The notes under the pieces were generated by a model. That model was not told the DNA's origin. It was given only the letters and a program-made list of their open reading frames with translations, and did not search any database. From a virus (Duplodnaviria; Caudoviricetes): a stretch of 64,000 nt of DNA. Location of the stretch: IMG/VR virus record IMGVR_UViG_3300036797_000054, positions 58,745-122,744 of that record, one strand, 5' to 3'. How positions within the stretch are numbered: the first letter of the stretch is position 1; each line of letters opens with the position of its first letter. This document shows, piece after piece, positions 1 to 64,000 of this stretch. Made by a program: the position numbers and the translations under genes.

Positions 1-112
1 AGCGTGTTGGTCCTCGATGCAAACGATGGAAGCGCGAAGGGGATGAAGATCACGTCCGTGGGCTGCGCGAGGATGCGTTCGTGACCAAGCTGAAGCACGA
101 ACTGCACACCCG

Positions 113-319
113 ATGATCGACCTCAAGCTGATCGAGGCGCTGAAAGCAAAGCTCGCTGAGCGCGTGACGGACAAGGTGCCGTTTGTCGAGCTCTCGCTGC
201 ATTTCAGGCAGGGTTCGTATGAGAACTGGACAGTCGAGTCGCCATTGCTGCCCGACGGCGTAGACGCTTTCGGCGTCACGCCTGACGATGCGATCAAGAT
301 GGCCCTCAGCCATCTGTGA
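113..319 (+). CDS. hypothetical protein
   Basis: ORF coupled to both neighbours by ATGA/GTGA overlaps. Confidence 0.6.
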   Translation: MIDLKLIEALKAKLAERVTDKVPFVELSLHFRQGSYENWTVESPLLPDGVDAFGVTPDDAIKMALSHL

Positions 320-831
320 CCGCCATGAACGACTCGTTTGAGGATCGCGCTGCGCGTAGCCGGGAGCTGGTGCATCCACTGGGGATCACGTTGCCGCCGT
401 GGTACGTCGCCGTCTACGACGAGGGCGTCCGGCTGAGCGAGCAGGAGTGGCCCTACATCTATGGGGGCGGCCACAACGCGACGTTCTCGCCCTCGGTGGG
501 GCTGACCAAAGGGTCGGTCAAGGGCTACGACTGCGGCTCGTTCACGAGCAAGGTCATGCACGCGGGCTTGCCCGAGCTCGTGCCGCTGCCGTTGACGACG
601 AGCGAGATCGAGAAGTGGGGTGCGTCGGGCTGGGGCGAGTATCTGGCGTGGTGGGTCGTGGACGGGATCGTCAACGAGGTGTTCACCGAACACACCGTGA
701 TCGAATTTCGCAAGGGCGTCCCGGCCGCGCACGCTTTCCTGATGGCCCATCACACCAACGGCCCACCGTGCGGATTCGTCGCTCGCGGCGACTGGAATCC
801 CAAGGGCTATCACGCGCGCCGCCGTCCGTAA
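316..831 (+). CDS. NlpC/P60-like cysteine peptidase
   Basis: PYIYGGGH...GYDCGSFTS resembles the NlpC/P60 PYxxGG...DCSG(F) motif; downstream His (EHTVI). Confidence 0.65.
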   Translation: MTAMNDSFEDRAARSRELVHPLGITLPPWYVAVYDEGVRLSEQEWPYIYGGGHNATFSPSVGLTKGSVKGYDCGSFTSKVMHAGLPELVPLPLTTSEIEKWGASGWGEYLAWWVVDGIVNEVFTEHTVIEFRKGVPAAHAFLMAHHTNGPPCGFVARGDWNPKGYHARRRP

Positions 832-889
832 AAGCGTCCGAACGCTGCCATAGGCTCGCTCGCGCTACGCCAACCACTGGAGGTGCGAA

Positions 890-2149
890 ATGCCCGATGC
901 AGCCGTAACCGACGAGTCAGCCGACGAGGCGCTGATCACCGGCAAGAGCTCACCCGAGGATGCAGCCGAGACGGGAGCTGCCCGCGAGGCAGCCGCGCTC
1001 GCTGACCCATCCGACGCGACACTGCCTGCGCGCCATCAGTACGACCGCACGCAAGTCGAGGTCATCAAACAGACCGTCGCGAAAGACCTTACGCCTGCGG
1101 AGATGGCGTGGTTCCTGGAGGTCAGCGCGCGCTACGGGCTGGACCCGCTGCTGAAGGAGATCTTCGCGGCCAAGTTCAGCGGCAGCAACGGCCCGGTCGC
1201 GATCTTCACGGGCCGCGACGGCTACCTCAAGGCGGCCAAGCACGGCGGCAAATTCGTGCGCATGACCAGCCACGTCGTGCGCGAGAAAGACGAGTTCGTC
1301 AAGATGATCGACACCGCGGCCAGCGAGGAAGAGGGCCGCGAGATCCTGACGATCCGCCACGTCGCCGAGGGCTTTGGCACCGAGAAGCGCGGCAAGATCG
1401 TCGGCGCGTACGCAATGGTGTGGACGACTGCCTCGAAGCACCCGTGGTATGCCGATGCGCCGTGGGAGGAATTCGGCGAGAAGCGTCAAGCGCCCGGCGG
1501 CAAGCCCGGCACCTGGACGCTCGACAACGACAAGGGCTACCCCGAGCAGATGATGGTCAAGGTGCCCGAGTCGATCGCGCTGCGCAAGGCGTGCGGCCTC
1601 TCGGGCCTCTACGCCGAGGAGGAGCTTGCCCAGCAGATCGCCGCCGCCAACGAGCGGCCTGCGCTGAGCAGCGCTGGCGGCGCAGCTCCCACGGTCGAGT
1701 ACCCCGAGGATGAGCGCGGCCAGTTGATCGAGGCGATGGTCAACCGCGCTAATGAGCTCGTGCCCGGCGCGTTCCGTGCCGCGAAGGTGCGCCTGGAACT
1801 GGGCACCGGCGATGACGAGCGCCTCGATGCGTTCACCGAGCGCCTGCGCAAGTTCATCGCCCAGCGCGAGCCCAACGATCCGCTCGTCGTGGTCGAGACA
1901 GTCGCTGTCGATGAGTCCGAGGTCGAGCAGCCCGAGGACGGCGAGCACGAGGACGGCGAGCAGGCCGAGGGCGAGTCGCCCACGGGCGACATCACCACCA
2001 CGGCCGATCGCCTGAAAAGCGCGGTCGCCGACATCGAAGCGCAACTGGATGATCCCGACCTGTCCCCCGAGGACCGGCGCAAGGCTGAGGCCGAGCTGGT
2101 GCAGCTCAACGGCGAACTGGAGGCCGAGGAAGCCGACGGCGGCGCATGA
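890..2149 (+). CDS. RecT/Bet-family single-strand annealing protein
   Basis: GLDPLLKEIF, TGRDGYLKAA and MMVKVPESIALRKA motifs; GGAGG RBS; adjacent exonuclease. Confidence 0.85.
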   Translation: MPDAAVTDESADEALITGKSSPEDAAETGAAREAAALADPSDATLPARHQYDRTQVEVIKQTVAKDLTPAEMAWFLEVSARYGLDPLLKEIFAAKFSGSNGPVAIFTGRDGYLKAAKHGGKFVRMTSHVVREKDEFVKMIDTAASEEEGREILTIRHVAEGFGTEKRGKIVGAYAMVWTTASKHPWYADAPWEEFGEKRQAPGGKPGTWTLDNDKGYPEQMMVKVPESIALRKACGLSGLYAEEELAQQIAAANERPALSSAGGAAPTVEYPEDERGQLIEAMVNRANELVPGAFRAAKVRLELGTGDDERLDAFTERLRKFIAQREPNDPLVVVETVAVDESEVEQPEDGEHEDGEQAEGESPTGDITTTADRLKSAVADIEAQLDDPDLSPEDRRKAEAELVQLNGELEAEEADGGA

Positions 2150-3780
2150 CCAGCGTCATCACGGACTATCGCGCGGAGGACGTCCCGTTCCCCCGCGCGA
2201 TGACCCGTTTCCCCACGCTGCGCCAGTCGCTGCTCGGGTCCTTCGACCTGTGCGCGCTGGAGGCGATCTTCGAGTCCGAAAGCGCCTTCATCGGCGACCT
2301 GGACGATCCGCTGCGCATGGAGTGGTCTACGCATGAACAGGGCCGCGGCACGCTCTTCCACCGCTGGGCCGCGCGACTGCTGAATCTGCTCGCCTCGCTT
2401 GGAGGCGACCGGCTGAAGGACGACGTGGAGTGCCCCGAGTGTGGCCTTGAGCCCAACTTGAAGCTGAACGAGGGCGACTCCGAATACCAGGAGGGCAACG
2501 CCTGCCCGCACTGCGCCAAGGTCCGTCCCGAGAAGGACGTACGGCTCGTGCGCAAGCCGTTGACCGACGTGGCGCTCGACCTGCTGATCGAGGTCAGCCG
2601 TCAAGCCGACGTGGAGCCCGAGGACATCGTGACGGTGCCTCAGCACGAAAAGAAGGATCTCGAATGGATCGTGACCAAGTTCGCGCGCGAGCAGAGCTTC
2701 GGCATCAGCACGTTCGTTGCGGCCGAGGAGCGGCTGATGTCCACGCTGGAGTACCCCAACCCCAAAGGCGGCGCGGTCCAGCGCGTGCTCACCGGCCAGC
2801 TCGACGCTCTGTTCGTGGAGGAGGAAGAGGACGGCGACCACGCCGTCGTGATCGACTACAAGGACACCTGGGCCATCCCCGGCGCAACGTCGATCAGCAC
2901 CGACGGCTACTGGCAGCAGCGCTTCTACGCGTGGCTGGTCATGCGCACCTACCCGACGGTGCAGCGCGTCACGCTGAAGGAGGTCTACGTCCGCTTCAAA
3001 GCTGGCGAGCAGGGCGATGAGAACCACCGCTCGGCCACGATCGAGCGTTCACGTCTGCCGCTGATCGAACGCCAGCTCGCCGTCGTCGCCGAGAGCTTTG
3101 ACCGCGCGTGGGAGGCGTTCGAGGAGCAGCGCGAGGTCCAGGCCGAGTGGGACGGCGAATCGGAGCTGCGCGAGCAGCTTGCGGAGCGGCTGGCGAAGAT
3201 CACGCGTCGCGCCCGCGCGCTGACCCGGCCGACGCCGGGGGGGCACTGCAACTACTGCCCGAAGCCCACGCAGTGCCCGATCGCCGAGAGCGTGCGCGTG
3301 CACGGCACGATCCACACGCTGGAGGACGCCGAACGCGTGACCGGGGAGATGACGGTGGCGAAGCGCATGGTCAAGCACCGCGAGACGGCGCTCAAGGGCT
3401 ACCTCGGCAAAGGAGGCACCGACACCGAGCGCGCTGCACCGTTGCGCAAGAGCAGCGAGGGGCTGAAAACCTACAAAGACCGGCGTCCGGGGTTGCCCGA
3501 GGGCGTACCTGTCAAGAACGCCAAGGGTGACAAGGCGTACGCGATGGTCGAGGGCAAACGCAAATCCTCGCCCAGTCGCGAGCAGGTGGAGGAGCTGATC
3601 ATGGCCGCGGGCAAGGGAGTGCCGATCAACCTGGACGACTACTACCGCGAGGTCGCCTCCTCGACGCTGCGGCTGGTCGAGCCTGCGGTGCCGACGGACG
3701 ACGCGCAGGAGGTCAGTCCTGAGATCGAGATAGCGCTCGCGCACTCGATGCAGCGTCTGGAAACCGCACGGCGCGTATGA
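2146..3780 (+). CDS. PD-(D/E)XK (RecB/Cas4-like) exonuclease
   Basis: GQLDAL...IDYKD...QQRFYA and a C-terminal HCNYCP..QCP cysteine cluster; paired with RecT. Confidence 0.8.
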   Translation: MTSVITDYRAEDVPFPRAMTRFPTLRQSLLGSFDLCALEAIFESESAFIGDLDDPLRMEWSTHEQGRGTLFHRWAARLLNLLASLGGDRLKDDVECPECGLEPNLKLNEGDSEYQEGNACPHCAKVRPEKDVRLVRKPLTDVALDLLIEVSRQADVEPEDIVTVPQHEKKDLEWIVTKFAREQSFGISTFVAAEERLMSTLEYPNPKGGAVQRVLTGQLDALFVEEEEDGDHAVVIDYKDTWAIPGATSISTDGYWQQRFYAWLVMRTYPTVQRVTLKEVYVRFKAGEQGDENHRSATIERSRLPLIERQLAVVAESFDRAWEAFEEQREVQAEWDGESELREQLAERLAKITRRARALTRPTPGGHCNYCPKPTQCPIAESVRVHGTIHTLEDAERVTGEMTVAKRMVKHRETALKGYLGKGGTDTERAAPLRKSSEGLKTYKDRRPGLPEGVPVKNAKGDKAYAMVEGKRKSSPSREQVEELIMAAGKGVPINLDDYYREVASSTLRLVEPAVPTDDAQEVSPEIEIALAHSMQRLETARRV

Positions 3781-4523
3781 AACGCTCGAAGGGACTCGCG
3801 CGAAAGACGGCCCTGCGCTCATCGTCGCTCGATAGACGCTGCGCGCGATGCGGTACGCCTTTCCGTGTTCGGTTCCCATCGGATGTGGCTCGATATTGCT
3901 CGCGCGAGTGCGGCAGCAACGCAAAGCGAGAGTCAGCCTCACGTCCGCGTCCTGATCGCCGATCCCGCGCCAAACGCAAGTGCACCTACTGCGGGGCAGA
4001 GTTCGAGCGTCCCCTTTCGCGCAGCAAGGCCACAGCGCCCTACTGCTCGCGTGCCTGTTGGAAAGCCGACGCGCCAGCGAGACGCGCCGATGCGCGGCGT
4101 GCTGCGGAAGCCGCCGAGCCCGCGGACAGGTGCGGCGAACGCAACCCCAACTATCGACACGGCCGACGGACAGGCGTACATGATCGCGCGGGTGAGCGCA
4201 GATGGAGAGCAGCACGCGGCCGCAGATGCGAGGACCCGCGTTGCAAAGGACGCTGCGGCAGGCTGATCCAGCACCACGTCGTGTATCGCCAGAAGGTCGA
4301 ACGGGCGCAAGGCGATATTTGGGACCCCCGCAACAGCATGACGCTCGGCAACGGCTGCCACAGTCGCCACCACAACAGCACGAAGGGCAAGTTGCCGTTG
4401 ACGGCGATCCCGTCGGCGGCGATAGAGTTTGCGTACGAGCTACTTGGCCCAGCCGCACACGACTACCTGAAACGCCGCTACGCAGGCACCGACCCGCGAG
4501 TCGAGGCGCTTCTCGATGGCTGA
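3777..4523 (+). CDS. HNH endonuclease-like protein with N-terminal Zn-finger repeats
   Basis: Two CxxCG..F...YCSRxC repeats, then HHVV...N..TL...CHSRHH. Confidence 0.7.
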   Translation: MKRSKGLARKTALRSSSLDRRCARCGTPFRVRFPSDVARYCSRECGSNAKRESASRPRPDRRSRAKRKCTYCGAEFERPLSRSKATAPYCSRACWKADAPARRADARRAAEAAEPADRCGERNPNYRHGRRTGVHDRAGERRWRAARGRRCEDPRCKGRCGRLIQHHVVYRQKVERAQGDIWDPRNSMTLGNGCHSRHHNSTKGKLPLTAIPSAAIEFAYELLGPAAHDYLKRRYAGTDPRVEALLDG

Positions 4524-4851
4524 CACGCTCACGCGGAAAACGCCGGTGACGATGAGCGTCGGCGGCCAGGTCTGGAACGGGCTGCTCCAGCAGGTGTGCG
4601 CTCGGCTCGGCCACCACTGGCGGCCCTATGGCAAGCCGCGCTCCGATGGCTACAACCTGCCTCACGGCCAGCGCGACTACTGCACCCGCTGCGAAGGCCA
4701 GCAGATCACGTTCAGGGATGGGTCCGTTGAGACGTGCACAAAGGCAGAGCTCTTGGCGTGCGAGCCCCGCTTCGCTGAGGCGCTGTACGAGGCGCGGTGG
4801 GGCGATCGACCAAGACAGAAGCTGTGGAGAGGCGAGTGGCCCGCGGTCTAG
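4516..4851 (+). CDS. hypothetical protein
   Basis: Coupled ORF with CxxC. Confidence 0.55.
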   Translation: MADTLTRKTPVTMSVGGQVWNGLLQQVCARLGHHWRPYGKPRSDGYNLPHGQRDYCTRCEGQQITFRDGSVETCTKAELLACEPRFAEALYEARWGDRPRQKLWRGEWPAV

Positions 4852-4930
4852 CTAGCCTCGCGCAGAGCCGCGAGCACGAGCGCAGGGTCGATGCAGCGAC
4901 AATAGACCCCAATCCCAACGGAGGTGCGAG

Positions 4931-6772
4931 ATGCCAGATGAGAATGAGCTGCGCGTAGCGCGCAACCTCGCGCTGCCGTTGGCGCTGGTTGGCGAGAGCG
5001 TGGCGATCCTCGCCAAGCGCAACGCGGGCAAGACCTACGCCGCGAGCGTGATCGAGGAGGAGCTGATCAGCCACGGCCAGCAGGTGGTCGTGCTCGACCC
5101 CGTGGGCGTGCACTACGGCCTGCGCTCGAACGCCAAGGGCACAGGCGCAGGGCTGCCCGTGGTCGTGCTCGGCGGCGAACACGGCGACCTTCCGATCAAC
5201 GGCGACTCGGGGACGATCATCGCCGACTTGGTGATCGACGCGTGGCCGCAGTCGTTCGTGATCGACACGTCGCTGTTTGACTCCAACGCCGAACAGGATC
5301 GCTTCGCCGAGGCGTTCGGTGAACGCCTGTACCGCCGCAAGGCGCGCGACAAGCGGCCGATGATGCTCGTGCTGGAGGAGGCCGACACGGTGGCCCCGCA
5401 GTCGCCGATGCCCGATCAGCGCCGCATGGTCGGCGCGTACACGACGATCGCGCGCCGCGGTCGCTCGCGCGGCATCGGCTACCTGGCGATCACGCAGCGC
5501 GCCGCGGCGCTGCACAAGGACTTGACCACGCAGGCCGAGCTCGTCGTCGTCATGCAGATCATCGGCAGCCAGGACCGCGACGCGATCGACAAGTGGGTCA
5601 AGTCCAACGCCACGGCCGAGGAACGCGAGGAAGTGATGTCCTCGCTGCCGAGCCTCCAGCAGGGTGAAGCGTGGGTGTGGTCGCCCGGTTGGCTGCGGTT
5701 GCGCCAGCGGATCAAATTCCGCACACGCCGGACCTTCGACGCATCGCGCACGCCTGCGCCCGGCGAGCAGCGCGCTGAGCCCACGGGCCGTGCCGAGGTC
5801 AATCTCGACGCCGTGCGGGTGCAGATCGAGGCTGCGACGAAGGAGGCCAAAGCCAACGATCCCAAGGCACTGCGCGAGCGCGTGCGCGAGCTGGAACGCA
5901 TGCTATCGCCGCAGAATGCTCCCGAGGATGCCCAGTACGAGCTGGTCTACCCGTTCAGCGATGAGGAACTGGACAATGCGATCGCCGACGCCGAGCAAGC
6001 AATGGCGCGCAACGGCTCTGCGCGCGAGGCCGTGGCGCAGACGATCGCGACGTTGGAAGGCATGTGCAGCGAGCTGCGCGAGGACCAGCCGCGTCTCAAC
6101 CGCCTCCACACCGTCCTCAAATCGTGGCGCGAATCCAAAGAGGACACGATCGCCTCGCTCGACGTGCTGCTCGTCAAGGCCGCAGGCAACCGCGTTGCAG
6201 GCGGTATGAGCCGCCGCGTGGCCCGCAAGGGTGGTTCTGCACCCGTGGCAGCGGCTGCGGCTCAGAACGGCCAGCAGCGCCCGCAGACGGGACAGGACGA
6301 CTCCACGTTGAAGAAGGCCGAACGCACGATCCTCGGCGTGCTGGCGCAGTTCCCCGACGGTCGCTCGGTCAAGCAGCTCGCACTGCTCACGGGCTACTCG
6401 GCCACGAGCGGCGGCTTTCGCAATGCTCTCGGCAAGTTGCGCACCGCGGAGTACATCAGCCGCGATCATCCGGTGCGGATCACCGAAGCGGGAGTCGAGG
6501 CCATCGGCGGCCAGTTCGAGCCGATGCCGACGGGTGATGCTCTGTTCGACTACTGGCTGCGCAAGCTGAAGCGTGCCGAACGCGAGATCCTGAACACCGT
6601 GCGCTACGACGCCATGAGCACCGAGCGCGCCGCCGAGCTCACGGGCTACAGTCCGACCAGCGGCGGCTTTCGCAACGCGCTGGGCAAGCTGCGCACACTC
6701 GACCTGATCGAGAAAGGGCAGCCGATCACGCTCACCGCGGAGTTTGCGAGCGCCGTCTGCAACGAGCTCTAG
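4931..6772 (+). CDS. HerA/FtsK-superfamily P-loop ATPase with two C-terminal HTH-like repeats
   Basis: Walker A AKRNAGKT, VVLDPVG, Walker B LVLEEAD, RRGRSRGI, ITQR; repeated LTGYSxTSGGFRNALGKLRT. Confidence 0.8.
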   Translation: MPDENELRVARNLALPLALVGESVAILAKRNAGKTYAASVIEEELISHGQQVVVLDPVGVHYGLRSNAKGTGAGLPVVVLGGEHGDLPINGDSGTIIADLVIDAWPQSFVIDTSLFDSNAEQDRFAEAFGERLYRRKARDKRPMMLVLEEADTVAPQSPMPDQRRMVGAYTTIARRGRSRGIGYLAITQRAAALHKDLTTQAELVVVMQIIGSQDRDAIDKWVKSNATAEEREEVMSSLPSLQQGEAWVWSPGWLRLRQRIKFRTRRTFDASRTPAPGEQRAEPTGRAEVNLDAVRVQIEAATKEAKANDPKALRERVRELERMLSPQNAPEDAQYELVYPFSDEELDNAIADAEQAMARNGSAREAVAQTIATLEGMCSELREDQPRLNRLHTVLKSWRESKEDTIASLDVLLVKAAGNRVAGGMSRRVARKGGSAPVAAAAAQNGQQRPQTGQDDSTLKKAERTILGVLAQFPDGRSVKQLALLTGYSATSGGFRNALGKLRTAEYISRDHPVRITEAGVEAIGGQFEPMPTGDALFDYWLRKLKRAEREILNTVRYDAMSTERAAELTGYSPTSGGFRNALGKLRTLDLIEKGQPITLTAEFASAVCNEL

Positions 6773-6907
6773 CGACTCTTGCAGGACTGTCCGGGTCGTG
6801 TGAGGAAATACCCCGGACAGTGCGAGACGCACGTCTCGCGGCGGGCTGATCGGCTGGCAATATGCCGCGCCGATTCCTCGCTCCATTCATCGGACAGGAG
6901 GGCGCAG

Positions 6908-7426
6908 ATGAGCGCAACAGCAACAAGAGAGGCGGAGGCGGCGATGGCGGACGGTGCGGACGGTGCGAGCAACGGCGAGAGCCCGGATGACGGCGAGACC
7001 CAGCGTCGCTCGCTGGAGGACTTGGCGGCACAGGAGCCCGACGCCGACGCGGAGATCGAGCAGTTCACGCTGTTCGGGACCGGCTCGCGGCTGAACAGCA
7101 AGGTCGGCGGCCCGAAAGTCACGGCCTCGGCGGCACGCTTCACCGCCAAGCGCCAGGAACTGCCGGGCCAGTTCGAGCTCGGCGAGACGGTGCGCGGCAC
7201 CTTCGTCGGGCGCGTGAAGGACTTGCAGTTCCCGACGCGCGCCAACAGCGACGGCAGCTTCGACGTGACGCGCGTGCACGTCATCGAGCTGTCCCGGCTG
7301 AACCAGGCCGAGGACGTGCCCGAGGAGTTCGCCGCCCTCGACGGCCGCGGCCGCGGTGAGGACGACGGGGAGCTGGAGCGCGCGCTGGCACGCATCCGCG
7401 AGCTGGAGGCGCTGCTGGAGGCGTAG
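6908..7426 (+). CDS. hypothetical protein
   Basis: ATG 6908 preceded by AGGAGG. Confidence 0.6.
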   Translation: MSATATREAEAAMADGADGASNGESPDDGETQRRSLEDLAAQEPDADAEIEQFTLFGTGSRLNSKVGGPKVTASAARFTAKRQELPGQFELGETVRGTFVGRVKDLQFPTRANSDGSFDVTRVHVIELSRLNQAEDVPEEFAALDGRGRGEDDGELERALARIRELEALLEA

Positions 7427-7572
7427 CCCAAGAAGCAGCTCGGCCCGGCGCTTGCTCTGGAGGGCGTGCCGGGCCGAGTAACCGATCAACTGACCACGAA
7501 GGGTGTTGACGTATGGGGGAGTGTACAGGCGCATATGACGGACAAACCGCCGCCGGGGCGGCCGACTGAGCG

Positions 7573-8421
7573 ATGGCCGTTGAGAAGACCGTCCAGTTCC
7601 ACTCGCGCTCTCGGCGCGAGGGGTTCACCATGCTGGACAATCCCGTGCTCCGCAGTCGCAAACTGTCTCCCGGAGCAAAGGTGCTGTGGGGGCTGCTCTG
7701 CTTTTACGCGCGCGAGGACGAGTCCTGCTACCCAGGCCAGGACAAGCTCTACACCGAGGTTCCATGCTCGCCCCGCGGCCTGCGCAACTTCCTCTCCGAG
7801 CTCCAGAAGGCCGGGCTGGTCGAGGTCATCCGACGTGGCCTCGGGCGCACCAACGTCTACATCCTCCACGACATCGACAACCTGTTCAGACCGGCACGTG
7901 GTTCCGATCCAGAGAGGAACGACGTGCCGCCTGGATCGGCACGAGGTGCCGATCAGGAGGGGCACGAGGTGCCGGTCCCTGTAACCAAGACGCAGAGGAA
8001 GAAAACTCAGGGGAACAAGAGCCGATACCCGCGAACCATCGGGGACCGTCGAGTGACGGCGACAGAGGGCGAGATGGCGCTCTCGATCTTGGAGCACTGG
8101 AACGCCGCTGCCTGCCAGTCGCTGAGCGCGCAGTCGTTCCTCGAAAAGATTCTGCGCCGGATGCGAGAGCACCCCGAGCTATCGCTGGACGATCACCGGC
8201 GCATCATCGAACGGATACTCAGCGGCGAACGCTGGTGGTCGGGCACTCCCGACCCACGCATCATCTATGGCTCAGACGCGCAGTTTGAGAGCTGTATGGC
8301 GCAAGCTCAGGAGGCAGCGTCTGTACACTCTGAGGTAGACCAGGAGCTGGATTTCGACCGCCACATCAGCGGAGACTCGAATGCACGACATGACGACGAT
8401 AGCCCCAGAGCTGACGACTGA
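7573..8421 (+). CDS. HTH replication initiator (lambda O-like arrangement)
   Basis: FTMLDN..L...LSPGAKVLW..L...CYPGQDKL...L.EL.KAGLV...G.TNVY; internal iterons; followed by DnaC-like gene. Confidence 0.8.
   Translation: MAVEKTVQFHSRSRREGFTMLDNPVLRSRKLSPGAKVLWGLLCFYAREDESCYPGQDKLYTEVPCSPRGLRNFLSELQKAGLVEVIRRGLGRTNVYILHDIDNLFRPARGSDPERNDVPPGSARGADQEGHEVPVPVTKTQRKKTQGNKSRYPRTIGDRRVTATEGEMALSILEHWNAAACQSLSAQSFLEKILRRMREHPELSLDDHRRIIERILSGERWWSGTPDPRIIYGSDAQFESCMAQAQEAASVHSEVDQELDFDRHISGDSNARHDDDSPRADD
7891..7978. repeat. four iteron-like repeats (probable replication origin)
   Basis: GG(C/A)ACGnnGT(G/T)CCG at 7893, 7916, 7938 and 7961 (spacing 23/22/23), followed by an A-rich tract. Confidence 0.7.
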
Positions 8422-9181
8422 GGATGAGGTGCTGGCAAGCCCGTGCCCCGGCTGCGGGCGCGAGGTCAAGCGCACGATCCCTGCTGGCTCCTCGGTAAAG
8501 ATCGCGCGGCACCTGCGCGGCATGGTCGTGACCTGCACCGCCTGCGCCGAGGCCGAAGATGCTGAGATCGAGGCACGCAAAGCGCGCGGCGATCGCGACA
8601 ACCGCATCGAGCGCTGCGAGCTGCCGCCGCTGCTGCGCGGGCTGGTTTGGGACAGCTACGACACGTCCCGCCCCGGTGCCGCGGCCGCCCTGGCCGATGC
8701 CAAGGCGTGGGCGGCTGGCACGCACTCCAAGCGCGGGCTGCTGCTCGTCGGCCCTGTCGGCGTCGGCAAGACGCGCCTGGCCGCGACGGCGATGTGGGCC
8801 GCGCTCGACCGGATCAGCGTGCGCTACGTCAACGTCGCCGAGTTGATCGTGAAGCTGAGCGCCTACGGCGAGCGCGAGCGCACGACGGCGATGCGCATCC
8901 TGACCAACCGCGGCGCGCTCGTGCTGGACGACTTCGACAAGGTGGTCCCGACGATGAACGTGCTGTCGAACCTGCTGATCGCGCTCGACGGGCGCGTGCA
9001 GGCCGGGACGCCGCTGATCGCGACGAGCAACCTGCGCCCCGACGCGCTCTACAAGGCGTTCAAGACGCCGCGGCGAGGCGATGACGCGAAAGAGCGCGAG
9101 GTGGCTGCCCGCGCGATCGTCTCGCGGCTCATCGGGCACTGCACCATCCACGAGATCCGCGGCGAGGACGGCCGCCGGTGA
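8381..9181 (+). CDS. DnaC/IstB-like AAA+ helicase loader
   Basis: N-terminal CPGC...CTAC; GLLLVGPVGVGKT, LVLDDFDK, IATSNL, SRL. Confidence 0.85.
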   Translation: MHDMTTIAPELTTEDEVLASPCPGCGREVKRTIPAGSSVKIARHLRGMVVTCTACAEAEDAEIEARKARGDRDNRIERCELPPLLRGLVWDSYDTSRPGAAAALADAKAWAAGTHSKRGLLLVGPVGVGKTRLAATAMWAALDRISVRYVNVAELIVKLSAYGERERTTAMRILTNRGALVLDDFDKVVPTMNVLSNLLIALDGRVQAGTPLIATSNLRPDALYKAFKTPRRGDDAKEREVAARAIVSRLIGHCTIHEIRGEDGRR

Positions 9182-9220
9182 TTCTTTTCATCCTCGTGCC
9201 GCGGCTGAGCTCGGGCTAGA

Positions 9221-9298
9221 CTCGCCGCCAGGGGCATCGCAGCAGGAGAGCACCTGTCCCGCGGGTGCCCTCAATCCGGTTCGACTCCGGTGGCGAGG
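9221..9298 (+). ncRNA. tRNA-like element (acceptor + T-arm, no D-arm)
   Basis: CTCGCCG/TGGCGAG 7-bp stem, CCGG-TTCGACT-CCGG T-arm, long intervening hairpin. Confidence 0.4.
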
Positions 9299-9365
9299 AG
9301 GGATCAACGGTGTGCACGCCGCCCTCCCCGTACACGGTGTCCGCGTGCGACCGTAGGGTCCGCCC

Positions 9366-9983
9366 ATGCCGCTGCTGGCGCAGCAGGAGTTGATCGAGGT
9401 AGCACCCGAGCGGCACGTCGTCGTGCCCTCGGCGCTGCGCGACGTGGTGGGCTGGTGGGGCATCGACGTGAGCACGCGCCGCTACAACGTCGGCTACGTC
9501 ACCCAGTCGATGGACCGCGGTGTGCACAGCGTGCGCCTTGGCGAGGCGAACGACAACGTGGGCGAGCGGCTCACACGCTTTGCTCGCCAACTGCGGCTGT
9601 TGCTCCAGACGATGCTCGGCGAGGGCATCGCGCCGCCCGCGGTCGTGTTCGTGGAGCATCCCGCGGGCAAGAACGTCGAGCCGGTGCTGTGGTACGCCGT
9701 CGGCACCGCCACGCAGGTCGCCTACGAGACGATCGCCGACAGCTACGGCTACGTGCCGCGCGTTGAGACGATCCCGCCGAGCTCGTGGAAGCTGAAAGCT
9801 GTCGGCCGCGGCAACCTGCCCAAGCCCAAGCGCGAGCGCGGCAAGCCGCGCCCCGAGCTCGACGCCTATCCGGTCTGGCGATGGGCGCGCACGCTCGGCC
9901 TCGCTGAGAATGCGAGCTGGGACGACGCCGATGCCTACGGGATCGCCGAGGCGGCGCGCAGGACAATAGGCATCGCGCCTTAG
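9366..9983 (+). CDS. RuvC-like Holliday junction resolvase
   Basis: GIDVST, VFVEHP, PSSWK and DDADAYGIA acidic motifs. Confidence 0.8.
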   Translation: MPLLAQQELIEVAPERHVVVPSALRDVVGWWGIDVSTRRYNVGYVTQSMDRGVHSVRLGEANDNVGERLTRFARQLRLLLQTMLGEGIAPPAVVFVEHPAGKNVEPVLWYAVGTATQVAYETIADSYGYVPRVETIPPSSWKLKAVGRGNLPKPKRERGKPRPELDAYPVWRWARTLGLAENASWDDADAYGIAEAARRTIGIAP

Positions 9984-9993
9984 CCTCTTCTGC

Positions 9994-10197
9994 ATGACCT
10001 CTCAACGTCCAGCGTTCGGCTCGCTCACGGGCTTGCGCGATCAGGGACTGCCGATGAACATGCGCCCGCAAGACGTGCCCAACGCCGACTTTCTCGGCGC
10101 AGGCACACCCGAGGAACAGGCACAGGCCCAGCGCGACGAAGCTGCCGTCGCCGCGCTGCCGCCCACGCGCATGATCATCGAGTCGCACCTGCCCTAA
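9994..10197 (+). CDS. small hypothetical protein, probably leaderless
   Basis: TAGCCT-N7-ATG. Confidence 0.5.
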   Translation: MTSQRPAFGSLTGLRDQGLPMNMRPQDVPNADFLGAGTPEEQAQAQRDEAAVAALPPTRMIIESHLP

Positions 10198-10409
10198 CCG
10201 CGTCCGCTGCTAGCCTGCGGCGCTGCAACCGACTTGGAGGAGGTGATGCGCCACGGCCTGACCCGGATGGCCTGCGCTGAACGAAGTCCCGTAGTGAGTG
10301 CGCCGCCAAAGACGAGCATGCGCGTTTCTGCATACATCGTGCATACATCGCCGCCCGTGCGGTAGCTGCGCAGGTCGGGCTAGACCTGTAAGCGAAATCG
10401 GAGGTCCGC

Positions 10410-10841
10410 ATGCTCCGACGCTCAGTCGTCGTGACGCTCGCGCTCGCGTTCATCGCGATCGGAGCGCCGAACACTGGCTCATCGCCAGCGCTGTCGCTCA
10501 CCGGCGGCACCGCAGCAAACGAAGCACCACTGGCGCATCGTGCGCCGCAGCCGCGCCCCCGACCGTTTCGCATCGGCCGCTTTGAAGCGTGCGTCGCGAA
10601 CCGCGAGCAGGGCGAACCAGGATCGACCGACCTGCGCTACGTGAACTGGCGCGCGCAGGAGGGCGTCTACGGCGGCGGCTACTCGATGGAACCGTCGAAA
10701 TGGCGACACGGCGGTGGCTTGCTCTACGCGCAGCATCCGTGGCTGGCGTCGCCGAGCGATCAAACGCGCGTGTTCCGGCGGCTCGGCGCGCTCGGCGAAT
10801 GGACGCCTGACAACTGGCCGTCGATCACGCCTTGCCGGTGA
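10410..10841 (+). CDS. secreted Rpf-like (lysozyme-fold) transglycosylase
   Basis: Signal peptide; CVANREQG...YGGGYSM..SKW..GGG..YA..P.LASPSDQ...WP..C follows the Rpf domain pattern; GGAGG RBS. Confidence 0.7.
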   Translation: MLRRSVVVTLALAFIAIGAPNTGSSPALSLTGGTAANEAPLAHRAPQPRPRPFRIGRFEACVANREQGEPGSTDLRYVNWRAQEGVYGGGYSMEPSKWRHGGGLLYAQHPWLASPSDQTRVFRRLGALGEWTPDNWPSITPCR

Positions 10842-10909
10842 TCGCAATACCCAACTTACGGAATATGTAAGTTAGATATTTACTCAAATATGAATCATGG
10901 ATAGGTTAT

Positions 10910-10946
10910 GGAAACGGGCGTCTGCATGGCGCTCGTTTCCTGTTTT
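10910..10946 (+). terminator. intrinsic terminator
   Basis: 13-bp stem GGAAACGGGCGTC/GGCGCTCGTTTCC followed by TGTTTT. Confidence 0.6.
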
Positions 10947-11036
10947 AGCCCGTCATCACGGGACAAACGAGCAGCGTTTGGTTTGACACGCGCGATAGGC
11001 TGTGTAGAACAAAAGCAACCTACGCAGGAGGAGAAC

Positions 11037-11216
11037 ATGACCCTCGCCAACGTCAAGGCGGGTGACATCGTGCAAGCCGACGGAAGCTACGCGCTGGTGC
11101 GCGACAAGCGCCGCGGCGAACTGCTGATCAGTTGGCTCAGCCGCTCGGTCAGCATTAACGGCGATCGCTGGATCAAGGCGCGCGAAGTCGAATGCCACTG
11201 GAGTCGGCGTCGATGA
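11037..11216 (+). CDS. small hypothetical protein
   Basis: AGGAGGAG RBS before ATG 11037; promoter-like TTGACA upstream. Confidence 0.6.
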   Translation: MTLANVKAGDIVQADGSYALVRDKRRGELLISWLSRSVSINGDRWIKAREVECHWSRRR

Positions 11217-11725
11217 GGCGCGAGATGATCCAAGTTGTCACGGCCGACGGCAAGGACGAGGCGATCGACATCCTCGCGTGCATTGAGCGCTTCTGCCACC
11301 TGCCTGCGCTCGTCGCGATTGCGAACAGACCCGTGCGCGTCGGGCCGGTCGCGGTCTACCGGCGATCCAAACAGCCAGCGGGCTATGCCCGTGGGCGCGC
11401 GTGGTATCGCACGCGCCGCCTGATGCTGAGCTATGGCATCCCCGTCGAGCAGGAGTGCGCGGAAGAGCTCGCGCTGCACGAGGTCACGCACCTGGCTGTC
11501 AACCCGACCGGCAGGCCGCCGTATCGCCACCACGATGCAGCGTTCCGTGTCGCGCTGCTGCACGCCGCGTGGGAAGTGTGGCCCGCGACTCGCCGCGTCC
11601 GCAACCAGGGCCGCGTCTATGCAATGGACGCTCGCATTTGGGAGGCCGCCGTGACCGAACAACAGGGTCGTGGGCTACCATCGGGTGGCAACCGATCGGG
11701 AGGTGCACTACATGGCGGCTGCTGA
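11213..11725 (+). CDS. SprT-like zinc metalloprotease
   Basis: ALHEVTHL...HHDAAFR (HEXXH plus distal His). Confidence 0.65.
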   Translation: MRREMIQVVTADGKDEAIDILACIERFCHLPALVAIANRPVRVGPVAVYRRSKQPAGYARGRAWYRTRRLMLSYGIPVEQECAEELALHEVTHLAVNPTGRPPYRHHDAAFRVALLHAAWEVWPATRRVRNQGRVYAMDARIWEAAVTEQQGRGLPSGGNRSGGALHGGC

Positions 11726-12014
11726 TATAGCCGAGGCGCTGCGCGCGGCGCGCAAGCGTGATCTGAACCGTTTCCTGGAGAGCGACCCGCGCGTGCGCGA
11801 GTGGCTGGGCTCGGGCGTGCTGCTCAGCACGAAGGAAGCGGCCGACCTGCTGGAGGTCGAGCGTGCGCGCGTCTGGCGGTGGACCCAGGCCGGGCGCATC
11901 ACGGCCGTCGCGCACACGGCAGCATCGCCGCTCTACCTGCGGTGCGATGTGGAGCGCTTGAAGCGCGAGAACGACGACCGCGCTGCGCGCAAAGCGGCTG
12001 CCCAGGCGGCATGA
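11712..12014 (+). CDS. HTH DNA-binding protein (excisionase/HTH_17-like)
   Basis: LLSTKEAADLLEVERARVWRWTQAGRI...Y.R.DVE. Confidence 0.75.
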   Translation: MAAADIAEALRAARKRDLNRFLESDPRVREWLGSGVLLSTKEAADLLEVERARVWRWTQAGRITAVAHTAASPLYLRCDVERLKRENDDRAARKAAAQAA

Positions 12015-12448
12015 TCTCGAACGTCGAGTGGACGTATGAGCCGACGACGCAGCGGTGGGGCGCGTGCGTCGTCGGTCCTCCCGACCGTCACTTGACGATC
12101 GCGTGGGATGGGGGCGACCACGCGCTCTACCTCAGCGTGCGCGTCGAGGCGACGGCCAACGTCGAGGGCAGCAGCGAAAGCGTCTACAGCGCGCCGCTTT
12201 CGCTGCTGGCGGCGACGCTGCTGCTGCCGCGCGAGGAGCACGGCCAACTGCTGGAGATCGTGTCTGCGGCGTTGGTGGAGCTGCGCGACATGGGCATCGT
12301 GGCGAACGTGCAGCAGGTGCTCGCCAACTCGATCGAGCCGTGGCCGAAGCCCGCGGTCGCGGGCCAGAGGATGCAGGCTGCGGCCGAGACGATGCCGCAC
12401 GTCGAACGACTGGCGCTCGACGTAGCGGCTGCGGGAGCGTGGGGGTGA
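12011..12448 (+). CDS. hypothetical protein
   Basis: ATGA-coupled ORF. Confidence 0.55.
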   Translation: MISNVEWTYEPTTQRWGACVVGPPDRHLTIAWDGGDHALYLSVRVEATANVEGSSESVYSAPLSLLAATLLLPREEHGQLLEIVSAALVELRDMGIVANVQQVLANSIEPWPKPAVAGQRMQAAAETMPHVERLALDVAAAGAWG

Positions 12449-12727
12449 TGGAGTGTCATTAGAGTGTCGCTACGTCGCCGCCGAGACAGTCCGTGCAGCC
12501 GAGCCGCAGACGCCGTTGGAGAAGCTGCGCGTGTGGTGTGAGGAGAACATCGCTATGACTCCGTGGAACGAGCACACGGTCGAGCTGCTGCTAGCTAGCG
12601 TACGTGGAGAGGGGCGACGGCTCGGGGTCATGTGCTCGCCTGCAATGGAGCGCATAGACGGCCAGCACATACTCGTGCTCAACCCCTGGCCGGATCAGCC
12701 GCTGGTGTTCGACGGCGAGGGTGCCTG

Positions 12728-13384
12728 ATGTATGGCGACGCCGCTTATCGCTTGCATCACACCGTTGATCCAAAGACGCGCTATCCGTTTGTGTGGCCTG
12801 CGGTCAAGGACGAAGTGCGCGCGTTTGCGAAGCATCGCTGTATCCGCTGTGGCCATCCATACCGCGTAGGCCAGGAGACGTTTTGGTCCGAGCCCGCGCC
12901 CAAGGACACCGTGCAGGAGACGGCGGCGCTTTCGCTGTTCGATGCGGAGCCCACGGACGAGCCGCGCGTCAAGCGCGAACGTCCCGTGCACTGGTCGCCT
13001 TGCGACGAGCACTGCACGCATAGCGGCCTAATTCGCGTGCGGGAAATCGGCGGGGAGTGGCAGGTCTACGACGGCGACGCCGGGCCGCTGACGGTGCTCA
13101 ACAGCGTGGAGAAGCAGGCCGCGTGGCGCATCCTCACCGTCCACCATGCCAACGGGCGCAAGGCGGACCTGCGCTGGTTCAACCTGCTGGCGCTGTGCCA
13201 GCGCTGCCATCTGAGCGTGCAGAGCCGCGTGCAGATGGAGCGCATCTACCCGTTCGAGCACACCGACTGGTTCAAGCCGTACGTGGCCGCGTTCTACGCG
13301 CTGAAGTACCTGAACCAGGAACTGGGCCGTCCCGAGGCGGAAGCGCGTCAAGACGAGCTGCTGGCGCTAGAGCGCCACGCATAG
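12728..13384 (+). CDS. HNH-domain protein
   Basis: CIRCGH...LTVHHANG.K.D....NLLALCQRCHL. Confidence 0.75.
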   Translation: MYGDAAYRLHHTVDPKTRYPFVWPAVKDEVRAFAKHRCIRCGHPYRVGQETFWSEPAPKDTVQETAALSLFDAEPTDEPRVKRERPVHWSPCDEHCTHSGLIRVREIGGEWQVYDGDAGPLTVLNSVEKQAAWRILTVHHANGRKADLRWFNLLALCQRCHLSVQSRVQMERIYPFEHTDWFKPYVAAFYALKYLNQELGRPEAEARQDELLALERHA

Positions 13385-13388
13385 GTTG

Positions 13389-13417
13389 TTGCCGCGGCGC
13401 GCTGCTGCTGCTATTGT
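13389..13417 (+). promoter_or_regulatory. sigma70-type promoter
   Basis: TTGCCG-N17-TATTGT with extended -10 TG. Confidence 0.6.
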
Positions 13418-13422
13418 TCACC

Positions 13423-13542
13423 GTCCTACCAAGGTAGGGCACACGGTGGCCGAAACGCCGCCGTAACCGGGACCGCAAGGTCTCCGTGCCTCCAACAGTA
13501 GGTTGCCGGAGGCGCGGACCCTAGTGGTCCGCGTTTCTGTTT
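13423..13542 (+). ncRNA. structured small RNA or attenuator ending in an intrinsic terminator
   Basis: Successive hairpins (CAAG, CGAAAC and GCAA loops), then CGCGGACC-CTAGT-GGTCCGCG-TTTCTGTTT. Confidence 0.55.
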
Positions 13543-13593
13543 GTGGAGCGACTACCATCCGCTGTCACAAGGCAATCGACTGGAGGTGCGGAG

Positions 13594-13908
13594 ATGGCAA
13601 AGAGTGGCGACGGCGCGGCGAGCAGCGAGCTGCGCGAGGCGACGACCTACATCGTCTACGAGGTTGTGGAGCCGGGAGACGGCGACCTGATCGGCGAGAC
13701 GCTGGTGCGGCGCGGCGCGATCCAGGCATCGAGCTCGTCGCAGGCCGAACGCAGCTACCGCGAGAAACTGAAAAAGGAGATCGAGGAGCAGTCGAGCGCG
13801 GTCGAGCATGAGAAGGTCGAGTTCCGCTGCATCCCGATCCGCTCGGTCGATCCGGTCTACGTCGCGCAGTTCGCTCAGGAAACGCGCGTCACATCCAGTA
13901 CGCGATGA
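13594..13908 (+). CDS. hypothetical protein
   Basis: Start-associated motif and GGAGG before ATG 13594. Confidence 0.65.
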   Translation: MAKSGDGAASSELREATTYIVYEVVEPGDGDLIGETLVRRGAIQASSSSQAERSYREKLKKEIEEQSSAVEHEKVEFRCIPIRSVDPVYVAQFAQETRVTSSTR

Positions 13909-14370
13909 GCCAGCTTGCGCTCGACATGCCGCCGAGCTGCAAGTTCGAGGGCTGCGAGCGGCCCGTGGTCGGATCGTCCACCACGGGCACCGGCCACGTC
14001 TGCCGCGGTCACAACGAGCAGGAGTGGGCGCACGCGCTACGGCGCTACGACCCACGCACGAGCGCAGCGCTCGCTGCTGATGCTCATCGGTCGCTTCGGG
14101 CATGAGCGATCGCCACCAGCAGCTCAGCGCCGACCTCGGGCATTTCCGCGGGCCAGAGGGCGAGCCGATGGTCTACGCCGCCCAGGTGCACCGGCGTTCG
14201 CTCTCGGACTTGTACTACCTCGCTCGCGTCCGACTCGTGGGGCAACCGCAGGCCGGGCTTGAAACGTGCGAGCTCTACGGGCACGAACCGGCAGGGCTTC
14301 GCTGCCAGCGCTGCGGCCAACCTGTTCGCTGAGAACATGAGGACAGAGCGCCGGATTTAGCCTTCGGGGT

Positions 14371-16788
14371 GTGACTGCACGCCCTACGACGATCGCCGTT
14401 GAGGACTTGCAGGATGTGCGGGGACCGTTCGCCGACCGCGATGCGCTGGTCTATGACGAGACGAGCGGCACGTTCATCGGCGCGCGGGGTGGCACCGGTG
14501 ACGGTGAAGCTGGCGCGACCGGCGCGACTGGACCACCGGGCGCGACGGGACCTGCTGGCAGCGGCAGTGCTGGAGCGACTGGAGCGACGGGACCTGCGGG
14601 CAGCAACGGCGCGACCGGGGCGAGCGGCGTCGGCACGGCGGGCGCGACGGGAGCTACGGGGCCGCCAGGCGCGGGCTCGGCGGGGGCCACCGGCGCGACC
14701 GGCCCAGCGGGCGGCGCGGGGGCCACCGGCGCAACTGGCACCGCGGGCGGCGCGGGCGCGACGGGCGCAGGATCTCAGGGGGCGACCGGCGCGACCGGCG
14801 CAGCAGGCACCGTCGGCGCGACCGGCGCGAAAGGGACGACCGGGACCGGAGAAGCAGGCGCGACCGGGGCCACGGGGCCGAGCGCTGCGGGTGCCACTGG
14901 CGCGACTGGACCGGCAGGCGGCGGCGGGGCGACCGGGGCGACCGGCCCCGGGGGTAGCCAGGGCGCGACTGGCCCGGCCGGGAGCGGAGGAGCTGCGGGC
15001 GCGACTGGTCCTACCGGCCCGGCTGGCACACCGGGGGCGACTGGAGCTGGAGCAACCGGGGCGACCGGAGTCGGCGCGGCGGGTGCCACGGGCGCGACCG
15101 GCCCGGCTGGAATTGGCACGGCGGGCGCAACTGGCGCAACTGGCGCAGTGGGCGCTACTGGATCGGCGCAGCCCATGCAGTACGTCGTCACGCGACCCGA
15201 GGAATTCGGCGCGCTGCGCGATGGCGTCGCCGACGACACTGCGGCGATCCGCGCTGCCGTCAATGAAGCTGTCGCCCGTGGCATCGCCGATGGCAGCAAC
15301 TACGCCGAGGTGTGGTTCACGACGGGGACCTATCTGCTCGCGGCCGCGCCGGTGGCAGGCGGCGCAACCAAAGGCAACGCACAGGTCCCGCTTCCCGTCC
15401 TGGCCGAGGCAGGTCCGGGGTTCACGTTGGTGCTCAAGGGCGTCACGGATGCCTCGCCGATCAGCTACTACCTAGCCTCGAACGTCCATCACCGAGGCGT
15501 CCGGCTCAAGACGACGCACGTCGGCGAATTCGGCGAATTCGGTGCGCCGAGCGTAATCGGCGGCCCTACGCCTCAAGGGCTGCCCGGCGGCGCGTACTCG
15601 GACATGCTGGTGGTGGTGGACGGGATCATGGTCGAGGCACCGAAAAACCCGTCGATCATCGGCTTTGACTTTCGCAAGATCGCCGAAGTCAATGTCAAGA
15701 ACGGCGCGGCGCTGGTCGCGGCCACGCCGGAAGAACTGTCGCTATCGCGCCCCTCTAATGAACTTGGGATTGGGCTGTATATGCCGTTGGCGAACAACGG
15801 CAACAACGCCAAGATCGGGAGCTGGACCTGCGAAGGCTTCTACTACGGCCTAGCGATATCCGATCACGTTGTCGCTCAGCGCATCCTCACCGTGTGGACG
15901 AGGTACGGGATGTTCGTCGCCGAACCGGGATTGCATTCGCAGGGCGCGGTAATCCAGTACCTCTCGATCGTCGCCAGCGAACACGGAATTCAGGTGCAGG
16001 CGGCCGAAGGCACGACGTTCCCGCTGGTCATCGACCTGTTTCAGGCCGAAGAAATCGAAACGCACGACATCATTGACACGCAGAACACGTTGGTCGGGCC
16101 GATCGGGTTCAATGAAGGCGAGTTCGGTCATGCGCCCAACCTGCAAGGCGCAGCGCGTGCGCACGTCATCGACCTGAACGCGCCATGGAGCTCGGGCGCG
16201 ACTGGCGCGACGGGGCCAGCCGGTGCGACGGGGGCTGCTGGCGGTGCTGGCGCTACCGGCGCGACGGGACCGGCCGGGACGGGTGGCGCGCAAGGCGCGA
16301 CAGGGCCAGCGGGCGCGAGCGGAGCGACCGGCCCCGCGGGTGGCGCGGGCGCGACCGGAGCTGGCGGCGCTGTCGGGGCGACCGGGGCGACAGGACCGGC
16401 CGGTGAAGCTGGCGCGACCGGAGCGACCGGCGCGGCTGGGGCGACCGGCCCCAAAGGCCCCACCTCGGATCTCCACGCCTGGGCGATGACGTTCGCCGTA
16501 GGTGAACTGCCGGGCATCGAAATCGAGCTACAGGAAGGTGAATCGCTGTCGCTCGTGGCCGTCCGTGTGCGCGGGCTTGAAGGCGAAGGCGAATACGAAG
16601 TCAAGCGCAACGGCACCGCCGTCACATCGCTGAACGCGCTGAAAATGAAAGCGGGCGAAGCCAAACGCACCGAAGCCAACGGGGGCACGCCGGTGACGCT
16701 GGCGTCGGGCGACTACTTCACGCTGAACGTCAAGTCGGTCAGCGGCACCACCAAGGGCATGATCACTCTCGTGGGGAGGCGCACATGA
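14371..16788 (+). CDS. collagen-like protein with central pectate-lyase-like beta-helix (fibre/adhesin candidate)
   Basis: Two Gly-X-Y (GAT-GAT-GPA) tracts flanking [21 protein letters not shown]...F..GTYL. Confidence 0.75.
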
Positions 16789-17471
16789 TCGCGATCGCCG
16801 GACGCACCACGGCGCTGCTCGTTGACTTCGGCGCGCGCAAGCACGGGCTCGCGACTGTGGGCTACGCGCTGCTCAATCCCGACGGCACCGTGCACACCGC
16901 GCGCACGACGAGCGGCATCGTCAACATCGCGGGCGGCCTCTACATGGCGCACGTCACGCTGCCCGCGAAATGGTCGGGCGCGATCTCGTGGGACACCGGC
17001 GAGGCTGAACCGGTCTACGCCGCCGAGGACATCGATGCAGCCAACCTCGAATACCTCGACGCGGCGGTGAGCTCGCGTGCGACCGTCGTCAACCTGGCGA
17101 ACACGACGCTTCAGGTCGTCGGGCCGGTCAGCACCACCGGCGATATCACCATCCTTGCGGGCGACGACTACCTCGCTGCCGACTCGCGCGCGCTCGTGTT
17201 CACTGATCCGACCGGCACGCGCTGGCCCTCGCTGGCGGCAGCGACAATCGAGCTGATCGCGTTCGATGAATCCCACGGGGAAAAGTTCACGACCGCGGGC
17301 GTGGAAATCTCGGCCACGTCACCCGCGCGCTCGGTGAGCGTGGACATCGAGGGCGATGACACCGCCAACGTACCGGGCGACTGGCGCTACCGGCTCGTGG
17401 CGCATCTTGTGTCCGGCTCGACGGTCACGCTTTCCAACGGCGTGTTCAACATCGAGTCTCCCTTCGCATGA
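16785..17471 (+). CDS. hypothetical beta-rich protein, possibly virion-associated
   Basis: Coupled to the collagen-like gene; Thr/Gly/Val-rich. Confidence 0.55.
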
Positions 17472-17605
17472 TCCGCACGCTGTTCGAGTGGTGGCACTGG
17501 CAGTCGGCCGCGCCCGACGCCGGGCGAACTGCTGCGCTGCTCGGCTGCTAGACAGAGCAACCAAACGCTGCTAGACTGCCCGGCGCAACCGACCGGAGGC
17601 ATCAG

Positions 17606-17956
17606 TTGGCGGGACTGGCAGTAGCAGAGCGGCCTATGCAATGGGAGCTGGACCTGGCCCGTGCGCGCCTACAGCGCGAGCGGCCTCACGTCCTGTACGC
17701 CCGCACGCAGGCCCGGCTCGACAAGATGCAGGCCGAGGCCGAGAGAGTGGGCGAGCTCGATGTGCTCGTGCTGCTGCCCAGCGGCCGCATAGGGCATCTG
17801 CGCACCCGCGCGGCAGCCCTCTTGCCCGCGCAGTGGCGCAGTAGCCCGCACGACATCGGCTGGCGCACCGGCACGGCCACGCGACATGGCGACTGGGTAC
17901 GGTTCACTACGCCTGATGACTGGACGGTCACAGGGCTGATCGTGGATCGTGCGTGA
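17606..17956 (+). CDS. hypothetical protein
   Basis: Downstream of TAGACA-N17-TAGACT promoter and leader motif. Confidence 0.55.
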   Translation: MAGLAVAERPMQWELDLARARLQRERPHVLYARTQARLDKMQAEAERVGELDVLVLLPSGRIGHLRTRAAALLPAQWRSSPHDIGWRTGTATRHGDWVRFTTPDDWTVTGLIVDRA

Positions 17957-17977
17957 CGATCAAACTGGAGGTGCGAA

Positions 17978-18419
17978 ATGGCTGAGACGGAGAGCGCAAC
18001 AAAGATCGTGGGGGGGGGGCGTCCTCTCATGGCCTCGACACGAGCGCGTGTCCGATCGCTACGGCACGGTCATCCTCCTCAGCGTGCCGGGTCCCGCGAG
18101 CACCGGGATGGCGCTCGCGACGGGACTTGACGGCCAGTATGGACGGCTTGTGGCGAGCGTCACCGAGACGCGCCAGTCACAGCACATCGGCGACCTGTTC
18201 AGAGGACTGGCCCCGCCGCGGAGCGACGAGGACCGCGCTGCCATTGGGCAGGAGTACACGCTTGGCGAGGGCACCGTGTTCTACGAGGACGCCGAAGGGT
18301 CGCCTGTCATCGGCTTGCGTCCCGACGAGGACCGTGCCGCCGACTGGCTCGACCCGACCATCCTCTACCTGCTGCACGAACAGTCCGTGGTGCTCACGTT
18401 CGTGCCGAGCGGCGGCTGA
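17978..18419 (+). pseudogene. hypothetical gene frameshifted at a G10 tract (real or sequencing error)
   Basis: RBS-linked ATG 17978 is out of frame with the long ORF; removing one G at 18010-18019 joins them. Confidence 0.55.
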
Positions 18420-18421
18420 CC

Positions 18422-18898
18422 ATGGACGCTGAGCAGCCGGTGAATGCCCGCCAGCGCACCACGCTAGAGTCGCGGTCGTTCGGGACGTGGCTGAAACGCA
18501 GCCGCGAAGCGCGCCGCCTCGGCAGCAAAGAGCTGGCCGAGAAGTGCGGGCTGGCGCGCGGTGTGATCACCGAGCTGGAGCAGGGCACCCTGCGGCCAAA
18601 CCGCGCCATCGACGTGTACGTGCGCGTGGCGAAAGGGCTGGAGCTGGAACTTGGATTCGTGCTCTACAAGGCCGGATTCGACATGGGCGAGTCCGGCCTG
18701 AACATGGAGCGCTTGCAGCGCACCGAGGAGATCATCGAACTCCTGGGCACCAACGAAAGCCGCATCCGCCGTGCGATCGCCGAGGGGATGGAGGGCTTCA
18801 ACATCCAGGGGAACTACCCCCTGGCGGAGCGCCTTGGCGACGCGCTCGGCAAGTTCGATCTCGTGACCGAGCGACTACGCGAAGGGAGACAGACGTGA
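18422..18898 (+). CDS. XRE-family HTH transcriptional regulator
   Basis: FGTWLKRSREARRLGSKELAEKCGLARGVITELEQG. Confidence 0.8.
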   Translation: MDAEQPVNARQRTTLESRSFGTWLKRSREARRLGSKELAEKCGLARGVITELEQGTLRPNRAIDVYVRVAKGLELELGFVLYKAGFDMGESGLNMERLQRTEEIIELLGTNESRIRRAIAEGMEGFNIQGNYPLAERLGDALGKFDLVTERLREGRQT

Positions 18899-19683
18899 CC
18901 GCAACCGCAACAGCCCCTGACGGGGCAAAGCTCGCGATCGACATCGCCGAGTGGCCGTTCCGCTTCGAGGTGATCGACCTGAGGGCGACGTTCATAGACG
19001 CGCGCTACCAGCGCGACCTGAAACCGATCAAATCGGTATTCGACCCACGGCTGGTCGGCTGCCTCACCGTCAACGAACGGCCACGCGCTGGCGTGAATCT
19101 CTCGGTCATCGACGGGCAACGCCGCCGCGACAAGATACTCGCGGTCAAATTTGACTCGCCGGTCCCAGCGTGCGTGTTCGAAGACCTCACGCTGGAGCAA
19201 GAGGCCGAACTGTTCTCGCTGTTCCAGCGCGAACGCAAGAGCATCACGCCGTTCGAGCGCTTCAAGTCAGACCTTGTGGCGAAAGTACCCGTGTCGATGG
19301 CGATCAACAAAATGATCTCGGAGGAGGGCTTCGAGATGGCAGCAAACGACTCCACGATGCGCGAGCTCAAGGCCGTGCGCGGGATCGAGCGCATCTATGC
19401 CGAGGACCCCGAACTGCTGCGCACGGTGCTCCAGCTCGTGCGCATGACGTGGGACGGCGTGCCGTTCGCCAGCCGCGATCAGATGCTGAAAGGCATCGCG
19501 TGGTTCGTCCAGAGCACCGAAGACCTAGACATGGAGCGGTTCGTCAAGCGGCTCAAAGACGTGACCCCGTCGGAGCTCAATCGCCGTGCTGACATGCACC
19601 GCGAGGCCAAAGGGCTGACCGGATCGTCGCCCCGTTTTATGGGCGAAGTGATCCAAGACGCTTACCGCCGGAAAGGCCGATAG
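18895..19683 (+). CDS. ParB/Srx-like domain protein
   Basis: ID.RYQRDL...FDPRLVG.LTVNER...VIDGQRR...E.EA.LF. Confidence 0.7.
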   Translation: MTATATAPDGAKLAIDIAEWPFRFEVIDLRATFIDARYQRDLKPIKSVFDPRLVGCLTVNERPRAGVNLSVIDGQRRRDKILAVKFDSPVPACVFEDLTLEQEAELFSLFQRERKSITPFERFKSDLVAKVPVSMAINKMISEEGFEMAANDSTMRELKAVRGIERIYAEDPELLRTVLQLVRMTWDGVPFASRDQMLKGIAWFVQSTEDLDMERFVKRLKDVTPSELNRRADMHREAKGLTGSSPRFMGEVIQDAYRRKGR

Positions 19684-19685
19684 AC

Positions 19686-20325
19686 ATGTCGGTCGTGAAC
19701 GCTGAGCTCGCGACCATCGTCCAGCGTCGCCGCACGCGCATCGCACGTCTTCAAGAGGAAGTGGACAAGACGGAACAGCGCGTGAGCTACCTCAACGACA
19801 AACTACTGCCTCGGCTCAAGGACGAGCTGGACAAGGCGGTGGGCGAAGAAGAGGCCCGGATCGGCGAGGAGCCTCCCGTAGCGACACCTGACGGCGAGCC
19901 TACACCGGCGGCTCCCGAGGAGTTGCCGATCCCACCGCTGCTCAGCGACGCCACCGTTCGCGATGCTGCGGTGCGCCTGAACGTGTTCACCGAGCCGGAG
20001 CTGGCGGCGGTGCTTCAAGTGCCCATCAAGGATGTCAGGAAGGCGCTACCGGGCCTGATCGAACGGCGCATCGTCCGCGCGACAGGACGCAGGTTCCACG
20101 GCAAGCCGATGTACGAGTACGTGCGTCCGGTCACAGCGGGCAGTGCGTTTGAGCAGCAGCAAGCGCTGACGGCCGAAAACGGAGCCCAAAGTTCGAGGGG
20201 GGGGGGGTTCCAGTGATCCTGTTCCCTTCACCGGCAAGCCAAAGGGCACTAGCAGCAAACCGGGGCGCGACCGCAAACTGGCGCGTGCGGGGCATCGCGT
20301 CATCAAGAAACGCGAAGCGACGTAG
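19686..20325 (+). CDS. hypothetical protein; apparent frameshift at a G11 tract near the C-terminus
   Basis: ORF stops at 20216 just after G11 (20197-20207); an alternative frame continues GSSDPVPFTGKP... to TAG 20325. Confidence 0.5.
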
Positions 20326-20357
20326 GTAGGGTCCGGTGCGCTCGGCAAGATGCAGCG

Positions 20358-20570
20358 GTGGCCGATGCGATGAGACGCCGCCGTCAATGGCGCTGGACAT
20401 GGCCTGCGCACTTCCGGCTCACGCTGGTTTTCGAGCCTGCCGTGGGTAACGATCATCTGCCGCGCATCGAGCGCATCCGCCAATCGTTGCGCAGCCAATA
20501 CGCCGACGGTAGGATCTCGCTCGACACTTTCGAGCGCAGAATGGAACGCGCACTGGAGCGTGAGTGCTGA
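20358..20570 (+). CDS. DUF1707/SHOCT-like small protein
   Basis: LRSQYADGRISLDTFERRMERAL. Confidence 0.5.
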   Translation: MADAMRRRRQWRWTWPAHFRLTLVFEPAVGNDHLPRIERIRQSLRSQYADGRISLDTFERRMERALEREC

Positions 20571-20836
20571 TGCCACGAGAAACGATAAGTCAGAAGGCCG
20601 AACGCCTGCTGCGCGAGAGCAGCGTCACGCAGTTGACGATCAGCATCGACCACGGCGTAGGCGTCTACGCCGTCAAGGGCGACACGATGAGCTATCTGGT
20701 GACGGTGCTCTCGCCCGACCTGCGCGAGGAGGCACAGCGCCTGGGCGTGACACCGGGGAACTGCCCGTGCGAGGCGCGCGGCATGTGCTCGCACCTGCTG
20801 GCCGCCGACGCGATGTACCGCGCGCAGACGTTGTGA
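20570..20836 (+). CDS. SWIM zinc-finger protein
   Basis: VKG...Y.V...CPC....MCSHLLA. Confidence 0.7.
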   Translation: MPRETISQKAERLLRESSVTQLTISIDHGVGVYAVKGDTMSYLVTVLSPDLREEAQRLGVTPGNCPCEARGMCSHLLAADAMYRAQTL

Positions 20837-21252
20837 GCACGGACAAGATCGCCAAGAATCTCAGAGCGTTCATCATCGCGGTCAACGCGCACGACCGCGA
20901 GAATCCGACGCACGAGCCAGCCTATGGGATCGGGCTCAGCGCGCACGACATGGAGCGCCTGGACTTCGAGGAGGGCGAGGAGCTGTGGCCCGGTGTACGG
21001 GTGGAGACGGACACCGGAGTCTCGGGCAATTTCCGCGTGCTGTGCACCGGCGATCACGAGGAGGAGGCCGAGGCTGAGCGCGAGGAGGCGCACGCCGTCG
21101 GTGTCGCTCTCGGGCTCGCGGAGCCGGGCGAGGCAAACGAGGTCGAGCTGGCCCCGGTCATAGGTCCAGGATGGCCGACTGAGACGATCGAGATTCAGGT
21201 CGAGCGTCCGCGTGTGGTCCGCACGATCATCAGCGAACCACGCGTGCGATGA
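20833..21252 (+). CDS. hypothetical protein
   Basis: GTGA-coupled ORF. Confidence 0.55.
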   Translation: MSTDKIAKNLRAFIIAVNAHDRENPTHEPAYGIGLSAHDMERLDFEEGEELWPGVRVETDTGVSGNFRVLCTGDHEEEAEAEREEAHAVGVALGLAEPGEANEVELAPVIGPGWPTETIEIQVERPRVVRTIISEPRVR

Positions 21253-21806
21253 GCTTCGCGACGATCGTCGCCGACCCGCCATGGCGGTTCCCCGGTGGCA
21301 AAGGACGCGGCAGCCAGTACGCATGGCGCGAGGGGCGTGCATCGGGCAAGCGACGAGTGCTCGACTACGAGCAGATGACGATCGAGCAGATCGCGGCATT
21401 GCCCGTGGTCGAGCACGCCGCCGATGACGCCCACCTGTTTATCTGGACGACGCAGCATCACCTGGAGGCCACCTACGGGATTGCTCGCGCGTGGGGATTT
21501 CAGCCGTCGTGTGCGCTGGTGTGGTGCAAGGCACCACATGGCTGGGGACCAGGAGGCGTGTTCCAGAGCACGGTCGAGTTCATCCTGTACGCGCGCCGCG
21601 GGCAACCCAAGCCGCGCAAACACGCGGTCGAGCGCCAGTGGTGGGAGTGGCCACGCGGGGAGCATTCGGCCAAGCCCGATGCGTTCCTCGACATGATCGA
21701 GGCGAAGTTCCCTGCGCCGCGCCTGGAGATGTTCGCGCGCCGCGCCCGCTTCGGCTGGGACTACTTCGGGGATCAGAGTCTCAGCACGGTCGAGCTCAGC
21801 GCGTGA
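21249..21806 (+). CDS. MT-A70-family adenine methyltransferase
   Basis: ADPPW, Y..MT.EQI..LPV, HLFIWTT, HSAKP, RLEMFARR. Confidence 0.9.
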   Translation: MSFATIVADPPWRFPGGKGRGSQYAWREGRASGKRRVLDYEQMTIEQIAALPVVEHAADDAHLFIWTTQHHLEATYGIARAWGFQPSCALVWCKAPHGWGPGGVFQSTVEFILYARRGQPKPRKHAVERQWWEWPRGEHSAKPDAFLDMIEAKFPAPRLEMFARRARFGWDYFGDQSLSTVELSA

Positions 21807-22365
21807 GTCGGCCGACCGTTTCAGTTCGCGGCCAGCGCGGGCGCGGCATGGGCGGCCACCACCACTCGTATGAGGGCAACTCGGTCGAGTGGTACACGCC
21901 GCCGGGCATCTTCGCGGCGCTCGGCTTGGAGTTCGACCTGGACCGTGCACGCCCGTAGGCGGCCTGTCCTGGGTCCCTGCGGCCCACTTCTACACGGCCG
22001 AGGACGAAGGGCTTGCGCAGCCGTGGTTCGGGCGTGTGTGGCTCAATCCGCCGTACGGGCCGCACACCGAGACATGGCTGCGCCGACTGGCCGCGCACGG
22101 CAACGGCATCGCTCTCGTGTTTGCACGCACCGAGACGCGGTGGTGGCACGAGACGGTAGGCTGCGCTGACGCCGTTTGCTTCATCGCCGGGAGGCTGACT
22201 TTCGTGGACCATCACCGCCAACCTGGGAAGTTCAACAGCGGCGCTCCATCGGCGCTCGTCGCGTATGGGACCGAGTGTGCCGAGGCGGTCGCGGCGGCGT
22301 CGCTCGGCATGACGTTCGCTGTCCACGCACGCGAGCTGGCGGGACAGGGCTCGCTGTGGGAATAG
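21803..22365 (+). pseudogene. phage Dam-like N6-adenine methyltransferase with a 1-nt frameshift
   Basis: EWYTPP..F..LG..FDLD in one frame, then PCT...VWLNPPYG...ARTETRWW in another; one C missing near 21943. Confidence 0.8.
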
Positions 22366-22371
22366 TCATAA

Positions 22372-23027
22372 ATGACTAACCCGCTCAACCGCAAGATCAC
22401 GATGTACACGGTCGAAGTGAGCGAGCACGACGTGCCGCCGCGCTGGCATATCGGGAGCTCGCGGATCGAGCTGGGCGGCCGTGATCGAGATCACGCGCTT
22501 GATCGAGCTGCGCTTCATCTCGCCATCGTCGCGGGCATCCCTCCGCTGCGATCGCTACGCGCAGTCGTGCGAGGGCATGTGCGCATCGCGCGCGACCGAA
22601 CGGTCGAGGTCCCGATGCAGTGAGCGACGAGGGCAACGTTATCGAGCTGTTCCCACCGGCCAAGGGAACCGACGACGAACACGACAAGCTGGCGGTACAT
22701 ACCTCGCGCCAGCGCTGCCACCACCGCGGCGCTCGGCTCGACGCCGATGCTCGACGTGTCTACTGCCGCGAGTGCAACGTCGAGATCGACGCCTACGAGG
22801 TGCTGGAGCGCATCGCCCGCGAACCGGAGCGGACGATCGAAGAACGTAAGACGGCCCAGCGTCGCCTGCGCCAGGTCCGCTCCGAGCTGAAGAATCTTGA
22901 ACGTGAGGAGCGCAACGCCAAGGCCCGCAAGCGCCGCCGCACCGGCAAGAGCGCGATGCAGGAACGCGTCGAGGCGCACGCGCGCATGATCGCCGAGGGC
23001 CGCGAGATCGGACTGGGGCGCTCGTGA
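22372..23027 (+). other. two coupled hypothetical ORFs (22372-22623, 22620-23027)
   Basis: Overlapping stop/start; second has CxxC and a coiled coil. Confidence 0.5.
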
Positions 23028-23899
23028 GCGACTGGAGGGCGATATACGAGGGCCGCGAGTGCGGCACCTGTGGGCGCAAACGCAACCTGCTGTGCATCCA
23101 CATCTGGCACCCGCCGATCCAACGGCGCACCTTGGGCGATCAGGTCGAACGGCGCGGCGCGTTCGTGAGCGTGCGCGCCCGTTGCTTCGATCGTCCCGCG
23201 TGCGACGCGCGCGAGACCAAGACCCGCGATCGCGCCAGCGTGCGAGGCTCGCGCATCGAGCTCAGCGAGGCACCCGGAGATCCCGAGCAGCGCAAGCGGC
23301 CGGGGTTCTGCTCGTGGTGCGGCCATCCGATGTGGCGCGAGAACAAGGAAGGCCAGCGCGTGCTCGACAAAACGCGCAGCTATCACAACGCCGAGAAAGG
23401 CGAGCACGACTGTCGCCGCGAACACTCCGACAGCTACAGCTATGACACACGCCACGCCGTCATCGCCAAGGCCCGCAACGAAGGGCTGACCGAGCTGCGA
23501 TGCGCGGACTGCGCCACCGTCTGCGAACAGCTCGGCCCCGAAGGACCGGACTCGCTTTGCATCTGTGGCCATGCACGCCGCGAGCACGCGCATGGGACAG
23601 AGACGCGCGTGGCCGCGATGAAGCTGGTCTGCGAGGTCGAGGGCTGCACAGCGTGCCACGCGCCCAACGAGGATCAACCGTGGTACGGCGGCTTCCGCAT
23701 GTTCCGCGCGCGTTGGGAGGCCGATCACGAGCTCGCGCTGGAGGACGGCGGCGCGCACAGCATCGAGAACCTGTGCTGCCGCTGCTTTCGCTGTCACAGG
23801 GACAAGACGGCGCGCGAGAACGCAGCCCGGCGAGTAGCCCGACGGTATGCCAGTGGTGTACAGGCACGCGCCGCAAAGGCCGATTCTGCGGGCGTCTGA
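23024..23899 (+). CDS. Cys-rich protein with C-terminal HNH domain
   Basis: WEADHELALEDGG.H...NL...C.RCHRDKT. Confidence 0.75.
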   Translation: MSDWRAIYEGRECGTCGRKRNLLCIHIWHPPIQRRTLGDQVERRGAFVSVRARCFDRPACDARETKTRDRASVRGSRIELSEAPGDPEQRKRPGFCSWCGHPMWRENKEGQRVLDKTRSYHNAEKGEHDCRREHSDSYSYDTRHAVIAKARNEGLTELRCADCATVCEQLGPEGPDSLCICGHARREHAHGTETRVAAMKLVCEVEGCTACHAPNEDQPWYGGFRMFRARWEADHELALEDGGAHSIENLCCRCFRCHRDKTARENAARRVARRYASGVQARAAKADSAGV

Positions 23900-24253
23900 G
23901 GCCGCGCCCGCATACCACTGGGATACCGATGGGCTACTCGCTGGAGCGATCAGAGTCAGCGACAGCGTGGGAGCTGCGCACCGCATGGGCCAAGCACAAG
24001 CCGGTCCGCCTCGTGCTCTCCGAGCGCTGCACCGATGAGGACGAGCGGCCGCTAGGCACCGTCGAGGGCCGCGTGCGGCGCGTGGCCGTGACCAACGCGT
24101 TTGTGCTGCTCGGCGACGAGCACGACGAGTTGCTGATGGTGCCGATGATTGACGTGCTCGGCATCGGCTATCCCTAGCCGCTTCGTCTCATAGGCTGCTG
24201 CACATGGGTCACTACATGGCCGGTGTGCACGACATCGAGGCGGTGCGCGCGCG

Positions 24254-25882
24254 ATGAGGATCATTCAAGGTGACTGCATCGAGCAGATGCGCGCGATGGA
24301 GGAGTGCTCGATCGACGCGATCGTTTGCGACCCGCCGTACGGCATCGGCTTCATGGGGCATGAGTGGGATCAGCCGGGCGCGCATGGCGCAGATCGAGCA
24401 AAGGAAGCGCCGTCGATGGCGCGTACCGGCCGTGATCACAGGCTCGGCCGCGAGCGTGGCGGCGCGATGGTCGCGGGACAGTACGACCTCTCTCTCTCCG
24501 CTAACCAGCGCTTTCAGTCGTGGTGCGAGACGTGGGCGCGAGAGGCCCTGCGAGTCCTGAAGCCCGGCGGCCACATGCTCGTCTGCGGAGGCACGCGCAC
24601 CTTCCACCGGATGACGAGCGGGATCGAGGACGCGGGCTTCGAGATCCGCGACTGCCTGAGCTGGCTCTACGGCTCGGGCTTCCCGAAGTCACTGAACGTG
24701 AGCAAGGCGATCGACAAGGCTGCGGGTGCCGAGCGCGGCGCGGGGGTGCAACGCTTGGCACCGGTAGAGGGCGATGACACCGGAATCTACGGGGAAGGCA
24801 ACGGCAACCGCCTCTGCGAGACATGCGGCAAGTTCACGTTCTCGGCCGACCCGTGTGTCTGCTCGCGGGACGGCGGCCCAGCAACCCCCGATGCCGAGCG
24901 CTGGCAGGGCTGGGGCACCGCGCTCAAGCCCGCATGGGAGCCGATCGTCGTCGCGCGCAAGCCGCTGAGCGGGACCGTCGCGGCGAACGTGCTTGCGCAC
25001 GGCACCGGGGCGATCAACGTGGACGGGTGCAGGATCGCGGCGATAGGCGAGAATCCGACCATCGCGCGGCGCAAAGGCTCGACGGCGCATCTGGCGAACG
25101 GGCGCGTGAGCGCAGAGACGGAGGCTGAAGGCCGAATCGTTGATCGGCGCTCGCCTGAGCAATACAGCGCTGACCGTCCAAGCGATGCGCTCGGCCGTTG
25201 GCCCGCCAACGTCGCCCTAGGCCACACCGAGGACTGCCGGATGGTGGGTACGCGAGAGGTTGCAAGCGATGGGCACTTCCCTGCGACGTGCGGCGCGTGC
25301 GGTTACGGCTCGGCGGTTGAGGACTCGAACGACGGCGGCCTGAAGTTGACGGAGGTGTGGGCCTGCGTGCCCGACTGCCCGGTGCGAATGCTCGACGAGC
25401 AGAGCGGCAAGCTTCATTCACAAGACCCTCGCACGCGAGCGAGCCGATCAAAGACCGTAGGCGTCACGGGGATGGGAACAGGGGCGAGCGTGGAGTACGC
25501 AGACAGGGGCGGCGCATCCCGCTTCTTCTACTGCGCCAAGGCATCGCGTGCTGAGCGCAACGCTGGCCGCGACGCCCTCACGCGCAACACGCACCCGACC
25601 GTGAAGCCCGTCGATCTGATGCGCTGGCTCGTGCGGCTGGTGACGCCGCCAGGAGGCGTCGTGCTCGACCCATTCGCCGGTAGCGGCACGACCGGCTGCG
25701 CCGCCGTGCAGGAAGATTTCGAGTTCATCGGCATAGAGCGCGAGGAGGAGTACGTGAAGATCGCTGAGTCACGGATCGCGTGGTGGAGCGACAATCGCGC
25801 GGAGAGTGTGAAGGTCTCGCTCAAGCGCAGCCGCGCCAAGCAGGTTGCGCCCGAATCGGCCGAACAGCTCACGTTGGACTAG
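24254..25882 (+). CDS. N6/N4 DNA methyltransferase (beta class)
   Basis: GDC...DPPY, YGSGFPKS, GWGTALKPAWEP, HPTVKP, VLDPFAGSGTT. Confidence 0.92.
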   Translation: MRIIQGDCIEQMRAMEECSIDAIVCDPPYGIGFMGHEWDQPGAHGADRAKEAPSMARTGRDHRLGRERGGAMVAGQYDLSLSANQRFQSWCETWAREALRVLKPGGHMLVCGGTRTFHRMTSGIEDAGFEIRDCLSWLYGSGFPKSLNVSKAIDKAAGAERGAGVQRLAPVEGDDTGIYGEGNGNRLCETCGKFTFSADPCVCSRDGGPATPDAERWQGWGTALKPAWEPIVVARKPLSGTVAANVLAHGTGAINVDGCRIAAIGENPTIARRKGSTAHLANGRVSAETEAEGRIVDRRSPEQYSADRPSDALGRWPANVALGHTEDCRMVGTREVASDGHFPATCGACGYGSAVEDSNDGGLKLTEVWACVPDCPVRMLDEQSGKLHSQDPRTRASRSKTVGVTGMGTGASVEYADRGGASRFFYCAKASRAERNAGRDALTRNTHPTVKPVDLMRWLVRLVTPPGGVVLDPFAGSGTTGCAAVQEDFEFIGIEREEEYVKIAESRIAWWSDNRAESVKVSLKRSRAKQVAPESAEQLTLD

Positions 25883-25931
25883 GAGAGATAGCCGCTGAGC
25901 GCGGCTGGCCGGTCAAGAGTAGGATGCCGAC

Positions 25932-26426
25932 GTGAAGCAGGACACGGCCATCACGCTGACCGAGATCCCGCCGGGCAAGTGCTGCAAACTCTGCGGCGCG
26001 AAGCGCCCGTTCGAGGAGTACGTGTTCAACGACAACGGCCGCCTGGGCGTGAGCCCGCGATGCGAGGCGTGCCGCAACCGCGGCCGCCGCCGCGAGCCGG
26101 GGCTACCGGAGTTGCGCTACCACCTCAAACGCCACGCCGCCGAGCGCTACATCGAGCGCGTGCGCCCCGAGCTGGCTGAGCTGGAGCGCTCGGCGGCGAT
26201 CGCAACTGCGCGCCGCGAGATGCGCTACGCGATGGCGACGGCGGCGTGGCGGCCGCGCGTACCGTCGTGGTGTGGAGACACGGCACGCCACGGAGCGCGC
26301 GAACCGCCCGGCTGCCTGCTGATCGACAACGACGTGGTGTTCGTGCTGGCGCGACCGCGTGGACGGGGCGTGAGCGAGTGCGCAGTGGTCACGGTATTGA
26401 CGCGCCTACAGCACGAACGGGACTGA
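25932..26426 (+). CDS. hypothetical protein
   Basis: TAGGAT-N6-GTG; CxxC pairs; HA.ERY.ER...VVTVL. Confidence 0.55.
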   Translation: MKQDTAITLTEIPPGKCCKLCGAKRPFEEYVFNDNGRLGVSPRCEACRNRGRRREPGLPELRYHLKRHAAERYIERVRPELAELERSAAIATARREMRYAMATAAWRPRVPSWCGDTARHGAREPPGCLLIDNDVVFVLARPRGRGVSECAVVTVLTRLQHERD

Positions 26427-26491
26427 TCACGAACTGATCGAACGTCGTGCGGGCGTGAGAATCAGTTGACGACGCGGGTAGATTGGAGAGG

Positions 26492-27214
26492 ATGGCGGGA
26501 CGAAGCAAGCCTTCGCAGGGGGCGGAGAGCAAGACAAAGCCCAAGCGGCAACGCAAAGAGCCGCGCAAACGCTCTCCTGGCACGCGAGAGCGCGGGCGCA
26601 CCAAAGCGGATGCAAAGGCCAAGCAAGGCGGCTCGACACCCGCGGCGGATGCGATCGAGCGCGGCGAGACGTACCGCACGATCTACGACCGCTGGCGCAC
26701 CGGCGTGGACGTGGCGACGCTCTCCGCCGACTACGAGCTGACGCCGCGGCGCGTGCAGCAGATCGTGGACGAGCTGCGCGCGGTCAACTACGACGCGACA
26801 GTGGACGTGGCGCACCCGCTCTCGGCACTTCAGATCGTGGACCGGCTGCTGGCGCAGCTCGACGCCGCGGTGGGGCAGGCGGCGCTGATCTTCGAGGGCG
26901 CGATCAAGGACAAGAACTGGGCGGTGGCACTCGGCGCGTCCAGGCGCATCGCTGACGCGCGCCGCGAACTACTCGAACTGCAACAGGCCCGCGGGATCGT
27001 GCCGCGCAACTTCGCCGAGCTGCACAACCAGTGGGACGGGATGCAGCTCGTCTCCTCCATCTTCGAGGTGTTCGAGCGCTACGACGTGCCCGAGGTGGTG
27101 TCCAGTGAGATTGCCAAGCTGGTGCACATGGACACGAGGCGGGATCGCGGGCGACTGGAGCTGGACATGCGCACCGGCGACTCGGAAGTGATCGACACGC
27201 AGGCGGCGGCATGA
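26492..27214 (+). CDS. HTH protein, possible small terminase subunit
   Basis: Basic N-terminus, HTH (G.DVATLS..YELTPRRVQQIV), helical C-terminus. Confidence 0.4.
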   Translation: MAGRSKPSQGAESKTKPKRQRKEPRKRSPGTRERGRTKADAKAKQGGSTPAADAIERGETYRTIYDRWRTGVDVATLSADYELTPRRVQQIVDELRAVNYDATVDVAHPLSALQIVDRLLAQLDAAVGQAALIFEGAIKDKNWAVALGASRRIADARRELLELQQARGIVPRNFAELHNQWDGMQLVSSIFEVFERYDVPEVVSSEIAKLVHMDTRRDRGRLELDMRTGDSEVIDTQAAA

Positions 27215-28247
27215 CCTGGCAGGAGTGGGCGATCATCGGCCTGATCCTGCTGTGCATCGCCGTGATCGCCGTTGCGACGTTCGTGGTGAATCCGTGATGG
27301 GCGCGAGCATCGGCGTCGGTCGCGCCAGGCTGTTCGAGCAGGGCGAGTTCGTGCGCATGGTGCACGCACCTGCACCATGGATGGAGTTCATGATCGGCTG
27401 GCGCTTCGTCGTGCAGCGCGCGAGCTGGCGATCTTTGCATGTGCGCCTGCGCGCGGACTATCCGCACACCGAAGGCGGCGCAGCCACACTGGAACTGTCG
27501 ATCGACACACTACGCACGGAGTACGCGTGCTGGGAGCGGGCGTGAGCGCCGACGGCGTAGCGCATATCCGTGAGGTTGCCGCAGCGTTCGCTGATCGGCT
27601 GGCCGAGCGGCGTGCAGTGATGGACAAGCTACCGATGGTCGAGTGGGATCGGTGCGTGCGGCCAGGCGACGGCACGTTCATTGTCTACGGCTGGATCGCG
27701 CGCAGCGACGGCCAGCGCGATTTCGTGGTGCTGTCGTTCCTGTGGCCGACCGACCCGACGGCCGCGTTGTTCACGACGAGCTCGGCGAAGCACTCGGCTG
27801 AGATCGCGCGGCTGCTCTACGGCAGTGAGGCCGAGCACATCGACTGCGAGCGCGTCTCTGACGTGTTCCAGTGAGGGCCGACGTGACCTGCCCCCGCTGC
27901 CTGCTCTACGGCCAGTTCGATGAGTGCTCGCGCTGCGCTGAGGAAGGCGTCGCGATCACCTACGAGCAGGCCGTTCGTGCTCAGTCCGGGTTCCTCGGCA
28001 GTACCGGCGACACGGGGCCGCCGCTGCCTGCGGCCAAGCGCGTGCCGGTGACGTTGGGTGAGTGGATAAGTCGCCGCGCATGAGCGTGACGAACGATAAC
28101 GAGCTCTCCTCGTTCGGGCCGCTGCCGTGGTGGTGGAAAACGCCGATCCGCCGATGGTTCATGTGGCATTTGCGACGGCGCATCAGCCGCTGCACGCAGT
28201 ACCCCACTGAGTAGCTGTCGGCAACGGACGGCATCCTTGCGGTGCGA

Positions 28248-28598
28248 ATGGACGGGGAACGGGATATCGAGCCGCTGCTGAGCTGCAACTGCGCGGAGCA
28301 CCGGGCGCTCGCCAAGCTGCCAGCGGACGAGCGCGACGTGGTGACGCGGTTGCCCTACAAGCGCGAGGCGTCGCTGCCGCCCGGTCCTACGAGGCTGACG
28401 CGCGAGGAGGTCAAGGAGAACCAGCGCCACCGGCTCGTGACGGCCATGGCGGAGTCCTGCCGTCGGTTCGGGTTGCCGCATACCTCGGTGCAGGACGTGG
28501 TAGAGCTTTCGGGCGTGGGCCGACGCGCGTTCTATGAGCTGTATGCGGACCTGCACGACTGCTTCGAAGATGCGGTGCGTGTAGCCCGCGAGGCGTGA
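28248..28598 (+). CDS. TetR-family HTH domain-only protein
   Basis: QRHRLVTAMAE.....G...TSVQDVVELSGVGRRAFYELYAD..DCF; ends right after the DNA-binding domain. Confidence 0.75.
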   Translation: MDGERDIEPLLSCNCAEHRALAKLPADERDVVTRLPYKREASLPPGPTRLTREEVKENQRHRLVTAMAESCRRFGLPHTSVQDVVELSGVGRRAFYELYADLHDCFEDAVRVAREA

Positions 28599-29092
28599 AC
28601 CGCGTACGTACGCAGCGCCAGGCGGAAGCGATCGCCGCGGCGCTGGACTACATCCCTGATCGGCTGCTGCCGTTGACGGGCTGCGACATCTTCTGCGCTG
28701 ATCCCTGGTTTGCTGGAGTACATGATCTGCGTGAGGCCGATAACGGCGAAACCGTCGAGCTGCGTGCTCACGCAGTAAATGAGAGCATTACGCGTGATCG
28801 CAGGCGCGTCATCTGCATTCCTGAAGAGGTCGAGGTGGTGACGGTCCTGCACGAGATGGCGCACATCATCGATTACACGCTGTGGGACCGCACCGGTGGT
28901 CGTCATCTGCCCCGCATGGAGCCGATCAATGCCTACGCTGAAAACTATTACGGCGAGGCGTTCGCGGAATCTTTCGTGCAGTGGCTCTACGGCGCGGAGA
29001 TGGTCAACAAGCTGCTGGTCGAGCGCCCGCACATGTGGGATCGCTGGAGCCGCGAGAACGACGAGTGGTGGGATCGTCTGCTGCTGCAATAG
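28595..29092 (+). CDS. zincin-like metallopeptidase
   Basis: VLHEMAHIID...YA.....EAFAESF. Confidence 0.7.
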   Translation: MNRVRTQRQAEAIAAALDYIPDRLLPLTGCDIFCADPWFAGVHDLREADNGETVELRAHAVNESITRDRRRVICIPEEVEVVTVLHEMAHIIDYTLWDRTGGRHLPRMEPINAYAENYYGEAFAESFVQWLYGAEMVNKLLVERPHMWDRWSRENDEWWDRLLLQ

Positions 29093-29123
29093 AACGCCCG
29101 ACTAGCGCGGTAGCCTCTTCTGC

Positions 29124-29192
29124 ATGGCGTTGATCGTTCGCCAGCGGACGTGGGGATGGTCGCGGACGTGGGAATGGTCGCGCCAGGCGTAG
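29124..29192 (+). CDS. leaderless 22-aa Trp-rich mini-ORF (MALIVRQRTWGWSRTWEWSRQA)
   Basis: TAGCCT-N7-ATG, identical for 16 nt to the start at 9981; in-frame 18-nt tandem repeat. Confidence 0.45.
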   Translation: MALIVRQRTWGWSRTWEWSRQA

Positions 29193-29273
29193 CCGCCGGA
29201 GGTCGCCCGTTCAAGCCGGGCCGCGCGAGCACATCGCGCGTAGCTCAGTTGGTAGAGCACCGGCGGCTGCGCC
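29186..29273 (+). ncRNA. circularly permuted tRNA-like RNA (YrlA/Y-RNA-like topology)
   Basis: Order: 14-bp stem 5' strand, AGGTC, T-arm GCCCG-TTCAAGC-CGGGC, acceptor CGCGCGA-gcaca-TCGCGCG, TA, D-arm GCTC-AGTTGGTA-GAGC, A, 14-bp stem 3' strand. Confidence 0.85.
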
Positions 29274-29303
29274 GCGCGCTACACTGCCGCCGCTGCTGAT
29301 CGC

Positions 29304-29392
29304 GCGCCCGTAGCTCAGTGGAGAGCACCGTCCCGTTGGCTCCGAAGGCCGCGAAAGGCGGAGGTCGCAAGTGTCGAGGCTTGCCGGGCGCA
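29304..29392 (+). ncRNA. tRNA-like RNA with 24-nt anticodon-loop region and 8-nt T-loop
   Basis: Perfect 7-bp acceptor GCGCCCG/CGGGCGC, D-stem GCTC/GAGC, CCGTC/GGCGG stem, AGGTC, T-stem GCAAG/CTTGC. Confidence 0.75.
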
Positions 29393-29440
29393 TTGACAGC
29401 TTCACTCGTTATGCTGCGGCGCGTGCATCGCACACCGCTC

Positions 29441-29536
29441 GCGCCGGTAGCTCAGTGGTCAAACCTGACCCTCGGGTTGGGGAAGAGCAGCGGTCTTTCA
29501 AGCCGCAGGTCGGCGGTTCGATCCCGCCCCGGCGCA
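29441..29536 (+). tRNA. tRNA with anticodon TTC (Glu) carrying a hairpin insertion in the D-loop
   Basis: Acceptor GCGCCGG/CCGGCGC, anticodon arm GCGGT-CTTTCAA-GCCGC, T-arm GGCGG-TTCGATC-CCGCC; 31-nt D-loop; no encoded CCA. Confidence 0.8.
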
Positions 29537-29581
29537 TCCCCCGTGACGGTGGCGGCCTTGGATCTCTGCCGTCACGGGGGA
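29537..29581 (+). promoter_or_regulatory. 16-bp hairpin between the tRNA 3' end and the pth2 RBS
   Basis: TCCCCCGTGACGGTGG/CTGCCGTCACGGGGGA; 3' arm overlaps GGAGG. Confidence 0.65.
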
Positions 29582-29588
29582 GGGGTCG

Positions 29589-29969
29589 ATGCCTGACCCG
29601 ACGATCCCCATCGTCTACATCGTGTTCAACGGGCCGCTCGGCATGTCGCCGGGCAAGATGACGGCGCAGGCGTTCCAGCTCGCCGAGCGTCTGTTTCGAG
29701 CGGCCGATTCCTACGACGTGCCGATGGGAGAGCGCGTTGACCACCTACAGCGGGTAGGCGCGTGGCGCAAGCACACGACGACGATCACGCGCGTCGCCAA
29801 GACGCCGACGATGTGGGAGCGCGTCAAGGCCGAGGTCGAGGGCGTCGTCATGGTGGACGAGGGCTACACCGAGGTCGAGCCGGGCAGCGAGACGTGCTTC
29901 GCGTCGTGGCCGATGCTGGTGGGCGACGCGCCGAAAATCCTCTCGAACGCCAAGGTGCCGCTGCTGTAG
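29589..29969 (+). CDS. peptidyl-tRNA hydrolase, Pth2 family
   Basis: MSPGKMTAQA...W...DEGYTEVEPGSETC matches the Pth2 MxxGKxxAQ and DxGxT motifs. Confidence 0.85.
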   Translation: MPDPTIPIVYIVFNGPLGMSPGKMTAQAFQLAERLFRAADSYDVPMGERVDHLQRVGAWRKHTTTITRVAKTPTMWERVKAEVEGVVMVDEGYTEVEPGSETCFASWPMLVGDAPKILSNAKVPLL

Positions 29970-30197
29970 TGTTGCTTCTCGTGATCCGCCGAGCCCGTGA
30001 ATACCGTCGCCGCCGCCGCTTGAGAAGGGTCGTGGCCGTAGTGGTAGAGATCAGCCAGACGTTCGATCCGCATGGAACGAACACTGCGCTGAATAAGGTC
30101 CTCACGCGCATCGTGCTGGAGCGCATGTAGCGGGCTACACGGTACGGTGTAGGCGACGCCGCCTGATGGCGTTGACGGCGCGGGTAGACTACCGCGC

Positions 30198-33100
30198 ATG
30201 GAGTGGAAGTGCGAGCTGCCGCTGCGCCCGGAGAGGCACTTTCTCGTGCCTGCCGCGGCGCGTGAGCTGAAGGAGATGGTGCGCAGCGTGCCGATCGTGC
30301 TCGGCGTCGATCCCAACGACCTGACACGGCGCGGGGACGAGCTCGGCGAGGAGGTTGGCGCTGTCGATTCGTCCGAGATGGTGATCGCGGCCGACGGCTG
30401 GCCGCGCGTGAAGATCACCTGCCGGTTGGACTCCGACAAACTGCCGCACAGCATCCGCGAGGGGCTGGCAGCGGGCACCGTCGGCGTCGGTTTCGCCGGG
30501 CGCATGAGCACGCACCGCTGCAAGGGCGACGACGAGCACACCATGATTGGCGGCTTCAACGCGCTGGAACACCTGGCGATCGTGCCGGTGTCCGCGGAGC
30601 CCGTGGACGAGGGTCCCGTGGACGAGCCGGTGCGCATGGTGTGACCGGGCGCAGCATCCGGCGCGTCAAGTCGATGCGCGTGTGGGATGACGCCGACGGC
30701 AGTACGCAGGTCGAGCTGACGACGCTCGACGGCACGGTCGAGCAGTTCGAGTTTGGCCGCACCGATGCGCGCGCTCTCGGCCATGCGATCCGCATACCGG
30801 CCGGGAGTGATCATCGTCACGAGCGCCGCGCCGCGATCGAGCGCATGGCCGAGGACCGCGACGCCTTGGCGCGAGCGGTCGAAATCCTCGGAAAGTAGAG
30901 GCGAAAAATCAGCGGATTCTGCGCGCCTGATTCTGCGCCTGTACATATGCTTGCGAAGGTGCTACCATCTGCTGCGCAACCTAGCTGATGGAGGATCACG
31001 ATGGAGTTGGAGTGGCACAAAGAGCGGCGCGGCCGCTACTCGACAACCGACGAGTACGGCACGCACTGGCACACGCACCAAAGGACGAGCGGTGCATGGC
31101 CCGTTTACCGCGATTCGGTCGAGGCGTTCGAGGGCGCATCACTCGCTGACGTGAAGAGGATGGTCCCTCGCGAGATCAAACGCGAACGCGCGACGCCCAA
31201 GACCGAGCTGATCGAGCATGTCACCGAGCAACCCGAGGACTGGATCGAGCTGCGCTGCGGCGAGCTGCACGGCGCGTTCATCCTGACGATCGACGGCGGC
31301 ATCGAGGAAGCGAGCGAGTGGCACTCGCGCAGCGAGCCCGATTGGAACAGCACGAGCAGCATCCTGCGCATCGGCAACCTGGAGACAATCGGCAACATCC
31401 GCAAGCATCTCCAGCACATCGCTCAGGAGCGCAAGGACTACCCGCTGCACATGAAGCTGCGCGAAGTCAAGGAGCAGGCGCAGGCGATCGGCGAGTTCTT
31501 GGACTACGGCTTGCCGCGGCTGGGCAAAGGCATGGCGGTCTACGAGCGGATCGTGCGCCCGTGCGAATGCCGCTACTGCGAAGTGAGCGACGCCGTGCAC
31601 GGGATGCACACAGAGGAGGAGGTCGCGAACGCCGTGGACGGGCGCGTGCAGGTCGAGGAATGGGTGCCCACGCACCGCACGATCCAGTCGATGCTCGGCG
31701 AGCACTTCGGGATTGACGAGGCAGCGCTGAACGCCGAGAAGGACGCGATGCTCGCGGCGATGCAGCGTGGGTAGCAAACCGTGGAAGAACGATCTGATCT
31801 ATCGCCTGCTCAGCAGCGAGGACTACCGCGAGCACCGCGCCTTCACGCTCACACGCGGACAACGGAGCTGGACGGGGCCAATCGAGTGCGGCCCGGCGGT
31901 CATTTGGGTGGAGGTCGCAGGCGAGCCCGACCCCGAGGCGGTCGCCGTGCCGATCGACAGGGTGCTGGAGATCAACGGCACGCCTGCGCCCGAGTGGCGC
32001 GAGGAGCCGACGCATGGCTAGCGTGCACCTGATCAAGTTCAAGGACGGGAACATGGCACGGATCGGCCGCCTGCGCGGCCAGATGACCGTGCGTATCGAC
32101 CGCTTTGGCTGGCCGCTGCCGCGCCTGCTGAGCACAATCGAGGACGGCACGAACGCGCTGGTGTGGGACTTTGCGAATCCCGCCGCCAGCCGCATCCCGA
32201 CGCCTGCGGCGCGCTCGGCCTATGTCGTGCTCTACCGCAAGGTGAAAGAGAGCACGCTGCCAAACGACGACGAGCCGCTGTTCGCCCGCGGCGCGGAATA
32301 CGAGGTCTGCCGCATCGCGCGCTACACCGGGGACGGTGACGATTTGCCGCACGGGACCGCGCTCGTGGATCTCGGTCCCGATCCAGACGGGATGCTCGGC
32401 GGGGCGCTCGCGGTGCACGATGGCGAGCGCTCGGCGCTGCGCGTGCTGCGCAAGTGGGGGGTGGGCTTCCCGCCCGAGTCGATCCTGCACGCTGACCCGT
32501 TCGGCGCGGGCATCGCCGAGTACGTCCCGCTGTGCAAATGCGGGCGGCTGCTGCAACCGACTGACATCGGCGATCCGGGCTACCCCGAGGCGTTCCAGTG
32601 CGGCCTCGCCGACGTGCAGCCTGACCACGACACCTGGACGCCGGGAGAGAGCACATGACGAGATTGCGATGGACGCTGATGCACCCCGAGGAGGCAATGG
32701 TGGAGGTCGCGAAGGCGTCGAGCGGCCCACCTGTGCCGCGCGGCGAGTCGATCGAGGTCATCGCTGTCAAGCGCGAGTTCACCGGGAGCGAGCTGCGCAA
32801 GGCGTTCGAGCTCACGCAGAAGGTCGATGGGACGAGCGAGGAGGAGCTGGGCGGCATCGACCAAGAGCTGCTGATGGAGCGGGTGGTGGACTTCACGCAG
32901 TGGGTCATGGCGACGATGCCGCGGCGCATTGAAAAGACGCGCGCCGAGCTGATCAAATACGGCAATGACCCCGCGCAGGCCGTGAACCTGATGGTCGAGG
33001 CGCAGATCGGCGCAGCCTTGACGTTCGGGATGCGCCTGCGCTGGCAACTGGACCGGCTCGATGGCTGAGTACAGCAGCGACGATCTCGCCGCGGCGGTGC

Positions 33101-36100
33101 TCGTCGTGGACTCGACGCAGGACATCACACAGATGCCCGACACCGATGCCGATGCCCTGCGCGAACAGGGTCGCATGTTCGCGCAGGACGTGCACAAGGG
33201 CAGCCGTAAACGCCGCTACGAGCTCGTCAAGAACGTGCTCGGCCGGTTGGAGGGCGAAGGTGGCTAAGAAGCTCATGCCGAAAGTCGCGCAGAGCGACGG
33301 CCGCTGCCACCTGTGCGGCGGCATGATCCTCGGCCGGTTCGGGAAAAGCGGCGTGCCGACGGCGCAGCAGGAAGCCGAAGTGCTCGTGGGCGACGGCGAC
33401 CTGGAGGCCGCGTTCCCGCAGAAGCACCCCGACGACACGCTGGATCAGATCGTCAAGTACGAGGGCAAGTGGGTGCACTCGGATTGCGCACGCGATGCTG
33501 ACGCAAACGTGAGTGCCGATGAGCCGATTGGGGGTGGATTCGTAGATGGCACACGGTGAGACGCTGTTCCAGACCTACAACAACCTGATCTCGCAGGGCC
33601 AGGAATGCGCGGCCCAGGCAGCCGCGGCGATCGCGGCCGAGGACGGCGAGGGCGCGGACCTGTGGGCGAAAGCGAGCGAGTCGCATTTCGCCGCTGCGCA
33701 GAAACTGATGCTGGCGAACGCTGCAAGGCAGCGCCGATGACGCTGGGCTATCACCACCTGTTCGCCTATGGGCGCGTAGGGTGATGAAGATGGGCTTGAG
33801 GTTCTACCCGCGCGGTGTGCACACCACCGGCAACACGTACAAGCCGAGGCTCTCGGGCTACGGCCGCCTGTTCCTGGTGGTCGCGGACACTGACGATCCG
33901 CCCATGCCACACCCCGGCTACCGCGGTGAGCTGGTGTTGGACACGTTCGGTGTATGGGTGCGCGCAGACGCGCGGGCCGAGTGCGAGGTGATGATCAACG
34001 ACAATTGGTGGGCCGTCGAGGTAGACAGCTTGATCCCGTGGGCGCGCATCGACTCGATCGAATGGGGCACGAAAGAGGAACGAGGCGCGTAGCGGCACGA
34101 CTACCGCGTGTCGTGCAAAGCTGTACAGCGCAAGGCAACCGACTGGAGGATGCGAGTGCGAGAGCAACTGGAGGATGCAGCGCAGGCGCTCAGCGTGTGG
34201 CTCTCGGGCACCGTCGATGACGCGCTCCGCTGGTGGGACCGTCCGCGCCCGCGGCGCTTCTGCCTGTGGGGCGGCAGTGCATCGTGGACGCAGATTGGCT
34301 CGATCGAGGACAAGTTCTACGTGCGCCGCGCCCGCGAAGATGCACGCCGCCGCCAGTCGTTCCGGCAGATCGTGCGCGCCATCGCCGCCCTAAACGAGCA
34401 GTTCACGCGCATAACCGTGGCGGCAGGCGAGGCCATGCGCCAGCTCACCGCGGCGCTGGCCCCGATCGCTGCCACGCAGGAGCGCCACGCACGGACGTTC
34501 GCTGCCGCGCTGGCCCAGCGCCAGCTCCCACCGCCAGGCGGCACATCGTGATCCGCGCCCGCTTCGAGAACCGCTGCGCGTGCGGGCGCACGATCCGCGA
34601 GGGCGACAACATCGGCCTCGTGGACGGCGAATGGGTCTGCGAGGAGTGCGTGGACGGGGCTGACGGCGGCGAGGACCCCGGAGCCGACGACAGATGAGCG
34701 ACGAGGCGCAGGACAAGATCGTCACCGAGGCGCTGGTCGCGGTGCAGGAGCGCGAGCGACGCGACCCGATGCCCTCGCCGCAGGCTGGGTTGCTGCGCGC
34801 CATGGGCAACCCGAGCGAGCTGACCTCCGGCTCCATCGGCGGCTCGATGATCGAAGCGGTGACGGCGACGCGACCGGACCCGTGGACACCGATCGTCTAC
34901 GAGGGCCACGACGAGGTGCCCGACGGCACGCAAGGCCCCGGCGAAGGCGCGGTGATGCTGATGATCCTCGCGATGGAGCTCGGGCGCGAGATCGGCAAAC
35001 GCGAACGCCAGGCCGAGGTCGATCAGATCGTGGAGGAGCGCGACACCAATGCCAACGTCGCGGAGGGCTTGGCCGAGCGCGTGCATCACGAGCTGCACGA
35101 TTACGGCGCGTACGTACGGGCGATGGACGAGGTGGTGAGCTCGTGATCGCGTTGCTCGCGGCAGCATTCCTGTCGGTCGGCCACGCGAAGCACGCGATCC
35201 GCGTGGACGCCAAGCTGGACAACCCCACGCACGTATGGGTTGATCACTGCCGTCGGCTCTCGCCGGTGCGCGTGCGCTGCCGCTTGACCGAGGAAATCAT
35301 CGAAGCGCCGAACGGGCCGGACGGCATCGAGACGATTACCGCGCTCGGCGGCAACGTCACGGTGACGCGCGAGCGCAGGGGGCTGCTGAGGGTGCACCGC
35401 GATGGCTGAGCCGACACACGAGCTCGTCGTCGTCACCGACGCCGACGGCAAGACCGGCGCGTTCGGGATGCTCCAGCGCGATTGGCTGCTGGAGCACGGC
35501 TACATCGAACGCACGCCTGGGACGATGCAGCATGAGTTCCTTTCCACGCGCCTGAGCGTGTTCGAGCTGGACAAACTCGTGCAGGAACAGCGCGAGCTGC
35601 GCGAGTGCGATTTCTGCCAGACGGTGCCCACGGAGTTCCAGATCAACCTGCGCCACCCGATCGACTCACCACCGCCGACGCCGGGACCGATAACGCGGCC
35701 GCTGTACGCCTGCGGGACGTGTGCGCATCTCGTGCGGATGAACCGGCGCTCGCTGCTGATCGAGCGCATGATCGAAGTGCCGCGCCAGCGCGTGCGTCCT
35801 GATCTTGCTCCCGCCGTGGCGAAAGCTGCGCTCGAACCGCAGATCAGCGTGTTCGTCTCCGCGATGTTCAGCGCGCGCAAGGGACTGCCGGTTCGCCAGT
35901 GACGCGCCAGGTCGGTGCCGAGTGAAGCGACCCGCGGACTGCCTGGAGGAGGCCCGCTACGTCGCGGGCGAGGAAGCGCGCCCCGACCTGCTCGCCACGG
36001 CGGACCAGCTCAACGCGCAGAGCGCCGAGATGCTGCGCTTCATGCAGGAGGCCAAGTCGCTGTCGCACAGCGCGTGGCTGCCCGACAACGAGATCACGCA

Positions 36101-38552
36101 CGCGTTCAAGCTCGCCGCGGGCTACGCGTTCTTCGAGCGGATGCAGGAACCGCGCGGGCTCATGTGCCCGCACCTGATCGACCTGACGATCCCGCACATC
36201 GTGGACCTGACCGGCGGCTGGGCGGCGTGCCGCGAGTGCGTCTACACCTTCGCGCCGATCGAGCCGTGGTCATCCAACCACTGCGACGTGTGCGGCCAGT
36301 CGCCAACGAACAACCGCTTCACTCCATACGCTTTCAATCTCGGTGCGGCGATCGCCTCGGCGCACATCTGCGGCGAGTGCGTCGCCTTTCTGGAGCAAGC
36401 GCGTGACTGACGATCCGTACAACCACGACTTCGATCGCGAGGAGATGATCCGCTTTCGTTTGCGGCACAGGTTGGGGATCGACTACGACGGCAACGTTAC
36501 GTCTCAACACGTTGGCGGCCACGAGGTGCCCGTTCTCGGGCAACGAGCCGCATGCACGTTCGAGAACGAATGGCCGCCTGACGATCACCGTCGCGAGTTC
36601 GCCGCGTTCATAGAGGCCATGGTGCCGCCGCCGAGGAGGAGTGAGCCGTTCACTGTGCTTCCGTTCCAGGTCACTGCATACGGTGACATCTACCACCACG
36701 CTCGCTTCTCATGGTTCATCCGCGATGGCGGTTGGCCGAGGCTCTGCATCAGCCCCGGTGATCGCCCGCGTGTGCTGGAGCTGCCGCTGCCAACATGGCT
36801 GGCGAAGCGCATCGACCCTGCGCCGCACGCAAAGGCGAGTTCTCCGCTGTTCGCGCCCCGCATCGCTCGTACGGACTCGCCGTTGACGGTGGATTCCTGG
36901 CAGTCGATGGTTGATGCGCTCGGACGAGCGCCGCTCTTCCCGATGCCGCTCCAGCCGGGCAGCATCATCATCAGCCGCCAAGGCCACGAACGCATCGCTG
37001 AGATCGGCTACCGCGCGCAGATCGCGTCGAAGCTGCTCAAACGCGGCCCGTGGTGGCAGACGCCGATCGGTTGGGCGTTCGCGCTGTACGCGGCGTGGAG
37101 GGCATTTCGTGAGCGTTGAGCTGCCTGACGTACCGCTCGAAAACGACCCTGCTGCCCGCAGGCGATTCGAGCGCATCGGCAAATGGGGACCGGAGGTAGT
37201 CGCAGACCGGCTCGCACGTCACGAGGCACGCATCGCTGAGATCGACCGCATCCTCGCCAAGGAGGGACGCGAGGCGGCGTTCGCGTTCGTGATGCGAGGG
37301 CCGAGCCGATGAACATGCTGCGCCGTGGCGTGCTGTTCCTAGCCGCGCTTCTGCTGTGGACTGGCGTCGTGCTGCTGGTGGGCTACCTGCGCACAGGCAA
37401 GGTCGGCGACGCGATCGCAGGTGTCGTGCTCGGCTGTATCGCCATCTGTGTCGCGTTCGTATGAGCGCGCAGCCCACAGCCACGCTCGATCCGCGCTTCA
37501 TCGCGGGCATCGACCTCTTGCGACGCACCGGCGCGCAGCAAGTGCAGGTTCGCTACTCCGACGACGAGCAGCCGATCGTCTGGATGGTCGTCGTCGGCTA
37601 CACGCACCAGGCTGACCACGAGCGCCGCATGACGCCGCTGGACAAGCCGGTCTACGAGGCGGCCGCGGCGATGAATCCGTGGAATGCCGCCGTGCGGCTG
37701 TGCGAGAGAATGATCGACGGCGGAAGCTGCATCCACTGCAAGCGTCCCGCGGGCGTGAGCGACGACTGGCAGCACAACATGCCGCTGGCCTCGCACATCT
37801 GCTGGTACGTCTACGACCCCGAGAAGGAGACTTTCCGGCGTAGCTGCGAGGGCGAGACGTGACGCGCTCGCTCGCGATCGCGGGGCTGCTCTGCACGGTC
37901 ACGCTGGCGGGCTGCGGGGTCGGCTCGTCTCCGTCGCCGCAGGAAGTCGCCCGCGACGCCGACAAGTTCTGCGCGGGGCATGTACGTCAGATCGCGCCGC
38001 TCGCGGGCGCGTTCGGCAAGACGCACGGCGTCGTAATCGTCTGTGACAACGGAACAACGGAGGCACGATGACAACGCACATCGAACGGATCACGGTGGTC
38101 AAGCACGCGGGACTGCTGCACGTCTCGATTATGCAGCTCCTGCTCGTGGCGTTCCTCTGGACGGTCGCGCTGTGCTTGTTCGGAGCGTCCAGCGAGGTAG
38201 CCGGGTCGGCGAAGGGCAAGTCGAGCTCGCCCGCGGTGCTCGTTGCGCTGTTGGCGCTGGTCACGATCGCGCTGTTCTTCATCCTGTTGGGCGTGAAGCT
38301 GCTGTGAGCACGGTGCGCCTCACTCCGAAAATGCGCCGCATCCTCGCCTACGTGCTCACGCATCCAGACTGCACCACGCGGGAGGTCGGCGAAGGGGTCG
38401 AGCACGCGCCAGGCAGGCCGATCTACTACGACCAGGCCAACTCGACCCTGCGGCGACTTGCCGCCAAAGGGCTCGTCACGGCCGCAGGCCGTCCGGCGAC
38501 GTGGAGGGGCGACGGGACACCCGCGCCAGACGCGAGCATCTGCACGCTGTAG
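30198..38552 (+). other. run of about 25 coupled small hypothetical ORFs (several Cys-rich or membrane)
   Basis: Continuous ATGA/GTGA overlaps, e.g. 31001-31774, 32014-32658, 32655-33068, 34694-35146, 35402-35902; no family recognised. Confidence 0.6.
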
Positions 38553-38909
38553 TGCTTGCCGTCAGCACCGCCGGTTGGATCGGGGTCGGGATCGGCGGCT
38601 GGACGCTGCTGCTGCTGCTGTTCATGCTGTTCATCAACTGGCGCAAACGCGGCTACGATCCGTAGATGGGCAGCTTCAGGATCATCAAGATCACCGGCTT
38701 GCCGCCGGGCCGAGTGGAGGCCATCTGCGCCGCCGCTCGGCCCGAGCTGCTGCGCCGCGTCTCCGCTAAAGCCGAGCTGCGCCTACCACCGGGGGCGCAG
38801 CCCAAGCGCCCGCACCTGCGTCTCATTCGCGGCGGCCGCGCCTGAGCATCCGGCAGCGCCCTTACGGTTCGTGCGACCGACGCACACTCTCGAACACGGA
38901 GGGCTTCGC

Positions 38910-39323
38910 ATGTACAAGAAGGTCACGATCGGCGCGACCAGCATCGTCGGGTGGCTGATGGCCGCCGCGGCGCTGATTCCGATCGCCGCAAAAACGATCC
39001 AGTCGGGCTCGGGCGTGACCGTGCACGGGCCGGAAAAGTGGCTCGCGATCGCGGGCATCGCCATCGGTGGTGTGACGCAGATCGGCCGCTACCTCCAGAG
39101 CTACAAGGGCATCAGCCAGAAGGTCGAGGTCAAAATCACGACCGTGCTGGGCTGGGTCGTGGGGCTCGGTGGTCTGTGGCCCGTGCTGGAAAAGTCCTAC
39201 AGCGAAGGCTCGCAGGCGCTGCACTCGCCTGAAAAATACGCCGTCATCGGAGCCATCGTCTCCACCGTCATCACACAGGTGGCGCGCATGGTGTCGGCGG
39301 CGAATTCGACACCCAACATCTGA
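38910..39323 (+). CDS. membrane protein with internal duplication (holin-like candidate)
   Basis: GGAGG RBS; about four hydrophobic segments; two repeats GW...PEK(W/Y)...TQ(I/V).R. Confidence 0.55.
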   Translation: MYKKVTIGATSIVGWLMAAAALIPIAAKTIQSGSGVTVHGPEKWLAIAGIAIGGVTQIGRYLQSYKGISQKVEVKITTVLGWVVGLGGLWPVLEKSYSEGSQALHSPEKYAVIGAIVSTVITQVARMVSAANSTPNI

Positions 39324-39501
39324 GTCGCACGACGGAGACATGGCTTGCCGCCGCGGCGAATTCGCCGGTACGCTCAGCGAGCAAGCGCGTCGCGCGTGTA
39401 CCGCTCCCTCGACTGCGCCGCCGCCTCCCCCGCGGCGGCGCAGTCACTTCGGGCTTCCGTGGAACCATGAATCTATGAGAGCGCGGATGGGGCGGCCGTG
39501 A

Positions 39502-39744
39502 GTGCAGGGCACACGAATCCCCGACGGCGAGTTCCACCACAAGCAGCGCAAAGCCGGGGACTACGGGCTGACGGGCGGCGCTCTGTGGGTCGTGCTCCCG
39601 AGCGGTGTGCAAGGACGACTCGACGCGGCCGACTGGACCTGGACCGAGCAGGAGGACGGTTCGATCACGGCGCACCCCTCGATTCACGACGCGCCCGATG
39701 GCTGGCACGGCTGGCTCGTGCGAGGCGTCTGGCAAGAGTGCTGA
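39502..39744 (+). CDS. DUF6527-like small protein, paralog 1
   Basis: EDGSITAHPSI...WHGWLVRGVW. Confidence 0.55.
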   Translation: MQGTRIPDGEFHHKQRKAGDYGLTGGALWVVLPSGVQGRLDAADWTWTEQEDGSITAHPSIHDAPDGWHGWLVRGVWQEC

Positions 39745-40263
39745 TCGAGGCGTTCGCCGAGGCAGCCGACCACGTTGACATCGAGTGGTGGTGGCCGTCA
39801 CGATGAAGCCGTGCGTGTTGTGAGTGCTCGAAATCTGCCGATTTGGAAGATTTGATGCGCTGTCGCTTTGACGGCTGCCCCTACGCGGCCGCCTACGTCT
39901 GCGAGATGGACCGCGGCTGCGTGTGCTTCCCCGACGAGCGCGTCCAGGCCCTGTGCGCGCAGCACGCTCGCAAGTCCGAACCGCTCGGGCGCTGGTCCGC
40001 ACGCCCGATCCGCCGCGGGCGACATCTGCGGCTGCGCGCGGTCGGCTGTGCGCTGTTCTACGCCCTGCTGCCCTCGCGCGCGTACGAGCCGAAGCGCCAC
40101 TACTCCGAGAGCTACGTGCGCCACGCCTGGCGCAACGTCGTCCTCGCGTGGCGCTGGGCCACCGGCAGCGAGACGCAGGGCGACTACGAGTTCGAGCTGG
40201 CGGCGAACTGGTAATGCAGAGTTTGGAGCGTCCGAAACTCACAGCCATGTATGGCATAACGCG

Positions 40264-40533
40264 ATGACGGGCGAACGCCTGGCCGACGGCGAGATCGCCG
40301 CGCATCCGTTCCAGCCCGGCGCGTACGGCCGCGTGCCGCACAGCGACGATGGCGGCTTTGACTGGTACGGCTGCACGCCAAACGGCCACCTCTGCAACTT
40401 CCGCGCGCACGAGGTCGTAGAGCACGAGGACGACACCATCACCGTCTCGCCGTCGATTCTCGTGTACGGCGGCAAAGACGGAGCCGAGGTCTGGCATGGC
40501 TGGCTGGAGCACGGCGTCTGGCGGTCGGTATGA
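40264..40533 (+). CDS. DUF6527-like small protein, paralog 2
   Basis: CTPNG...EDDTITVSPSI...WHGWLEHGVW. Confidence 0.6.
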   Translation: MTGERLADGEIAAHPFQPGAYGRVPHSDDGGFDWYGCTPNGHLCNFRAHEVVEHEDDTITVSPSILVYGGKDGAEVWHGWLEHGVWRSV

Positions 40534-40895
40534 CGACGACCGACGGCGAGCGTGTGCCGGACAACGAGTGGCTGAGTCGCGCGGCCGACGGCGAGATCAA
40601 GCCGGGCGACTACGGCCGCTGCTACATCACGCACGGCTCCGAGCCGACGAAACCTGGCTCATGGGAGTGGTTCGTCTGCTGCCCCGACGGTTCCACGACA
40701 AAGCTGTGGGTCAACGAGGACGATCGCAACGGCAACCGGCACATCGTCACCATCCATGGTGACGGCTCGATCACCGTGGGTGGTTCGGTCATGGGCGGCC
40801 TCGTCGTGCCCGCCGTCGCGCTGATTGGCGAAATCAAAGGACCGGGCGACTTCTGGCACGGCTACCTCGAACGTGGCGTGTGGAGATCGCTATGA
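40530..40895 (+). CDS. DUF6527-like small protein, paralog 3
   Basis: CCPDG...GDGSITVGGSV...WHGYLERGVW. Confidence 0.55.
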   Translation: MTTTDGERVPDNEWLSRAADGEIKPGDYGRCYITHGSEPTKPGSWEWFVCCPDGSTTKLWVNEDDRNGNRHIVTIHGDGSITVGGSVMGGLVVPAVALIGEIKGPGDFWHGYLERGVWRSL

Positions 40896-41425
40896 GCTGG
40901 CCGTGCACATGGTGGGAGCCCACCGGCCGCGTGCACGTCTGGCTCACGGTCGAGTGCCTGAACGAGCACGAGACGACGGTGGACTGTGGGATGCAGTCGC
41001 TGCCGAAGGACGAGTCGATTCTGCGCTGGGACGGCCCGTGGCCGACGCAGTGCGCGACGTGCGGGCAGCCAGCGAGCGATCGCAGCGCGCACACGCGCGC
41101 GGAGTATCGACAGCCTGCGACGGGCGAGGTCGTTACGAAACTGCCGATCGGCGCGCTGTTCGATTGCGGGTACGGTAGGACCGGACCCGACGGGCGCGCG
41201 CTCGTGTGCGTCATCCCGAGCGGCCACTGGCACATCGACCGGCGCGCGACCAACTGCGGCTCGCCCGAGGACAACGAGCACTACTGCTGGTGTCGCCACG
41301 GCGATCCAACGCAGCCCGAGACGGTGCATGTGGACAAGTCCTGCCAGACGTGCAGCGCGGGCGCAGGATCGATCCAGCAGGGCGACTTTCACGGCTTCCT
41401 GCACCACGGGTCTGTAACGACCTGA
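40892..41425 (+). CDS. Cys/His-rich protein with related C-terminus (divergent paralog 4)
   Basis: IPSG...GSI...FHGFLHHG. Confidence 0.45.
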   Translation: MSWPCTWWEPTGRVHVWLTVECLNEHETTVDCGMQSLPKDESILRWDGPWPTQCATCGQPASDRSAHTRAEYRQPATGEVVTKLPIGALFDCGYGRTGPDGRALVCVIPSGHWHIDRRATNCGSPEDNEHYCWCRHGDPTQPETVHVDKSCQTCSAGAGSIQQGDFHGFLHHGSVTT

Positions 41426-41987
41426 CTTGCGGGGAGGATAATATCCTCCCCCCTACGAAAGCGTCTCTGTCCATCGGCGCGGTCCGCACGACCGCGCTCG
41501 CATTGAAAGGAACCCGCCATGGGCGAGTCCAAGTTCATCGTCTACACGTACGAGACGGTGGACAACAAGCTGGAGTGCCACGCCTACGGCTGCACGCAGG
41601 AGGAGGCGTTCGGCACCAAAGAAGAGGCCGACAACGTGCTCAAAGAGCTCGTCACCGGCAACGCCGCTCTCACCGGCATGGTCCTCCCGCTGGAGTCCGT
41701 CGGCGCGTAGCGTGTTCGGTCGCCCGCGATACGTGGCGATCAGTCTCGGCGGCGGCGAAGGCTTCATCGTCGCCGGGTCGCTGCGCCGCTGGAGTCGCCG
41801 CATGGTGCGGGCGCAGCGGCGCAGGCGCTTCGTGCGGTTGATGGATATGCGCGACGGTCGCGTCTATCTGCTCAACGCACGGGCATGGCTGACCCTCACA
41901 GAGCAGCGGACGGTCGAGGCAGGCCGACGCTGCTATGGCCGCTAGGCTGCACCGAACCAGTTCTGTCACGAGGAAAGAGAGAGCAAC

Positions 41988-42149
41988 ATGCTTGGAGATG
42001 AGCAGGAGGGCAGCGGCGACGGCGGGGACGGCGGCGCGGGCGTCGAGGTCAACACCGACGGCGGCGACGCCACGGTCGAGACGGGCGGCGACGGCGGCTC
42101 GGGCGGCGAGTCCGGCGGCGGCGGCGAGGGCGGCAGCGGCGACGAGTAG
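41988..42149 (+). CDS. 53-aa Gly/Asp/Glu-rich microprotein
   Basis: TAGGCT box, purine-rich RBS, GGC/GAC/GAG codons, own terminator; below the ORF-track cutoff. Confidence 0.65.
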   Translation: MLGDEQEGSGDGGDGGAGVEVNTDGGDATVETGGDGGSGGESGGGGEGGSGDE

Positions 42150-42176
42150 CCTGCTTGTCGTTCTGCCTGAACTACC

Positions 42177-42212
42177 GCGAGGCCCGGTCCACGACCGGGC
42201 CTCGCTATTCTT
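42177..42212 (+). terminator. intrinsic terminator
   Basis: 13-bp perfect stem GCGAGGCCCGGTC/GACCGGGCCTCGC followed by TATTCTT. Confidence 0.7.
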
Positions 42213-42272
42213 GGCGGCAATGATCCCGCGAGTCAGACGAAAACCGGCCGTTGCATCCGCCGCGTCTCACTC

Positions 42273-42345
42273 GCGGGCGTAGCTCAACTGGTAGAGCCCC
42301 GGGCTTTTAACCTGTGGGATGCGAGTTCGACTCTCGTCGCCCGTA
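42273..42345 (+). tRNA. tRNA-Lys(TTT)
   Basis: 73-nt cloverleaf: GCGGGCG/CGCCCGT, GCTC-AACTGGTA-GAGC, loop CTTTTAA, GCGAG-TTCGACT-CTCGT; no CCA. Confidence 0.85.
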
Positions 42346-42532
42346 TGAACCAAGCGCAGCGTGACTACGTGAAACGCGTCGTGGCGTCCAATCCGCACCT
42401 GCTCGTCGTGTGCCACAAGAAGCCCCACGGGCACGTCATCGTGGAGGCCCTCGAACGCCGGGCCAGTCGCCGCGTGACGGTCGGGCTGATCCTGCTCGGA
42501 CCCGACGGCAAGCCGATCGCCACCGAGCGCAG

Positions 42533-42594
42533 TTGACGCCGTGAGCAGCGTTTGATAGCTTGCGCGAGGCAACCGAAGCTACTGGAGGTGCGAG
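42533..42594 (+). promoter_or_regulatory. promoter with operator and leader motif
   Basis: TTGACG-N17-TAGCTT; GCAGCGTTTG in the spacer; GCAACCGA...GGAGG leader. Confidence 0.7.
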
Positions 42595-45500
42595 ATGGAC
42601 CTAGCAGAGCAGACGCGTAGGAAGTACCGCATCGAGGTCGCCCAGCCGGGCTTTATCGAGGCCCACGAGGGCGGCGTAGTCGTCACGGTCGAGGGCAACT
42701 TCGGTGACGCGATGGGCATCGTCCAAGCCCTCGTTGTGCAGACCGAGCGCGCGCTGGCCGTGGCGGCGAACTGGGGCACAAAAGGCATCAAGGACTGCAT
42801 GGAGGCAGGTGAGCCCGCGGCGCGCGTCATGGGGTGGGAGTTCACCCTGACGCAGCTCGCCGACGACGAGTAGCCCGGTGGAGAGTTCGTCACGCAAGCT
42901 CGTGCATCCTCATCCGATGCCCGGCTGGATCGCGGTTCAGCCGATCCCGCAACCCGAGGACCCGAGCGACCGCTGCGCCTCATGCGGCGAGGTCCACCGG
43001 CAAGACGCGCCCCATCAGGGCGGCTTGATGGTGCTCCAGCTCGGACCGCAGGGCATCAGCGTCGCCGATCCTCGCAAAGGTCAAGGGGGGGGGCATCAGG
43101 GCCAGCCATTGCGCATCTACCGCGGCATCGTGCTGGAGATCGGCGAGCACCCGCAGATCGAGGTCCCGTTCGAGGTCGAGGCCGTGGTGTGCTTTCCGGC
43201 GGGCTCGGGCGTCTACATCGGCGATGCGCTGTTCATGCTCGCTGAAAGGCCCGTGGCATGGGAAGACTGAGGCACGATTCGCCCAACGAGCTGATTTCCA
43301 ACGAGGCGCTTCGCCAGGCGTACTTGCGTGCGCGCAGTCGTGGGCGCGACGAGATCGACATTGTGCTTGACCTCGGCTGGCGCGATCGCAGTGGCAGGCC
43401 GGACACGGTGCGGCTGCGACGTTCGCTTGGACTCTCACCCGATGGCGGCAAGGGCATCACGCGCCAGCGCGTGACCTACCGCGTCGCAGTGGCTATCACG
43501 AGAGCGATCGGAGCTGATCCGGTGGAGGTTGGAATATGAGCAAGAGGGCAGAAACATTGACGACGAAACAGCGCGCGCTGCTCATGGCGAGCGACGGCGA
43601 GTGGCGCACGGTGGACGAGCTGGTCGAGCGCGCCGATGAGCAGCGCGGGGCCGGATCACGCAAGGCCGAACGCGTCCGGCGACCTTGGGCATACGAGACG
43701 CTGCTGGAGTTCAACGGCGTGCTGTGGGACTACGGACGGCCGCGGCTCACCCCGCAGGACAGGATGCGCCACGGAATAGAGGACGGCACGTTCCGCCTCA
43801 ACCGCGCCGGGCGCATCCTGCAAGCCGAACTGCTGAGGCTGAAGGCATGACGGTTTCCAAGGTGAAGACGGACGTGGCGCAGGCGCTGAGCCCCGAGTGG
43901 CAGCACATCGGCTGCCCGCACTGTGGCTTTGTCGGCCAGTGGCTGCGCGAGCGTATGGAGCAGCCGTACTGCGCGCACAATGGACAGGGGCCGATGTGGC
44001 TCACGCCGCGTCAGTTGGAGGAGGGACCGCCCGAGCGCTGGACGCAGATGGTGCCGGTGACGATCGGCCAGCTCCAGGTGACGGAGAAGATGGTCGAGCG
44101 CGCATGGACGTATGCGCAGGGTACGTTTTTCCAGCAGCCCGCAGCCCTCGTGCGTGAGATGTACCCGGAGGTGCGTCAGGGATACGTGGACGACATGAAG
44201 CGCCAGCTCCGCGAGTGCTTGACACGCGCATTGGAGTCGGAATGAGCGACGCCAAGACCGATCCGACCATGGCACCGCAGCCGTTCACGTCCTACGGGGC
44301 GATCGAGGCGATGCAGTACACCGGCGAGAACGCCGAGGCGATCTCGGAATGGGCCGGGTGGATGATCGCGTGCTTGACGGCCGTCGGCTCGATGGAAATC
44401 TCGACGCCGAGGGGGCGCGAGCTGCTGCACCAAGACGACTGGCTTGTGAAAGCGCGCCCTGGAATCCTGGGTCGCAACTTCTACGTCTGCAAGTCGGCGC
44501 TGTTCGATGCGCTCTGGCGACCGTCACGCGCCGAGCTGAATCTCCGCGTTGTGCCAGGCAAGCGGATCGAGGAGGTCATGTCGCTGCGCTGGCGCGTCGG
44601 CGACGGCGGCAACATCCACACGATGCACGGCGATGAGGCGAGCGAGGAGGACCCGATCCTGGGCACAACCGGGATGCTCGGTCTGGCGGTGTTGGTGGTC
44701 GAGCAGCACAACCGCGCTCTGGCTATGGAGCGCGGCGACGCCGCGCTCGCCGAGTCGTGCGCGAGCTGCCACCACCCGCGAGGCTTCCACTACCGCGGCC
44801 GATGCCACAATCCAGACCCGGCTTGCTACTGCGTAGCATTCGAGTCTGCTACGAGGGAGTGAACGATGGGCCTCTACAACATGCTGCACGGCACCAACCC
44901 CGCGTCGGGGCTGCTCCTGCGCCTCGCGGGATTCACCAACATCCACGACGTGGGCCGCTTCCGCGATGCGTACGTCACGCTGGAGGATGGCGAGGCGCTG
45001 ATCGCGGTCTACACGCGCAACGGCGGCGGCAACCGCGAATGCGGCTGCGAAATGGACCCGAAGTGGGGCACCGCCGAGTGCAAGCATCACACCGAGGAGT
45101 ACGACACGCCCGAGACGGTCGAACTGAAACGCGACGAGGAGATCCCCGAGGGCTACACGTTCGCGAACACGACGATCGGCGACAAGCGCCTCTACAGGAC
45201 GGGGCGCGTGGTCAAGGCGACGCGCTACATCTGCGAGGAGCCGTCGAGCCCGGCGTGCGCGTGCACCGGCTGCATCATCACCTACCGGCTGCCCGCGCTG
45301 GAGAACTACGTATGCGACGAAGACGACGATTTCGACCCCACCTACTGCACGATCTACTTCACGCCGCCCGAGGAGGCCGTCGAGGCGCTGCGCCTGTTCG
45401 CGCTGCCCGCGGAGGATCGCCCCGACGCCGCGTGGCGCGACCTGATCGAGAACCTGGAGAGGCCGCTGGAGGAGATCCCCGAGGACGGCACCAAGGGCCA

Positions 45501-48500
45501 GCGCATCGCGCGCGGGCTCCTCGCCAGCTTGGCGCAGAAGCGTGAGGAGGGCAACGCAATGAGCAGCGACGCCGACGGCGCGGCTGATGGCTGAGAAGAA
45601 GCGCTACTGGTGTCCGAGCTGTGGATGCGTGCGCGAATTCTGGAGCGCGCCGCTGGTGGACTGCCGCCACAACGTGTCCGACTCGGCCGTCGCGCCGCGG
45701 CCGTTTGAGCTGATCCCTGCGTCGCATCCGCTGGCTGATCTATCTACGGAGCTGCCGAAGTGAGCGCCGACGGTCAGTGGGGCGCGCTGGTGCGCGGCAA
45801 CGGCCGCTACGACCCGAACACCGACATCGCGCATCTGCGCCGCGGCGAAGGCAAGTGCGGCCACTGCGGCCACCAAGCGCACTTCACGGCCGCGGGCTGT
45901 GCTTGTCGATGCCCGGTGCTGCTCGAACTGTCGCCCGAGCACGTCGATCGCGTCGTGGAAATCTTCGGCGGTCCCTCTCTGGAGCCGAGCGCATGAGCTG
46001 GTGCGAGAGGGAGACAATCCGGCTGGATTGGGCCTATGACCGCGATGCGAGCTGGCACGCCACCGGCGGCAGCGGGCGCAGCGCTGGCGTGATGCACATG
46101 CCGAATCCGGCTGAACCTGTGCTGGCTGCGTGCAGTAGTCGCATCGTGCTGTTCGAGGAGAGTGGCGCACCGGCAACAGAGGTGCCAGCTCACCGGCGTT
46201 GCCGACGCTCTGGCTGCACATCGCGCTGGCCGTCCGATCGGCGAGACGGCCTGAACGCGACACAGCTCGGCAAGCTGACAGCGCTGGGCTACTGCGGCTG
46301 CGACCAGTCCTGCATGCTCCTGCCAAGCGAACGCGCCCGCACACGAACGATCTGCCGCTATCGCCATGGCTCGGTCAAGTCGATCCAGCAGCTCAACAAG
46401 GCGGCGGCAGACATCCTGATCGGAGGGGCCGATGCCTGAGCACAACCAAGCACCGAGCGAAAGCTCACTTCGCGCGCTGGGAAGACGTTTGCGTGAGGAG
46501 CACGAGCGTATTCGCGGACTCGAAGCCAGCTTGCGCGGGGCTCGCCGTCGTCGTGCACTACTCGCGCTGAAGCTACTGACCGGGGGACGCACGGAGCGCT
46601 CCGTTGCTTCGCTGATCGATGTCGACTCGGCGCACATTCACCAGTGGAAGATCAAGGCGCAACGCGAACGAGAGACCGAACATGCCTAGCGAGCACAACC
46701 AAGCTCTAGAGGCGGCGGCGAAGGCGCATCGCGAAAGCGTCCGCGCGTCCTACGTGCGCGTTGCCGGGTACGGAACGATTCAACCCTGGGACGAGCTGCC
46801 GGAGTCCAGTCACGTCGCCGAGCGCGAGCACTTCGCCGCGGGTCTCGCCGCCTACGAGCAAGCCCGGCCCGAGTCGGAGCGAGAGCGGGCCTCGGAGCCA
46901 CTGACAAGCCAGGAGCGGGAGGCGCGAGAGCGCGTTTACGACAGCGCCTACGTGGCGAACATGACCGGCGAGGAGGTACGTCAGTTCGGCGTCTCGATGT
47001 GGGACGGTGCTCGCGACTTCTTCTCGGAGCGAGAGCGAGCGCTGAAGGAGGCGCTGAGCGAGGCCATAGACGTCGCGAAGCGCACGGAGTGGGACGTCGA
47101 TCCTGAAGTACAGATGATCCTTGCGCCGCTACGCGCCGCCCTGGAGGCCACCGCTCCCTGGGAGCTGAGCGACGTTCTCGATGAGCTTGCACGCTGCACG
47201 CTTCCACTTGCAGATTGGCCGCCCTGTCAAGAGCGTATGCGCTACTTGAAGGCACACTTCGCCGCCCCCACCGGACGGGAGCCGAGCGAGGCGGAGCGTA
47301 CGGTCGAAGAAGTGCGAGCCGATCAGATCGAGAAGGGCGACCGGCTGTGGAACGGCGGGGTATTCGAGCTCGTCTCCGAGATCCTTTTCAAGCCGCCTCA
47401 CAGCGAATACATCCACCTCGCGCTCGGTGAGAATGCTGCTCGGCACAACTTGAAGCCCGATAGCCGCGTTCTTCGTCTCGCCGCCCTCCCTCAGCAGCCA
47501 CGGGAGAAGATATGAGCAAGCCAATCATCTATTGCTTCTGCAATCTGCCGATGTGGACCGAGCTCGGCGGCCCCGTCGTGGCGCTGGCCGAGGACGGCAC
47601 GCTGCTTGCCTCGCACTACTCCAGCAACGAGAGCTTCGCGCAGATGGATATCGGCGTGCTGCCCTACATGCCCGGCGTGCCGCCCGCGGGCGCGGGCAAC
47701 ACCGCCCGCTACGACGCGCATTACCCTGACGGGTATGAGCTGGTGTGGATCGAGAACGCGGGCGAGGACGAGCGGGTGCTGCGCGCGGCTGAGCTGAATC
47801 GCCAGCAAGCGATCGCAGCGGGCGGCGGGGGCAGCGGTGTGTTTGTCCCCGACCCGCACGGCAACGACGGCCAGCGCGAACTGACCGTCGCCGAGGCGCG
47901 GGAGCGCGGCCTGTGATCGACAAGCTCGCAGCGATGCCGTGGTGGGCATGGCTGCGCCTCGCCCTGTTCGGGCCGTCGTGCGTGATCGGCGACGTGCAAT
48001 GGATCATCCGGTGGCTGTCGTGAGCAGCGCCGCGATCGCGCTTCGACTACCGCGGCTGCGTCGCCTTCAGCGGCCGCCCGCGTGTCTCGTGCTGCTCGTG
48101 CTGGAGTTGATCCTGGACATGGTGTGGCTCGGGGTGTCGTTGCTGTGGTGGAGGCACCATTCGCCGCTCGTCGCTGGGATCTCGGCCGCGATCTGGATGT
48201 GGCTCTTGCGCAGAGATCACCACAAGCTCCTCCAATGTCTCGTGGCCTGGCGGATGGGGGCACGCCTCAGAACAGTTTCGTTGTTCGAGTGGGTGTGGGT
48301 AGTGAGCTTCTTGGCCTGGGGACTCCTCGAATTCATTCTGATCCTTGGCTGACTTCGAGCTAGCCAACGGCACAAAGCTGCTCAACGTCCACGCCGAGGA
48401 CGAGTGCGTCGGGGCGTGCCCGATTCACAAACCGAGCGATCACCACATGCGCGACTGGCCCCTGGAGTGGCGCGACGAAAAGGGCATCTTCGAGCGCATG

Positions 48501-48623
48501 TGTCCGCACCGGATCGGCCACCCCGATCCCGACAGCATGGCGCGCGCGCTCGAATACGACGAGCTCGTCGGCATCGGCGTACATGGCTGCGACGGGTGTT
48601 GCGGAGTGCCGATCCCGCAATGA
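42595..48623 (+). other. run of coupled hypothetical ORFs
   Basis: e.g. 42595-42873, 43258-43539, 43536-43850, 44866-45594, 46432-46689, 46682-47515, 47512-47916, 48345-48623. Confidence 0.6.
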
Positions 48624-48967
48624 TTTTCCGCAAAGACCTTGCCGAAAAGGTCATGGCGGGCGAGAAGACCGTCACGCGCCGCCTGTGCTCGGAGAACAAG
48701 CGCTCGCCGTGGTATCGCTTCGGCTGCCGCTACGAGCGCGGCAAGGAGTTCACGGTCAACCCCGGCCGTGGCATTCCCAACATCGGTCGGGCGCGCGTCA
48801 CGTCATGTGAGCGAGTGCCGATCGACTACCTGATGTTGGACGACGCCCTCGCCGAGGGCTTTGCGTCCGTGACCGAGTTCATGCTGGGCTTCATGGCGAT
48901 CAACGGCTGGAGCAAGTGGAATCCCGACGCTGCGGTCTGGCGCGTCGAGTTCGAGGTCTGCTCGTGA
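48620..48967 (+). CDS. ASCH-domain protein
   Basis: MIF......V.AGEKTVTRR...DA.AEGF....EF...VWRVEF. Confidence 0.8.
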   Translation: MIFRKDLAEKVMAGEKTVTRRLCSENKRSPWYRFGCRYERGKEFTVNPGRGIPNIGRARVTSCERVPIDYLMLDDALAEGFASVTEFMLGFMAINGWSKWNPDAAVWRVEFEVCS

Positions 48968-49269
48968 GCGGCATGCTGTACACGCTGCCCGAGGTTGCCG
49001 GGCTCTGTGGGGTCGAGTACCGCACGCTCCATAGCTGGATGGCCCGCGGCCTCCTGCGCGTCACGCGCGAGGCCGACGGCTCGGGCAAGCCTGCGATGTT
49101 CAGCCACGACGATCTACGCTTCGCCGAAGTGCTGACGCGCCTGCGCACGTTCGGGCTAAGCATGGGCGGTCTGGAGAAGGTGGCGCGCGACTGGGCACCG
49201 CTGAGCGACGGCATCGTGTTCGAGATCGGACCCGGCCTGACGCTGGTCATCGAGCCCAAGCTGACATGA
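48964..49269 (+). CDS. MerR-like HTH protein
   Basis: YTLPEVAGLCGVEYRTLHSW..RGLL...GSG....FS.DDL...LR..GLS. Confidence 0.75.
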   Translation: MSGMLYTLPEVAGLCGVEYRTLHSWMARGLLRVTREADGSGKPAMFSHDDLRFAEVLTRLRTFGLSMGGLEKVARDWAPLSDGIVFEIGPGLTLVIEPKLT

Positions 49270-49556
49270 GCTTCCTGCATATCACCTGCAACTGGTGTGG
49301 GGAGCGTTACACGACCGGGATCGTCGGTTCGTGGCCCGTCGGCACCGGGCACGTCTGTACCGTGGACAAGCCATGCTCGATCGCGGGTTGCTCTGAGCTA
49401 GGCAGAGCGCTGACGATCAAGTCGGTTGTGCGCCGCGACGGCGAGACTCCCGAGGAGCTTGCCCTGCGCGAGATGGAGACTTGCGAGTTCCGCTGCATCG
49501 AGCACATTCGTAGCGAGGGACTGATCATCCTGGGGTTCCAGCCGCGAGGCTAACAC

Positions 49557-49620
49557 TTGCATCCCTGAGCAGCATTTGATAGCTTGTCGCGGGCAACCGA
49601 CTGATGGAGGTAGACGATGG
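49557..49620 (+). promoter_or_regulatory. promoter with operator and 31-nt repeated leader
   Basis: TTGCAT-N17-TAGCTT; GCAGCATTTG; 49590-49620 is identical to 56728-56758. Confidence 0.7.
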
Positions 49621-49684
49621 CCCCGAGGAGGAGCAGTTCGCGGTCCACGGCTGCGGAACGTAAGGCGCTGATGGACACCGGCGC

Positions 49685-50089
49685 ATGAACCGCGCACCCA
49701 TCCGGCCCTGTGGATCATGCCCATATCGCCGCGACTGTTCGTCCGGGGTGTGGGCGCGATCCGAGTACAGCAAGCTGCCGCAGTACGACGAGGACACGCC
49801 GTCCCAGCCGTTCGGCCTGTTCCTCTGCCATCAGCAGGACGGCCGCGTCTGCGCCGGATGGGCAGGCTGCCATGACATGACGCACTCTCTCGCGCTGCGC
49901 CTCGCGGCAAGCGACGGACGCCTCAGTGCCGCAGAGATCAACGCAATCCTCGACTACGAGAGTCCGATCGAACTATTCAGCACCGGCGCAGAGGCTGCTG
50001 CACACGGTGAAGCAGCGATCGAGATCCCGGACACACGAGCGAGGCGTACGATCGGCACACTGGTTCGCAAGCAGGAGCGCCGCGCCTGA
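49685..50089 (+). CDS. Cys-rich protein (DUF6283-like)
   Basis: PCGSCPYRRD..SGVW...EY.KL..YD...F.CH...CAGW. Confidence 0.6.
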   Translation: MNRAPIRPCGSCPYRRDCSSGVWARSEYSKLPQYDEDTPSQPFGLFLCHQQDGRVCAGWAGCHDMTHSLALRLAASDGRLSAAEINAILDYESPIELFSTGAEAAAHGEAAIEIPDTRARRTIGTLVRKQERRA

Positions 50090-51407
50090 TGGAGGGAATA
50101 CCGGAGTCGGCCGATATAACGCTGCTCGACGTGATGCCTTACCTCAAGGACGCCGCTGTCATGGCGGCCACCGCGTTCATCGGCTCGGGCGCTGATCCCG
50201 AGGCAGCGATTGCGTTCTTGGAGCGGGCTGATGCAGCGCGTGCCGAAGGTGACGACCGGCCGTTCAGCAGCGAGCGGCTGATTGCTCAAGCGATCCGTGA
50301 AGCGCGTGATCAAGTCAACGAGCGGAAAGGCGGCGGCGATGGCGAAGGATGAGGATTTCGAGAGCGACGTGGTAGCGATCCGCTACGACACGAGCAAGCC
50401 GTGGAACGAACCAGAGCGTCGCGCACGTTGGCAACTGCTCAGCAAGTCGAACCAGTACGGCAACCGCTCCGTGAAGGAGGACGACATCCCTGTCGAGCGC
50501 GCGCTGGCGATCGCTGAACTGCTTGGCTGCCGCGAGAAGGCCGTCGCGGCAATGCAGGCCGAGGTCCAAGCGCTGAAGCAGTCCGCGGCCGCGCGGCTGC
50601 GACGCTCGCGCGAGGAGCGCATGCGCACGGAGCTCCACGCGCTGGACGAGCGTGCCGCTGCGCGCGAGCTGGAAAAGGTCGTCGCGCGTGCCGCGTGAGC
50701 TGTCTGACTTGGAGTACGCAACGCTGGCGTGGTCGGGCACTCTCTACACGCTGAGGGATGTCGAGACCGCAGCCCGCAAGCTCTGCGGCCGTGGCGTCAG
50801 TGTCGAGGCCGACGAGATCCCGGACGTGCGCCAGATCAACGTGACGCTCACCGCAGATCGGCGCAAACGCCTGTGGCTCTGGCTGATGCCGCCCGAGCAG
50901 GACGCCACGCGTAAGAGCGTCGAGTCCAATCTTGCGGGCAGGGTGCCCGTGATCACCCGTGTCCACGTTCGGTGGGCGCACGAAACAGGAGGTGCACGGT
51001 GAAGACAATCCACCGATACAAGGTGGCCGCGAGCGAGAAGCCGCAGCCGATCGAGATGACCGAGGGCGCTCGCGTTGTCAGCGTCGGCGCGCGACCGCGC
51101 GATCCCGGCAGCGTGTCGCTGTGGGCCGAAGTGGACACCGAGGCCGAGACCAAGACGCGATGGTTCCTGATCACCGGGACCGGCCACCCGATTCCACGGT
51201 GCGCCGACACCGCCGACGGCGGTGAACGCCAGTTGCGCTTCATCGGCACGGTGCCGTTGCCCGAGTTCGGCCTGGTCTGGCACGTATGGGGGGTGCCCTG
51301 GGGTGCGTCACTCGTATGAGGCGCAGGATGGGCGACCCGGCGGTTCTCCGGCTCCGGACGCATAGCGAGCACGCAGCACTTTCGAGAGTCGCGGGTACGG
51401 TTGCCTT

Positions 51408-52064
51408 GTGGCCATCGAACTGCGCGGAACTCCTAGCACGGCGAAAAAAGGCAGCGTCACGTCGCTCAGCGTGACTGCACCTACCGGCGCTCTGCCGAAA
51501 GATTTCGGCATCCTCATTGCCTCCATGTCGAACGTCGCCGCGACGATGACGGGACCGACGGGCTGGACGCTGTTGACGACGATCAAAGCCAGCGAACGCG
51601 AAAACACCTATGCGATCTACTACCGCAAACTGGTGACAGGCGTAGGGAGCGAAGACCTCAACCCGTCGGTCAGCGCGAGTGTCTCTACGACGCTTGACCT
51701 GATGTACGTGTTGATCAAGACGGGCACGTATAACGAAGCTGCGCCGATCAACGCACAGTCCTCGTCGTGGACCGAGACGTCGAAAACCACGGCGCTCGAA
51801 TCCGAAACAGCAGGCATCACGACGACGGTTGCCAACACGCTGCTGCTGTGGATCGAGGGCGGCACGCAGACGCCGACGACAGTTACAGGCTTTGCGCAAC
51901 AAGGAGAAAGCACCAACGAGCAGGTGTGGACGGCTACGCAAGCCGCTGTGGGCGCGACGGGCAACATCAAATTCACGCGGCAGACAAAAGTCGCCTACGA
52001 CAGCTATCTCATCGCGATCGCGCCCGCGAAACAGGTCTCGAACACGCCCGCCATGATGGTGTAG
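51408..52064 (+). CDS. Thr-rich beta-strand protein, possibly virion-associated
   Basis: TACGGT-N6-GTG start; PTGWTLL; lower GC than neighbours. Confidence 0.55.
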   Translation: MAIELRGTPSTAKKGSVTSLSVTAPTGALPKDFGILIASMSNVAATMTGPTGWTLLTTIKASERENTYAIYYRKLVTGVGSEDLNPSVSASVSTTLDLMYVLIKTGTYNEAAPINAQSSSWTETSKTTALESETAGITTTVANTLLLWIEGGTQTPTTVTGFAQQGESTNEQVWTATQAAVGATGNIKFTRQTKVAYDSYLIAIAPAKQVSNTPAMMV

Positions 52065-55000
52065 ATTCCCCGTCGCATGAGGGGGACCACTGCACGGATA
52101 CGGGCCGCATGCGAGCAGATTGACTGGATGCTCGACGGTGATAGTCGCGGTGGGCGTGTCCCTACGTTGGAGGACGTGCGCATGTCGCTGATCGAGGCGC
52201 GCGATGCTGGCGGCGTCGAGGACTGCCTGTTCGGGCTGCGCAAGGCGCGCGACGACGCACGTCGCCTGTCGCGCGCAGCGCACGCGATGACGGTGCGCAT
52301 CAGCGAGGGCGTGCGCGCAGATGCTTTGCGCGGACTGAGCGGGGTCGAGCTGCCCGAGGAGTAGCGCTCGACCGTAAGCGTATGTACACTCGCCTGAACG
52401 AGTTGGAGGTGCGCAGTGGGCACGACCGTCGAGATCCCGGTAGTCAATCCGAGACAGAGCTGTATTTCCCCGGCGCGCTGACGGTGCGCGAGCTGCCCGA
52501 CGGACGCGTGATCGCCACGCGTCACCTGAGAGAGCTGCGCGCGCAGCGTCGTGCATCCCGTCGCATCCCGTCGCTTCGGGAGGGCCGATGAGGCTGTTCA
52601 CCGAGGAGGAGCTGCGGGGGATGCTGGCCGACGCGATCGAGCAGGCGTGGAACGCAGACGCCGACACGACCGTGGGTCAGATCACCGAGCGCGTACTGGC
52701 CGATCACCCGACCACATTCCCCCCTGACGAGCCCGTGTTCGTGCTGCGCGCAAGCGACACGTACGCCGAGACGGCCCTGCACGAGTACACCGTGCAGGGC
52801 GACCGGGAGTGCCACGATGAGGCGGCGAGGACGGTCGCGCAGTTCCTTGCCTTCGCTCGCGATCACCCCGAGCGCATGAGGGCCCCGGACTGATGGGCGC
52901 AGGAGCCGCACCGCTGATCGCCGCGCTGATCGAGCCCAGCGCCGAGCTCGCGCCCCTGCCCGCGCCAGCCGAAGTGCAAGTGCCCGGCGATGTGCGCCTG
53001 GAGCTGGACATCAGCCGCGCGTCCCATCGCCCCGGCTGGAACGCGCAGATCGTGTTCGTCATCAACGGCAAGAAGCACGGCGGACGCATCGAGGGCGTGG
53101 ACGACGCGGAGCTGCTGAAGTTCACGCACGCGGTAGGCGACTACCTGCACGCACTCGATACCCCCGAGCAGCCAAAGGACAAGGCATTCGCGACGCTCGG
53201 CATGGTGTTCACATGAGTTCGCTGGCAGAGCGAGCTGGGATGCGATCGCCGCGGCCGTATCCGCCGCGGCCGATGCGCCTGCGCGTGACGCTGTTCTGCT
53301 CCAACTGCCAAGCTCGGCTCGACGTACACGTCGGCCCGTGGGACATCAGGAACGTGCAGCACGAGTGCGATCCGGGCGGCGGCTCACCGACGGGCAGCGA
53401 GACGTTTCAGATCGAGTTCGATCCACGACGGGAGGTGTTCTGATGGACGTGCTGATGTGTTGCTACATCGACCCGGCTACGCAGGAGCCGTGCGACCAAG
53501 ACGGCGAGTTCGAGCTGACCGACGAGCTCGACCGTAGCGAGACGGCGGTTACGCATACCTGCACGCAGCACGTCGGGCCGATGCTCGGCCATCATCCCAG
53601 CATCGAGGTCAACGGCACCCAGGAATGGCGCGTGCGTGCGCTCACGGCGAGCTGATGGGCGTCTCGCTCAGTGGACTGGGCCTCCAGGTCGTCGGCGGCC
53701 GCCTGTGTGCGGACGGCCAGCCGCACGAAGCGCACACCGAGCTGCTGCGCCTAGCAGCCCAGCACGGCGAAGCAACCGGGCACTGCTTTCGGTGTCACGA
53801 GACGATCACGATCAAGCGAATGGAGGCGGCGGGTGACTGAGGTAGCAGAGGGTGCGAGGGTCACGCGACCGGCGGCGACATCACTGCCGACCGTCGGGCG
53901 CGAATACGAGGACACCGAGGGTCGCGTGCTGCGCGTCCACGGTGTGCGGCCAGGTGACCGTCTCGGCCGCGAAGTCGTCGGCACGCTGCGTGAGCGCGTG
54001 GGACTGCGCACAGACGCGCGCGAGGGCGCGACGATCTACGGCGAGTCGTGCGACTACTCCTGCACGATGGCGACGTGGGCCGACGTGTGGCGCGACAAAG
54101 CGCCGCGCTGTCACGGCGACGGGCACGAGGGCATCGTCTTCAAACCCTTGACCTATCCCGTCCACCACGGCGCTGTGCAGGGGATCGAGACGGGCATCGT
54201 CTACACGCACTGGGCACCCTGCCCAACCAACGGCGAGCCGATCCTGCTGCGCTCGGTGCCGCGCGAGGAGGCCCGTGGCGACGGCGAAGCATAATCACGC
54301 GGAGGGAGCGATCTGCGGCGAGACGTGCCCGCGTCGCGGCGAGCAGGAAGTTCGGCTGCACGAGGAGGCCGAGCTACGCCGTCGCCGCCGAGACACACTG
54401 GAGGAGCGCCAGCGAGCCAGCGAAGCCGACGCCGAACGCTACGCCAACGAGGGCGACGCGCTGATGAGCCTGGCGCACAGCGCGCTCGCCTACAACCTGC
54501 GCGAGCAGAGGCGCGAGATTGCCTGAGCAGCTTGCGCTCGATGTGGCGGCTGTACAAGTACGCTTGTACACCTGCTGTGGGCAGCCCGCGCCGCCGATCG
54601 CGGCCGAGCCGCCCCACTTCGATCACCCTCACGCCGAGGACTGCCCCAATCCCAACCTCGGCATTTGGTTCGACCGCTTCGGGCGCACCTACCACCGACT
54701 GCACTGCATCACGGTCGTGGACGGCGTTGAGACGTGCCCCTACGGCGGTCGCTTTCCGGCCAGCCCGCGCACGATCGACCCCCACGAGGGTCGCTGCTGC
54801 TTGGAGCTCCGTGGCTGAGCGCGTGATCATCGTAAACGCGCCCGAACAGGGCTACGATCATTTCAGCCGCGGTGACTGCCGCTCGATGGTGGGCCGTTCG
54901 TTCCCGATGGAGGACGCCAGCGGCCGCAAGACCGGCGAGGGGATCATCCGCAGGGCCGTACGGCTCGACCCCTACGGCCAGCGCGTGTCCTTGACGGTGG

Positions 55001-55070
55001 AGATCCCCGATCACCTGGCGAAAGGGCTGGAGACTGATGCGGGGCGCGTGTTCAACCCGATCGAGCGCTG

Positions 55071-55340
55071 ATGGCGCGCACGCCCAAGCGACGCATCAAC
55101 CTGCGCTTCGACCCGGACGTGCTCGCGGCTGTCGATGAGGCGGCACGTCGGCGAGGGCTCGACAGGACTGCCTACATGGAGCTGGTGTGCGCGAAGGAGA
55201 TCATCCGTGATGGGCCGCGGGACTTGGTGAGCGACGAGCTCGACCGCGTGATCTACAAGCACGTCATGGCTAGCGATCCGCCGACGGCGGCGCTATCGTC
55301 GCGCCCGCAAGCAATTGGAGGTGCGAATGCCGCCGTCTGA
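55071..55340 (+). CDS. ribbon-helix-helix (CopG-like) protein
   Basis: KRRINLRFDPDVLAAVDEAARRRGLDRTAY. Confidence 0.7.
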   Translation: MARTPKRRINLRFDPDVLAAVDEAARRRGLDRTAYMELVCAKEIIRDGPRDLVSDELDRVIYKHVMASDPPTAALSSRPQAIGGANAAV

Positions 55341-56598
55341 CGGCCGCGAGTCGAAGTCGCTGATCGACCCGACTCTGATGATGATCATGCAGCGCTATGG
55401 CGGTCGCTTCGCGCCGCAGGTGGTAGGCGCGCTGGCGCTCGCGCAGACCGCCGCGCCCGCGGTCAAATGGGCCTGGGCCAAGCTGACCGAGCGCGAGAAC
55501 TTCACCGTCAGCATCGCGGGCACCGACGACGTGTACACCGACCTGCACGAGTGGGTGCTGTCGCAGATGAGCGAGAACGATCGCAAGGCGCTCATCGCGA
55601 CTACGGCGCGCCCGTTCGAGGGGCGCGCCTACCACGAGAATGAGGATGTGCCCCCACCCACTGTGCGCCTGCTCTACGACGGCAGCCGAGAGCAACAGGT
55701 GAACCTCGACGGGCATGCCGTTACGGTCGGCATCAAGCGAGAAGAGATCCCCGGCGGAAGCGCGCGCGTGCCCGAGAACTGGCAACGACTGATCGAGACG
55801 ATCATGTTCACATCGAAGACGCCAGCGGGGCGTGACGCAATCATCGCCATGATTGCGCGCCTCGCGCAGGCGAAGTCCGCAACGCCCGGGCCACCGCCGT
55901 TGTATATCCCCTCGAAATGGGGCGGGGATTGGAATAGGAGGCGCGATCTGCCACCACGCTCGCTCAATAGCGTGGTGCTAAAGGATGGCCAGCTTGAGCG
56001 CCTGTGCGATGACCTCACGACGTTCCTGCACTCGGAGGAGCAGTATGCCGCTGACGGCCAGCCGTGGCACCGAGGCTACCTGTTCCATGGAGCGCCCGGC
56101 ACCGGCAAGACGAGCCTCGCGCGCGCTCTTGCCGCCGAGCACGGGATGCCGACGTTCTACCTGCCGCTGGGCGACCTCGAAAAGGATGCGGACCTGCTCG
56201 CGCTAGTCAGCGAGGTGCCACCGCGATCAATGCTGTTGCTGGAGGACGTGGACACTGCTCATGCCACTACCGAGCGGACCGACGAGGTGAGCAAGTCATC
56301 AGTCGCCGCGATGTTGAACGCGCTCGATGGCATCTGGACGCCGCACGGCATGATCACGGTGATGACGACGAACAACCGTGATGCGCTAGATGGCGCGCTG
56401 ATCCGCGAGGGACGCATCGACGTGGACGAGGAGTTCACCGAGCTGGATGCTTCACAGGCGACTAGGCTGGCCGAGTGGCTTCAGCGCGGGCGCGAGCGAC
56501 ATGTGGAAATCAACCCCGAGGACTTCGCGGGCAAAAGCCCAGCAGCGATGATCCAAACATTCAGGAGGACCGATGAACAACACCGGACAGCAGCGTAG
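55327..56598 (+). CDS. BCS1-like AAA ATPase
   Basis: PWHRGYLFHGAPGTGKTS, LLLEDVD, LNALDG, MTTN..DALD.ALIR.GRID. Confidence 0.88.
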   Translation: MPPSDGRESKSLIDPTLMMIMQRYGGRFAPQVVGALALAQTAAPAVKWAWAKLTERENFTVSIAGTDDVYTDLHEWVLSQMSENDRKALIATTARPFEGRAYHENEDVPPPTVRLLYDGSREQQVNLDGHAVTVGIKREEIPGGSARVPENWQRLIETIMFTSKTPAGRDAIIAMIARLAQAKSATPGPPPLYIPSKWGGDWNRRRDLPPRSLNSVVLKDGQLERLCDDLTTFLHSEEQYAADGQPWHRGYLFHGAPGTGKTSLARALAAEHGMPTFYLPLGDLEKDADLLALVSEVPPRSMLLLEDVDTAHATTERTDEVSKSSVAAMLNALDGIWTPHGMITVMTTNNRDALDGALIREGRIDVDEEFTELDASQATRLAEWLQRGRERHVEINPEDFAGKSPAAMIQTFRRTDEQHRTAA

Positions 56599-56693
56599 CG
56601 CCGGGCGCATCTTCGCCGGGATGCTCGGCGGCGCGCTTATCGACATGGCGATCCTCAGCCTCGCGCATCGCGCGTGGCGTGAGCTGCGGCGAC

Positions 56694-56758
56694 TTGCATA
56701 GAGCAACCGAACGCTGCTATACTCCATCGGGCAACCGACTGATGGAGGTAGACGATGG
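56694..56758 (+). promoter_or_regulatory. promoter with inverted operator and 31-nt repeated leader
   Basis: TTGCAT-N18-TATACT; CGAACGCTGC in the spacer. Confidence 0.7.
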
Positions 56759-57023
56759 ACCGAGGGATTCCGGCGCGAGACAAGCGCCGCCGCCTGCGCG
56801 GCCTCTTGCTCGCCGTCGTTCTGCTGTGGGGCGGCCTGTGCATGCTCGGCAAAGTGGCGATCGGCCACTACGCGCCGGATTCGTTCCCGCTGCTGTACGT
56901 GGCGGGGCTTCTCACGGCCGTCACCGCGCTGGTCGCCGTTGACCGCGTAGCTGTGATCGCACGCCGCGAGCGCCGACACCCGCGCACGCGCCGCGCTCGT
57001 CGTCAGGCTCGGCAGGTGGCGCT

Positions 57024-57998
57024 GTGAGCCACGGGTGGGATGCAGCGCTCGACGCGCAGACCGCGCTCGTGCATAGCTACCGCACGCTGCGCGGGCAGGA
57101 ATACATGAGCGATTTCGTTAAGCAGTTGCTCGAAGCGCCGCGGTGGGACGACGACACCGAACGGATGATTCCGCGCAGCGATGATCGCGAGCGCCCGATC
57201 GAGGCGCTTACCTCGCAGCTCCAGGGCGTCATGGCGCACACCGAGCAAGGTGACCCCGTGTGGGTTTCAAGCGACGTGCTTGATCTTGTCGAGGTCGCGG
57301 CCGAGTCTTTCGAGCCAGAGCCGATCTACAGCGATGACGTGTTCATCCCCGGCGGCTTCTGCTTGTTCGAGCGACCGCTGAGGTTCACCGATTCCTATGG
57401 GCGCAAGACGGCCTATCGCGCGGTGCAGTGGGGGCCGTTCACGCAGAGGAGACTGGACGACGACAACGGACCGACAGGAGTGCACCGCGAGGGGCTGATG
57501 CTCGCGCTGTTTGGGCACCGCGAAGACCCGGACGACCACTGGAGCAACGACGAGCGCCCGATGCCGCTGATCGGCGGTAGTCCCCTGGCGCTCAACCACA
57601 TGGTGCCCGTCGTCCTGGGAGACGACCTCGGCAGCGAGCCCGCGTTCCACCGGATGATGAAGCACATCCAGGTGCTGTGGCGGCTCGCCCAACAGGAAAT
57701 CACCGTGCCGGGCCGCGAGCGCGTCTCCCGGCCGACGTGGAAGCGCGCGGCGAGCTGGCGGCAGATCAAAGAGGTCGTGGTTCTGCGCCTGCGCCGAGCT
57801 CACGCAAGGGACTATGAGGGCGACGAGCGAGACGTTGAGTGGTCGCACCGCTGGATGGTGAGCGGCCACTGGCGCAACCAGCCGTACAAGATCAACGGCG
57901 AGACGGTGCATCGGCAGATTTGGATCGCGCCCTACGTCAAGGGTCCCGAGAGCAAGCCGCTCGTGATCAAGAAGCGCGCCGTGGAATTCGTCCGATGA
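57024..57998 (+). CDS. hypothetical phage protein
   Basis: C-terminal HRW.VSGHWRNQ...WIAPYVKGP. Confidence 0.65.
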   Translation: MSHGWDAALDAQTALVHSYRTLRGQEYMSDFVKQLLEAPRWDDDTERMIPRSDDRERPIEALTSQLQGVMAHTEQGDPVWVSSDVLDLVEVAAESFEPEPIYSDDVFIPGGFCLFERPLRFTDSYGRKTAYRAVQWGPFTQRRLDDDNGPTGVHREGLMLALFGHREDPDDHWSNDERPMPLIGGSPLALNHMVPVVLGDDLGSEPAFHRMMKHIQVLWRLAQQEITVPGRERVSRPTWKRAASWRQIKEVVVLRLRRAHARDYEGDERDVEWSHRWMVSGHWRNQPYKINGETVHRQIWIAPYVKGPESKPLVIKKRAVEFVR

Positions 57999-58332
57999 GC
58001 ACCGAGGCGAACTACCCCGGACGCGCTGGACAGATGTTCGCCGCCGACGGCAACACGATCGTCCTGCAAACGAGTCGGCCTCCCGCTGTGATCGCCCGCG
58101 ACGGAGAGGACTGCACGATCAGCGCCGAGGCACTGGATGATCTTGGGCGCGCGACGCAGCAGTGGACCCTCTCGCGCATCATGCGTAAGCTGGAGGCGAC
58201 CGGCAAGACAGCCCACGCCGTCAAGCTTGAAGTAACCGTGCGTCTCGATGGCGAGGAGGGCGAGCCGGACACCCCGCTGCGATTGGTACTGCCGATCGAC
58301 GGGTCCACACGAATCGACCTGGGAGGTGCGAA

Positions 58333-59649
58333 GTGAGCGTGAGAACGATGAAAGTCGCGATCCGTGGCGACGTGGATGAGAAGGCGATCGCGCAGCTCGA
58401 ACGCTGCGCCCGCGCTGGCCGCGCCCCGCTGGCCGCGCAGATGGCCGACGGGCACTACGGCTACTCCATGAGCATCGGGGGGGTGATCGGCTTCCGCGAG
58501 TACGTCTCGCCGTCCTCGGTGGGCTACGACATCGGCTGCGGCAACAAGGCTGTGCTGACGAACTTGACCGTTGGCGAGATCGATGGCGACGTTGGACGCA
58601 TCATGGACGAGATCACCAAGCGCATCGACTTCGGCGGAGGGCCGGGCTACAAGCCGACTGCGGAGCGCGCCGATCATCCGGTGCTCGATGAGATCCGCGA
58701 GGCCGACTACGTGCCCCAGCGCGCGCTCGCCGAGCTCGCCGCAGCCCAGCTCGGCTCGATCGGGGGCGGCAACCACTACGTGGACCTGTTCGCCGACGAG
58801 CACGGCCGCGTGTGGGTCGGCGTGCACTTCGGCTCGCGCGGCTTCGGCCACCGCACCGCCGAGGAATTCCTGACGCTCGGCAAGACGCTCGACATCAACC
58901 GCGAGAACAGCGAGGACATGGACTCGCCTCCGACGCTGCTGCCCATCGAGTCCGGCCTGGGACAGTCCTACGTCGCGGCGATGGAGCTCGCAGGGCGCTA
59001 CGCCTACGCCGGTCGCGATGTTGCGGTCCAGCGCGTGCTCGGCATCCTCGGGGCCGAACCGCTGCACGAGGTCCACAACCACCACAACTACGCCTGGCAC
59101 GAGCAGCACGAAACCGACACCGGCCTGGAGATGCTGTGGGTCGTGCGCAAGGGCGCGACGCCAGCGTTCCCAGGGCAGGAAGGCTTCGTGGGCGCGACCA
59201 TGGGCGAGCCGAGTGTGATCCTCGCTGGCAAGGGCGGCCCGGCCGCATCCATGCTGATGTTCTCCACCGTGCATGGCGCTGGCCGCGTGATGAGCCGTAC
59301 GCGCGCCGCGGGTAAAACGCGCAAGCGCTGGACGTGCAACACTCGCGACTGCAACTGGTTCCAGCCGCCGCGAACGCACAAGCCCGAGGCGTGCCCGTCC
59401 TGCGGCAACACGAGCATGACCAAGCGCTTCGTGAAAATCAGCGAGGGCGAGATCGACTGGTCGCAGACGCTGGCCGGTCTGCGCGCGAGCGGCATCGAGC
59501 TGCGCGGCGGCGCGGCCGACGAGGCACCCCTGGCCTACAAGCGCCTCGATCAGGTGCTCGACGCCCACTCCGACACGATCGAGATCCTGCACACACTGAC
59601 GCCTCTCGGCGTGGCGATGGCGGGTTCGGAGATCGCGGCCGATGACTGA
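58333..59649 (+). CDS. rtcB: RtcB-family RNA ligase with Zn-ribbon insertion
   Basis: DGHYGY, GYDIGCG, GSIGGGNHY, VHFGSRG, HNHHN, RKGAT, HGAGR, DEAPLAYK. Confidence 0.95.
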   Translation: MSVRTMKVAIRGDVDEKAIAQLERCARAGRAPLAAQMADGHYGYSMSIGGVIGFREYVSPSSVGYDIGCGNKAVLTNLTVGEIDGDVGRIMDEITKRIDFGGGPGYKPTAERADHPVLDEIREADYVPQRALAELAAAQLGSIGGGNHYVDLFADEHGRVWVGVHFGSRGFGHRTAEEFLTLGKTLDINRENSEDMDSPPTLLPIESGLGQSYVAAMELAGRYAYAGRDVAVQRVLGILGAEPLHEVHNHHNYAWHEQHETDTGLEMLWVVRKGATPAFPGQEGFVGATMGEPSVILAGKGGPAASMLMFSTVHGAGRVMSRTRAAGKTRKRWTCNTRDCNWFQPPRTHKPEACPSCGNTSMTKRFVKISEGEIDWSQTLAGLRASGIELRGGAADEAPLAYKRLDQVLDAHSDTIEILHTLTPLGVAMAGSEIAADD

Positions 59650-59658
59650 GCTATCCGC

Positions 59659-62269
59659 ATGAGCGTCGTTATGCAGATCATCTCGCTGGCGAATGGCGAG
59701 CCGTCACCATTCGACGGCAAGTTCCTCGCGGAGTACGACCCTGATCGCCAGGGCGTCGATCCGAGCGGCCTGCGGACGCTCGCGCATGTCGTCGTGACCG
59801 CGGACCCGGACGAGGCGATCATGTTCGAGGACGCTGGCGAGGCGATGGAAACCTGGAAACGGGTGAGCAAGCGCTGGCCGACGCGCCCATTCGATCATCA
59901 GCCGAATCGGCCGCTGACGGCGTTCAGCGTGCAGGTCAGACGATTGGAGGACGCGCGTGGCGAGTAGCACTACCGACTGGCCGCGTTGCCCTTTGTGTGG
60001 ACTGCCAGCGTCGGCGGCGTCGGCGCAGCGCGTGACTCACAAGCCAGAGGCGATGCGGCCGCCCTACGACACCAAGGGCGTCGTCACGTTCGAGTGCGAC
60101 CGGCATCCGATCACTCAGCCGCTCGTCTACTTTAACGCCGACGGCCAGCAAGTCGGCGGGCCGCCAGCAGCCATCACGATCAAGGGAGGCATCCTGTGAG
60201 CACACTGACGGCGAACTTCCGATTCGCCTACGGCACAAAGCTGAGCGATGGGCAAGAGGAAGCGCTGAACGCGATCCTCGACAAACCGATCGAGCGCGAC
60301 GAAGGCGAGGAGGCCCTAAAGAAACCTGCCGCCGAGCGCGAAGTTCGCTCGTACGTGAACTACGAAGGGCCGTTGGAGGACGTGCTGACGATCCTCGGGG
60401 GGAAAGCCGCCATCGAGGTAGCCGGTATCGGCGACCCGCGGCCGCTGATCGACTTGCGCGATCAGATCATGGGACGCTTTGGCGAGTTCGAAGATCGAAT
60501 GACACGCAACGCCGTGCACCAGGACGAGTACGTCAACCGGCGGCTCGATGTGCACGTACCGGGCATCGGGCTGCTGCTCTTGGACGAGGTGCAGTTGCTC
60601 GAAGATGGCTGCACCGACATGCTCAACGACCGCCTGAGCAAAGGCTGGCGCATCATCGCGGCCTGCCCGCAGCCCGACCAGCGGCGGCCGGACTACATCC
60701 TCGGCCGCGTGGCACCTGCGACATGACGGCCACGACCGTCTCGCTGCCGCGATGCCAAGTACGCGCGGCTGCGCCCGCGTGCGGCCATTTGGTTGCACCG
60801 GATTCGTCAGGGCCTGAGAAACCATCCTGCGACTGCGCCATCATGCGCCGCACTACAACAGGAGGTGCATGATGGCCGAGAAGATCGGAGGGAGCGGGAT
60901 CGTTGATCTCGGCTCGCTGCGCGACAGGCGCGAGGGCGAGCAAGAGGGAGAGGCGCTGGAGCGCATCCTGGGGCACGCGTTCTACGCCAACGACGCAAAG
61001 GTCAGCCTCGACCCCAACGGCACCGTCACGCTGGAGTTCTTCTTCCGCAACAACCAGCGCGAGTACGACCCCGTGACCGTCTCGATCCCGGTCGGCATCT
61101 TTATGGAACTGGCCGGGCTTGCCCCCCAGGTGATGGAGGAGGTCCGCAGCCAGATGGCAGCCCAGCAGCAGCGCGCAGCCCAGCGCGGGCAGTCGCCGTC
61201 GAGTATGGGCGAGGCGCGCGCGTTGCGCGACCGGGGCTGATGCCGAACGCGCCGACACCACCCCCTGCTGCGCAAGAGCGAAGCGTCTCGCTCCCGGTCA
61301 AGGTGGTCGAGAATGCCCATCGCGCGCTCGTCGCCGCGCTGCGCCTCGCATCGAGCCACGATGCTGTCAACGCGGCGCTGTCCGCAGCCGATCGCCCGCA
61401 GCCGAGCCCCCTGTCTCAGCAGATCAACTCGGCGCTCGCGGGCCTCGCTGGGCACGGCGAGAGCGCCGCGCCAGAGGAGCGCGCCGACCAGCACACGTTC
61501 ACGCTCGATCAGCTCAACGAGCCGTTCGTCGGCCGCCTGCTGCTGGAGCGCGGCTGGCAACAGGCGCAGATCGTCGTCGGCTCCGCACAGGGCGAGGCGC
61601 TGGCCCGCAGGATGCTTCACGGCCTGCCGCCCGACTCGCACGTCTCCGGGCGCGTGCGCCTCGCACCGTTGAGCGGCGGCAACCGAGTCGAGCAGCGCGA
61701 CGGATGGACGCTGCGCGAACTGTGAGAACACGCGTCAACCGGCTTGTCGAGCGATGCGCGATCATCAATCGCGCGTTGCAGGCGCTTGCGCACGACATGC
61801 CGCTCACGATCAACGGCCAGCCGCGCGGCAAGCTGAGGATGATCGCCAACGATCATTTGCCGCGGCGCGAGTGGGACGAGGGCGGCTCGACCATGCGGCT
61901 CGTGTTCACCGACGACAGCTCGATCCCCGGCGAGGACGTGCGCTCGATCGAGCGCACCGCGGCGTGAGCGCGACCGTGCGACCCTGGCTGCCCGCGCGCG
62001 ACTACATCGTCGGCGACAAGCGTTTATGGGAGGGGGTCGTGCTGGTCTGCTGCATCGACCACAGCGCTCTACCCGATCACGTACATCCGTGGGCCGCAGG
62101 CGCGATCTTCGCATTCAAGAAGGCCGCCGCGCTGTGGGCACCGGCCGGTGAGCCCGAGGCATCCAAGCTCCGCGAAATCGCAAAATTTCGCAAAGGCGAC
62201 CTGCGCGATCTTGCGCTCGCCGCTGCCGGTCCGCAGCGCCTCGGCGGCGAAGCGGGCCTCGCTGCTTGA
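59659..62269 (+). other. run of small hypothetical ORFs
   Basis: 59659-59967, 59957-60199, 60196-60726, 60869-61240, 61240-61725 and others, coupled. Confidence 0.55.
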
Positions 62270-62345
62270 CGCGCACGCGGCAACAGCACGCAGGCGTACA
62301 CTCCGCAGAGTCGTGACCGATCAACATTCGACTCGGAGGTAATCC

Positions 62346-63176
62346 ATGGGAGAGCTGACGGTCGTGCGCAACAAACTGATCACACCGCGCACGAACAAGG
62401 GAATGGGCTGGCGAGGCGTGCTGCCGGACCATCGCGATCACATCGCCGACACCTCGGGCATCAAGGTGCTGACCGAGGTCGATCCGCGCGCCGACATGCC
62501 GTCGATCTACGACCAGCTCCAGCTCGGCTCGTGCACCGCAAACGCCGACAAGCGCGTCTTCGAATACGACCGCCTGATCCGCGGCCTCGATCTCGCTGAC
62601 GTGTCTCGCCTGGCGATCTACTGGCTGGAGCGCTGGCTGGAGGGCAGCTCGGCCAAGGAAGACACCGGCGCGTACGGACGCGACGGATTCAAGGCGCTCC
62701 AGAAGATCGGTGCGCCGACCGAAGGGGAGTGGAGCTACACGGACGACACCTCCAACCCGCACTTCTACGAGGACCCCCGCCAGGAGCTGCCCGCGACGGA
62801 CTTCATCAAGCTCGACGGCACGTACAAGGTCGTGCCCCAGGCGCTGGAGCAGTTCCAGGCGGCGCTCTCGAACAAGCAGATGATCAGCGTGGGCGCGACG
62901 CTGTACGAGTCCTTCGAGAGCCCCGAAGTCGCCAAGACGGGCATCGTCCCGACGCCGGGCAAGGACGAGGAGGTCATCGGCGGCCACCAGTTTGTCGTCA
63001 TCGGCTACCTCAAAGACGAGCCGCACTACGGCCTGTGCGCCAACTCGTGGGGCAGCCGCAAGACCGACGGCACCGAATGGGGCATCGACGCCGAAGGGTG
63101 TTTCCTGATGCCGTGGACGTACCTGCTCAACCCGCGCCTGGTGTCCGACTGCCGGACGATTCCGCACGCGGCATGA
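62346..63176 (+). CDS. papain-like (C1) cysteine peptidase
   Basis: DQLQLGSCTAN, GGHQFVVIGY and ANSWG catalytic motifs; no signal peptide seen. Confidence 0.9.
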   Translation: MGELTVVRNKLITPRTNKGMGWRGVLPDHRDHIADTSGIKVLTEVDPRADMPSIYDQLQLGSCTANADKRVFEYDRLIRGLDLADVSRLAIYWLERWLEGSSAKEDTGAYGRDGFKALQKIGAPTEGEWSYTDDTSNPHFYEDPRQELPATDFIKLDGTYKVVPQALEQFQAALSNKQMISVGATLYESFESPEVAKTGIVPTPGKDEEVIGGHQFVVIGYLKDEPHYGLCANSWGSRKTDGTEWGIDAEGCFLMPWTYLLNPRLVSDCRTIPHAA

Positions 63177-64000
63177 ACGTCCTGCGCACGCTCGCGCCGG
63201 GCGACGCCGACCTGCTCCTGGAGCGGTTGACGCGTCCGGCGCAGCCGGGCAAGCTGAAGCCGATCCCGTTCCCCGAGGGGACGCGACCGACGAAGCCCAA
63301 GCACAGCCCGAGCGAACTGGGCGACGCCGATGTGCTGGTCGTCACCTGGACGGCGGCTGAGGCCCAGGCGCTGGCCGACGTGCTCTCGCCTGGCTTTCCG
63401 TCGCACGAGTGGCACAAGTACACGCGCAACTGGGTGGAGTTCGAGAAGGAACTGACCGGCCGATCGCCCGCGCGCGAGGAGAAATCGCTCGCGCTGTGGA
63501 CGATGACGGAGATCGCGGGCAAGCAGGTCGCGCTCGTGAAATCCAACCTGCACCTGTCCACCGACGCGCAGTCGCTGCCCGTACGCAAGCTGTGGACGCA
63601 GCTCGTCGGGCAGACGCGCCCGAAGCTGATCATCACGACCGGCACAGCGGGCGGTATCGGGGACATGGTGCTCGGCGATGTGGCGATCGCCGCGGCGGCC
63701 AAGTTCAACTGCCAGCGGGTGTTCAAGGACGAAGCGTGGGCGCAGGCGCACTACGCCAACCAGCTCGCGCCCGCGGGTAAATATGAGCAGGCGGTAGCGG
63801 AGCTGATGGCCGTGAACGCCGACACGCTGAAGCCCATCGCCACTCGACCGCCGGTGCTTGCCTACGGTGATGTCGAGACGGTGGACTACTTCGGGTTCGA
63901 TGACGTGAAGGACAGCTACGGCATCGCGGCCAACGACCCGAACGCACGCACCGAGGAGATGGACGACGCCACGTTGCCGCTCGCGCTCGAAGGCATGGAG
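63173..64000 (+). CDS. PNP/MTA-SAH nucleosidase-fold protein (runs off the window end)
   Basis: DVLVVTWT.AE..AL, P.LIITTGTAGG...LGDV.I, EEMDD. Confidence 0.65.
   Translation, partial: MNVLRTLAPGDADLLLERLTRPAQPGKLKPIPFPEGTRPTKPKHSPSELGDADVLVVTWTAAEAQALADVLSPGFPSHEWHKYTRNWVEFEKELTGRSPAREEKSLALWTMTEIAGKQVALVKSNLHLSTDAQSLPVRKLWTQLVGQTRPKLIITTGTAGGIGDMVLGDVAIAAAAKFNCQRVFKDEAWAQAHYANQLAPAGKYEQAVAELMAVNADTLKPIATRPPVLAYGDVETVDYFGFDDVKDSYGIAANDPNARTEEMDDATLPLALEGME

Follow-up and report, generated by a model that had tools for sequence, protein, structure and literature searches.

Three tRNA-shaped RNAs upstream of a phage pth2 gene and a possible role of tRNA excision in hydrolase expression

Organization of the locus

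The window analysed here, a stretch of 64,000 nucleotides of phage DNA, contains three tRNA-shaped RNAs that were found by sequence reading to lie directly 5' of a genuine Pth2 gene (Table 1). The first-pass annotation had placed all three scaffolds correctly, and direct reading bore out that they have the D-arm TA-GCTC...GAGC-A and the AGGTC stretch in common. None of the three was detected by ARAGORN in default mode, and none has an 8-nt anticodon loop. A blastn search with the cassette against cultured phages gave no match, and a search for syntenic loci that started from the gene next upstream was likewise without result. The rtcB gene, an ASCH domain and a tRNA-Lys(UUU) gene, which had also been noted at first pass, are indeed present elsewhere in the window. 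They lie 13-29 kb from the cassette, and their linkage to it is unsupported.

Table 1. Features of the cassette and context genes in the window.
Feature	Position	Strand	Evidence
Promoter-like -10 hexamer TAGCCT, 7 nt, ATG; leaderless-type start	29111..29126	+	Predicted, sequence only
Trp-rich mini-ORF, 22 codons	29124..29192	+	Sequence; predicted coding
Element 1, circularly permuted tRNA-like RNA of YrlA topology	29177..29285	+	RF02553, 41.2 bits; fold z -4.7
Element 2, paralogue of element 3 without decoding ability	29304..29392	+	Family model R1, 48.1 bits, E 3e-10
Element 3, five-armed tRNA(UUC)	29441..29536	+	Rfam tRNA, 61.9 bits; R1, 104 bits
Strong hairpin between element 3 and pth2	29538..29582	+	-32.8 kcal/mol; z -3.1
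pth2, divergent archaeal/eukaryotic-type peptidyl-tRNA hydrolase, 126 aa	29589..29969	+	PF01981, 26.7 bits
tRNA-Lys(UUU) and 63-codon ORF (context only, outside the cassette)	42273..42536	+	tRNA 42273-42345, ORF 42345-42536
ASCH domain (context)	~48620-48958		Domain detected
RtcB RNA ligase (context only)	58333..59649	+	PF01139, 213 bits

Transcription is predicted to start near 29124. The pattern TAGCCT-N7-RTG found there occurs three times in the window compared with 0.24 expected occurrences, and one copy marks the start of an 805-aa ORF at 14371. In addition, a 20-mer of the promoter region is also present at 9977-9996. The mini-ORF begins at the predicted 5' end of the transcript, overlaps an 18-nt tandem repeat (29144-29182; 2.2 copies, 95% matches) and stops within the 5' strand of the closing helix of element 1.

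The strands of element 1 run in a permuted order: (i) variable loop (29200-29204); (ii) T arm (29205-29221); (iii) 3' strand of the acceptor (29222-29228); (iv) a 5-nt loop which closes the 7-bp acceptor-like stem; (v) 5' strand of the acceptor (29234-29240); (vi) D arm (29243-29258). The whole is enclosed by a (near-)perfect helix of 14 bp (29186-29199 with 29260-29273). The minimum-energy fold has exactly the shape read off by eye, and none of 200 shuffled sequences equalled it (z -4.7). With the Rfam YrlA model (RF02553) a full-length match was obtained (41.2 bits, E 2.4e-7 for 1.4 kb searched) which did not reach the gathering score of 69; tandem or dimeric tRNAs give false matches to this model of up to 32 bits. 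Reading, minimum-energy fold and Rfam alignment all place a T arm, a closed acceptor-like stem and a D arm inside a terminal helix, and by topology the permuted RNA is of a known kind, a YrlA-type Y RNA.

[quoted passage not shown] This motif was absent from element 1: its 8-mer form, GNCGAANG, had no plus-strand match between 29100 and 29300, and the 7-mer form was looked for by eye only. Likewise, no Ro60/TROVE gene was found within 4 kb or anywhere in the 122.7-kb phage record, and none turned up in the host-type genome G001 or among 81 genomes sampled from the order of the host. The distantly related phage G082 encodes Ro60 together with a true YrlA that carries the motif; tblastn with its Rsr protein gave no match in the phage record. 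The record is about 80% complete, and a Ro60 gene could sit in the missing part. Two pattern scans of viral contigs for YrlA-type RNAs returned mostly tandem tRNAs, none of them with a long closing helix, and a T-arm scan of the related loci described below yielded no further permuted elements.

Element 2 is a cloverleaf in which every stem pairs. Its D-loop is short, its T loop has 8 nt, and the 24-nt anticodon "loop" folds into an elongated, irregular extension helix (-13.2 kcal/mol). The Rfam tRNA model missed this RNA, which was matched over its full length by R1, a model of the element 3 family (48.1 bits, E 3e-10), and its acceptor stem is the consensus of that family. The same design was found in locus L129a, and a pattern search of genomes for similar RNAs returned unrelated taxa. 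As searches elsewhere yielded no homologues of either element 1 or element 2 as such, the evidence for selection on these two RNAs is their internal pairing.

The five-armed tRNA and its host

Element 3 scored 61.9 bits with the Rfam tRNA model RF00005 (gathering threshold 29) with all four stems paired and a D-loop insert of 25 nt, and 104 bits with the R1 model. A 7-bp hairpin with a tetraloop, located in the D-loop after GGUCAA, constitutes a fifth arm and brings this loop to 31 nt compared with the ordinary ~7-11. The anticodon loop is CUUUCAA (7 nt, with U33), and the T loop, UUCGAUC, is canonical. CCA is not encoded after any member of the family. In its intron mode ARAGORN read element 3 as tRNA-Trp, an assignment that was rejected because the D stem is disrupted in it and its score falls far short of that of the Rfam alignment. 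Five-armed tRNAs were labelled by the same program as Pro, Arg, Thr, Ala or undetermined, and are thus probably misannotated widely.

A five-armed tRNA(UUC) is encoded on the chromosome, in single copy, in one genus of the Solirubrobacteraceae, where it was present in 41 of 61 sampled genomes. The corresponding rates were 3/101 for the family and 1/151 for the class, and at least 117 genomes of Solirubrobacterales contain it; an order-wide host distribution was rejected on the basis of this sampling in favour of one at genus level. By sequence, element 3 is a phage copy of the 96-nt tRNA(UUC) of the host genus, and this copy ties the phage to a single genus. The first-pass annotation had taken the D-loop insertion for a phage remodelling, which did not hold since it is the native form of the host's chromosomal tRNA.

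Stems were paired in 99.6% of cells over 32 distinct phage and host relatives of element 3, with compensatory double changes at 14 of 28 pairs. For this family, the earlier argument that intact pairing reflects selection and not decay is thereby upheld. In the D-hairpin of the 32 sequences compensatory changes were seen at six of seven pairs. None of 500 shuffles of the alignment scored as high, and slid controls were 36-51% paired. On the phage side all 315 stem cells of the 15 family RNAs were paired, compensatory changes occurred at 11 of 21 positions, and nine of these RNAs carry D-loop hairpins of different sequence.

The complete host-type genome G001 encodes 46 tRNAs including a canonical Glu(CUC). 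No canonical-bodied Glu(UUC) is among them, which points to the five-armed tRNA as the likely reader of GAA in the host; the only other UUC tRNA of G001 is aberrant and 71 nt long. As a fraction of Glu codons, GAA is used more in this phage (0.22) than in the sampled host genes (0.17), and it reaches 0.30 in G082.

Pth2 and the tRNA-pth2 junctions

The pth2 product exceeded the PF01981 cut-off of 23 bits (26.7 bits), and 26 homologues with 46-70% identity were present in a large protein collection. A profile of 27 homologues matched the structures 1xty, 1wn2, 2zv3 and 1q7s (E 1e-6 to 1e-4; archaeal structures 1e-6). The Pfam and structure-profile matches confirm the Pth2 gene that had been recognized right after the RNAs. 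The GK..AQ and D.G.TE..PG motifs are conserved and align with those of solved structures; the residue after AQ.. is Q here and H in the archaeal enzymes. The N-terminal MP.P.IP motif of the relatives aligns with the ATG of the window, which is preceded at a distance of 5 nt by the Shine-Dalgarno sequence GGAGG (29579-29583). Searches of viral contigs, cultured phages and species genomes with the protein or with alignment patterns gave no close relatives; the large protein collection, contig look-ups and a metagenome scan were the only sources of relatives.

Homologous loci were gathered by way of pth2, as had been proposed at first pass, and the adjacency was kept in 11 of 13 (L119-L131, read as DNA). 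What stands directly 5' of this Pth2 clade in the 11 loci is a five-armed tRNA, a derivative of it that lacks the anticodon, or a minihelix reduced to acceptor and T arms. The pth2 start codon of related loci is an in-frame TTG or ATG. It lies 1 base past the discriminator in six loci (L119, L120, L124, L128, L129 and L130). No in-frame ATG, GTG or TTG was found upstream in five of these, the exception being L129, whose tRNA-like RNA contains a GTG and a TTG in frame. Anticodon-less mimics with intact acceptor, D and T stems abut pth2 in L121, L123, L124 and L129a. The anticodon is replaced by an extension helix in L129a, as in element 2, and by tetraloops or a triloop in the other three. L122 carries acceptor/T-arm minihelices, the third and imperfect copy of which lies 5 nt before a GTG start.

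[quoted passage not shown] L121, L123 and L125 have spacers of 57-73 nt in the same place, with hairpins that look similar by eye. A tRNA or minihelix abutting a coding region, the arrangement typical of t-elements, is thus present at a distance of 1 nt in six loci and 5 nt in L122, and with hairpin-type spacers in four. In this phage a second start codon abuts a tRNA: the discriminator A of tRNA-Lys(UUU) is the A of the ATG of the 63-codon ORF. Other start codons in this phage group abut the 3' ends of seven out of 73 tRNAs, compared with 3-4% at random positions.

Interpretation and relation to known systems

tRNAs and anticodon-less minihelices serve as cleavage signals for RNase P and RNase Z that set mRNA ends, as in mitochondrial tRNA punctuation, the t-elements of plant mitochondria and the mascRNA of MALAT1. 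Human mitochondrial mRNAs that are cut out by tRNA punctuation are leaderless. The cassette is best explained, with a probability of roughly 0.55, as a small tRNA-Pth2 operon with a promoter of its own, carried by a large phage (~125-150 kb) of soil bacteria that infects a genus of Solirubrobacteraceae (Thermoleophilia); excision by host RNase P and RNase Z would form the 5' end of the pth2 mRNA. The host-type genome encodes RNase Z (303 bits, cut-off 293). A single precursor would be transcribed from ~29124, and the two host enzymes would cut the tRNA-shaped units out of it; the mRNA of the hydrolase probably becomes translatable once the tRNA has been removed. In the six relatives with tight junctions, this mRNA would be leaderless, with UUG or AUG one base after the discriminator and no Shine-Dalgarno sequence. 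In the window and three relatives a protective hairpin would stand at its 5' end, ahead of GGAGG and ATG. Element 2 may be a duplicate which lost decoding and was retained for processing, as a unit that would at the same time define the 3' end of element 1. The latter could act as a YrlA-type tRNA mimic without Ro60 and, given its 7-bp acceptor stem, may be nicked by RNase P and tailed with CCA like the YrlA of Mycobacterium smegmatis. Pth2 itself would recycle peptidyl-tRNA or N-blocked aminoacyl-tRNA during infection.

Several observations do not fit the excision model easily. Cleavage by RNase Z falls 3' of the discriminator and would leave a leader of one base, and UUG is unusual as a leaderless start. 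The pth2 gene of the window has its own Shine-Dalgarno sequence and ATG, and the preceding hairpin could act as a terminator, which would uncouple pth2 from the tRNAs. Moreover, the conserved CUUUCAA loop and the fifth arm would be superfluous in a mere processing signal. At the tRNA-Lys junction one precursor cannot yield both products because the discriminator is part of the ATG.

The tight junctions between tRNA and start codon suggest that viruses infecting bacteria make leaderless mRNAs by tRNA punctuation, a principle so far established in organelles. A broader scheme, put forward here as speculation with the odds against it, is that this Pth2 clade needs tRNA-shaped RNAs in cis. Excision of a tRNA or mimic would be the switch for a translatable, often leaderless mRNA and would couple hydrolase output to the flux of tRNA maturation, while elements 1 and 2 would be stable, CCA-tailed look-alikes that occupy host factors or toxins gripping the acceptor and T arm. 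Together these parts would form a new translation-protection module of phages built around the five-armed tRNA.

An alternative, unlikely as it is, assigns the RNAs a role in anti-defence. Elements 1 and 2 and the related mimics would be decoys that soak up host toxins attacking the acceptor end or elbow, Pth2 would clear blocked or acetylated aminoacyl-tRNA, and the adjacency would reflect shared function and not mRNA processing. The anticodon was lost repeatedly and independently while the upper body stayed intact (element 2 and L129a; L121, L123 and L124), and the modules of L120, L123 and L128 are surrounded by tRNA arrays and NAMPT+NUDIX genes of NAD salvage. In a distant Pth2 clade, pth2 and a GNAT acetyltransferase gene are arranged tail to tail, and Pth is reported to detoxify tRNA-acetylating toxins. 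However, no defence target was identified, and RNAs without anticodon loops could not decoy anticodon nucleases. The decoy role also leaves unexplained why the start codon follows exactly one base after the discriminator, and the host has a tRNA of the same design with no pth2 adjoining it.

It is distinctly improbable that elements 1 and 2 are functionless, decaying remnants of duplicated tRNA genes and that only element 3 and pth2 matter. Such decay would agree with the lack of homologues of either RNA, with the aberrant T loop of element 2, which folds no better than shuffles (z -0.6), and with the false YrlA matches that dimeric tRNAs produce. On the other hand, all stems of element 2 pair and its insert forms a helix, and element 1 folds far better than its shuffles. 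Neither flank of element 1 contains the missing half of a tRNA, and the 14-bp closing helix of this RNA, read directly, cannot come from two halves of anticodon loops.

Still less credence is given to an operator function in which Pth2, by analogy with threonyl-tRNA synthetase on the thrS leader, would bind a tRNA-like leader at its own start codon and repress translation. The acceptor and T arms are the expected recognition site of tRNA hydrolases, and these arms stay invariant through all variants, with the start codon right next to them. Against this, RNase P and RNase Z will excise a complete tRNA whose anticodon loop is conserved and thereby part it from the mRNA, and a hairpin of 50-70 nt separates tRNA and start codon in four loci. 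A type III toxin-antitoxin array was rejected since the RNAs do not repeat a single unit and Pth2 is no endoribonuclease; tmRNA-like or IRES-like roles of the tRNA by the start codon were rejected for mismatching geometry. Gating by a four-base codon does not apply here either: pth2 has its own start codon, and an 8-nt anticodon loop is missing from all three RNAs.

The least plausible proposal builds on the first-pass idea of precursors matured by cleavage and RtcB ligation; in it, the inserts in D-loop and anticodon are removed as introns, the permuted RNA is circularised, and RtcB performs the ligations. The same genome encodes RtcB, element 1 has its 3' half in front of its 5' half, and covariation of the D-hairpin is also expected of a splicing structure. 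However, no bulge-helix-bulge or other known splice motif was present in the folds, on which ground archaeal-type introns were rejected, and in element 1 there is no anticodon loop that splicing could restore. In chromosomal copies across the genus the D-hairpin is conserved at a fixed length, and protein-spliced tRNA introns are not known from bacteria. RtcB is encoded 29 kb downstream, and a search with this phage's proteins, RtcB included, gave no RtcB match (E 1e-8) in the complete related phage G082, which carries the same tRNA. The first-pass view that RtcB belongs to the module is accordingly unsupported. What survives of the one new system proposed there is the RNA trio and its adjacency to Pth2; the D-loop insertion is host biology, and the first reading is corrected in both respects.

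Permuted tRNA genes of Cyanidioschyzon merolae and split tRNA genes of archaea resemble element 1 in having the 3' half before the 5' half. They rebuild a full, anticodon-bearing tRNA by way of a bulge-helix-bulge, whereas element 1 has neither: an open 14-bp helix takes the place of the anticodon arm. Compared with tRNA punctuation, t-elements and mascRNA, the setting here is a bacteriophage, cleavage is predicted, and a one-base leader would remain after RNase Z. Element 3 shares with canonical bacterial tRNA-Glu(UUC) the CUUUCAA loop, the canonical T loop, stems of 7/4/5/5 bp and the lack of an encoded CCA. It differs in its 31-nt D-loop with a 7-bp hairpin and in a Lys/Arg-like body (GCUC/GAGC D stem, 5-nt variable loop, A73) without the augmented D-helix. 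The five-armed design is absent from a review of non-canonical tRNAs (PMC7609411), and no paper describing it was found; element 3 is a mobile and experimentally handy version of it.

With YrlA (RF02553; Chen et al. 2014, PMC4201824), of which phage-borne examples are already known, element 1 shares the permuted order strand-variable loop-T arm-closed acceptor-like stem-D arm-strand, and its 7-bp acceptor-like stem is like that of the RNase P-cleaved YrlA of M. smegmatis. In contrast to YrlA, which usually ends in a looped Ro-binding module, it closes with a 14-bp duplex, scores below threshold (41 vs 69 bits) and has neither the Ro60 motif nor a Ro60 gene found with it. If a YrlA-shaped RNA indeed exists without Ro60 in phage or host, the permuted tRNA-mimic scaffold serves beyond the Ro ribonucleoprotein.

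Pth2 in phage tRNA arrays has been described before, in cluster C mycobacteriophages (PMC5966550) and jumbo phages (PMC7824862), where the same archaeal/eukaryotic-type enzyme amid tRNA genes was interpreted in terms of tRNA recycling or ribosome rescue. The Pth2 described here is too diverged for a tblastn match to any cultured phage, and, unlike in those phages, its gene is joined directly to the 3' terminus of one specific tRNA or tRNA mimic, the start codon following the discriminator by one base in six of the loci.

The tRNA-Pth2 cassette and its setting

The window forms the last 64 kb of G000, a linear IMG/VR virus record of 122,744 bases whose completeness was estimated at about 80% (CheckV). 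Its G+C content is 67%, nearly every likely gene is encoded on the + strand, and the Pfam families present include RecT, a PD-(D/E)XK nuclease, a collagen/beta-helix fibre, a DNA methylase, an AAA ATPase, RtcB and a papain-like protease. Direct reading bore out every sequence-level detail of the three tRNA-shaped RNAs and pth2 described in the first-pass annotation. RtcB, tRNA-Lys(UUU) and the ASCH protein were also found as described, at distances of 29, 13 and 19 kb from the cassette, respectively. The proposal of one new system of three remodelled tRNAs plus RtcB did not hold; the cassette is instead a compact operon of tRNAs and Pth2, of interest on three separable counts: (i) a five-armed host tRNA in phage copy; (ii) a conserved tRNA-to-pth2 junction resembling tRNA punctuation that leads to a leaderless mRNA; (iii) a YrlA-shaped RNA with no visible Ro60 partner. 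The occurrence of Pth2 within phage tRNA arrays is already known (PMC5966550, PMC7824862). Searches of cultured phages gave no blastn match to the cassette and no tblastn match to the Pth2 protein.

Features of the cassette
Feature	Position in window	Strand	Basis
Element 1	29177-29285	+	Direct reading, RNAfold, Rfam YrlA alignment
Element 2	29304-29392	+	Cloverleaf; family covariance model
Element 3	29441-29536	+	Rfam tRNA

The identification of pth2 as a true Pth2 gene was confirmed, as the product passed the Pfam PTH2 cut-off and a profile of 27 homologues matched solved archaeal Pth2 structures. The 26 homologues of the window protein (46-70% identity) stem from metagenomes, except for one from Miltoncostaea oceani and one with an NCBI record (P0023, on the L131 contig).

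A five-armed tRNA(UUC) of the host lineage

Element 3 scored 61.9 bits against Rfam tRNA; its D-loop holds an insert of 25 nt, and its anticodon loop reads CUUUCAA. A search pattern requiring both the D-loop insert and the CUUUCAAG loop matched five phage contigs and at least 117 genomes labelled Solirubrobacterales; among the matches listed, the latter carry a single 96-nt gene of this design each, in 28 distinct sequence variants. By taxonomic sampling, the five-armed tRNA was present in 41 of 61 genomes from one Solirubrobacteraceae genus, in 3 of 101 from the family and in 1 of 151 from the class, and is thus a chromosomal trait at the genus level. The D-loop insertion, previously taken for phage remodelling, is the form that this tRNA has on host chromosomes. 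The host of the phage very probably lies in or near that Solirubrobacterales genus. No pth2 lies close to the copy of the tRNA in the host genome.

Among 32 distinct sequences from phages and hosts, pairing is intact in 99.6% of stem cells and both-sided changes occur at 14 of 28 pairs; in the D-loop hairpin, six of the seven pairs are compensatory. None of 500 shuffles reached any of these measures, and slid controls paired at 36-51%. ARAGORN miscalled or missed the five-armed tRNA, assigning Pro(GGG), Arg(ACG), Thr(GGU), Ala(GGC) or no determined identity (loci L146-L265, L132, L137 and L129), because the D-loop hairpin was taken for the anticodon arm. Public annotations of genomes with this tRNA are therefore probably wrong at that gene. 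No description of a D-loop arm in tRNA was found in the literature searched.

From the complete host-type genome G001, 46 tRNAs were recovered; tRNA-Glu(CUC) is among them in canonical form, but a tRNA-Glu(UUC) with a canonical body is not. UUC anticodons occur there only in the five-armed tRNA and in a tRNA of 71 nt (L305, G001:C1:419040-419110), whose D-loop is short and whose T loop, CUCGUAC, is aberrant. The same genome carries three class IIb synthetase genes (PF00152). Of all Glu codons, GAA accounts for 17% in the host sample, 22% in this phage and 30% in G082, a related complete phage, and AAA shifts in the same direction. The UUC and UUU tRNAs carried by the phage are exactly the readers of these A-ending codons.

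RNAs upstream of pth2 and the tRNA-pth2 junction

Besides the window, 13 distinct loci were read as DNA, and the linkage noted in the window recurred: a tRNA or tRNA-like RNA lies immediately upstream of pth2 in 11 of them. Nine of these 11 RNAs belong to the element-3 family; CUUUCAA is kept in six, and a tetraloop or triloop replaces the anticodon loop in the other three (L121, L123, L124). In 15 phage-side RNAs of this kind all 315 stem cells are paired, with compensatory changes at 11 of 21 positions.

Element 2 matched the family covariance model over its full length (48 bits, E 3e-10), with the D-hairpin deleted and a 22-nt insert in the anticodon loop; its acceptor stem equals the family consensus. 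The anticodon "loop" of 24 nt is folded as an extension helix, and the T loop has 8 nt. Locus L129 has both kinds of RNA, a full five-armed tRNA just downstream of pth2 and, upstream, a mimic (L129a) in which a helix independently replaces the 5' part of the anticodon loop and leaves an A-rich bulge, as in element 2. We read element 2 as a paralogue that does not decode; a decoy role is possible.

More distant arrangements were also seen. In Miltoncostaea oceani (locus L122, positions 3406-4000 of that locus; CP064357), two acceptor-stem/T-arm minihelices lack D and anticodon arms, and a third, imperfect copy lies 5 nt before the GTG start of pth2; the minihelices alternate with repeated hairpins of about 30 nt, and RNA ligase, HNH and RlaP genes lie nearby. 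At L131 (positions 1165-2432 of that locus; WBZU01001121.1), a distant pth2 is preceded by an array of odd tRNA-likes, one of which was given a four-base anticodon by ARAGORN; the ATG follows 26 nt after a type II tRNA-like whose loop has 8 nt. No tRNA was found near the two most distant Pth2 clades at the loci read. One of them, the P0022 clade (L139-L144), which has no upstream tRNA, overlaps a GNAT acetyltransferase gene tail to tail, a neighbour that recalls tRNA-acetylating toxins; the action of such toxins is reportedly reversible by Pth. Genes for NAD salvage (NAMPT and NUDIX) adjoin the tRNA-pth2 module in L120, L123 and L128, where it sits within large tRNA arrays; this setting is suggestive of counter-defence islands.

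At six loci the start codon of pth2 (TTG or ATG) lies one base past the discriminator, too close for a Shine-Dalgarno sequence to fit in between. At five of these loci no other in-frame ATG, GTG or TTG lies upstream, and L129 has GTG and TTG inside the tRNA-like; the N-terminus of these Pth2 proteins (MP.P.IP) aligns with that of the ATG-initiated window protein. Gating of pth2 by a four-base codon does not apply to this cassette. The window and three other loci have a spacer of 52-73 nt between tRNA and start. In the window it folds into a long hairpin reaching from beside the tRNA 3' end to the ribosome-binding site (29538-29582, z -3.1), followed by GGAGG, 5 nt and the ATG; judged by eye, the remaining three spacers resemble it. 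This phage also has a second junction between a tRNA and a start codon, at tRNA-Lys(UUU) (from 42273): the discriminator A at 42345 opens the ATG of a 63-codon ORF (to 42536), which has high GC3 and no Shine-Dalgarno sequence. In the phage group, 7 of 73 tRNAs have a plausible ORF start within 0-2 nt, compared with 3-4% at random positions, an excess that is suggestive only.

The simplest reading of these sequences is a single precursor punctuated by RNase P and RNase Z. Transcription would start near 29124 (predicted), the two enzymes would free the tRNA-shaped units, and a cut by RNase P at the 5' end of element 2 would trim element 1 as well. Excision of the tRNA would set the 5' end of the pth2 mRNA; in some phages this end would lack a leader, and in this phage it would carry a hairpin cap and a Shine-Dalgarno sequence. 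Such punctuation would explain why non-decoding mimics with perfect acceptor, D and T stems are kept 5' of pth2. Weak points are that RNase Z would leave a one-base leader and that UUG is unusual as a leaderless start. The host-type genome has an RNase Z gene above the curated cut-off, and none of these tRNA or tRNA-like genes encodes CCA.

The motif TAGCCT-N7-ATG/GTG occurs three times in the window (9981-9996, 14358-14373, 29111-29126; 0.24 expected), each time where an ORF or mini-ORF begins, one being an 805-aa ORF and another (29111) lying just before the cassette. The phage probably uses it as a combined promoter and start for leaderless mRNAs. The gap between elements 2 and 3 contains a perfect TTGACA and a TATGCT separated by only 11 nt (29393-29415); the TATGCT may serve element 3 and pth2 as an internal -10, or be a chance match.

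A YrlA-shaped RNA

Element 1 runs in the order variable loop, T arm, acceptor 3' strand, 5-nt loop, acceptor 5' strand and D arm, enclosed by a perfect 14-bp helix, and RNAfold reproduced this shape (z -4.7). A Trp-rich mini-ORF of 22 codons (29124-29192), partly made of an 18-nt tandem repeat (29144-29182), stops at a TAG within the 5' strand of the closing helix; the repeat can pair weakly with the acceptor 3' strand (alternative fold, 15.7 bits).

Rfam YrlA aligned with element 1 over its full length; the score, 41.2 bits (E 2.4e-7 for the sequence searched), falls short of the gathering value of 69, and false YrlA hits from tandem tRNAs reach up to 32 bits. The missing tRNA halves do not flank element 1, and decay of two anticodon loops cannot explain its closing helix.

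A Ro60/TROVE gene was found neither in the G000 record, where Rsr of a related phage also gave no tblastn match, nor in G001 or 81 genomes of its order. G082 (130 kb), a distant but clearly related complete phage sharing roughly 35-40 proteins with G000 (28-56% identity), has a Ro60/TROVE gene with a motif-bearing YrlA immediately upstream (L313/L317, G082:C1:1408-3361), so the Ro60-Y RNA module is known to this phage group. Its 26 tRNAs include a five-armed tRNA(UUC) and a canonical Glu(CUC), and it has no Pth2. A Ro60 gene may lie in the unsequenced fifth of G000.

Compared with known Y RNAs, element 1 differs from YrlA in three membership criteria, namely the Rfam threshold, the GNCGAAN0-1G motif, which is absent, and the Ro60 gene. 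It shares with YrlA the topology that defines this class (PMC4201824). The YrlA of M. smegmatis is nicked by RNase P and receives CCA (PMC4201824), and element 1 resembles it through its 7-bp acceptor stem.

Follow-up and report, generated by a model that had tools for sequence, protein, structure and literature searches.

Upstream of a peptidyl-tRNA hydrolase gene in an uncultured phage, a short open reading frame rich in tryptophan codons runs into a permuted tRNA-like RNA, which raises the question of whether the frame is a translated leader acting on that RNA, the coding part of an mRNA-tRNA chimera, or an incidental frame at the start of a non-coding transcript. The earlier note on this DNA, made from the letters alone, had favored an attenuator-like sensor of tRNA status or a chimera topologically like a two-piece tmRNA. 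We instead give a probability of about 0.6 to the following reading: the segment 29111-29192 would be the promoter and the structured 5' leader of a YrlA-like RNA, its ATG coming from a promoter/start cassette and its reading frame being incidental.

The window, i.e. the whole stretch analysed, covers the final 64 kb of an IMG/VR record of 122,744 bases that is ~80% complete (CheckV), has a GC content of 66-67% and carries nearly every gene on the + strand. The Trp-rich mini-ORF and the tRNA-like RNAs sit in a 496-nt interval without genes. The stop of the upstream gene and the hexamer TAGCCT are 18 nt apart, and the downstream gene, encoding a PTH2-family protein, has its own purine-rich ribosome-binding site ~400 nt from the leader. 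The features of the locus, together with the distant second copy of the cassette, are as follows.

28595-29092, + strand: gene for an HExxH-type protein of 165 aa, the upstream flank of the interval.
29111-29116, + strand: TAGCCT, a -10-like hexamer of a putative TAGNNT-type promoter, 7 nt before the ATG.
29111-29126, + strand: 16-nt cassette (-10-like hexamer, 7-nt spacer and ATG), identical to 9981-9996.
9981-9996, + strand: second cassette copy, whose ATG at 9994 opens an ORF.
29124-29192, + strand: 22-codon ORF (4 Trp) plus TAG, predicted start A29124, from translation.
29125-29185, + strand: leader hairpin of 24 base pairs, MFE -34.3 kcal/mol, z -3.92.
29144-29182, + strand: 18-nt tandem repeat in 2.2 copies, 95% match (Tandem Repeats Finder).
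29186-29273, + strand: permuted, anticodon-less tRNA-like domain (YrlA-like), MFE -58.4 kcal/mol, z -6.59, with an Rfam match.
29304-29392, + strand: second tRNA-like RNA, Rfam tRNA 41.6 bits.
29441-29536, + strand: third tRNA-like RNA with a 25-nt D-loop insert, Rfam tRNA 61.9 bits.
29589-29969, + strand: PTH2-family peptidyl-tRNA hydrolase gene, PF01981 26.7 bits for a cut-off of 23.

The second tRNA-like RNA has a tRNA-Arg-type acceptor stem, whose sequence is common to the PTH2-linked tRNA-like genes of relatives, together with an enlarged anticodon arm and an 8-nt T loop; the third is missed by ARAGORN at default settings. RtcB is encoded in the same phage, at 58333-59649. This module, in which three deformed tRNA-like RNAs accompany PTH2 and RtcB, is a more interesting object than the mini-ORF. 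Two reverse-strand ORFs, 28987-29232 and 29102-29260, overlap the YrlA-like RNA.

The 16-mer TAGCCTCTTCTGCATG had been described as present at 9981 and at 29111 and as starting another ORF at the former position, and both statements hold. The two copies lie on the + strand, the window holds no extra copy at up to 2 mismatches (chance expectation 0.03), and the entire 122.7-kb record contains two. From the ATG at 9994, an ORF of 67 codons displays a coding-like G/C skew (GC2 34/66, GC3 52/66, p 0.0009). A detail absent from the first reading is that the TAG at 9981 is the stop codon of the preceding gene, 9366-9983. The spacer of the cassette, CTTCTGC, is not found at other TAGNNT sites. A reassignment of TAG, or readthrough of it from the upstream gene, was considered for the mini-ORF and rejected: its frame differs from that of 28595-29092, and TAG is the normal stop of 9366-9983.

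TAGCCT-N7-ATG at 29111, with a C at -1, matches an architecture in which a -10 element TANNNT is followed after 6-7 nt by an RTG. Such an arrangement, a -10 element and a short spacer with RTG at the start, has been reported for actinobacterial leaderless genes, and in mycobacteria a 5' RTG suffices for leaderless initiation (PMC4633059). In this phage, TAGNNT-N6/7-RTG is present at 12 sites of the + strand and at none of the - strand; dinucleotide shuffles (n = 200) give 4.46 +/- 2.16 occurrences with a maximum of 10, and 0/200 reach 12. TAGNNT by itself is depleted in the phage, yet the composite motif is enriched. The spacing is also preferred: for TANNNT-RTG on the + strand, we counted 13 sites at spacing 6 and 17 at spacing 7 against 2-8 at the other spacings from 3 to 12, and only 0-2 sites at spacings 6 and 7 on the - strand. 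Most of the 12 TAGNNT-type starts lie at gene boundaries and open long coding-like ORFs with a high third-position GC. Elsewhere in the phage, a leaderless upstream ORF of 17 codons (24204-24257) is ATGA-coupled to a methylase gene. Clearly, this phage uses leaderless starts. In relatives, the tRNA-like gene preceding PTH2 has a TAGNNT 10-12 nt ahead of its 5' end, with no ORF between.

An E. coli-type sigma-70 promoter scan of the locus returned nothing, so that the promoter argument rests on the phage-specific motif statistics. The leaderless-promoter reading is backed by the enrichment, the strand bias and the spacing preference of TAGNNT-N6/7-RTG and by the TAGNNT in relatives. A transcription start at A29124 is plausible since TAGCCT-N7-ATG fits the enriched pattern, and we infer that TAGCCT is likely the -10 element of this start. 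Beyond this locus, TAGNNT-N6/7-RTG offers a concrete promoter motif with which gene starts can be annotated across this group of uncultured, high-GC phages.

What the transcript would begin with is a strong structure. Nucleotides 29124-29185 fold at -34.3 kcal/mol, none of 200 shuffles being equally stable, and the same leader hairpin is obtained when 177 or 497 nt are folded. Within the predicted transcript the hairpin starts at nucleotide 2, with the U and the G of the AUG paired, and ends one base short of the 14-bp helix that closes the tRNA-like domain, so that the two helices can stack. The earlier claim that the TAG (29190-29192) lies inside the 5' strand (29186-29199) of that 14-bp helix is confirmed by the folds. 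The entire mini-ORF is thus in double-stranded RNA, with its start codon at the foot of the first helix and its stop codon in the second. Among the 12 TAGNNT-type starts, 29124 has the most stable first 62 nt, the others ranging from -12 to -30 kcal/mol. Note that the start at 30185, also strongly structured with -30.3 kcal/mol, nevertheless opens a plausible gene of 148 aa; translation is therefore not excluded by structure alone. An alternative fold pairs the second repeat with 29274-29297 and becomes near-isoenergetic when 13 further 5' nt are included; from these folding energies, a conformational choice between leader folds may exist. In a stable non-coding RNA, a stem-loop at the 5' terminus that directly abuts the body of the molecule is to be expected, and we infer that this hairpin probably serves to protect or extend the 5' end of the small RNA.

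The same segment could be viewed without any promoter at 29111. The RNAs would then be made by readthrough from 28595-29092, the 16-mer would be a remnant of recombination or of a module junction, the hairpin would be a processing or stability element in a longer precursor, and the ORF, lying internally with no Shine-Dalgarno site, would never be translated. Consistent with this, the stretch from the upstream gene to the RNAs shows neither a sigma-70-type promoter nor a terminator-like site (nor does the locus have a terminator-like site elsewhere), the upstream stop is only 18 nt from TAGCCT, and the cassette at 9981 spans a stop-to-start gene junction; the restriction of the CTTCTGC spacer to the two cassettes fits common descent over functional constraint. 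However, a mere remnant accounts poorly for the strand-specific enrichment and spacing preference of TAGNNT-N6/7-RTG, for the TAGNNT preceding the tRNA-like genes of relatives and for a hairpin that begins exactly one base past the predicted start. We thus regard this promoter-less account as unlikely.

We then ask whether the frame itself carries a signal. As described, the ORF at 29124-29192 reads MALIVRQRTWGWSRTWEWSRQA followed by its stop, and its four in-frame TGG codons are supplied by the 18-nt tandem repeat (Tandem Repeats Finder). Its length is not above chance in phage DNA of 67% GC: at least 21 sense codons follow 79% of the 1,446 ATGs of the + strand. Its G/C skew (GC2 15/21 versus GC3 18/21) is not significant (p 0.23) in the test that was used for mycobacterial short ORFs (PMC9094748). 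The third-position GC is 86%, the highest among the three frames. Four TGG in 21 codons have a probability of 5e-4 if the codons are independent; with the duplication counted as one event, the two TGG of the unduplicated stretch give P ~0.03 before correction for three frames. Nothing here indicates that the frame is under selection.

That the frame encodes a functional micro-protein of 22 residues, Arg/Trp-rich and for example membrane-active, which overlaps the start of the small RNA, appears most unlikely. The leaderless-type start and the third-position GC of 86% would suit it, as would its cationic, Trp-rich composition, which resembles that of membrane-active peptides. But the duplication explains the composition, and the G/C skew does not reach significance; no Pfam family matches the peptide, relatives do not have the leader and hence offer no homologue, and structured RNA overlaps the frame throughout. 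If the RNA begins with AUG, spurious ('pervasive') leaderless translation is possible, with no regulatory output evident, and if its start is A29124 and the host is similar to the actinobacteria discussed above, ribosomes may well load on the leader. In M. tuberculosis, most newly detected short ORFs, including leaderless ones, are without a signal of purifying selection, and the translation of leaderless short ORFs is common and mostly without function (PMC9094748).

The RNA that follows the frame is built as a permuted tRNA. The helix 29186-29199 pairs with 29260-29273 over 14 bp and encloses, in order, a variable loop (29200-04), a T arm (29205-21), a 7-bp acceptor-like stem (29222-28 with 29234-40) capped by the loop GCACA, and a D arm (29243-58). 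In a permissive scan, the Rfam family YrlA (RF02553) matches 29177-29285 over model positions 1-114 with 41.2 bits (E 1.6e-7), a score that does not reach the gathering score of 69. However, against the same model the six permuted mimics from five loci of other phages obtain 37.4-45.7 bits, and Ro60/TROVE is encoded in 3/4 of the searchable records among these five mimic-bearing phages; since these other mimics come mostly from Ro60 phages, the gathering threshold is strict for phage members, and the sub-threshold score is no evidence against membership.

Besides this module, YrlA RNAs are defined by the motif GNCGAA(N)G near the 5' end, by a nearby Ro60 (TROVE) gene, taken here as one lying on the same strand at up to ~4 kb, and by Ro60 binding, the motif being the proposed contact with Ro60/Rsr (PMC4201824). 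GNCGAA(N0-1)G is absent from 29124-29199, where the 5' strand aligned by Rfam reads GUCGCGCC and the stretch aligned to the motif reads GUCGCG. Likewise, the 122.7-kb record, estimated to be 80% complete (CheckV), has no PF05731 match for Ro60/TROVE; a copy may be located in the remaining 20% or be encoded by the host. Given the absence of the motif and of a TROVE gene in the record, the RNA is YrlA-like and not a proven member, and on its architecture we assign 29186-29273 as a YrlA-type tRNA mimic, a putative member of the family.

Relatives of the locus were sought through its genes. Homologues of the PTH2 protein number 26, with BLASTP identities of 46-70%, and the single named organism among them is the actinobacterium Miltoncostaea oceani; the host of the phage may differ. 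A tRNA-like gene lies directly upstream of PTH2 in 11/13 fetched loci (L066-L076), as well as in L149. These genes mostly share the tRNA-Arg-type acceptor stem of 29304-29392, with variable D-loop inserts and irregular anticodon arms. The YrlA-like RNA is absent from the PTH2 loci L066-L076 (the Rfam scan covering all of them but L073), L148 and L149 give no YrlA match in Rfam either, and with blastn-short on the PTH2 loci of relatives the similarity to the leader is limited to tRNA arms. Relatives thus keep a tRNA-like RNA and PTH2 without the YrlA-like RNA or its leader, which points to a lineage-specific addition to a conserved module.

Wider searches did not recover the leader, whether by protein and profile searches with the two flanking genes across collections of viruses, metagenomes and genomes, by DNA-pattern scans of viral contigs and genomes, or by blastn of a phage collection. 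The first pattern scan, for a T loop followed by a close D arm, returned almost only packed tandem tRNA genes, L034 being the one true permuted mimic, and the later scan was filtered for a self-complementary acceptor hairpin. A scan for the GCGCCCG acceptor family gave matches that are nearly all of ordinary tRNA length, with 0 loci having PTH2 and no more similarity to the leader region than in the tRNA arms. As a surrogate test of conservation, we looked in 12 permuted mimics of other phages for reading frames that terminate within the 5' strand of the closing helix: 8 are without such an ORF, and the remaining 4 show short, unrelated frames containing one Trp at most. A 24.8-kb Logan contig (SRR11834745) encodes a neighbouring protein identical to that of this locus and has a gap of equal length between the genes.

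With these elements, the sensor proposed in the earlier note can be weighed. In the form considered here, the mini-ORF would be translated and the position of the ribosome, at the Trp codons or at the stop, would control the folding of the mimic, its processing by RNase P or its stability. Part of its geometry stands, as a ribosome terminating at the TAG must open the 14-bp helix. The decision point that it needs does not, for the RNA can refold after ribosome release, which leaves no obvious kinetic decision. Mycobacterial precedents give the idea some ground: a 5' RTG is sufficient there (PMC4633059), the phage pattern fits it with TAGCCT-N7-ATG, and leaderless short ORFs rich in one amino acid act as attenuators, the Cys-rich ones being proven (bioRxiv 10.1101/834739). 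In the phage itself, the extended stem pairing the second repeat with 29274-29297 is nearly isoenergetic, and there is another leaderless mini-ORF, upstream of the methylase gene. However, the proven leaderless attenuators combine consecutive sensed codons with a duplex hiding a downstream ribosome-binding site (bioRxiv 10.1101/834739), and here the Trp codons, which come from one duplication, are arranged as W-G-W and W-E-W with no adjacent pair. No terminator or ribosome-binding-site-sequestering element is under the control of the leader. Neither a tRNA-Trp nor any other Trp-related gene was found in the phage, and what follows downstream is non-coding RNAs and PTH2. The AUG is partly buried in a hairpin of -34 kcal/mol, the element is absent from relatives, and the G/C skew is not significant. 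An attenuator or Trp sensor is therefore not upheld by the analysis, and ribosome-position control of the mimic is improbable in our estimation.

A narrower mechanism, in which the leaderless AUG would recruit a 70S ribosome and translation of the leader into the closing helix would gate the folding of the mimic, its cleavage by RNase P or its CCA addition, is very improbable. If gating were true, how much tRNA decoy or repair cofactor is supplied would depend on the state of translation in the infected cell, and a translated, regulatory leader would be the first leader peptide controlling the maturation of a non-coding tRNA mimic, which the evidence makes unlikely.

The other proposal, a phage tmRNA-like chimera, is one to which we give hardly any credence. 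Its appeal lies in topology: the order of ORF, helix strand, T arm, 3' acceptor strand, 5' acceptor strand, D arm and helix strand is a circular permutation of that of tmRNA, and the presence of PTH2 and RtcB in the phage suggests functions in translation and RNA repair. The YrlA of M. smegmatis, which likewise has a 7-bp acceptor-like stem, is moreover cleaved by RNase P and acquires CCA in vivo (PMC4201824). [quoted passage not shown] Against a chimera, ARAGORN at default settings, permuted forms included, calls no tmRNA (a relaxed threshold gives only spurious calls on the opposite strand), and the Rfam tmRNA families have no match even at E up to 10. Pair 3:70, within 29234-40/29222-28, is G:C, and the alanine identity element is thus missing. 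The ORF starts with AUG at the predicted 5' end of the RNA, with no resume codon and no pseudoknot region, and its peptide ends in RQA and not in a hydrophobic degradation tag. No SmpB gene was found in the phage.

Overall, our preferred reading of 29111-29192 remains that of a promoter and structured leader with an incidental frame. The TAGNNT-type -10 element TAGCCT would probably start transcription at or beside A29124. The first 62 nt would fold into the stable hairpin, flush against the 14-bp closing helix of the YrlA-type mimic. The ATG would have been brought along by the 16-nt promoter/start cassette, which also appears to serve a real 67-codon gene at 9994; the frame would stay open for 22 codons by chance in DNA of 67% GC, and its four Trp codons would derive from a single 18-nt duplication. 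The mini-ORF itself then probably matters little, and the apparent mRNA-tRNA chimera becomes a YrlA-type mimic with a 5' hairpin and a leaderless-type promoter. No Ro60 was found in the record, while PTH2, RtcB and two more deformed tRNA-like RNAs are present, and the case bears on whether phage Y-RNA-like mimics can work without Ro60.

Four known systems help to place this element. With trpL, it shares a short Trp-containing leader ORF that overlaps an RNA with alternative helices; by contrast, the phage element does not have tandem Trp codons, a terminator hairpin followed by a U-tract or downstream genes for Trp biosynthesis or tRNA-Trp. Closer in its start are the mycobacterial leaderless short ORFs, which likewise have a -10 TANNNT, 6-7 nt and RTG at the predicted +1, and which are short, head a multi-gene transcript and are rich in one amino acid. 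The attenuators among them differ in that their sensed codons are consecutive, whereas Trp alternates with Gly or Glu here, and in that they control genes of the matching pathway through a duplex over the ribosome-binding site, whereas a non-coding RNA follows here and no such duplex is evident. The two-piece tmRNA of alphaproteobacteria and others also links a permuted tRNA-like domain to a short reading frame, but the phage RNA is without G3:U70, pseudoknots, a resume codon, a degradation-tag ending and detection by ARAGORN or Rfam.

The comparison with YrlA is the closest, with clear differences. The phage RNA scores 41 bits against a threshold of 69 and does not have GNCGAA(N)G; its closing helix is an uninterrupted GC-rich stem of 14 bp; it bears an added 5' hairpin of 61 nt; and its neighbours are two deformed tRNA-like RNAs and PTH2 instead of rsr, with no Ro60/TROVE in the 80%-complete record. 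The likenesses concern the core of the molecule. In both, a permuted T arm, a closed acceptor-like stem-loop and a D arm are held by strands that pair in place of the anticodon stem, and the nucleotides of the tertiary contacts are kept here: U8, A14, G15:C48, G18, G19, T54-A58 and G53:C61. The acceptor-like stem has 7 bp, as in the YrlA of M. smegmatis. In Salmonella, rtcB is linked to rsr and yrlA, in the neighbourhood rsr-yrlA-rtcBA, and the genome of this phage likewise carries an RtcB gene along with its YrlA-like RNA.

The hexamer-and-start pattern TAGNNT-N6/7-RTG is a start signal of genes phage-wide, occurring 12 times on the + strand and not once on the - strand, against 4.5 expected; within the window, it is found at the following positions:

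9354, 9981, 14358, 24191, 25920, 26479, 29111, 30185 and 33777: TAGNNT-N6/7-RTG sites

The sites at 26479 and 30185 also have a sequence in common directly upstream, GTTGACGRCGCGGG. The signal should help start-codon assignment in this uncultured, high-GC phage group. At 24191, it opens a short frame ahead of an N6/N4 DNA methylase gene:

24191-24257: leaderless upstream ORF of 17 codons (TAGGCT, 7 nt, then ATG)

The TGA of this ORF overlaps the methylase ATG (24254) as ATGA. Because the methylase gene has no Shine-Dalgarno site, its translation probably depends on termination-reinitiation coupling with the upstream ORF.

A tRNA-like RNA lying directly upstream of the peptidyl-tRNA hydrolase gene PTH2 is a conserved pair, present in the window (tRNA-like RNAs at 29304-29392 and 29441-29536) and at relatives' loci with a PTH2 homologue (L066-L076 and L149). 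In most loci the acceptor stem is of the tRNA-Arg type (GCGCCCG, discriminator A). Inserts in the D loop differ in length, and many anticodon arms depart from the canonical form, having loops of 4-5 nt or large expansions; the loop CUUUCAA recurs in several of these RNAs. By appearance, they are tRNA mimics that do not decode and are linked to PTH2. Three elements accompany the window's copies:

29280-29285: TANNNT hexamer TACACT, 18 nt before the second tRNA-like RNA, overlapping the YrlA-like match at its 3' end
29410-29415: TANNNT hexamer TATGCT, 25 nt before the third tRNA-like RNA
29538-29580: long hairpin, rich in GC and lacking a U tract, located after the third tRNA-like RNA and before PTH2

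Given the two hexamers, each tRNA-like RNA may have its own promoter. PTH2 has a purine-rich ribosome-binding site that the 3' strand of the hairpin overlaps, so the hairpin may limit PTH2 translation; it may otherwise be a processing or termination site.

In the actinobacterium Miltoncostaea oceani (CP064357.1), the ~600 nt preceding the PTH2 homologue (L148:3407-4000) hold three T-arm plus acceptor-3'-strand pieces, spaced ~230-240 nt among shorter repeats; the Rfam tRNA model detects none of the three pieces. Nearby are genes for an RNA ligase, a second PTH2-like protein, HNH and RlaP.

The window itself encodes an RNA ligase, at a distance of 29 kb from the cluster of tRNA mimics and PTH2 and compatible with an RNA-repair or translation-rescue toolkit:

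58333-59649, + strand: RtcB RNA ligase gene (PF01139, E 1e-62)

On another phage contig (L237), whose 28%-complete record yielded no TROVE gene, a permuted mimic lies inside a tRNA array, with a GOLLD RNA ~1 kb upstream of it:

L237:12340-12824: GOLLD RNA (172 bits, above threshold)
L237:13792-13894: YrlA-like permuted mimic (45.7 bits)

What the first reader, a model, noticed from the sequence alone, without database searches (positions are those of the whole stretch)
29186..29273. Circularly permuted tRNA with acceptor stem closed by a 5-nt loop and anticodon replaced by an open 14-bp helix
Seen: the 3' half (variable loop 29200-04, T-arm 29205-21, acceptor strand 29222-28) precedes the 5' half (29234-59), joined by GCACA. 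GGCGTAGCCGCCGG pairs with CCGGCGGCTGCGCC, and weaker pairing extends outward (CAGCGG/CCGCTG). Known: this topology matches bacterial YrlA Y RNAs (Ro60/Rsr partners, often near rtcB) and permuted tRNA genes of some algae and archaea. I see no Ro60/TROVE gene in the window and no clear YrlA Ro-binding motif. Inference: it may be a Ro-independent tRNA mimic or a permuted precursor.
Basis: partly seen in the sequence, partly recalled or inferred. Interest (0 to 1): 0.85.

Follow-up and report, generated by a model that had tools for sequence, protein, structure and literature searches.

The report
Phage tRNA mimic without Ro60 partner
A roughly 123-kb high-GC phage carries a gene for a small RNA that is a complete tRNA written back to front, with its acceptor end capped and its anticodon loop replaced by a long rod, like bacterial Y RNAs; none of the proteins that normally accompany such RNAs was found, and no diverged relative was found to show that it is conserved.

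Summary
Window 29177-29285 (+) folds as described: a 14-bp closing helix, a 5-nt variable loop, a T arm, a 7-bp acceptor stem capped by GCACA, and a D arm (z = -4.7; 0 of 200 shuffles fold as well).

It matches Rfam YrlA end to end at 41.2 bits, below the gathering score of 69. Permuted elements lying beside Ro60 (TROVE) genes in other phages score only 27-45 bits, so a sub-threshold score does not exclude membership.

The element fails the other YrlA features:
- no GNCGAA-type Ro-binding motif
- no YUAY or V arm
- no internal loops next to the tRNA core
- no TROVE gene in the 122.7-kb record (about 80% complete)

DUF2828 is also absent from the record. DUF7873 is absent from the 30 window proteins scanned.

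It is the first of three remodelled tRNA-like genes in a 497-nt gap upstream of a Pth2 gene. RtcB lies 29 kb downstream.

I read it as a Y-RNA-style, anticodon-less tRNA mimic acting as a decoy or scaffold, probably derived from the phage's own tRNA-like family. A permuted precursor of a decoding tRNA is not supported.

This scan has often found permuted tRNA mimics in other phages, always with a Ro60-like or DUF7873 partner. No diverged homologue was found, so conservation is untested. I class it as a new variant of a known kind, of moderate interest.

The parts
29177..29285 (+). Whole predicted RNA (el1): a permuted, anticodon-less tRNA mimic on a rod-like stem
   Evidence: Rfam YrlA match over model positions 1-114 at 41.2 bits; MFE fold z = -4.71
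29180..29183 (+). Outer 4-bp helix, 5' strand (GCGC); pairs with 29276-29279 across a 2x2 internal loop
   Evidence: MFE fold
29186..29199 (+). 5' strand of the 14-bp closing helix; its inner 5 nt correspond to the 3' strand of a tRNA anticodon stem
29200..29204 (+). Variable loop AGGTC (C48 available to pair with G15)
29205..29221 (+). T arm: 5-bp stem and canonical 7-nt loop TTCAAGC
29222..29240 (+). Acceptor-like hairpin: CGCGCGA, 5-nt cap GCACA, TCGCGCG (7 of 7 pairs)
29241..29259 (+). U8-A9, D arm (GCTC/AGTTGGTA/GAGC) and A26
29260..29273 (+). 3' strand of the 14-bp closing helix
29276..29279 (+). Outer 4-bp helix, 3' strand (GCGC)
29305..29392 (+). Context, el2: a tRNA-like gene in normal order with a roughly 34-nt irregular anticodon arm and a non-canonical T loop; same GCGCCCG acceptor as the Pth2-linked family
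29441..29536 (+). Context, el3: a tRNA (anticodon loop CTTTCAA) with a 25-nt insertion in the D loop; member of a tRNA-like family that precedes pth2 in relatives
   Evidence: Rfam tRNA 61.9 bits; alignment with relatives
29589..29969 (+). Context: Pth2-type peptidyl-tRNA hydrolase gene
   Evidence: Pfam PF01981, E = 7e-6, above the curated cut-off; 26 homologues besides the window's own protein
58333..59649 (+). Context: RtcB RNA ligase gene, 29 kb downstream
   Evidence: Pfam PF01139, E = 1e-62

Best explanation
The element is a gene for a stable small RNA of about 100-110 nt that mimics tRNA in the manner of bacterial Y RNAs (YrlA). It offers a normal tRNA elbow (D loop docked on T loop) and a 7-bp acceptor stem whose end is capped by a 5-nt loop. 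The anticodon arm is replaced by a rod of about 20 bp formed by the RNA's own 5' and 3' ends. It cannot decode. It most likely acts in trans as a decoy or scaffold for proteins that recognise the tRNA body: RNase P, elbow-modifying enzymes, or a host tRNA-directed nuclease or toxin. It does so without a phage-encoded Ro60-type partner. It probably arose by permutation from the phage's own family of GCGCC(C/G)G tRNA-like genes. It may belong to a tRNA-damage counter-measure set together with the two remodelled tRNAs next to it, Pth2 and RtcB. What is shown: the fold, the tRNA-likeness, the topology, and the absence of detectable partner genes and motifs. What is inferred: transcription, stability, decoy or scaffold action, and any link to Pth2 or RtcB.
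For: The fold is exact and much more stable than shuffles (z = -4.71). The de-permuted sequence is called as a canonical tRNA. The YrlA model aligns end to end at 41.2 bits, within the 27-45-bit range of permuted elements that lie beside TROVE genes in other phages and metagenome contigs. A chance origin is unlikely: 1 hit in 100 surrogate genomes, none with a closing helix. The helix runs 9 bp beyond what a tRNA anticodon stem could supply, and both acceptor strands differ from the family consensus while keeping 7 of 7 pairs. This points to selection on structure. No TROVE was found by three methods, no DUF2828, no DUF7873 in 30 scanned window proteins including all neighbours, and no Ro motif. 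The element is on the same strand as the flanking genes, in a 497-nt gap that also holds two other tRNA-like genes and precedes pth2. Published YrlA RNAs are substrates of tRNA-recognising enzymes (PMC4201824).
Against: No diverged homologue was found, so there is no covariation or conservation evidence. The only other occurrence is the same phage in another sample, for which no DNA was available. No promoter or terminator consensus was detected, and there are no expression data. The record is about 80% complete, so a partner gene could lie in the missing part. The host is unknown and may supply Rsr. The neighbour el2 looks partly degenerate (z = -0.9), which is compatible with a decaying tRNA array. 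RtcB is 29 kb away and does not co-occur with permuted elements in 9 other phage records.
Confidence: 0.5

Rival explanations
1. It is an ordinary Ro60/Rsr-dependent Y RNA of a divergent phage type. Its protein partner is either encoded in the missing roughly 20% of the genome or supplied by the host.
For: It has the same topology as YrlA, and its YrlA score is as high as those of TROVE-linked phage elements. The record is only about 80% complete. GUCGCG at 29177 and 29159 is a 4-of-6 match to GNCGAA. Two phage records that I first counted as TROVE-less turned out to carry a DUF2828 Ro60-like ORF, which shows how easily a partner is missed.
Against: In all 12 TROVE-positive cases examined the TROVE ORF lies close to the RNA: within about 1 kb in 11 and 2.2 kb in one. 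Here the roughly 29 kb before the element and 35 kb after it in the window, and the whole 122.7-kb record, hold none. The strict Ro motif, the YUAY/V arm, the ACAGCAA handle and internal loops next to the core are all absent.
Confidence: 0.2
2. It is a non-functional by-product: the middle of two tandem tRNA-like genes left behind by duplication and deletion in a decaying tRNA array.
For: Its 5' half, including the leader, is 79% identical over 19 nt to the 5' end of el2; el2 and el3 are 95% identical to each other over that stretch. el2 has an irregular anticodon arm and T loop. No homologues were found. Tandem duplication is the accepted route to permuted tRNA genes (my own knowledge).
Against: There are no remnants of the missing outer halves on either side. 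The acceptor pairs 7 of 7 and the closing helix 14 of 14, with further outer pairs, which neutral debris should not keep. All tertiary-contact positions are intact.
Confidence: 0.15
3. It is a cis-acting RNA processing or stability element. A tRNA-like punctuation signal (RNase P) sits on a roughly 20-bp duplex (an RNase III-type substrate) that ends the upstream mRNA and shapes the transcript carrying el2, el3 and pth2.
For: In 5 of 8 relatives the pth2 start codon begins 1-2 nt after the 3' end of a tRNA-like gene. tRNA processing there would create a leaderless pth2 mRNA. The element lies between genes on the same strand with no detectable promoter or terminator. The rod is long and almost perfect.
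Against: The capped acceptor stem is not a standard RNase P substrate. None of the seven Pth2 relatives whose DNA was available has a permuted element near pth2. Punctuation does not require a full elbow with every tertiary position.
Confidence: 0.12
4. It is a permuted tRNA gene whose transcript is circularised (for example by RtcB) and re-cut to give a working tRNA, as in Cyanidioschyzon merolae.
For: The gene order is 3' half then 5' half. An RtcB ligase is present in the genome.
Against: There is no bulge-helix-bulge motif: the leader-trailer duplex is a continuous 14 bp. No 7-nt anticodon loop can form. No tRNA-splicing endonuclease was found. No CCA is encoded.
Confidence: 0.03

Closest known systems
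YrlA, the tRNA-like bacterial and phage Y RNA bound by Ro60/Rsr (Rfam RF02553; Chen et al. 2014, PMC4201824)
   Same: Same order of parts (stem, V region, T arm, loop-capped acceptor-like stem, D arm, stem). [quoted passage not shown] The full-length CM alignment scores 41.2 bits, as high as TROVE-linked phage elements.
   Different: The score is below the Rfam gathering score. There is no rsr/TROVE gene next to it or anywhere in the 122.7 kb, no GNCGAAN0-1G motif, and no YUAY or V arm. The stem is a continuous 14-bp helix, whereas about 35 other permuted elements examined have 5 bp or fewer followed by loops.
Phage 'handle' RNAs (closing stem plus ACAGCAA) with a DUF2828 Ro60-like protein, and double tRNA-mimic RNAs beside DUF7873. 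Both come from earlier notes of this scan, and I know of no publication.
   Same: They are permuted, anticodon-less tRNA look-alikes in phage genomes, often among tRNA genes. I confirmed DUF2828 ORFs in three records of my own sample that carry permuted elements.
   Different: There is no DUF2828 in this record, no ACAGCAA handle, a single module instead of two, and the upstream gene is an ATLF-like small metallopeptidase, not DUF7873.
Circularly permuted tRNA genes of Cyanidioschyzon merolae and some archaea
   Same: The 3' half is encoded before the 5' half, and the acceptor strands are joined by a short intervening sequence.
   Different: Those mature into decoding tRNAs through a bulge-helix-bulge site and a splicing endonuclease. 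Neither is present here, and no anticodon loop can form.
Two-piece tmRNA from permuted ssrA genes (alpha-proteobacteria, some cyanobacteria)
   Same: The T arm and acceptor 3' strand precede the acceptor 5' strand, and the ends are closed by a long helix.
   Different: This element has a full canonical D arm, no tag reading frame and no pseudoknots, and there is no tmRNA call by ARAGORN or Rfam.

Membership tests
YrlA (RF02553) | Permuted tRNA-like domain: T arm, loop-capped acceptor-like stem, D arm, closed by pairing of the 5' and 3' ends | tested here: met
YrlA (RF02553) | Covariance-model score at or above the Rfam gathering score (69 bits) | tested here: not met
   41.2 bits. Calibration: TROVE-adjacent phage elements score 27-45 bits, and only bacterial-type copies with GGCGAAUG reach 69-76 bits. 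The threshold therefore does not separate members from non-members in phages.
YrlA (RF02553) | Encoded next to an rsr (Ro60, TROVE) gene | tested here: not met
   No PF05731 in the 122.7-kb record. No hit with an HMM built from three phage TROVE proteins, nor by tblastn or protein search. The record is about 80% complete.
YrlA (RF02553) | GNCGAAN0-1G motif near the 5' end (likely Rsr contact; PMC4201824) | tested here: not met
   No strict match in 29050-29320; the nearest is GUCGCG, 4 of 6.
YrlA (RF02553) | YUAY at the start of the V loop; stem interrupted by internal loops | tested here: not met
   The helix runs straight into AGGTC. The only YUAY lies 3' of the element. The first interruption is a 2x2 loop after 14 bp.
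YrlA (RF02553) | Binds Rsr; carries tRNA modifications; substrate of RNase P and the CCA-adding enzyme | not testable with these tools
   Needs biochemistry.
DUF2828 + handle RNA (earlier notes of this scan) | DUF2828 (PF11443) gene in the genome, usually nearby | tested here: not met
   No candidate in G000. The same search found it in G003 (weak, 17 bits, below cut-off), G006 and G007.
DUF2828 + handle RNA (earlier notes of this scan) | Closing stem followed by ACAGCAA | tested here: not met
   No ACAGCAA in 29093-29300.
DUF7873 + double tRNA-mimic RNA (earlier notes of this scan) | A protein of about 245 aa (DUF7873) immediately upstream of an RNA of about 330-400 nt with two permuted modules | tested here: not met
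   The upstream gene is a 165-aa ATLF-like protein. There is one permuted module. No DUF7873 hit among 30 window proteins. The first 58.7 kb of the record was not scanned for it.
Permuted tRNA gene (C. merolae type) | Bulge-helix-bulge site in the leader-trailer duplex, and a mature anticodon loop | tested here: not met
   Continuous 14-bp duplex.
Permuted tRNA gene (C. merolae type) | tRNA-splicing endonuclease available | tested here: not met
   No PF01974 in the record; the host is unknown.
Two-piece tmRNA | tRNA-like domain without a D stem, tag ORF, pseudoknots | tested here: not met
   ARAGORN in tmRNA mode and Rfam tmRNA give no call here; a canonical D arm is present.

The most novel reading that the evidence does not exclude
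The phage makes a partner-independent, anticodon-less tRNA decoy. Together with two other differently remodelled tRNAs (expanded anticodon arm; hairpin in the D loop), Pth2 and RtcB, it forms a counter-defence set against host toxins that cut or modify tRNA. The decoy soaks up the toxin, the remodelled tRNAs escape it, Pth2 clears stalled peptidyl-tRNA, and RtcB reseals cut tRNA.
Probability: 0.15. Interest if true: 0.8.

Novelty: new variant of a known kind. Interest (0 to 1): 0.48.

Why it matters
Y-RNA-type tRNA mimics are understood only as partners of Ro60. A mimic with a complete tRNA elbow but no Ro60-type gene or motif would show that phages use the scaffold for another purpose, such as decoying tRNA-directed host enzymes. 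Its position next to two other remodelled tRNAs and Pth2 gives a compact, testable candidate module. The calibration also has practical use: the Rfam YrlA threshold misses Ro60-linked phage Y RNAs, and 'no TROVE' can hide a DUF2828 partner.

Tried and rejected
- **Close relatives.** None was found by blastn against INPHARED phages, by peptide patterns of the two flanking proteins in IMG/VR, or by a homologue search with the upstream protein. That search found only the same phage in a Logan sample, with no DNA available.
- **Pth2 relatives.** Seven relatives at 57-68% identity were fetched, and none has a permuted element near pth2. The 28 IMG/VR loci of distant Pth2 relatives gave one doubtful candidate, L159, which the YrlA model does not support.
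- **A reading I dropped.** I first took G003 and G007 (100% complete) as TROVE-less phages with permuted elements. Both carry a DUF2828 ORF, the G003 match being weak and below the family cut-off, so I withdrew that reading.
- **RtcB.** It does not travel with permuted elements in 9 other records.
- **Weak Rfam hits.** The Twister-sister match (25 bits, many non-canonical pairs) and the miRNA matches are chance.
- **Not possible.** DUF7873 could not be searched by name across the whole record.
- **Transcription signals.** No sigma-70 promoter or intrinsic terminator was found.
- **Host.** A genome-collection search with the Pth2 alignment found nothing, so the host stays unknown.

Full report
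**Where the window lies.** The window is bases 58745-122744 of a 122,744-bp linear IMG/VR virus record, estimated about 80% complete. It is 67% G+C. Around the finding, the ORFs with gene-like codon bias are almost all on the + strand.

**The observation.** In order it has:
- a 14-nt strand
- the variable loop AGGTC
- a T arm with a canonical TTCAAGC loop
- a 7-nt acceptor 3' strand
- the cap GCACA
- the complementary acceptor 5' strand
- TA, a D arm with an AGTTGGTA loop, then A
- the strand complementary to the first 14 nt

ViennaRNA reproduces this as the MFE and centroid structure. It adds a 2x2 internal loop and four outer G-C pairs. The energy is -69.2 kcal/mol, z = -4.71, and no shuffle in 200 is as stable.

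I joined the two halves through a borrowed 7-nt loop, and ARAGORN called a normal 76-nt cloverleaf. My structural scan (T arm 5/5, acceptor at least 6/7, D stem 4/4, GG in the D loop) finds one hit in the real genome, with a 14-bp closing helix. Across 100 composition-matched surrogate genomes it finds one hit in total, with a 1-bp helix. The feature is real and is not chance.

**Comparison with YrlA.**
- At gathering thresholds Rfam reports only two tRNAs in the window.
- With E-value reporting, YrlA (RF02553) aligns over its whole length to 29177-29285 at 41.2 bits (gathering score 69; E = 1.6e-7 locally, 5e-9 for the genome). In that alignment the model's internal loops are deleted.
- I calibrated the score on elements fetched from IMG/VR and metagenomes by a pattern for 'T loop, 24-30 nt, D arm', filtered for acceptor complementarity.
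- Bacterial-type copies carrying GGCGAAUG reach 69-76 bits (L253, L251).
- Permuted elements beside a TROVE ORF in L078, L052, L120, L226, L247, L278, L184 and G011 score only 27-45 bits, mostly over the tRNA-like core.
- A sub-threshold score is therefore no argument against membership.

**Other YrlA features.** Chen et al. (PMC4201824) describe YrlA as encoded next to rsr. It carries GNCGAAN0-1G near the 5' end and a YUAY that opens the V loop. None of these is present here.

In the 12 TROVE-positive cases I examined, the TROVE ORF lay within about 1 kb of the RNA in 11 and 2.2 kb away in one. Here the flanking genes are an ATLF-like 165-aa HExxH protein and Pth2. No TROVE is detectable in the whole record by the Pfam model, by an HMM built from three phage TROVE proteins, by tblastn, or by a phage TROVE protein query.

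**A correction prompted by earlier notes of this scan.** I first counted two complete phage records with permuted elements (G003, G007) as TROVE-less. Earlier notes describe two further partner types for such RNAs: a Ro60-like DUF2828 protein with 'ACAGCAA-handle' RNAs, and DUF7873 with a double tRNA-mimic RNA.

I tested DUF2828 (PF11443). G007 and G006 have it above the family cut-off, and G003 has a weak match (17 bits, below cut-off) 3.5 kb from its element. I therefore withdrew the claim that partner-less elements recur in complete phages.

G000 itself gave no DUF2828 candidate. No DUF7873 appeared among 30 window proteins scanned with Pfam, including every neighbour. No ACAGCAA handle is present. 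DUF7873 could not be searched across the first 58.7 kb of the record.

**How this element differs from the others.** I scored about 35 distinct permuted tRNA-like elements across all fetched loci. This is the only one whose core is closed by a long continuous helix: 14 bp, against 5 bp or fewer followed by loops or a V arm in the rest. It looks like a class I tRNA with its anticodon loop opened and the stem extended.

**Surroundings.** The 497-nt gap between the ATLF-like gene and pth2 holds, in order:
- an 18-nt tandem repeat at 29144-29179
- the element
- el2 (29305-29392), a tRNA-like gene with a roughly 34-nt irregular anticodon arm
- el3 (29441-29536; Rfam tRNA 61.9 bits; 25-nt D-loop insertion; loop CTTTCAA)
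- a long hairpin at 29537-29581
- the pth2 ribosome-binding site

The 5' halves of the three RNAs are paralogous.

Pth2 homologues at 57-68% identity sit in metagenomic phage contigs, some rich in tRNA genes. One contig also carries NAMPT, NUDIX, a CCA-adding enzyme and Rnl1. In all seven fetched contigs a GCGCCCG-acceptor tRNA-like gene lies directly upstream of pth2. Its D-loop length varies, and in two contigs its 'anticodon' loop is too short. None of the seven has a permuted element there.

The element therefore looks like a lineage-specific derivative of this local family. Both acceptor strands and two T-stem pairs have changed in step relative to the family consensus. The rod extends 9 bp beyond an anticodon stem. 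These are signs of selection on structure, but they are indirect.

**Mechanism.** The RNA cannot decode. It has no bulge-helix-bulge site, and the record has no splicing endonuclease. Maturation into a tRNA is therefore very unlikely, despite the RtcB gene at 58333-59649.

I commit to a trans-acting tRNA mimic that binds tRNA-recognising proteins as a decoy or scaffold, without a phage Ro60-type partner (0.5). The rivals are:
- a classic Rsr-dependent Y RNA whose partner is in the missing DNA or in the host (0.2)
- debris of a decaying tRNA array (0.15)
- a cis-acting processing or stability element (0.12)
- a permuted tRNA gene (0.03)

**Limits.**
- No diverged homologue was found in any collection.
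- The same phage occurs in Logan run SRR11834745 with the same 497-nt gap, but no DNA was available.
- There is no covariation test, no expression evidence, no promoter or terminator, no host, and the genome is incomplete.

**Verdict.** This is a new variant of a known kind (a Y-RNA-type tRNA mimic), distinguished by its rod-like stem and by the absence of every known partner and motif. Interest is moderate. The scan has found many permuted tRNA mimics in other phages, but those have partners, and this one is so far a singleton.

Noticed in passing
window 29441-29536; L133:858-952, L135:4898-4999 and 5544-5639, L132:4921-4999, L134:4867-4943, L137:3052-3123, L138:1878-1957, L136 about 1290-1368: A tRNA-like gene family with acceptor GCGCCCG/CGGGCGC lies immediately upstream of pth2 in all seven fetched relatives. 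Most members have the loop TCTTTCAAG with covarying anticodon stems. The D loop ranges from normal size to a hairpin insertion of about 25 nt. Two members have 5-6-nt 'anticodon' loops (L136, L137).
   Followed up: partly
L133:952-956, L135:4999-5003, L132:4999-5003, L137:3123-3126, L138:1957-1960: In 5 of 8 loci the pth2 start codon (ATG or TTG) begins 1-2 nt after the discriminator base of the tRNA-like gene. tRNA 3' processing would therefore leave a leaderless pth2 mRNA. The window, L134 and L136 instead have a 52-78-nt spacer (with a Shine-Dalgarno sequence in the window).
   Followed up: partly
window 29305-29392: el2 is a tRNA-like gene in normal order, with a roughly 34-nt irregular anticodon arm and a non-canonical T loop (6-bp stem and 6-nt loop in the MFE fold). 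Its fold is not better than shuffles (z = -0.9).
   Followed up: partly
window 29124-29192 and 29144-29179: An 18-nt tandem repeat (two copies, 94% identical) lies inside a 22-codon ORF with four Trp codons. The ORF's TAG stop falls in the 5' strand of the closing helix. There is no Shine-Dalgarno sequence and no conservation data.
   Followed up: no
window 29537-29581: A long hairpin lies between el3 and the pth2 ribosome-binding site (z = -2.9). It has no T run, so it is not a standard terminator.
   Followed up: no
L253:2069-2665 (-), L377 (two elements), L112, L124, L184, L251: Permuted tRNA-like elements often come in arrays of two to four per locus. Those beside phage TROVE genes fall well below the Rfam YrlA gathering score, so the model under-detects phage Y RNAs.
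   Followed up: partly
G003:C1:107285-107464, G007:C1:32292-33131, G006:C1:6996-7742: Phage records that carry permuted tRNA-like elements but no PF05731 match do carry a DUF2828 (PF11443) ORF of 485-573 aa (the G003 match is weak, 17 bits). 'No TROVE' by Pfam alone is therefore misleading.
   Followed up: yes
window 28595-29092: The gene directly upstream of the element encodes a 165-aa HExxH protein resembling small anthrax-lethal-factor-related metallopeptidase domains (weak PF07737 match; ESM Atlas neighbours 0.96). It has no homologues outside this phage in the 5.8-billion protein set.
   Followed up: partly
L138:6690-8335, L133:1561-3905, L136:2185-4577: Contigs of Pth2 relatives carry NAMPT plus NUDIX (NAD salvage) together with dense tRNA arrays. 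L138 also has a CCA-adding enzyme and a T4 Rnl1-type ligase. This is a typical phage tRNA-repair and NAD-restoration island.
   Followed up: no

What the first reader, a model, noticed from the sequence alone, without database searches (positions are those of the whole stretch)
29441..29536. tRNA(UUC) with an extra hairpin arm in the D-loop
Seen: canonical acceptor, anticodon and T arms, but a 31-nt D-loop containing CCTGACC-CTCG-GGTTGGG just after the conserved GG. An alternative pairing, GGTCA/TGACC, would sequester that GG. The D-arm resembles that of the tRNA-Lys at 42273 while the anticodon reads Glu. Inference: a non-canonical-position intron, or a permanent extra arm that shields the elbow from nucleases. 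Amino-acid identity is uncertain.
Basis: partly seen in the sequence, partly recalled or inferred. Interest (0 to 1): 0.7.

Follow-up and report, generated by a model that had tools for sequence, protein, structure and literature searches.

The report
Five-armed glutamate tRNA in a phage
This phage of soil actinobacteria carries an intact tRNA with an extra, fifth hairpin arm in its D-loop; its likely hosts use the same odd design as their only reader of the glutamate codon GAA, and the phage's virion genes use GAA far more often than its other genes do.

Summary
Window 29441-29536 (+) is a 96-nt tRNA(UUC). Rfam scores it 61.9 bits, and all four standard arms are intact. A 25-nt insertion after G18-G19-U20 forms a 7-bp hairpin with a CUCG loop.

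It is not a one-off. The same 31-nt D-loop occurs in more than 100 Solirubrobacterales genomes and about 8 viral contigs. Five of the 7 arm pairs show compensatory changes. This scan had already reported the family on other DNA.

- **Hosts:** in the hosts checked it is the only conserved UUC tRNA. Its body is closest to tRNA-Lys, yet GAA codons sit at invariant glutamate positions, so it most likely carries Glu.
- **Intron reading:** unlikely. There is no bulge-helix-bulge motif and no splicing endonuclease, and 9 host chromosomes lack RtcB.
- **New here:** GAA makes up 51% of Glu codons in six annotated virion genes of this phage, against 19% in its other genes. AAA, read by the phage's tRNA-Lys(UUU), is enriched too; other A/T-ending codons are not. 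A second five-arm-tRNA phage and host exported proteins show the same GAA bias.

Best reading: a working host-type GAA decoder that serves the virion genes. Expression, charging and retention of the arm in the mature RNA are untested.

The parts
29441..29536 (+). Five-armed tRNA(UUC) gene, 96 nt, no encoded CCA
   Evidence: Rfam RF00005 61.9 bits, model positions 1-71. Aligns without gaps to 23 distinct family members.
29454..29484 (+). 31-nt D-loop: AGUGGU (with G18 G19), linker CAAA, the fifth arm, linker GA, then A21
   Evidence: Read from the sequence. The loop is 31 nt in nearly all of about 120 family members.
29464..29481 (+). Fifth arm: 7-bp helix CCUGACC/GGUUGGG closed by the tetraloop CUCG (29471-29474)
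   Evidence: Folds alone at -11 kcal/mol. Five of 7 pairs have compensatory changes and 97.6% of cells are paired across 24 sequences.
29490..29506 (+). Anticodon arm GCGGU-CUUUCAA-GCCGC; anticodon UUC at 29497-29499
   Evidence: Identical to the anticodon arm of the commonest host variant, which is shared by 37 genomes.
29512..29528 (+). T arm GGCGG-UUCGAUC-CCGCC
   Evidence: Standard T-loop, matched by the Rfam model.
42273..42345 (+). Ordinary tRNA-Lys(UUU). Together with the five-arm tRNA it is the phage's only standard decoder found.
   Evidence: ARAGORN and Rfam 59.9 bits. AAA is enriched in virion genes along with GAA.
29177..29285 (+). Context: circularly permuted tRNA mimic resembling YrlA (Y RNA-like)
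   Evidence: RF02553 41.2 bits, below the gathering score of 69, E 1e-7. Folds at -69.2 kcal/mol, z -4.7. No TROVE/Rsr gene in the record.
29304..29392 (+). Context: tRNA-like RNA with a 23-nt expansion in place of an anticodon loop. Its acceptor stem GCGCCCG/CGGGCGC equals the host five-arm consensus.
   Evidence: RF00005 41.6 bits, fold, comparison with the family list.
29589..29969 (+). Context: PTH2-type peptidyl-tRNA hydrolase gene, 52 nt downstream of the tRNA
   Evidence: Pfam PF01981, E 7e-6, 26.7 bits against a cut-off of 23. A metagenomic homologue (L214) is also preceded by the 3' half of a tRNA(UUC).
58432..59616 (+). Context: RtcB RNA ligase gene, about 29 kb downstream
   Evidence: PF01139 141.8 bits plus two further segments in one 472-aa frame, at G000 117176-118360.

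Best explanation
The element is a phage-borne copy of the five-armed tRNA(UUC) of Solirubrobacterales, an order of soil Actinomycetota in the class Thermoleophilia. In those bacteria this tRNA replaces the usual tRNA-Glu(UUC). It is the only conserved reader of GAA, and GAA means glutamate there.

The fifth arm is most likely a permanent helix. It is inserted in the variable part of the D-loop, between U20 and A21, and A-rich linkers join it to the loop. It leaves G18, G19 and every other tertiary-contact nucleotide in place.

The phage, an uncultured virus of about 150 kb with 67% G+C, carries this tRNA and a tRNA-Lys(UUU). These two tRNAs read exactly the two codons, GAA and AAA, that are specifically enriched in its virion genes. 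The tRNA therefore probably raises or secures GAA decoding late in infection. It keeps the host architecture because host enzymes must accept it; the likeliest is the single, probably non-discriminating, GluRS.

- **Shown:** the structure, its conservation and covariation, the taxonomic distribution, the tRNA sets of the hosts checked, the Glu meaning of GAA, and the codon bias.
- **Inferred:** expression, charging with Glu, retention of the arm in the mature RNA, the host assignment, and the purpose of the arm.
For: **Structure**
- Intact cloverleaf, 61.9 bits.
- The arm covaries: 5 of 7 pairs change on both sides, and the same pairs slid by 1-3 columns reach only 37-52% pairing.

**Distribution**
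- One D-loop-insertion pattern found 18 viral contigs, about 8 of them this family.
Nearly all of those hits are Solirubrobacterales or Thermoleophilia MAGs, and 117 of 127 parsed copies carry UUC.

**Host tRNA sets**
- Complete tRNA sets of two host chromosomes show the Glu-type body only with CUC, and the five-arm tRNA as the conserved UUC tRNA.
- Pattern and BLAST checks on 5 genomes agree.

**GAA means Glu**
- GAA sites align with GAG-encoded E in 47% of cases and with K in 3%.
- 144 of 785 GAA sites lie in conserved-E columns; conserved-K columns are not among the nine most frequent categories printed.
- GAA encodes the conserved Glu of the ETP, PEFT and ALEYG motifs in the hosts' LysRS genes.

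**The Glu(UUC) slot in other phages**
- A 29-gene tRNA array (L016) and L019 each hold an ordinary Glu(CUC) plus the five-arm UUC, and no other UUC tRNA.

**Codon demand**
- Six PHROG-annotated virion genes use GAA for 51% of Glu codons, against 19% elsewhere (odds ratio 4.4, p 3e-22).
- AAA is 38% against 21%. CAA, GAT, AAT and GC3 are unchanged.
- The independent complete phage G008 repeats this: 55% against 26%.

**Against excision**
- No EndA, no RtcB in 9 hosts, and the loops are mostly stable UNCG or GNRA tetraloops.
Against: - No RNA data exist.
- The body lacks the E. coli-type GluRS determinants in the D-arm. It has C11-G24 instead of U11-A24, and a 5-nt variable loop instead of the deletion of nucleotide 47 (PMC9976931). 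Charging by GluRS is therefore assumed, not shown.
- A divergent LysRS paralogue lies next to this tRNA gene in 24 bacterial loci, and this model does not explain it.
- Two non-decoding tRNA mimics and a Pth2 gene flank the tRNA in this phage. That would also fit a decoy or repair module.
- The 20% of the phage genome that is missing could hold other tRNAs.
- Gene calls were made with a simple GC3 heuristic.
Confidence: 0.7

Rival explanations
1. The hairpin is an intervening sequence. It is cut out of the precursor and the halves are rejoined, giving an ordinary tRNA of about 71 nt with a 7-nt D-loop (AGUGGU-A).
For: Removing the 25 nt would leave a standard D-loop. This phage encodes an RtcB ligase. 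Archaea have introns in D-loops.
Against: - There is no bulge-helix-bulge motif; the helix is 7 continuous pairs.
- No EndA is found in the phage or in 9 hosts.
- None of 9 complete host chromosomes, and none of 5 other phages with this tRNA, has RtcB.
- 25 nt is far too short for a self-splicing intron, and no ribozyme family matches the site.
- The arm length, its register and its stable tetraloops are conserved in more than 100 genomes.
Confidence: 0.07
2. In this phage the RNA is not mainly a decoder. It is one of three tandem tRNA mimics that work with Pth2 and RtcB as a decoy or repair module against host tRNA-targeting defences. Anticodon nucleases typically attack the Lys(UUU) and Glu(UUC) tRNAs.
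For: - It sits in tandem with a YrlA-like permuted mimic and an anticodon-less tRNA-like RNA, directly upstream of pth2.
- RtcB is in the same genome.
- Two metagenomic Pth2 homologues are also preceded by a tRNA or tRNA-like gene.
Against: - Unlike its two neighbours it keeps a perfect anticodon arm and all tertiary nucleotides.
- Five other phages with the five-arm tRNA have neither Pth2 nor RtcB.
- Its anticodon stem-loop is identical to the host's, so it shows no escape changes.
- The codon bias of the virion genes points to decoding.
- Replacing cleaved host tRNA would in any case still be a decoding role.
Confidence: 0.1
3. The five-arm scaffold forms a dedicated pair with the divergent LysRS paralogue (LysRS2). 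The arm is the identity mark, and the pair loads something other than plain glutamate, or loads the tRNA for a use outside translation.
For: - Every one of the 5 host chromosomes examined in detail (G001-G005) has a second full-length class II LysRS.
- Its pocket is remodelled: in E. coli numbering Y280 becomes M or F, N424 becomes S or G, and F426 becomes D or G.
- It lies 0.1-3 kb upstream of the tRNA, on the same strand, in 24 bacterial loci.
- A mobile element (L011/G009) carries both a five-arm tRNA and a LysRS2-like gene with the same kind of pocket changes.
- The tRNA body is Lys-like.
Against: - GAA encodes the conserved Glu of the ETP, PEFT and ALEYG motifs in the hosts' LysRS genes, and GAA sites behave as Glu sites.
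- The LysRS2 pocket keeps its acidic residues (E240, E278, and E or D at 428), so it should bind a basic amino acid, not Glu.
- The linkage is seen in only one subclade and could be inherited gene order.
- This phage and 7 other five-arm phages have no such gene.
Confidence: 0.08
4. The insertion is an assembly error, or the gene is a decaying pseudogene.
For: The window comes from a metagenome assembly. ARAGORN does not call the gene.
Against: The same architecture, with compensatory changes, occurs in more than 100 independent assemblies. Every stem and every invariant nucleotide is intact.
Confidence: 0.01

Closest known systems
Canonical bacterial tRNA-Glu(UUC), a class I elongator tRNA (Rfam RF00005)
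   Same: Cloverleaf with all conserved tertiary nucleotides. The anticodon loop CUUUCAA carries the strong Glu determinants U34, U35, C36 and A37. It reads GAA, which means Glu in the hosts.
   Different: The D-loop is 31 nt and holds a 7-bp helix. The D stem is GCUC/GAGC (C11-G24) and the variable loop has 5 nt, so the augmented D-helix used by E. coli GluRS is absent. The body is closest to tRNA-Lys(UUU).
Class II tRNAs (Leu, Ser, bacterial Tyr) with a long variable arm
   Same: A fifth helical arm that stays in the mature, translating tRNA. This shows that ribosomes tolerate an extra helix.
   Different: That arm leaves from the variable region (positions 44-48) and serves synthetase identity. 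Here the arm leaves from D-loop positions 20a/20b beside the elbow, on a tRNA with a short variable loop.
Archaeal tRNA introns at non-canonical positions, D-loop included (bulge-helix-bulge, EndA, RtcB)
   Same: A short structured insertion inside the D-loop of a tRNA gene.
   Different: No bulge-helix-bulge motif and no EndA. The hosts lack RtcB. The setting is bacterial and phage. Length and register are fixed across the family.
Phage-encoded tRNAs that match the codon use of late genes (T4-like phages, large mycobacteriophages; from my own knowledge)
   Same: The phage carries tRNAs for codons that are over-represented in its structural genes relative to the host.
   Different: The tRNA copies a lineage-specific non-standard architecture. 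The bias is confined to GAA and AAA, and it follows virion membership rather than the whole late module.
bldA tRNA-Leu(UUA) of Streptomyces (from my own knowledge)
   Same: It is the sole reader of a rare A-ending codon in a high-G+C actinobacterium, and that codon is concentrated in a particular class of genes.
   Different: bldA has an ordinary structure. TTA is very rare and regulatory, whereas GAA makes up 13-38% of Glu codons here. No regulation has been shown here.
YrlA / bacterial Y RNA-like tRNA mimics (Rfam RF02553)
   Same: tRNA-derived RNAs carried by phages and bacteria. One candidate lies 156 nt upstream, at 29177-29285.
   Different: YrlA is permuted and has no anticodon loop. 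The element studied here has open acceptor ends and a perfect anticodon arm.

Membership tests
tRNA (Rfam RF00005) | Covariance-model score at or above the gathering score of 29 bits | tested here: met
   61.9 bits, E 5e-11, model positions 1-71.
tRNA (Rfam RF00005) | A 7-bp acceptor stem, 4-bp D stem, 5-bp anticodon stem with a 7-nt loop (U33, purine 37), 5-bp T stem with a UUCRAxx loop; plus U8, A14, G18, G19, A21, G53 and C61 | tested here: met
   Read from the sequence. In the family alignment four of the five helices are 100% paired and the fifth arm is 97.6% paired.
tRNA (Rfam RF00005) | D-loop of about 7-11 nt | tested here: not met
   31 nt; the model needs a 25-nt insertion.
tRNA (Rfam RF00005) | Is aminoacylated and decodes on the ribosome | not testable with these tools
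   Indirect evidence only: it is the sole UUC tRNA in the hosts, and GAA is enriched in virion genes.
Five-armed tRNA(UUC) of Solirubrobacterales (family seen earlier in this scan; not found in the literature searched) | 31-nt D-loop with a 7-bp helix and a tetraloop in a fixed register after GGU(C/A)AA | tested here: met
   Gap-free alignment with 23 distinct members. Columns 24-30 pair with columns 35-41.
Five-armed tRNA(UUC) of Solirubrobacterales (family seen earlier in this scan; not found in the literature searched) | UUC anticodon on a GCGCCxG acceptor and GCUC/GAGC D-stem body with A73 | tested here: met
   About 90% identical to bacterial members outside the arm and 78-84% overall.
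Bacterial tRNA-Glu, E. coli identity set | U34, U35, C36 and A37 | tested here: met
   Loop CUUUCAA. Identity set as given in PMC9976931.
Bacterial tRNA-Glu, E. coli identity set | Augmented D-helix: U11-A24, U13-G22··A46, and nucleotide 47 absent | tested here: not met
   C11-G24, C13-G22 and a 5-nt variable loop AGGUC. By contrast, the host tRNA-Glu(CUC) has a GUCC/GGAC D stem.
Bacterial tRNA-Glu, E. coli identity set | Charged by GluRS | not testable with these tools
   Each of 9 hosts has one GluRS gene; the phage has none.
Archaeal-type spliced tRNA intron | Bulge-helix-bulge motif at both junctions | tested here: not met
   The helix has 7 continuous pairs flanked by single-stranded CAAA and GA, with no pair of 3-nt bulges.
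Archaeal-type spliced tRNA intron | EndA endonuclease and RtcB ligase present in the organisms that carry the gene | tested here: not met
   PF01974 is absent from the phage and from 9 hosts. PF01139 is absent from 9 hosts and 5 phages, and present only in this phage.
YrlA / Y RNA-like (RF02553) | Permuted tRNA-like domain with a closed acceptor hairpin and a Ro-binding stem in place of the anticodon arm | tested here: not met
   This element has open acceptor ends and a standard anticodon arm. The RF02553 match is to the neighbour at 29177-29285.

The most novel reading that the evidence does not exclude
GAA may be a marked codon in this lineage, not just a rare synonym of GAG. Proteins that leave the cell, meaning host exported proteins and phage virion proteins, are written preferentially with GAA. 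Its only reader is a tRNA with an added arm. That arm could be the handle by which a dedicated factor controls or alters GAA decoding; the LysRS2 paralogue encoded next to the tRNA in many genomes is a candidate. Possible forms are a bldA-like translational regulon, an isoacceptor that stays charged during starvation, or a residue modified on the tRNA. On this reading, phages carry their own five-arm tRNA to free virion synthesis from that control.
Probability: 0.2. Interest if true: 0.9.

Novelty: new variant of a known kind. Interest (0 to 1): 0.75.

Why it matters
- **The cloverleaf rule.** The four-armed cloverleaf with an 8-11 nt D-loop is one of the most constant structures in biology. 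Here a whole bacterial order, and phages that probably infect it, appear to decode a common sense codon with a tRNA that has a fifth helix beside the elbow. The elbow is the region that RNase P, the ribosome and many enzymes touch.
- **Annotation.** Standard tRNA finders miss or misname the gene. ARAGORN found nothing in the window and called relatives "Pro", "Ala" or undetermined. These genomes therefore look as if they cannot read GAA.
- **Host prediction.** The tRNA is a strong host marker for phages of Solirubrobacterales, an abundant soil group. To my knowledge no phage has been isolated for this order.
- **An experiment.** The link between this tRNA and the GAA bias in virion and exported proteins gives a concrete test of why synonymous codons are divided between gene classes.

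Tried and rejected
- **RNA evidence.** No read evidence could be obtained, and read laying was not used.
- **Close relatives of the phage.** The phage collection gave no DNA match. IMG/VR held no Pth2 relative. Metagenomes held only two short contigs.
- **Splicing by EndA and RtcB.** Rejected.
- **GAA read as Lys because the body is Lys-like.** Rejected. GAA sites align with E and D, not with K and R, and GAA encodes the conserved Glu of the ETP, PEFT and ALEYG motifs in the hosts' LysRS genes.
- **LysRS2 as a class II Glu-charging enzyme.** Rejected on pocket chemistry, because the acidic residues are kept.
- **GAA bias as a general A/T or expression effect.** Rejected. GC3, CAA, GAT and AAT do not differ between the gene classes, and host EF-Tu genes have only 7-22% GAA.
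- **The five-arm tRNA as an obligatory part of a Pth2/RtcB module.** Rejected.
Weaker than the arm and not conserved.
- **Promoters and terminators.** No consensus promoter or intrinsic terminator was found around the cluster.
- **Codon comparison for the phage itself.** It failed for lack of homologues among the loci held.
- **Literature.** Five full-text searches found no description of a D-loop arm in a bacterial or phage tRNA. That covers only the library held.

Full report
**1. What is in the window**

Positions 29441-29536 (+) fold by eye into a complete cloverleaf. The Rfam tRNA model gives 61.9 bits over all 71 model positions, with one 25-nt insertion after G18-G19-U20. ARAGORN reports only the tRNA-Lys(UUU) at 42273-42345.

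The insert reads CAAA, then CCUGACC-CUCG-GGUUGGG, then GA. Its core is a 7-bp hairpin. U8, A14, G18, G19, A21, U33, A37, G53, the UUCGAUC T-loop and C61 are all present, and the discriminator is A. No CCA is encoded.

The five-arm cloverleaf has -45.0 kcal/mol, against -46.6 for the unconstrained minimum.

The window is the last 64 kb of a 122.7-kb IMG/VR virus record. That record is estimated 80% complete and has about 67% G+C.

**2. It belongs to a family, and the arm is selected**

I searched for tRNAs of this type with a long D-loop, using the pattern TAGCTCAGTGGT-N14-44-GAGC-N20-30-GGTTCGA.
- It found 18 viral contigs. About eight have the same body and arm.
Nearly all of those hits are Solirubrobacterales, Solirubrobacteraceae or Thermoleophilia MAGs.
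- Of 127 copies I could parse, 117 carry UUC, and almost all have a D-loop of exactly 31 nt.

Twenty-four distinct 96-nt sequences, including the window's, align without a single gap. For the arm, 5 of 7 pairs change on both sides and 97.6% of cells are paired. For the whole structure, no shuffle out of 500 reached the observed values, and sliding the partners by 1-3 columns drops pairing from 99.4% to 37-52%.

The window's arm (CCUGACC/GGUUGGG, loop CUCG) shares almost no sequence with the commonest host arm (GGUUCUC/GGGAGCC, loop UUCG), but has the same length and register. The rest of the molecule is about 90% identical, and the anticodon stem-loop is identical.

Three phage copies (the window, L019 and L020) have arms that start with C and end with G, where the bacterial arms start with G and end with C. 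This suggests an older phage lineage of the gene rather than a fresh capture from a host.

**3. What it is in the hosts**

I listed all tRNAs of two complete chromosomes.
- **G001:** 46 tRNAs. The Glu-type body (D stem GUCC/GGAC) occurs only with CUC. The five-arm gene carries UUC.
- **G005:** 48 tRNAs, with the same result. ARAGORN miscalls the five-arm gene there as "Pro ggg".
- **An extra gene in G001:** a 71-nt tRNA(UUC) without G18-G19. It is absent from the other four genomes.
- **Five genomes:** pattern and BLAST checks each gave one Glu-type body and one five-arm gene.

With the insert removed, the five-arm body is closest to the host tRNA-Lys(UUU), at 82% identity, and not to tRNA-Glu. 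It lacks the D-arm determinants used by E. coli GluRS but keeps U34, U35, C36 and A37 (PMC9976931).

Even so, GAA means glutamate.
- In orthologue comparisons with GAA masked, GAA sites align with E 47%, D 12% and K 3% of the time.
- 144 of 785 GAA sites fall in columns where the orthologues keep GAG-encoded Glu. Conserved-K columns are not among the nine most frequent categories printed.
- GAA encodes the conserved Glu of the ETP, PEFT and ALEYG motifs in the hosts' own LysRS genes.

Each of nine host chromosomes has one GluRS gene; the phage has none.

**4. Arm or intron**

- There is no bulge-helix-bulge motif.
- No EndA is found in the phage or in nine hosts.
- None of those nine hosts has RtcB, and none of five other phages with the tRNA has it.
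- The insert is far too small for a self-splicing intron, and no ribozyme family matches the site.
- The loops are mostly UNCG or GNRA tetraloops.

I therefore take the arm to be permanent. This rests on the absence of any machinery to remove it and on the pattern of conservation, not on RNA data.

**5. What it does for the phage**

The phage uses GAA for 22.5% of its Glu codons and AAA for 23.2% of its Lys codons. Host loci use 15.3% and 13.0%.

The bias is concentrated. The virion module lies upstream of the window, at G000 34-56 kb. Six genes there are annotated by PHROGs as virion parts:

| Gene | GAA / all Glu codons |
|---|---|
| Major head | 13/27 |
| Tail sheath | 21/32 |
| Tail tube-like protein | 8/13 |
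| Tape measure | 33/81 |
| Tail protein | 12/21 |
| Baseplate wedge | 21/36 |

- Together these six use GAA for 51% of Glu codons, against 19% in all other genes (odds ratio 4.4, p 3e-22).
- AAA is 38% against 21%.
- CAA, GAT, AAT and GC3 do not differ.
- Non-virion genes inside the module are GAA-poor: an XkdN-like chaperone has 1/21 and a glycosyltransferase 2/31.

So the two codons that are enriched are exactly the two read by the phage's two tRNAs.

G008 is an independent, complete 52-kb phage with a five-arm tRNA(UUC), and it repeats the pattern.
- Its structural arm has 55% GAA against 26% elsewhere, and 49% AAA against 16%.
- Its sheath has 24/30, its tape measure 33/47 and a virion protein 45/53. 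Its maturation protease has 7/48 and its terminase 7/36.

Two more phage records support a decoding role. L016 (28 tRNA genes plus a tmRNA gene) and L019 each hold an ordinary Glu(CUC). The five-arm tRNA is their only UUC tRNA, so it fills the Glu(UUC) slot.

**6. The same bias in the hosts**

With a crude hydrophobicity test, host proteins with a signal-peptide-like start use GAA for 38% of Glu codons. Cytoplasmic-like proteins use 13% (odds ratio 4.3, p 1e-66). CAA, GAT and GC3 are unchanged. EF-Tu genes have only 7-22% GAA, so this is not a bias of highly expressed genes.

Proteins that leave the cell, whether exported or packed into virions, thus prefer GAA. I cannot explain this. It is the main reason the novel reading stays open.

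**7. Neighbours**

Upstream of the tRNA, on the same strand, lie two other RNAs:
- a YrlA-like permuted tRNA mimic (29177-29285; 41.2 bits, below the gathering score; z -4.7);
- a tRNA-like RNA whose anticodon loop is replaced by a 23-nt extension (29304-29392). Its acceptor stem equals the host five-arm consensus.

Downstream lie a long hairpin and a PTH2-type peptidyl-tRNA hydrolase gene. RtcB lies 29 kb further on. No Rsr/TROVE gene is present in the record.

Two metagenomic Pth2 homologues also have a tRNA or tRNA-like gene just upstream. In L214 it is the 3' half of a tRNA(UUC) with the same acceptor strand as the window's. Against that, five other five-arm phages have neither Pth2 nor RtcB. 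The tRNA therefore does not depend on that module.

**8. The LysRS lead**

I checked this.
- All 5 host chromosomes examined in detail (G001-G005) have two full-length class II LysRS genes.
- The divergent one has Y280 changed to M or F, N424 to S or G, and F426 to D or G. It keeps E240, E278 and E or D at 428.
- It lies 0.1-3 kb upstream of the tRNA in 24 bacterial loci.
- A mobile element (L011/G009) carries a five-arm tRNA(UGC) and a LysRS-like gene with similar pocket changes. Its transposase and FtsK-type genes suggest it may not be a true phage.

An acidic pocket argues against glutamate as the substrate. The association stays unexplained.

**9. Novelty**

Five full-text searches found no description of such a tRNA. 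The scan itself had already reported the family on other DNA.
- the phage-specific analysis, and the codon link to virion genes in two phages;
- the absence of RtcB and EndA in the hosts;
- the direct evidence that GAA encodes Glu;
- the independence of the tRNA from the Pth2/RtcB module.

Noticed in passing
window 29177-29285 (+): A circularly permuted tRNA mimic. In order it has a long stem, a T arm, a closed acceptor-like hairpin, a D arm, and the long stem again. It resembles YrlA (RF02553) at 41.2 bits, below the gathering score of 69, and folds very stably (z -4.7). No Rsr/TROVE gene is in the 122-kb record.
   Followed up: partly
window 29304-29392 (+): A tRNA-like RNA (RF00005, 41.6 bits) with no 7-nt anticodon loop; a 23-nt extension continues the anticodon stem instead. 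Its T-loop is odd (GUGUCGAGG). Its acceptor stem GCGCCCG/CGGGCGC and D arm equal those of the host five-arm tRNA, so it looks like a paralogue turned into a non-decoder.
   Followed up: partly
window 29538-29582 and 29589-29969 (+); L213:696-769; L214:1-49: A 12-bp inverted repeat with no T-run lies between the tRNA and a PTH2-type peptidyl-tRNA hydrolase gene. Both metagenomic Pth2 homologues (61-65% identity) are also preceded by a tRNA. In L213 it is an odd one without G18-G19 and with the loop GAAGCAA. In L214 it is the 3' half of a tRNA(UUC).
   Followed up: partly
G000 34-56 kb (L303, L304), upstream of the window; G008 (L316-L318): Virion proteins of two phages that carry a five-arm tRNA are written with 51-55% GAA and 38-49% AAA. 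Non-virion genes in the same genomes, including terminase, protease, a tail chaperone and a glycosyltransferase, are not.
   Followed up: yes
host loci L021-L140: Host proteins with a signal-peptide-like N-terminus use GAA for 38% of Glu codons, against 13% in cytoplasmic-like proteins. Other codon pairs and GC3 do not change. EF-Tu genes are not GAA-rich.
   Followed up: partly
L246, L248, L252, L247, L253 (LysRS2); L039, L059, L062, L083, L095 and 19 more loci: A second, divergent class II LysRS with a remodelled but still acidic amino-acid pocket. In one host subclade it lies 0.1-3 kb upstream of the five-arm tRNA on the same strand.
   Followed up: partly
L011:2235-2329 and L254:982-2385 (G009): A record classed as viral carries a five-arm tRNA with anticodon UGC but no G3:U70, so it is unlikely to accept alanine. 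It also carries a LysRS2-like gene. Transposases and an FtsK/SpoIIIE gene nearby suggest a conjugative or integrative element.
   Followed up: partly
L004/L007 (CCU), L013 (UUU, 45-nt D-loop), L037 (ACC), L075 (UGU, 48-nt D-loop): The same five-arm body occurs with other anticodons in viral contigs and in a few MAGs. Most of these anticodons read codons that I would expect to be rare in high-G+C genomes. Who charges these tRNAs is unknown.
   Followed up: no
L005:2159-2244, L003:1738-1832, L008/L012: Unrelated viral contigs, including a 212-kb record, also hold tRNAs with long structured D-loop insertions. One is a tRNA(GUU) with a 43-nt D-loop and a 9-bp hairpin. D-loop arms may be more widespread in phages.
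   Followed up: no
L196:101-171 (G001): A 71-nt tRNA(UUC) with D-loop AAUGCA (no G18-G19) and T-loop CUCGUAC. It is present in only one of five host genomes.
   Followed up: partly
L296 (G005:2020780-2020853): A tRNA gene with an 8-nt anticodon loop, CUGACGAA. ARAGORN reads a four-base anticodon.
   Followed up: no
G001:1448868-1448892 and G002:2101902-2101925: A 24-25-nt copy of the 3' end of tRNA-Glu(CUC) lies 8-13 kb from the full gene. This is the usual trace of an element integrated into that tRNA gene.
   Followed up: no
window 58432-59616 (+): The phage encodes an RtcB RNA ligase, while nine likely host chromosomes encode none.
   Followed up: partly
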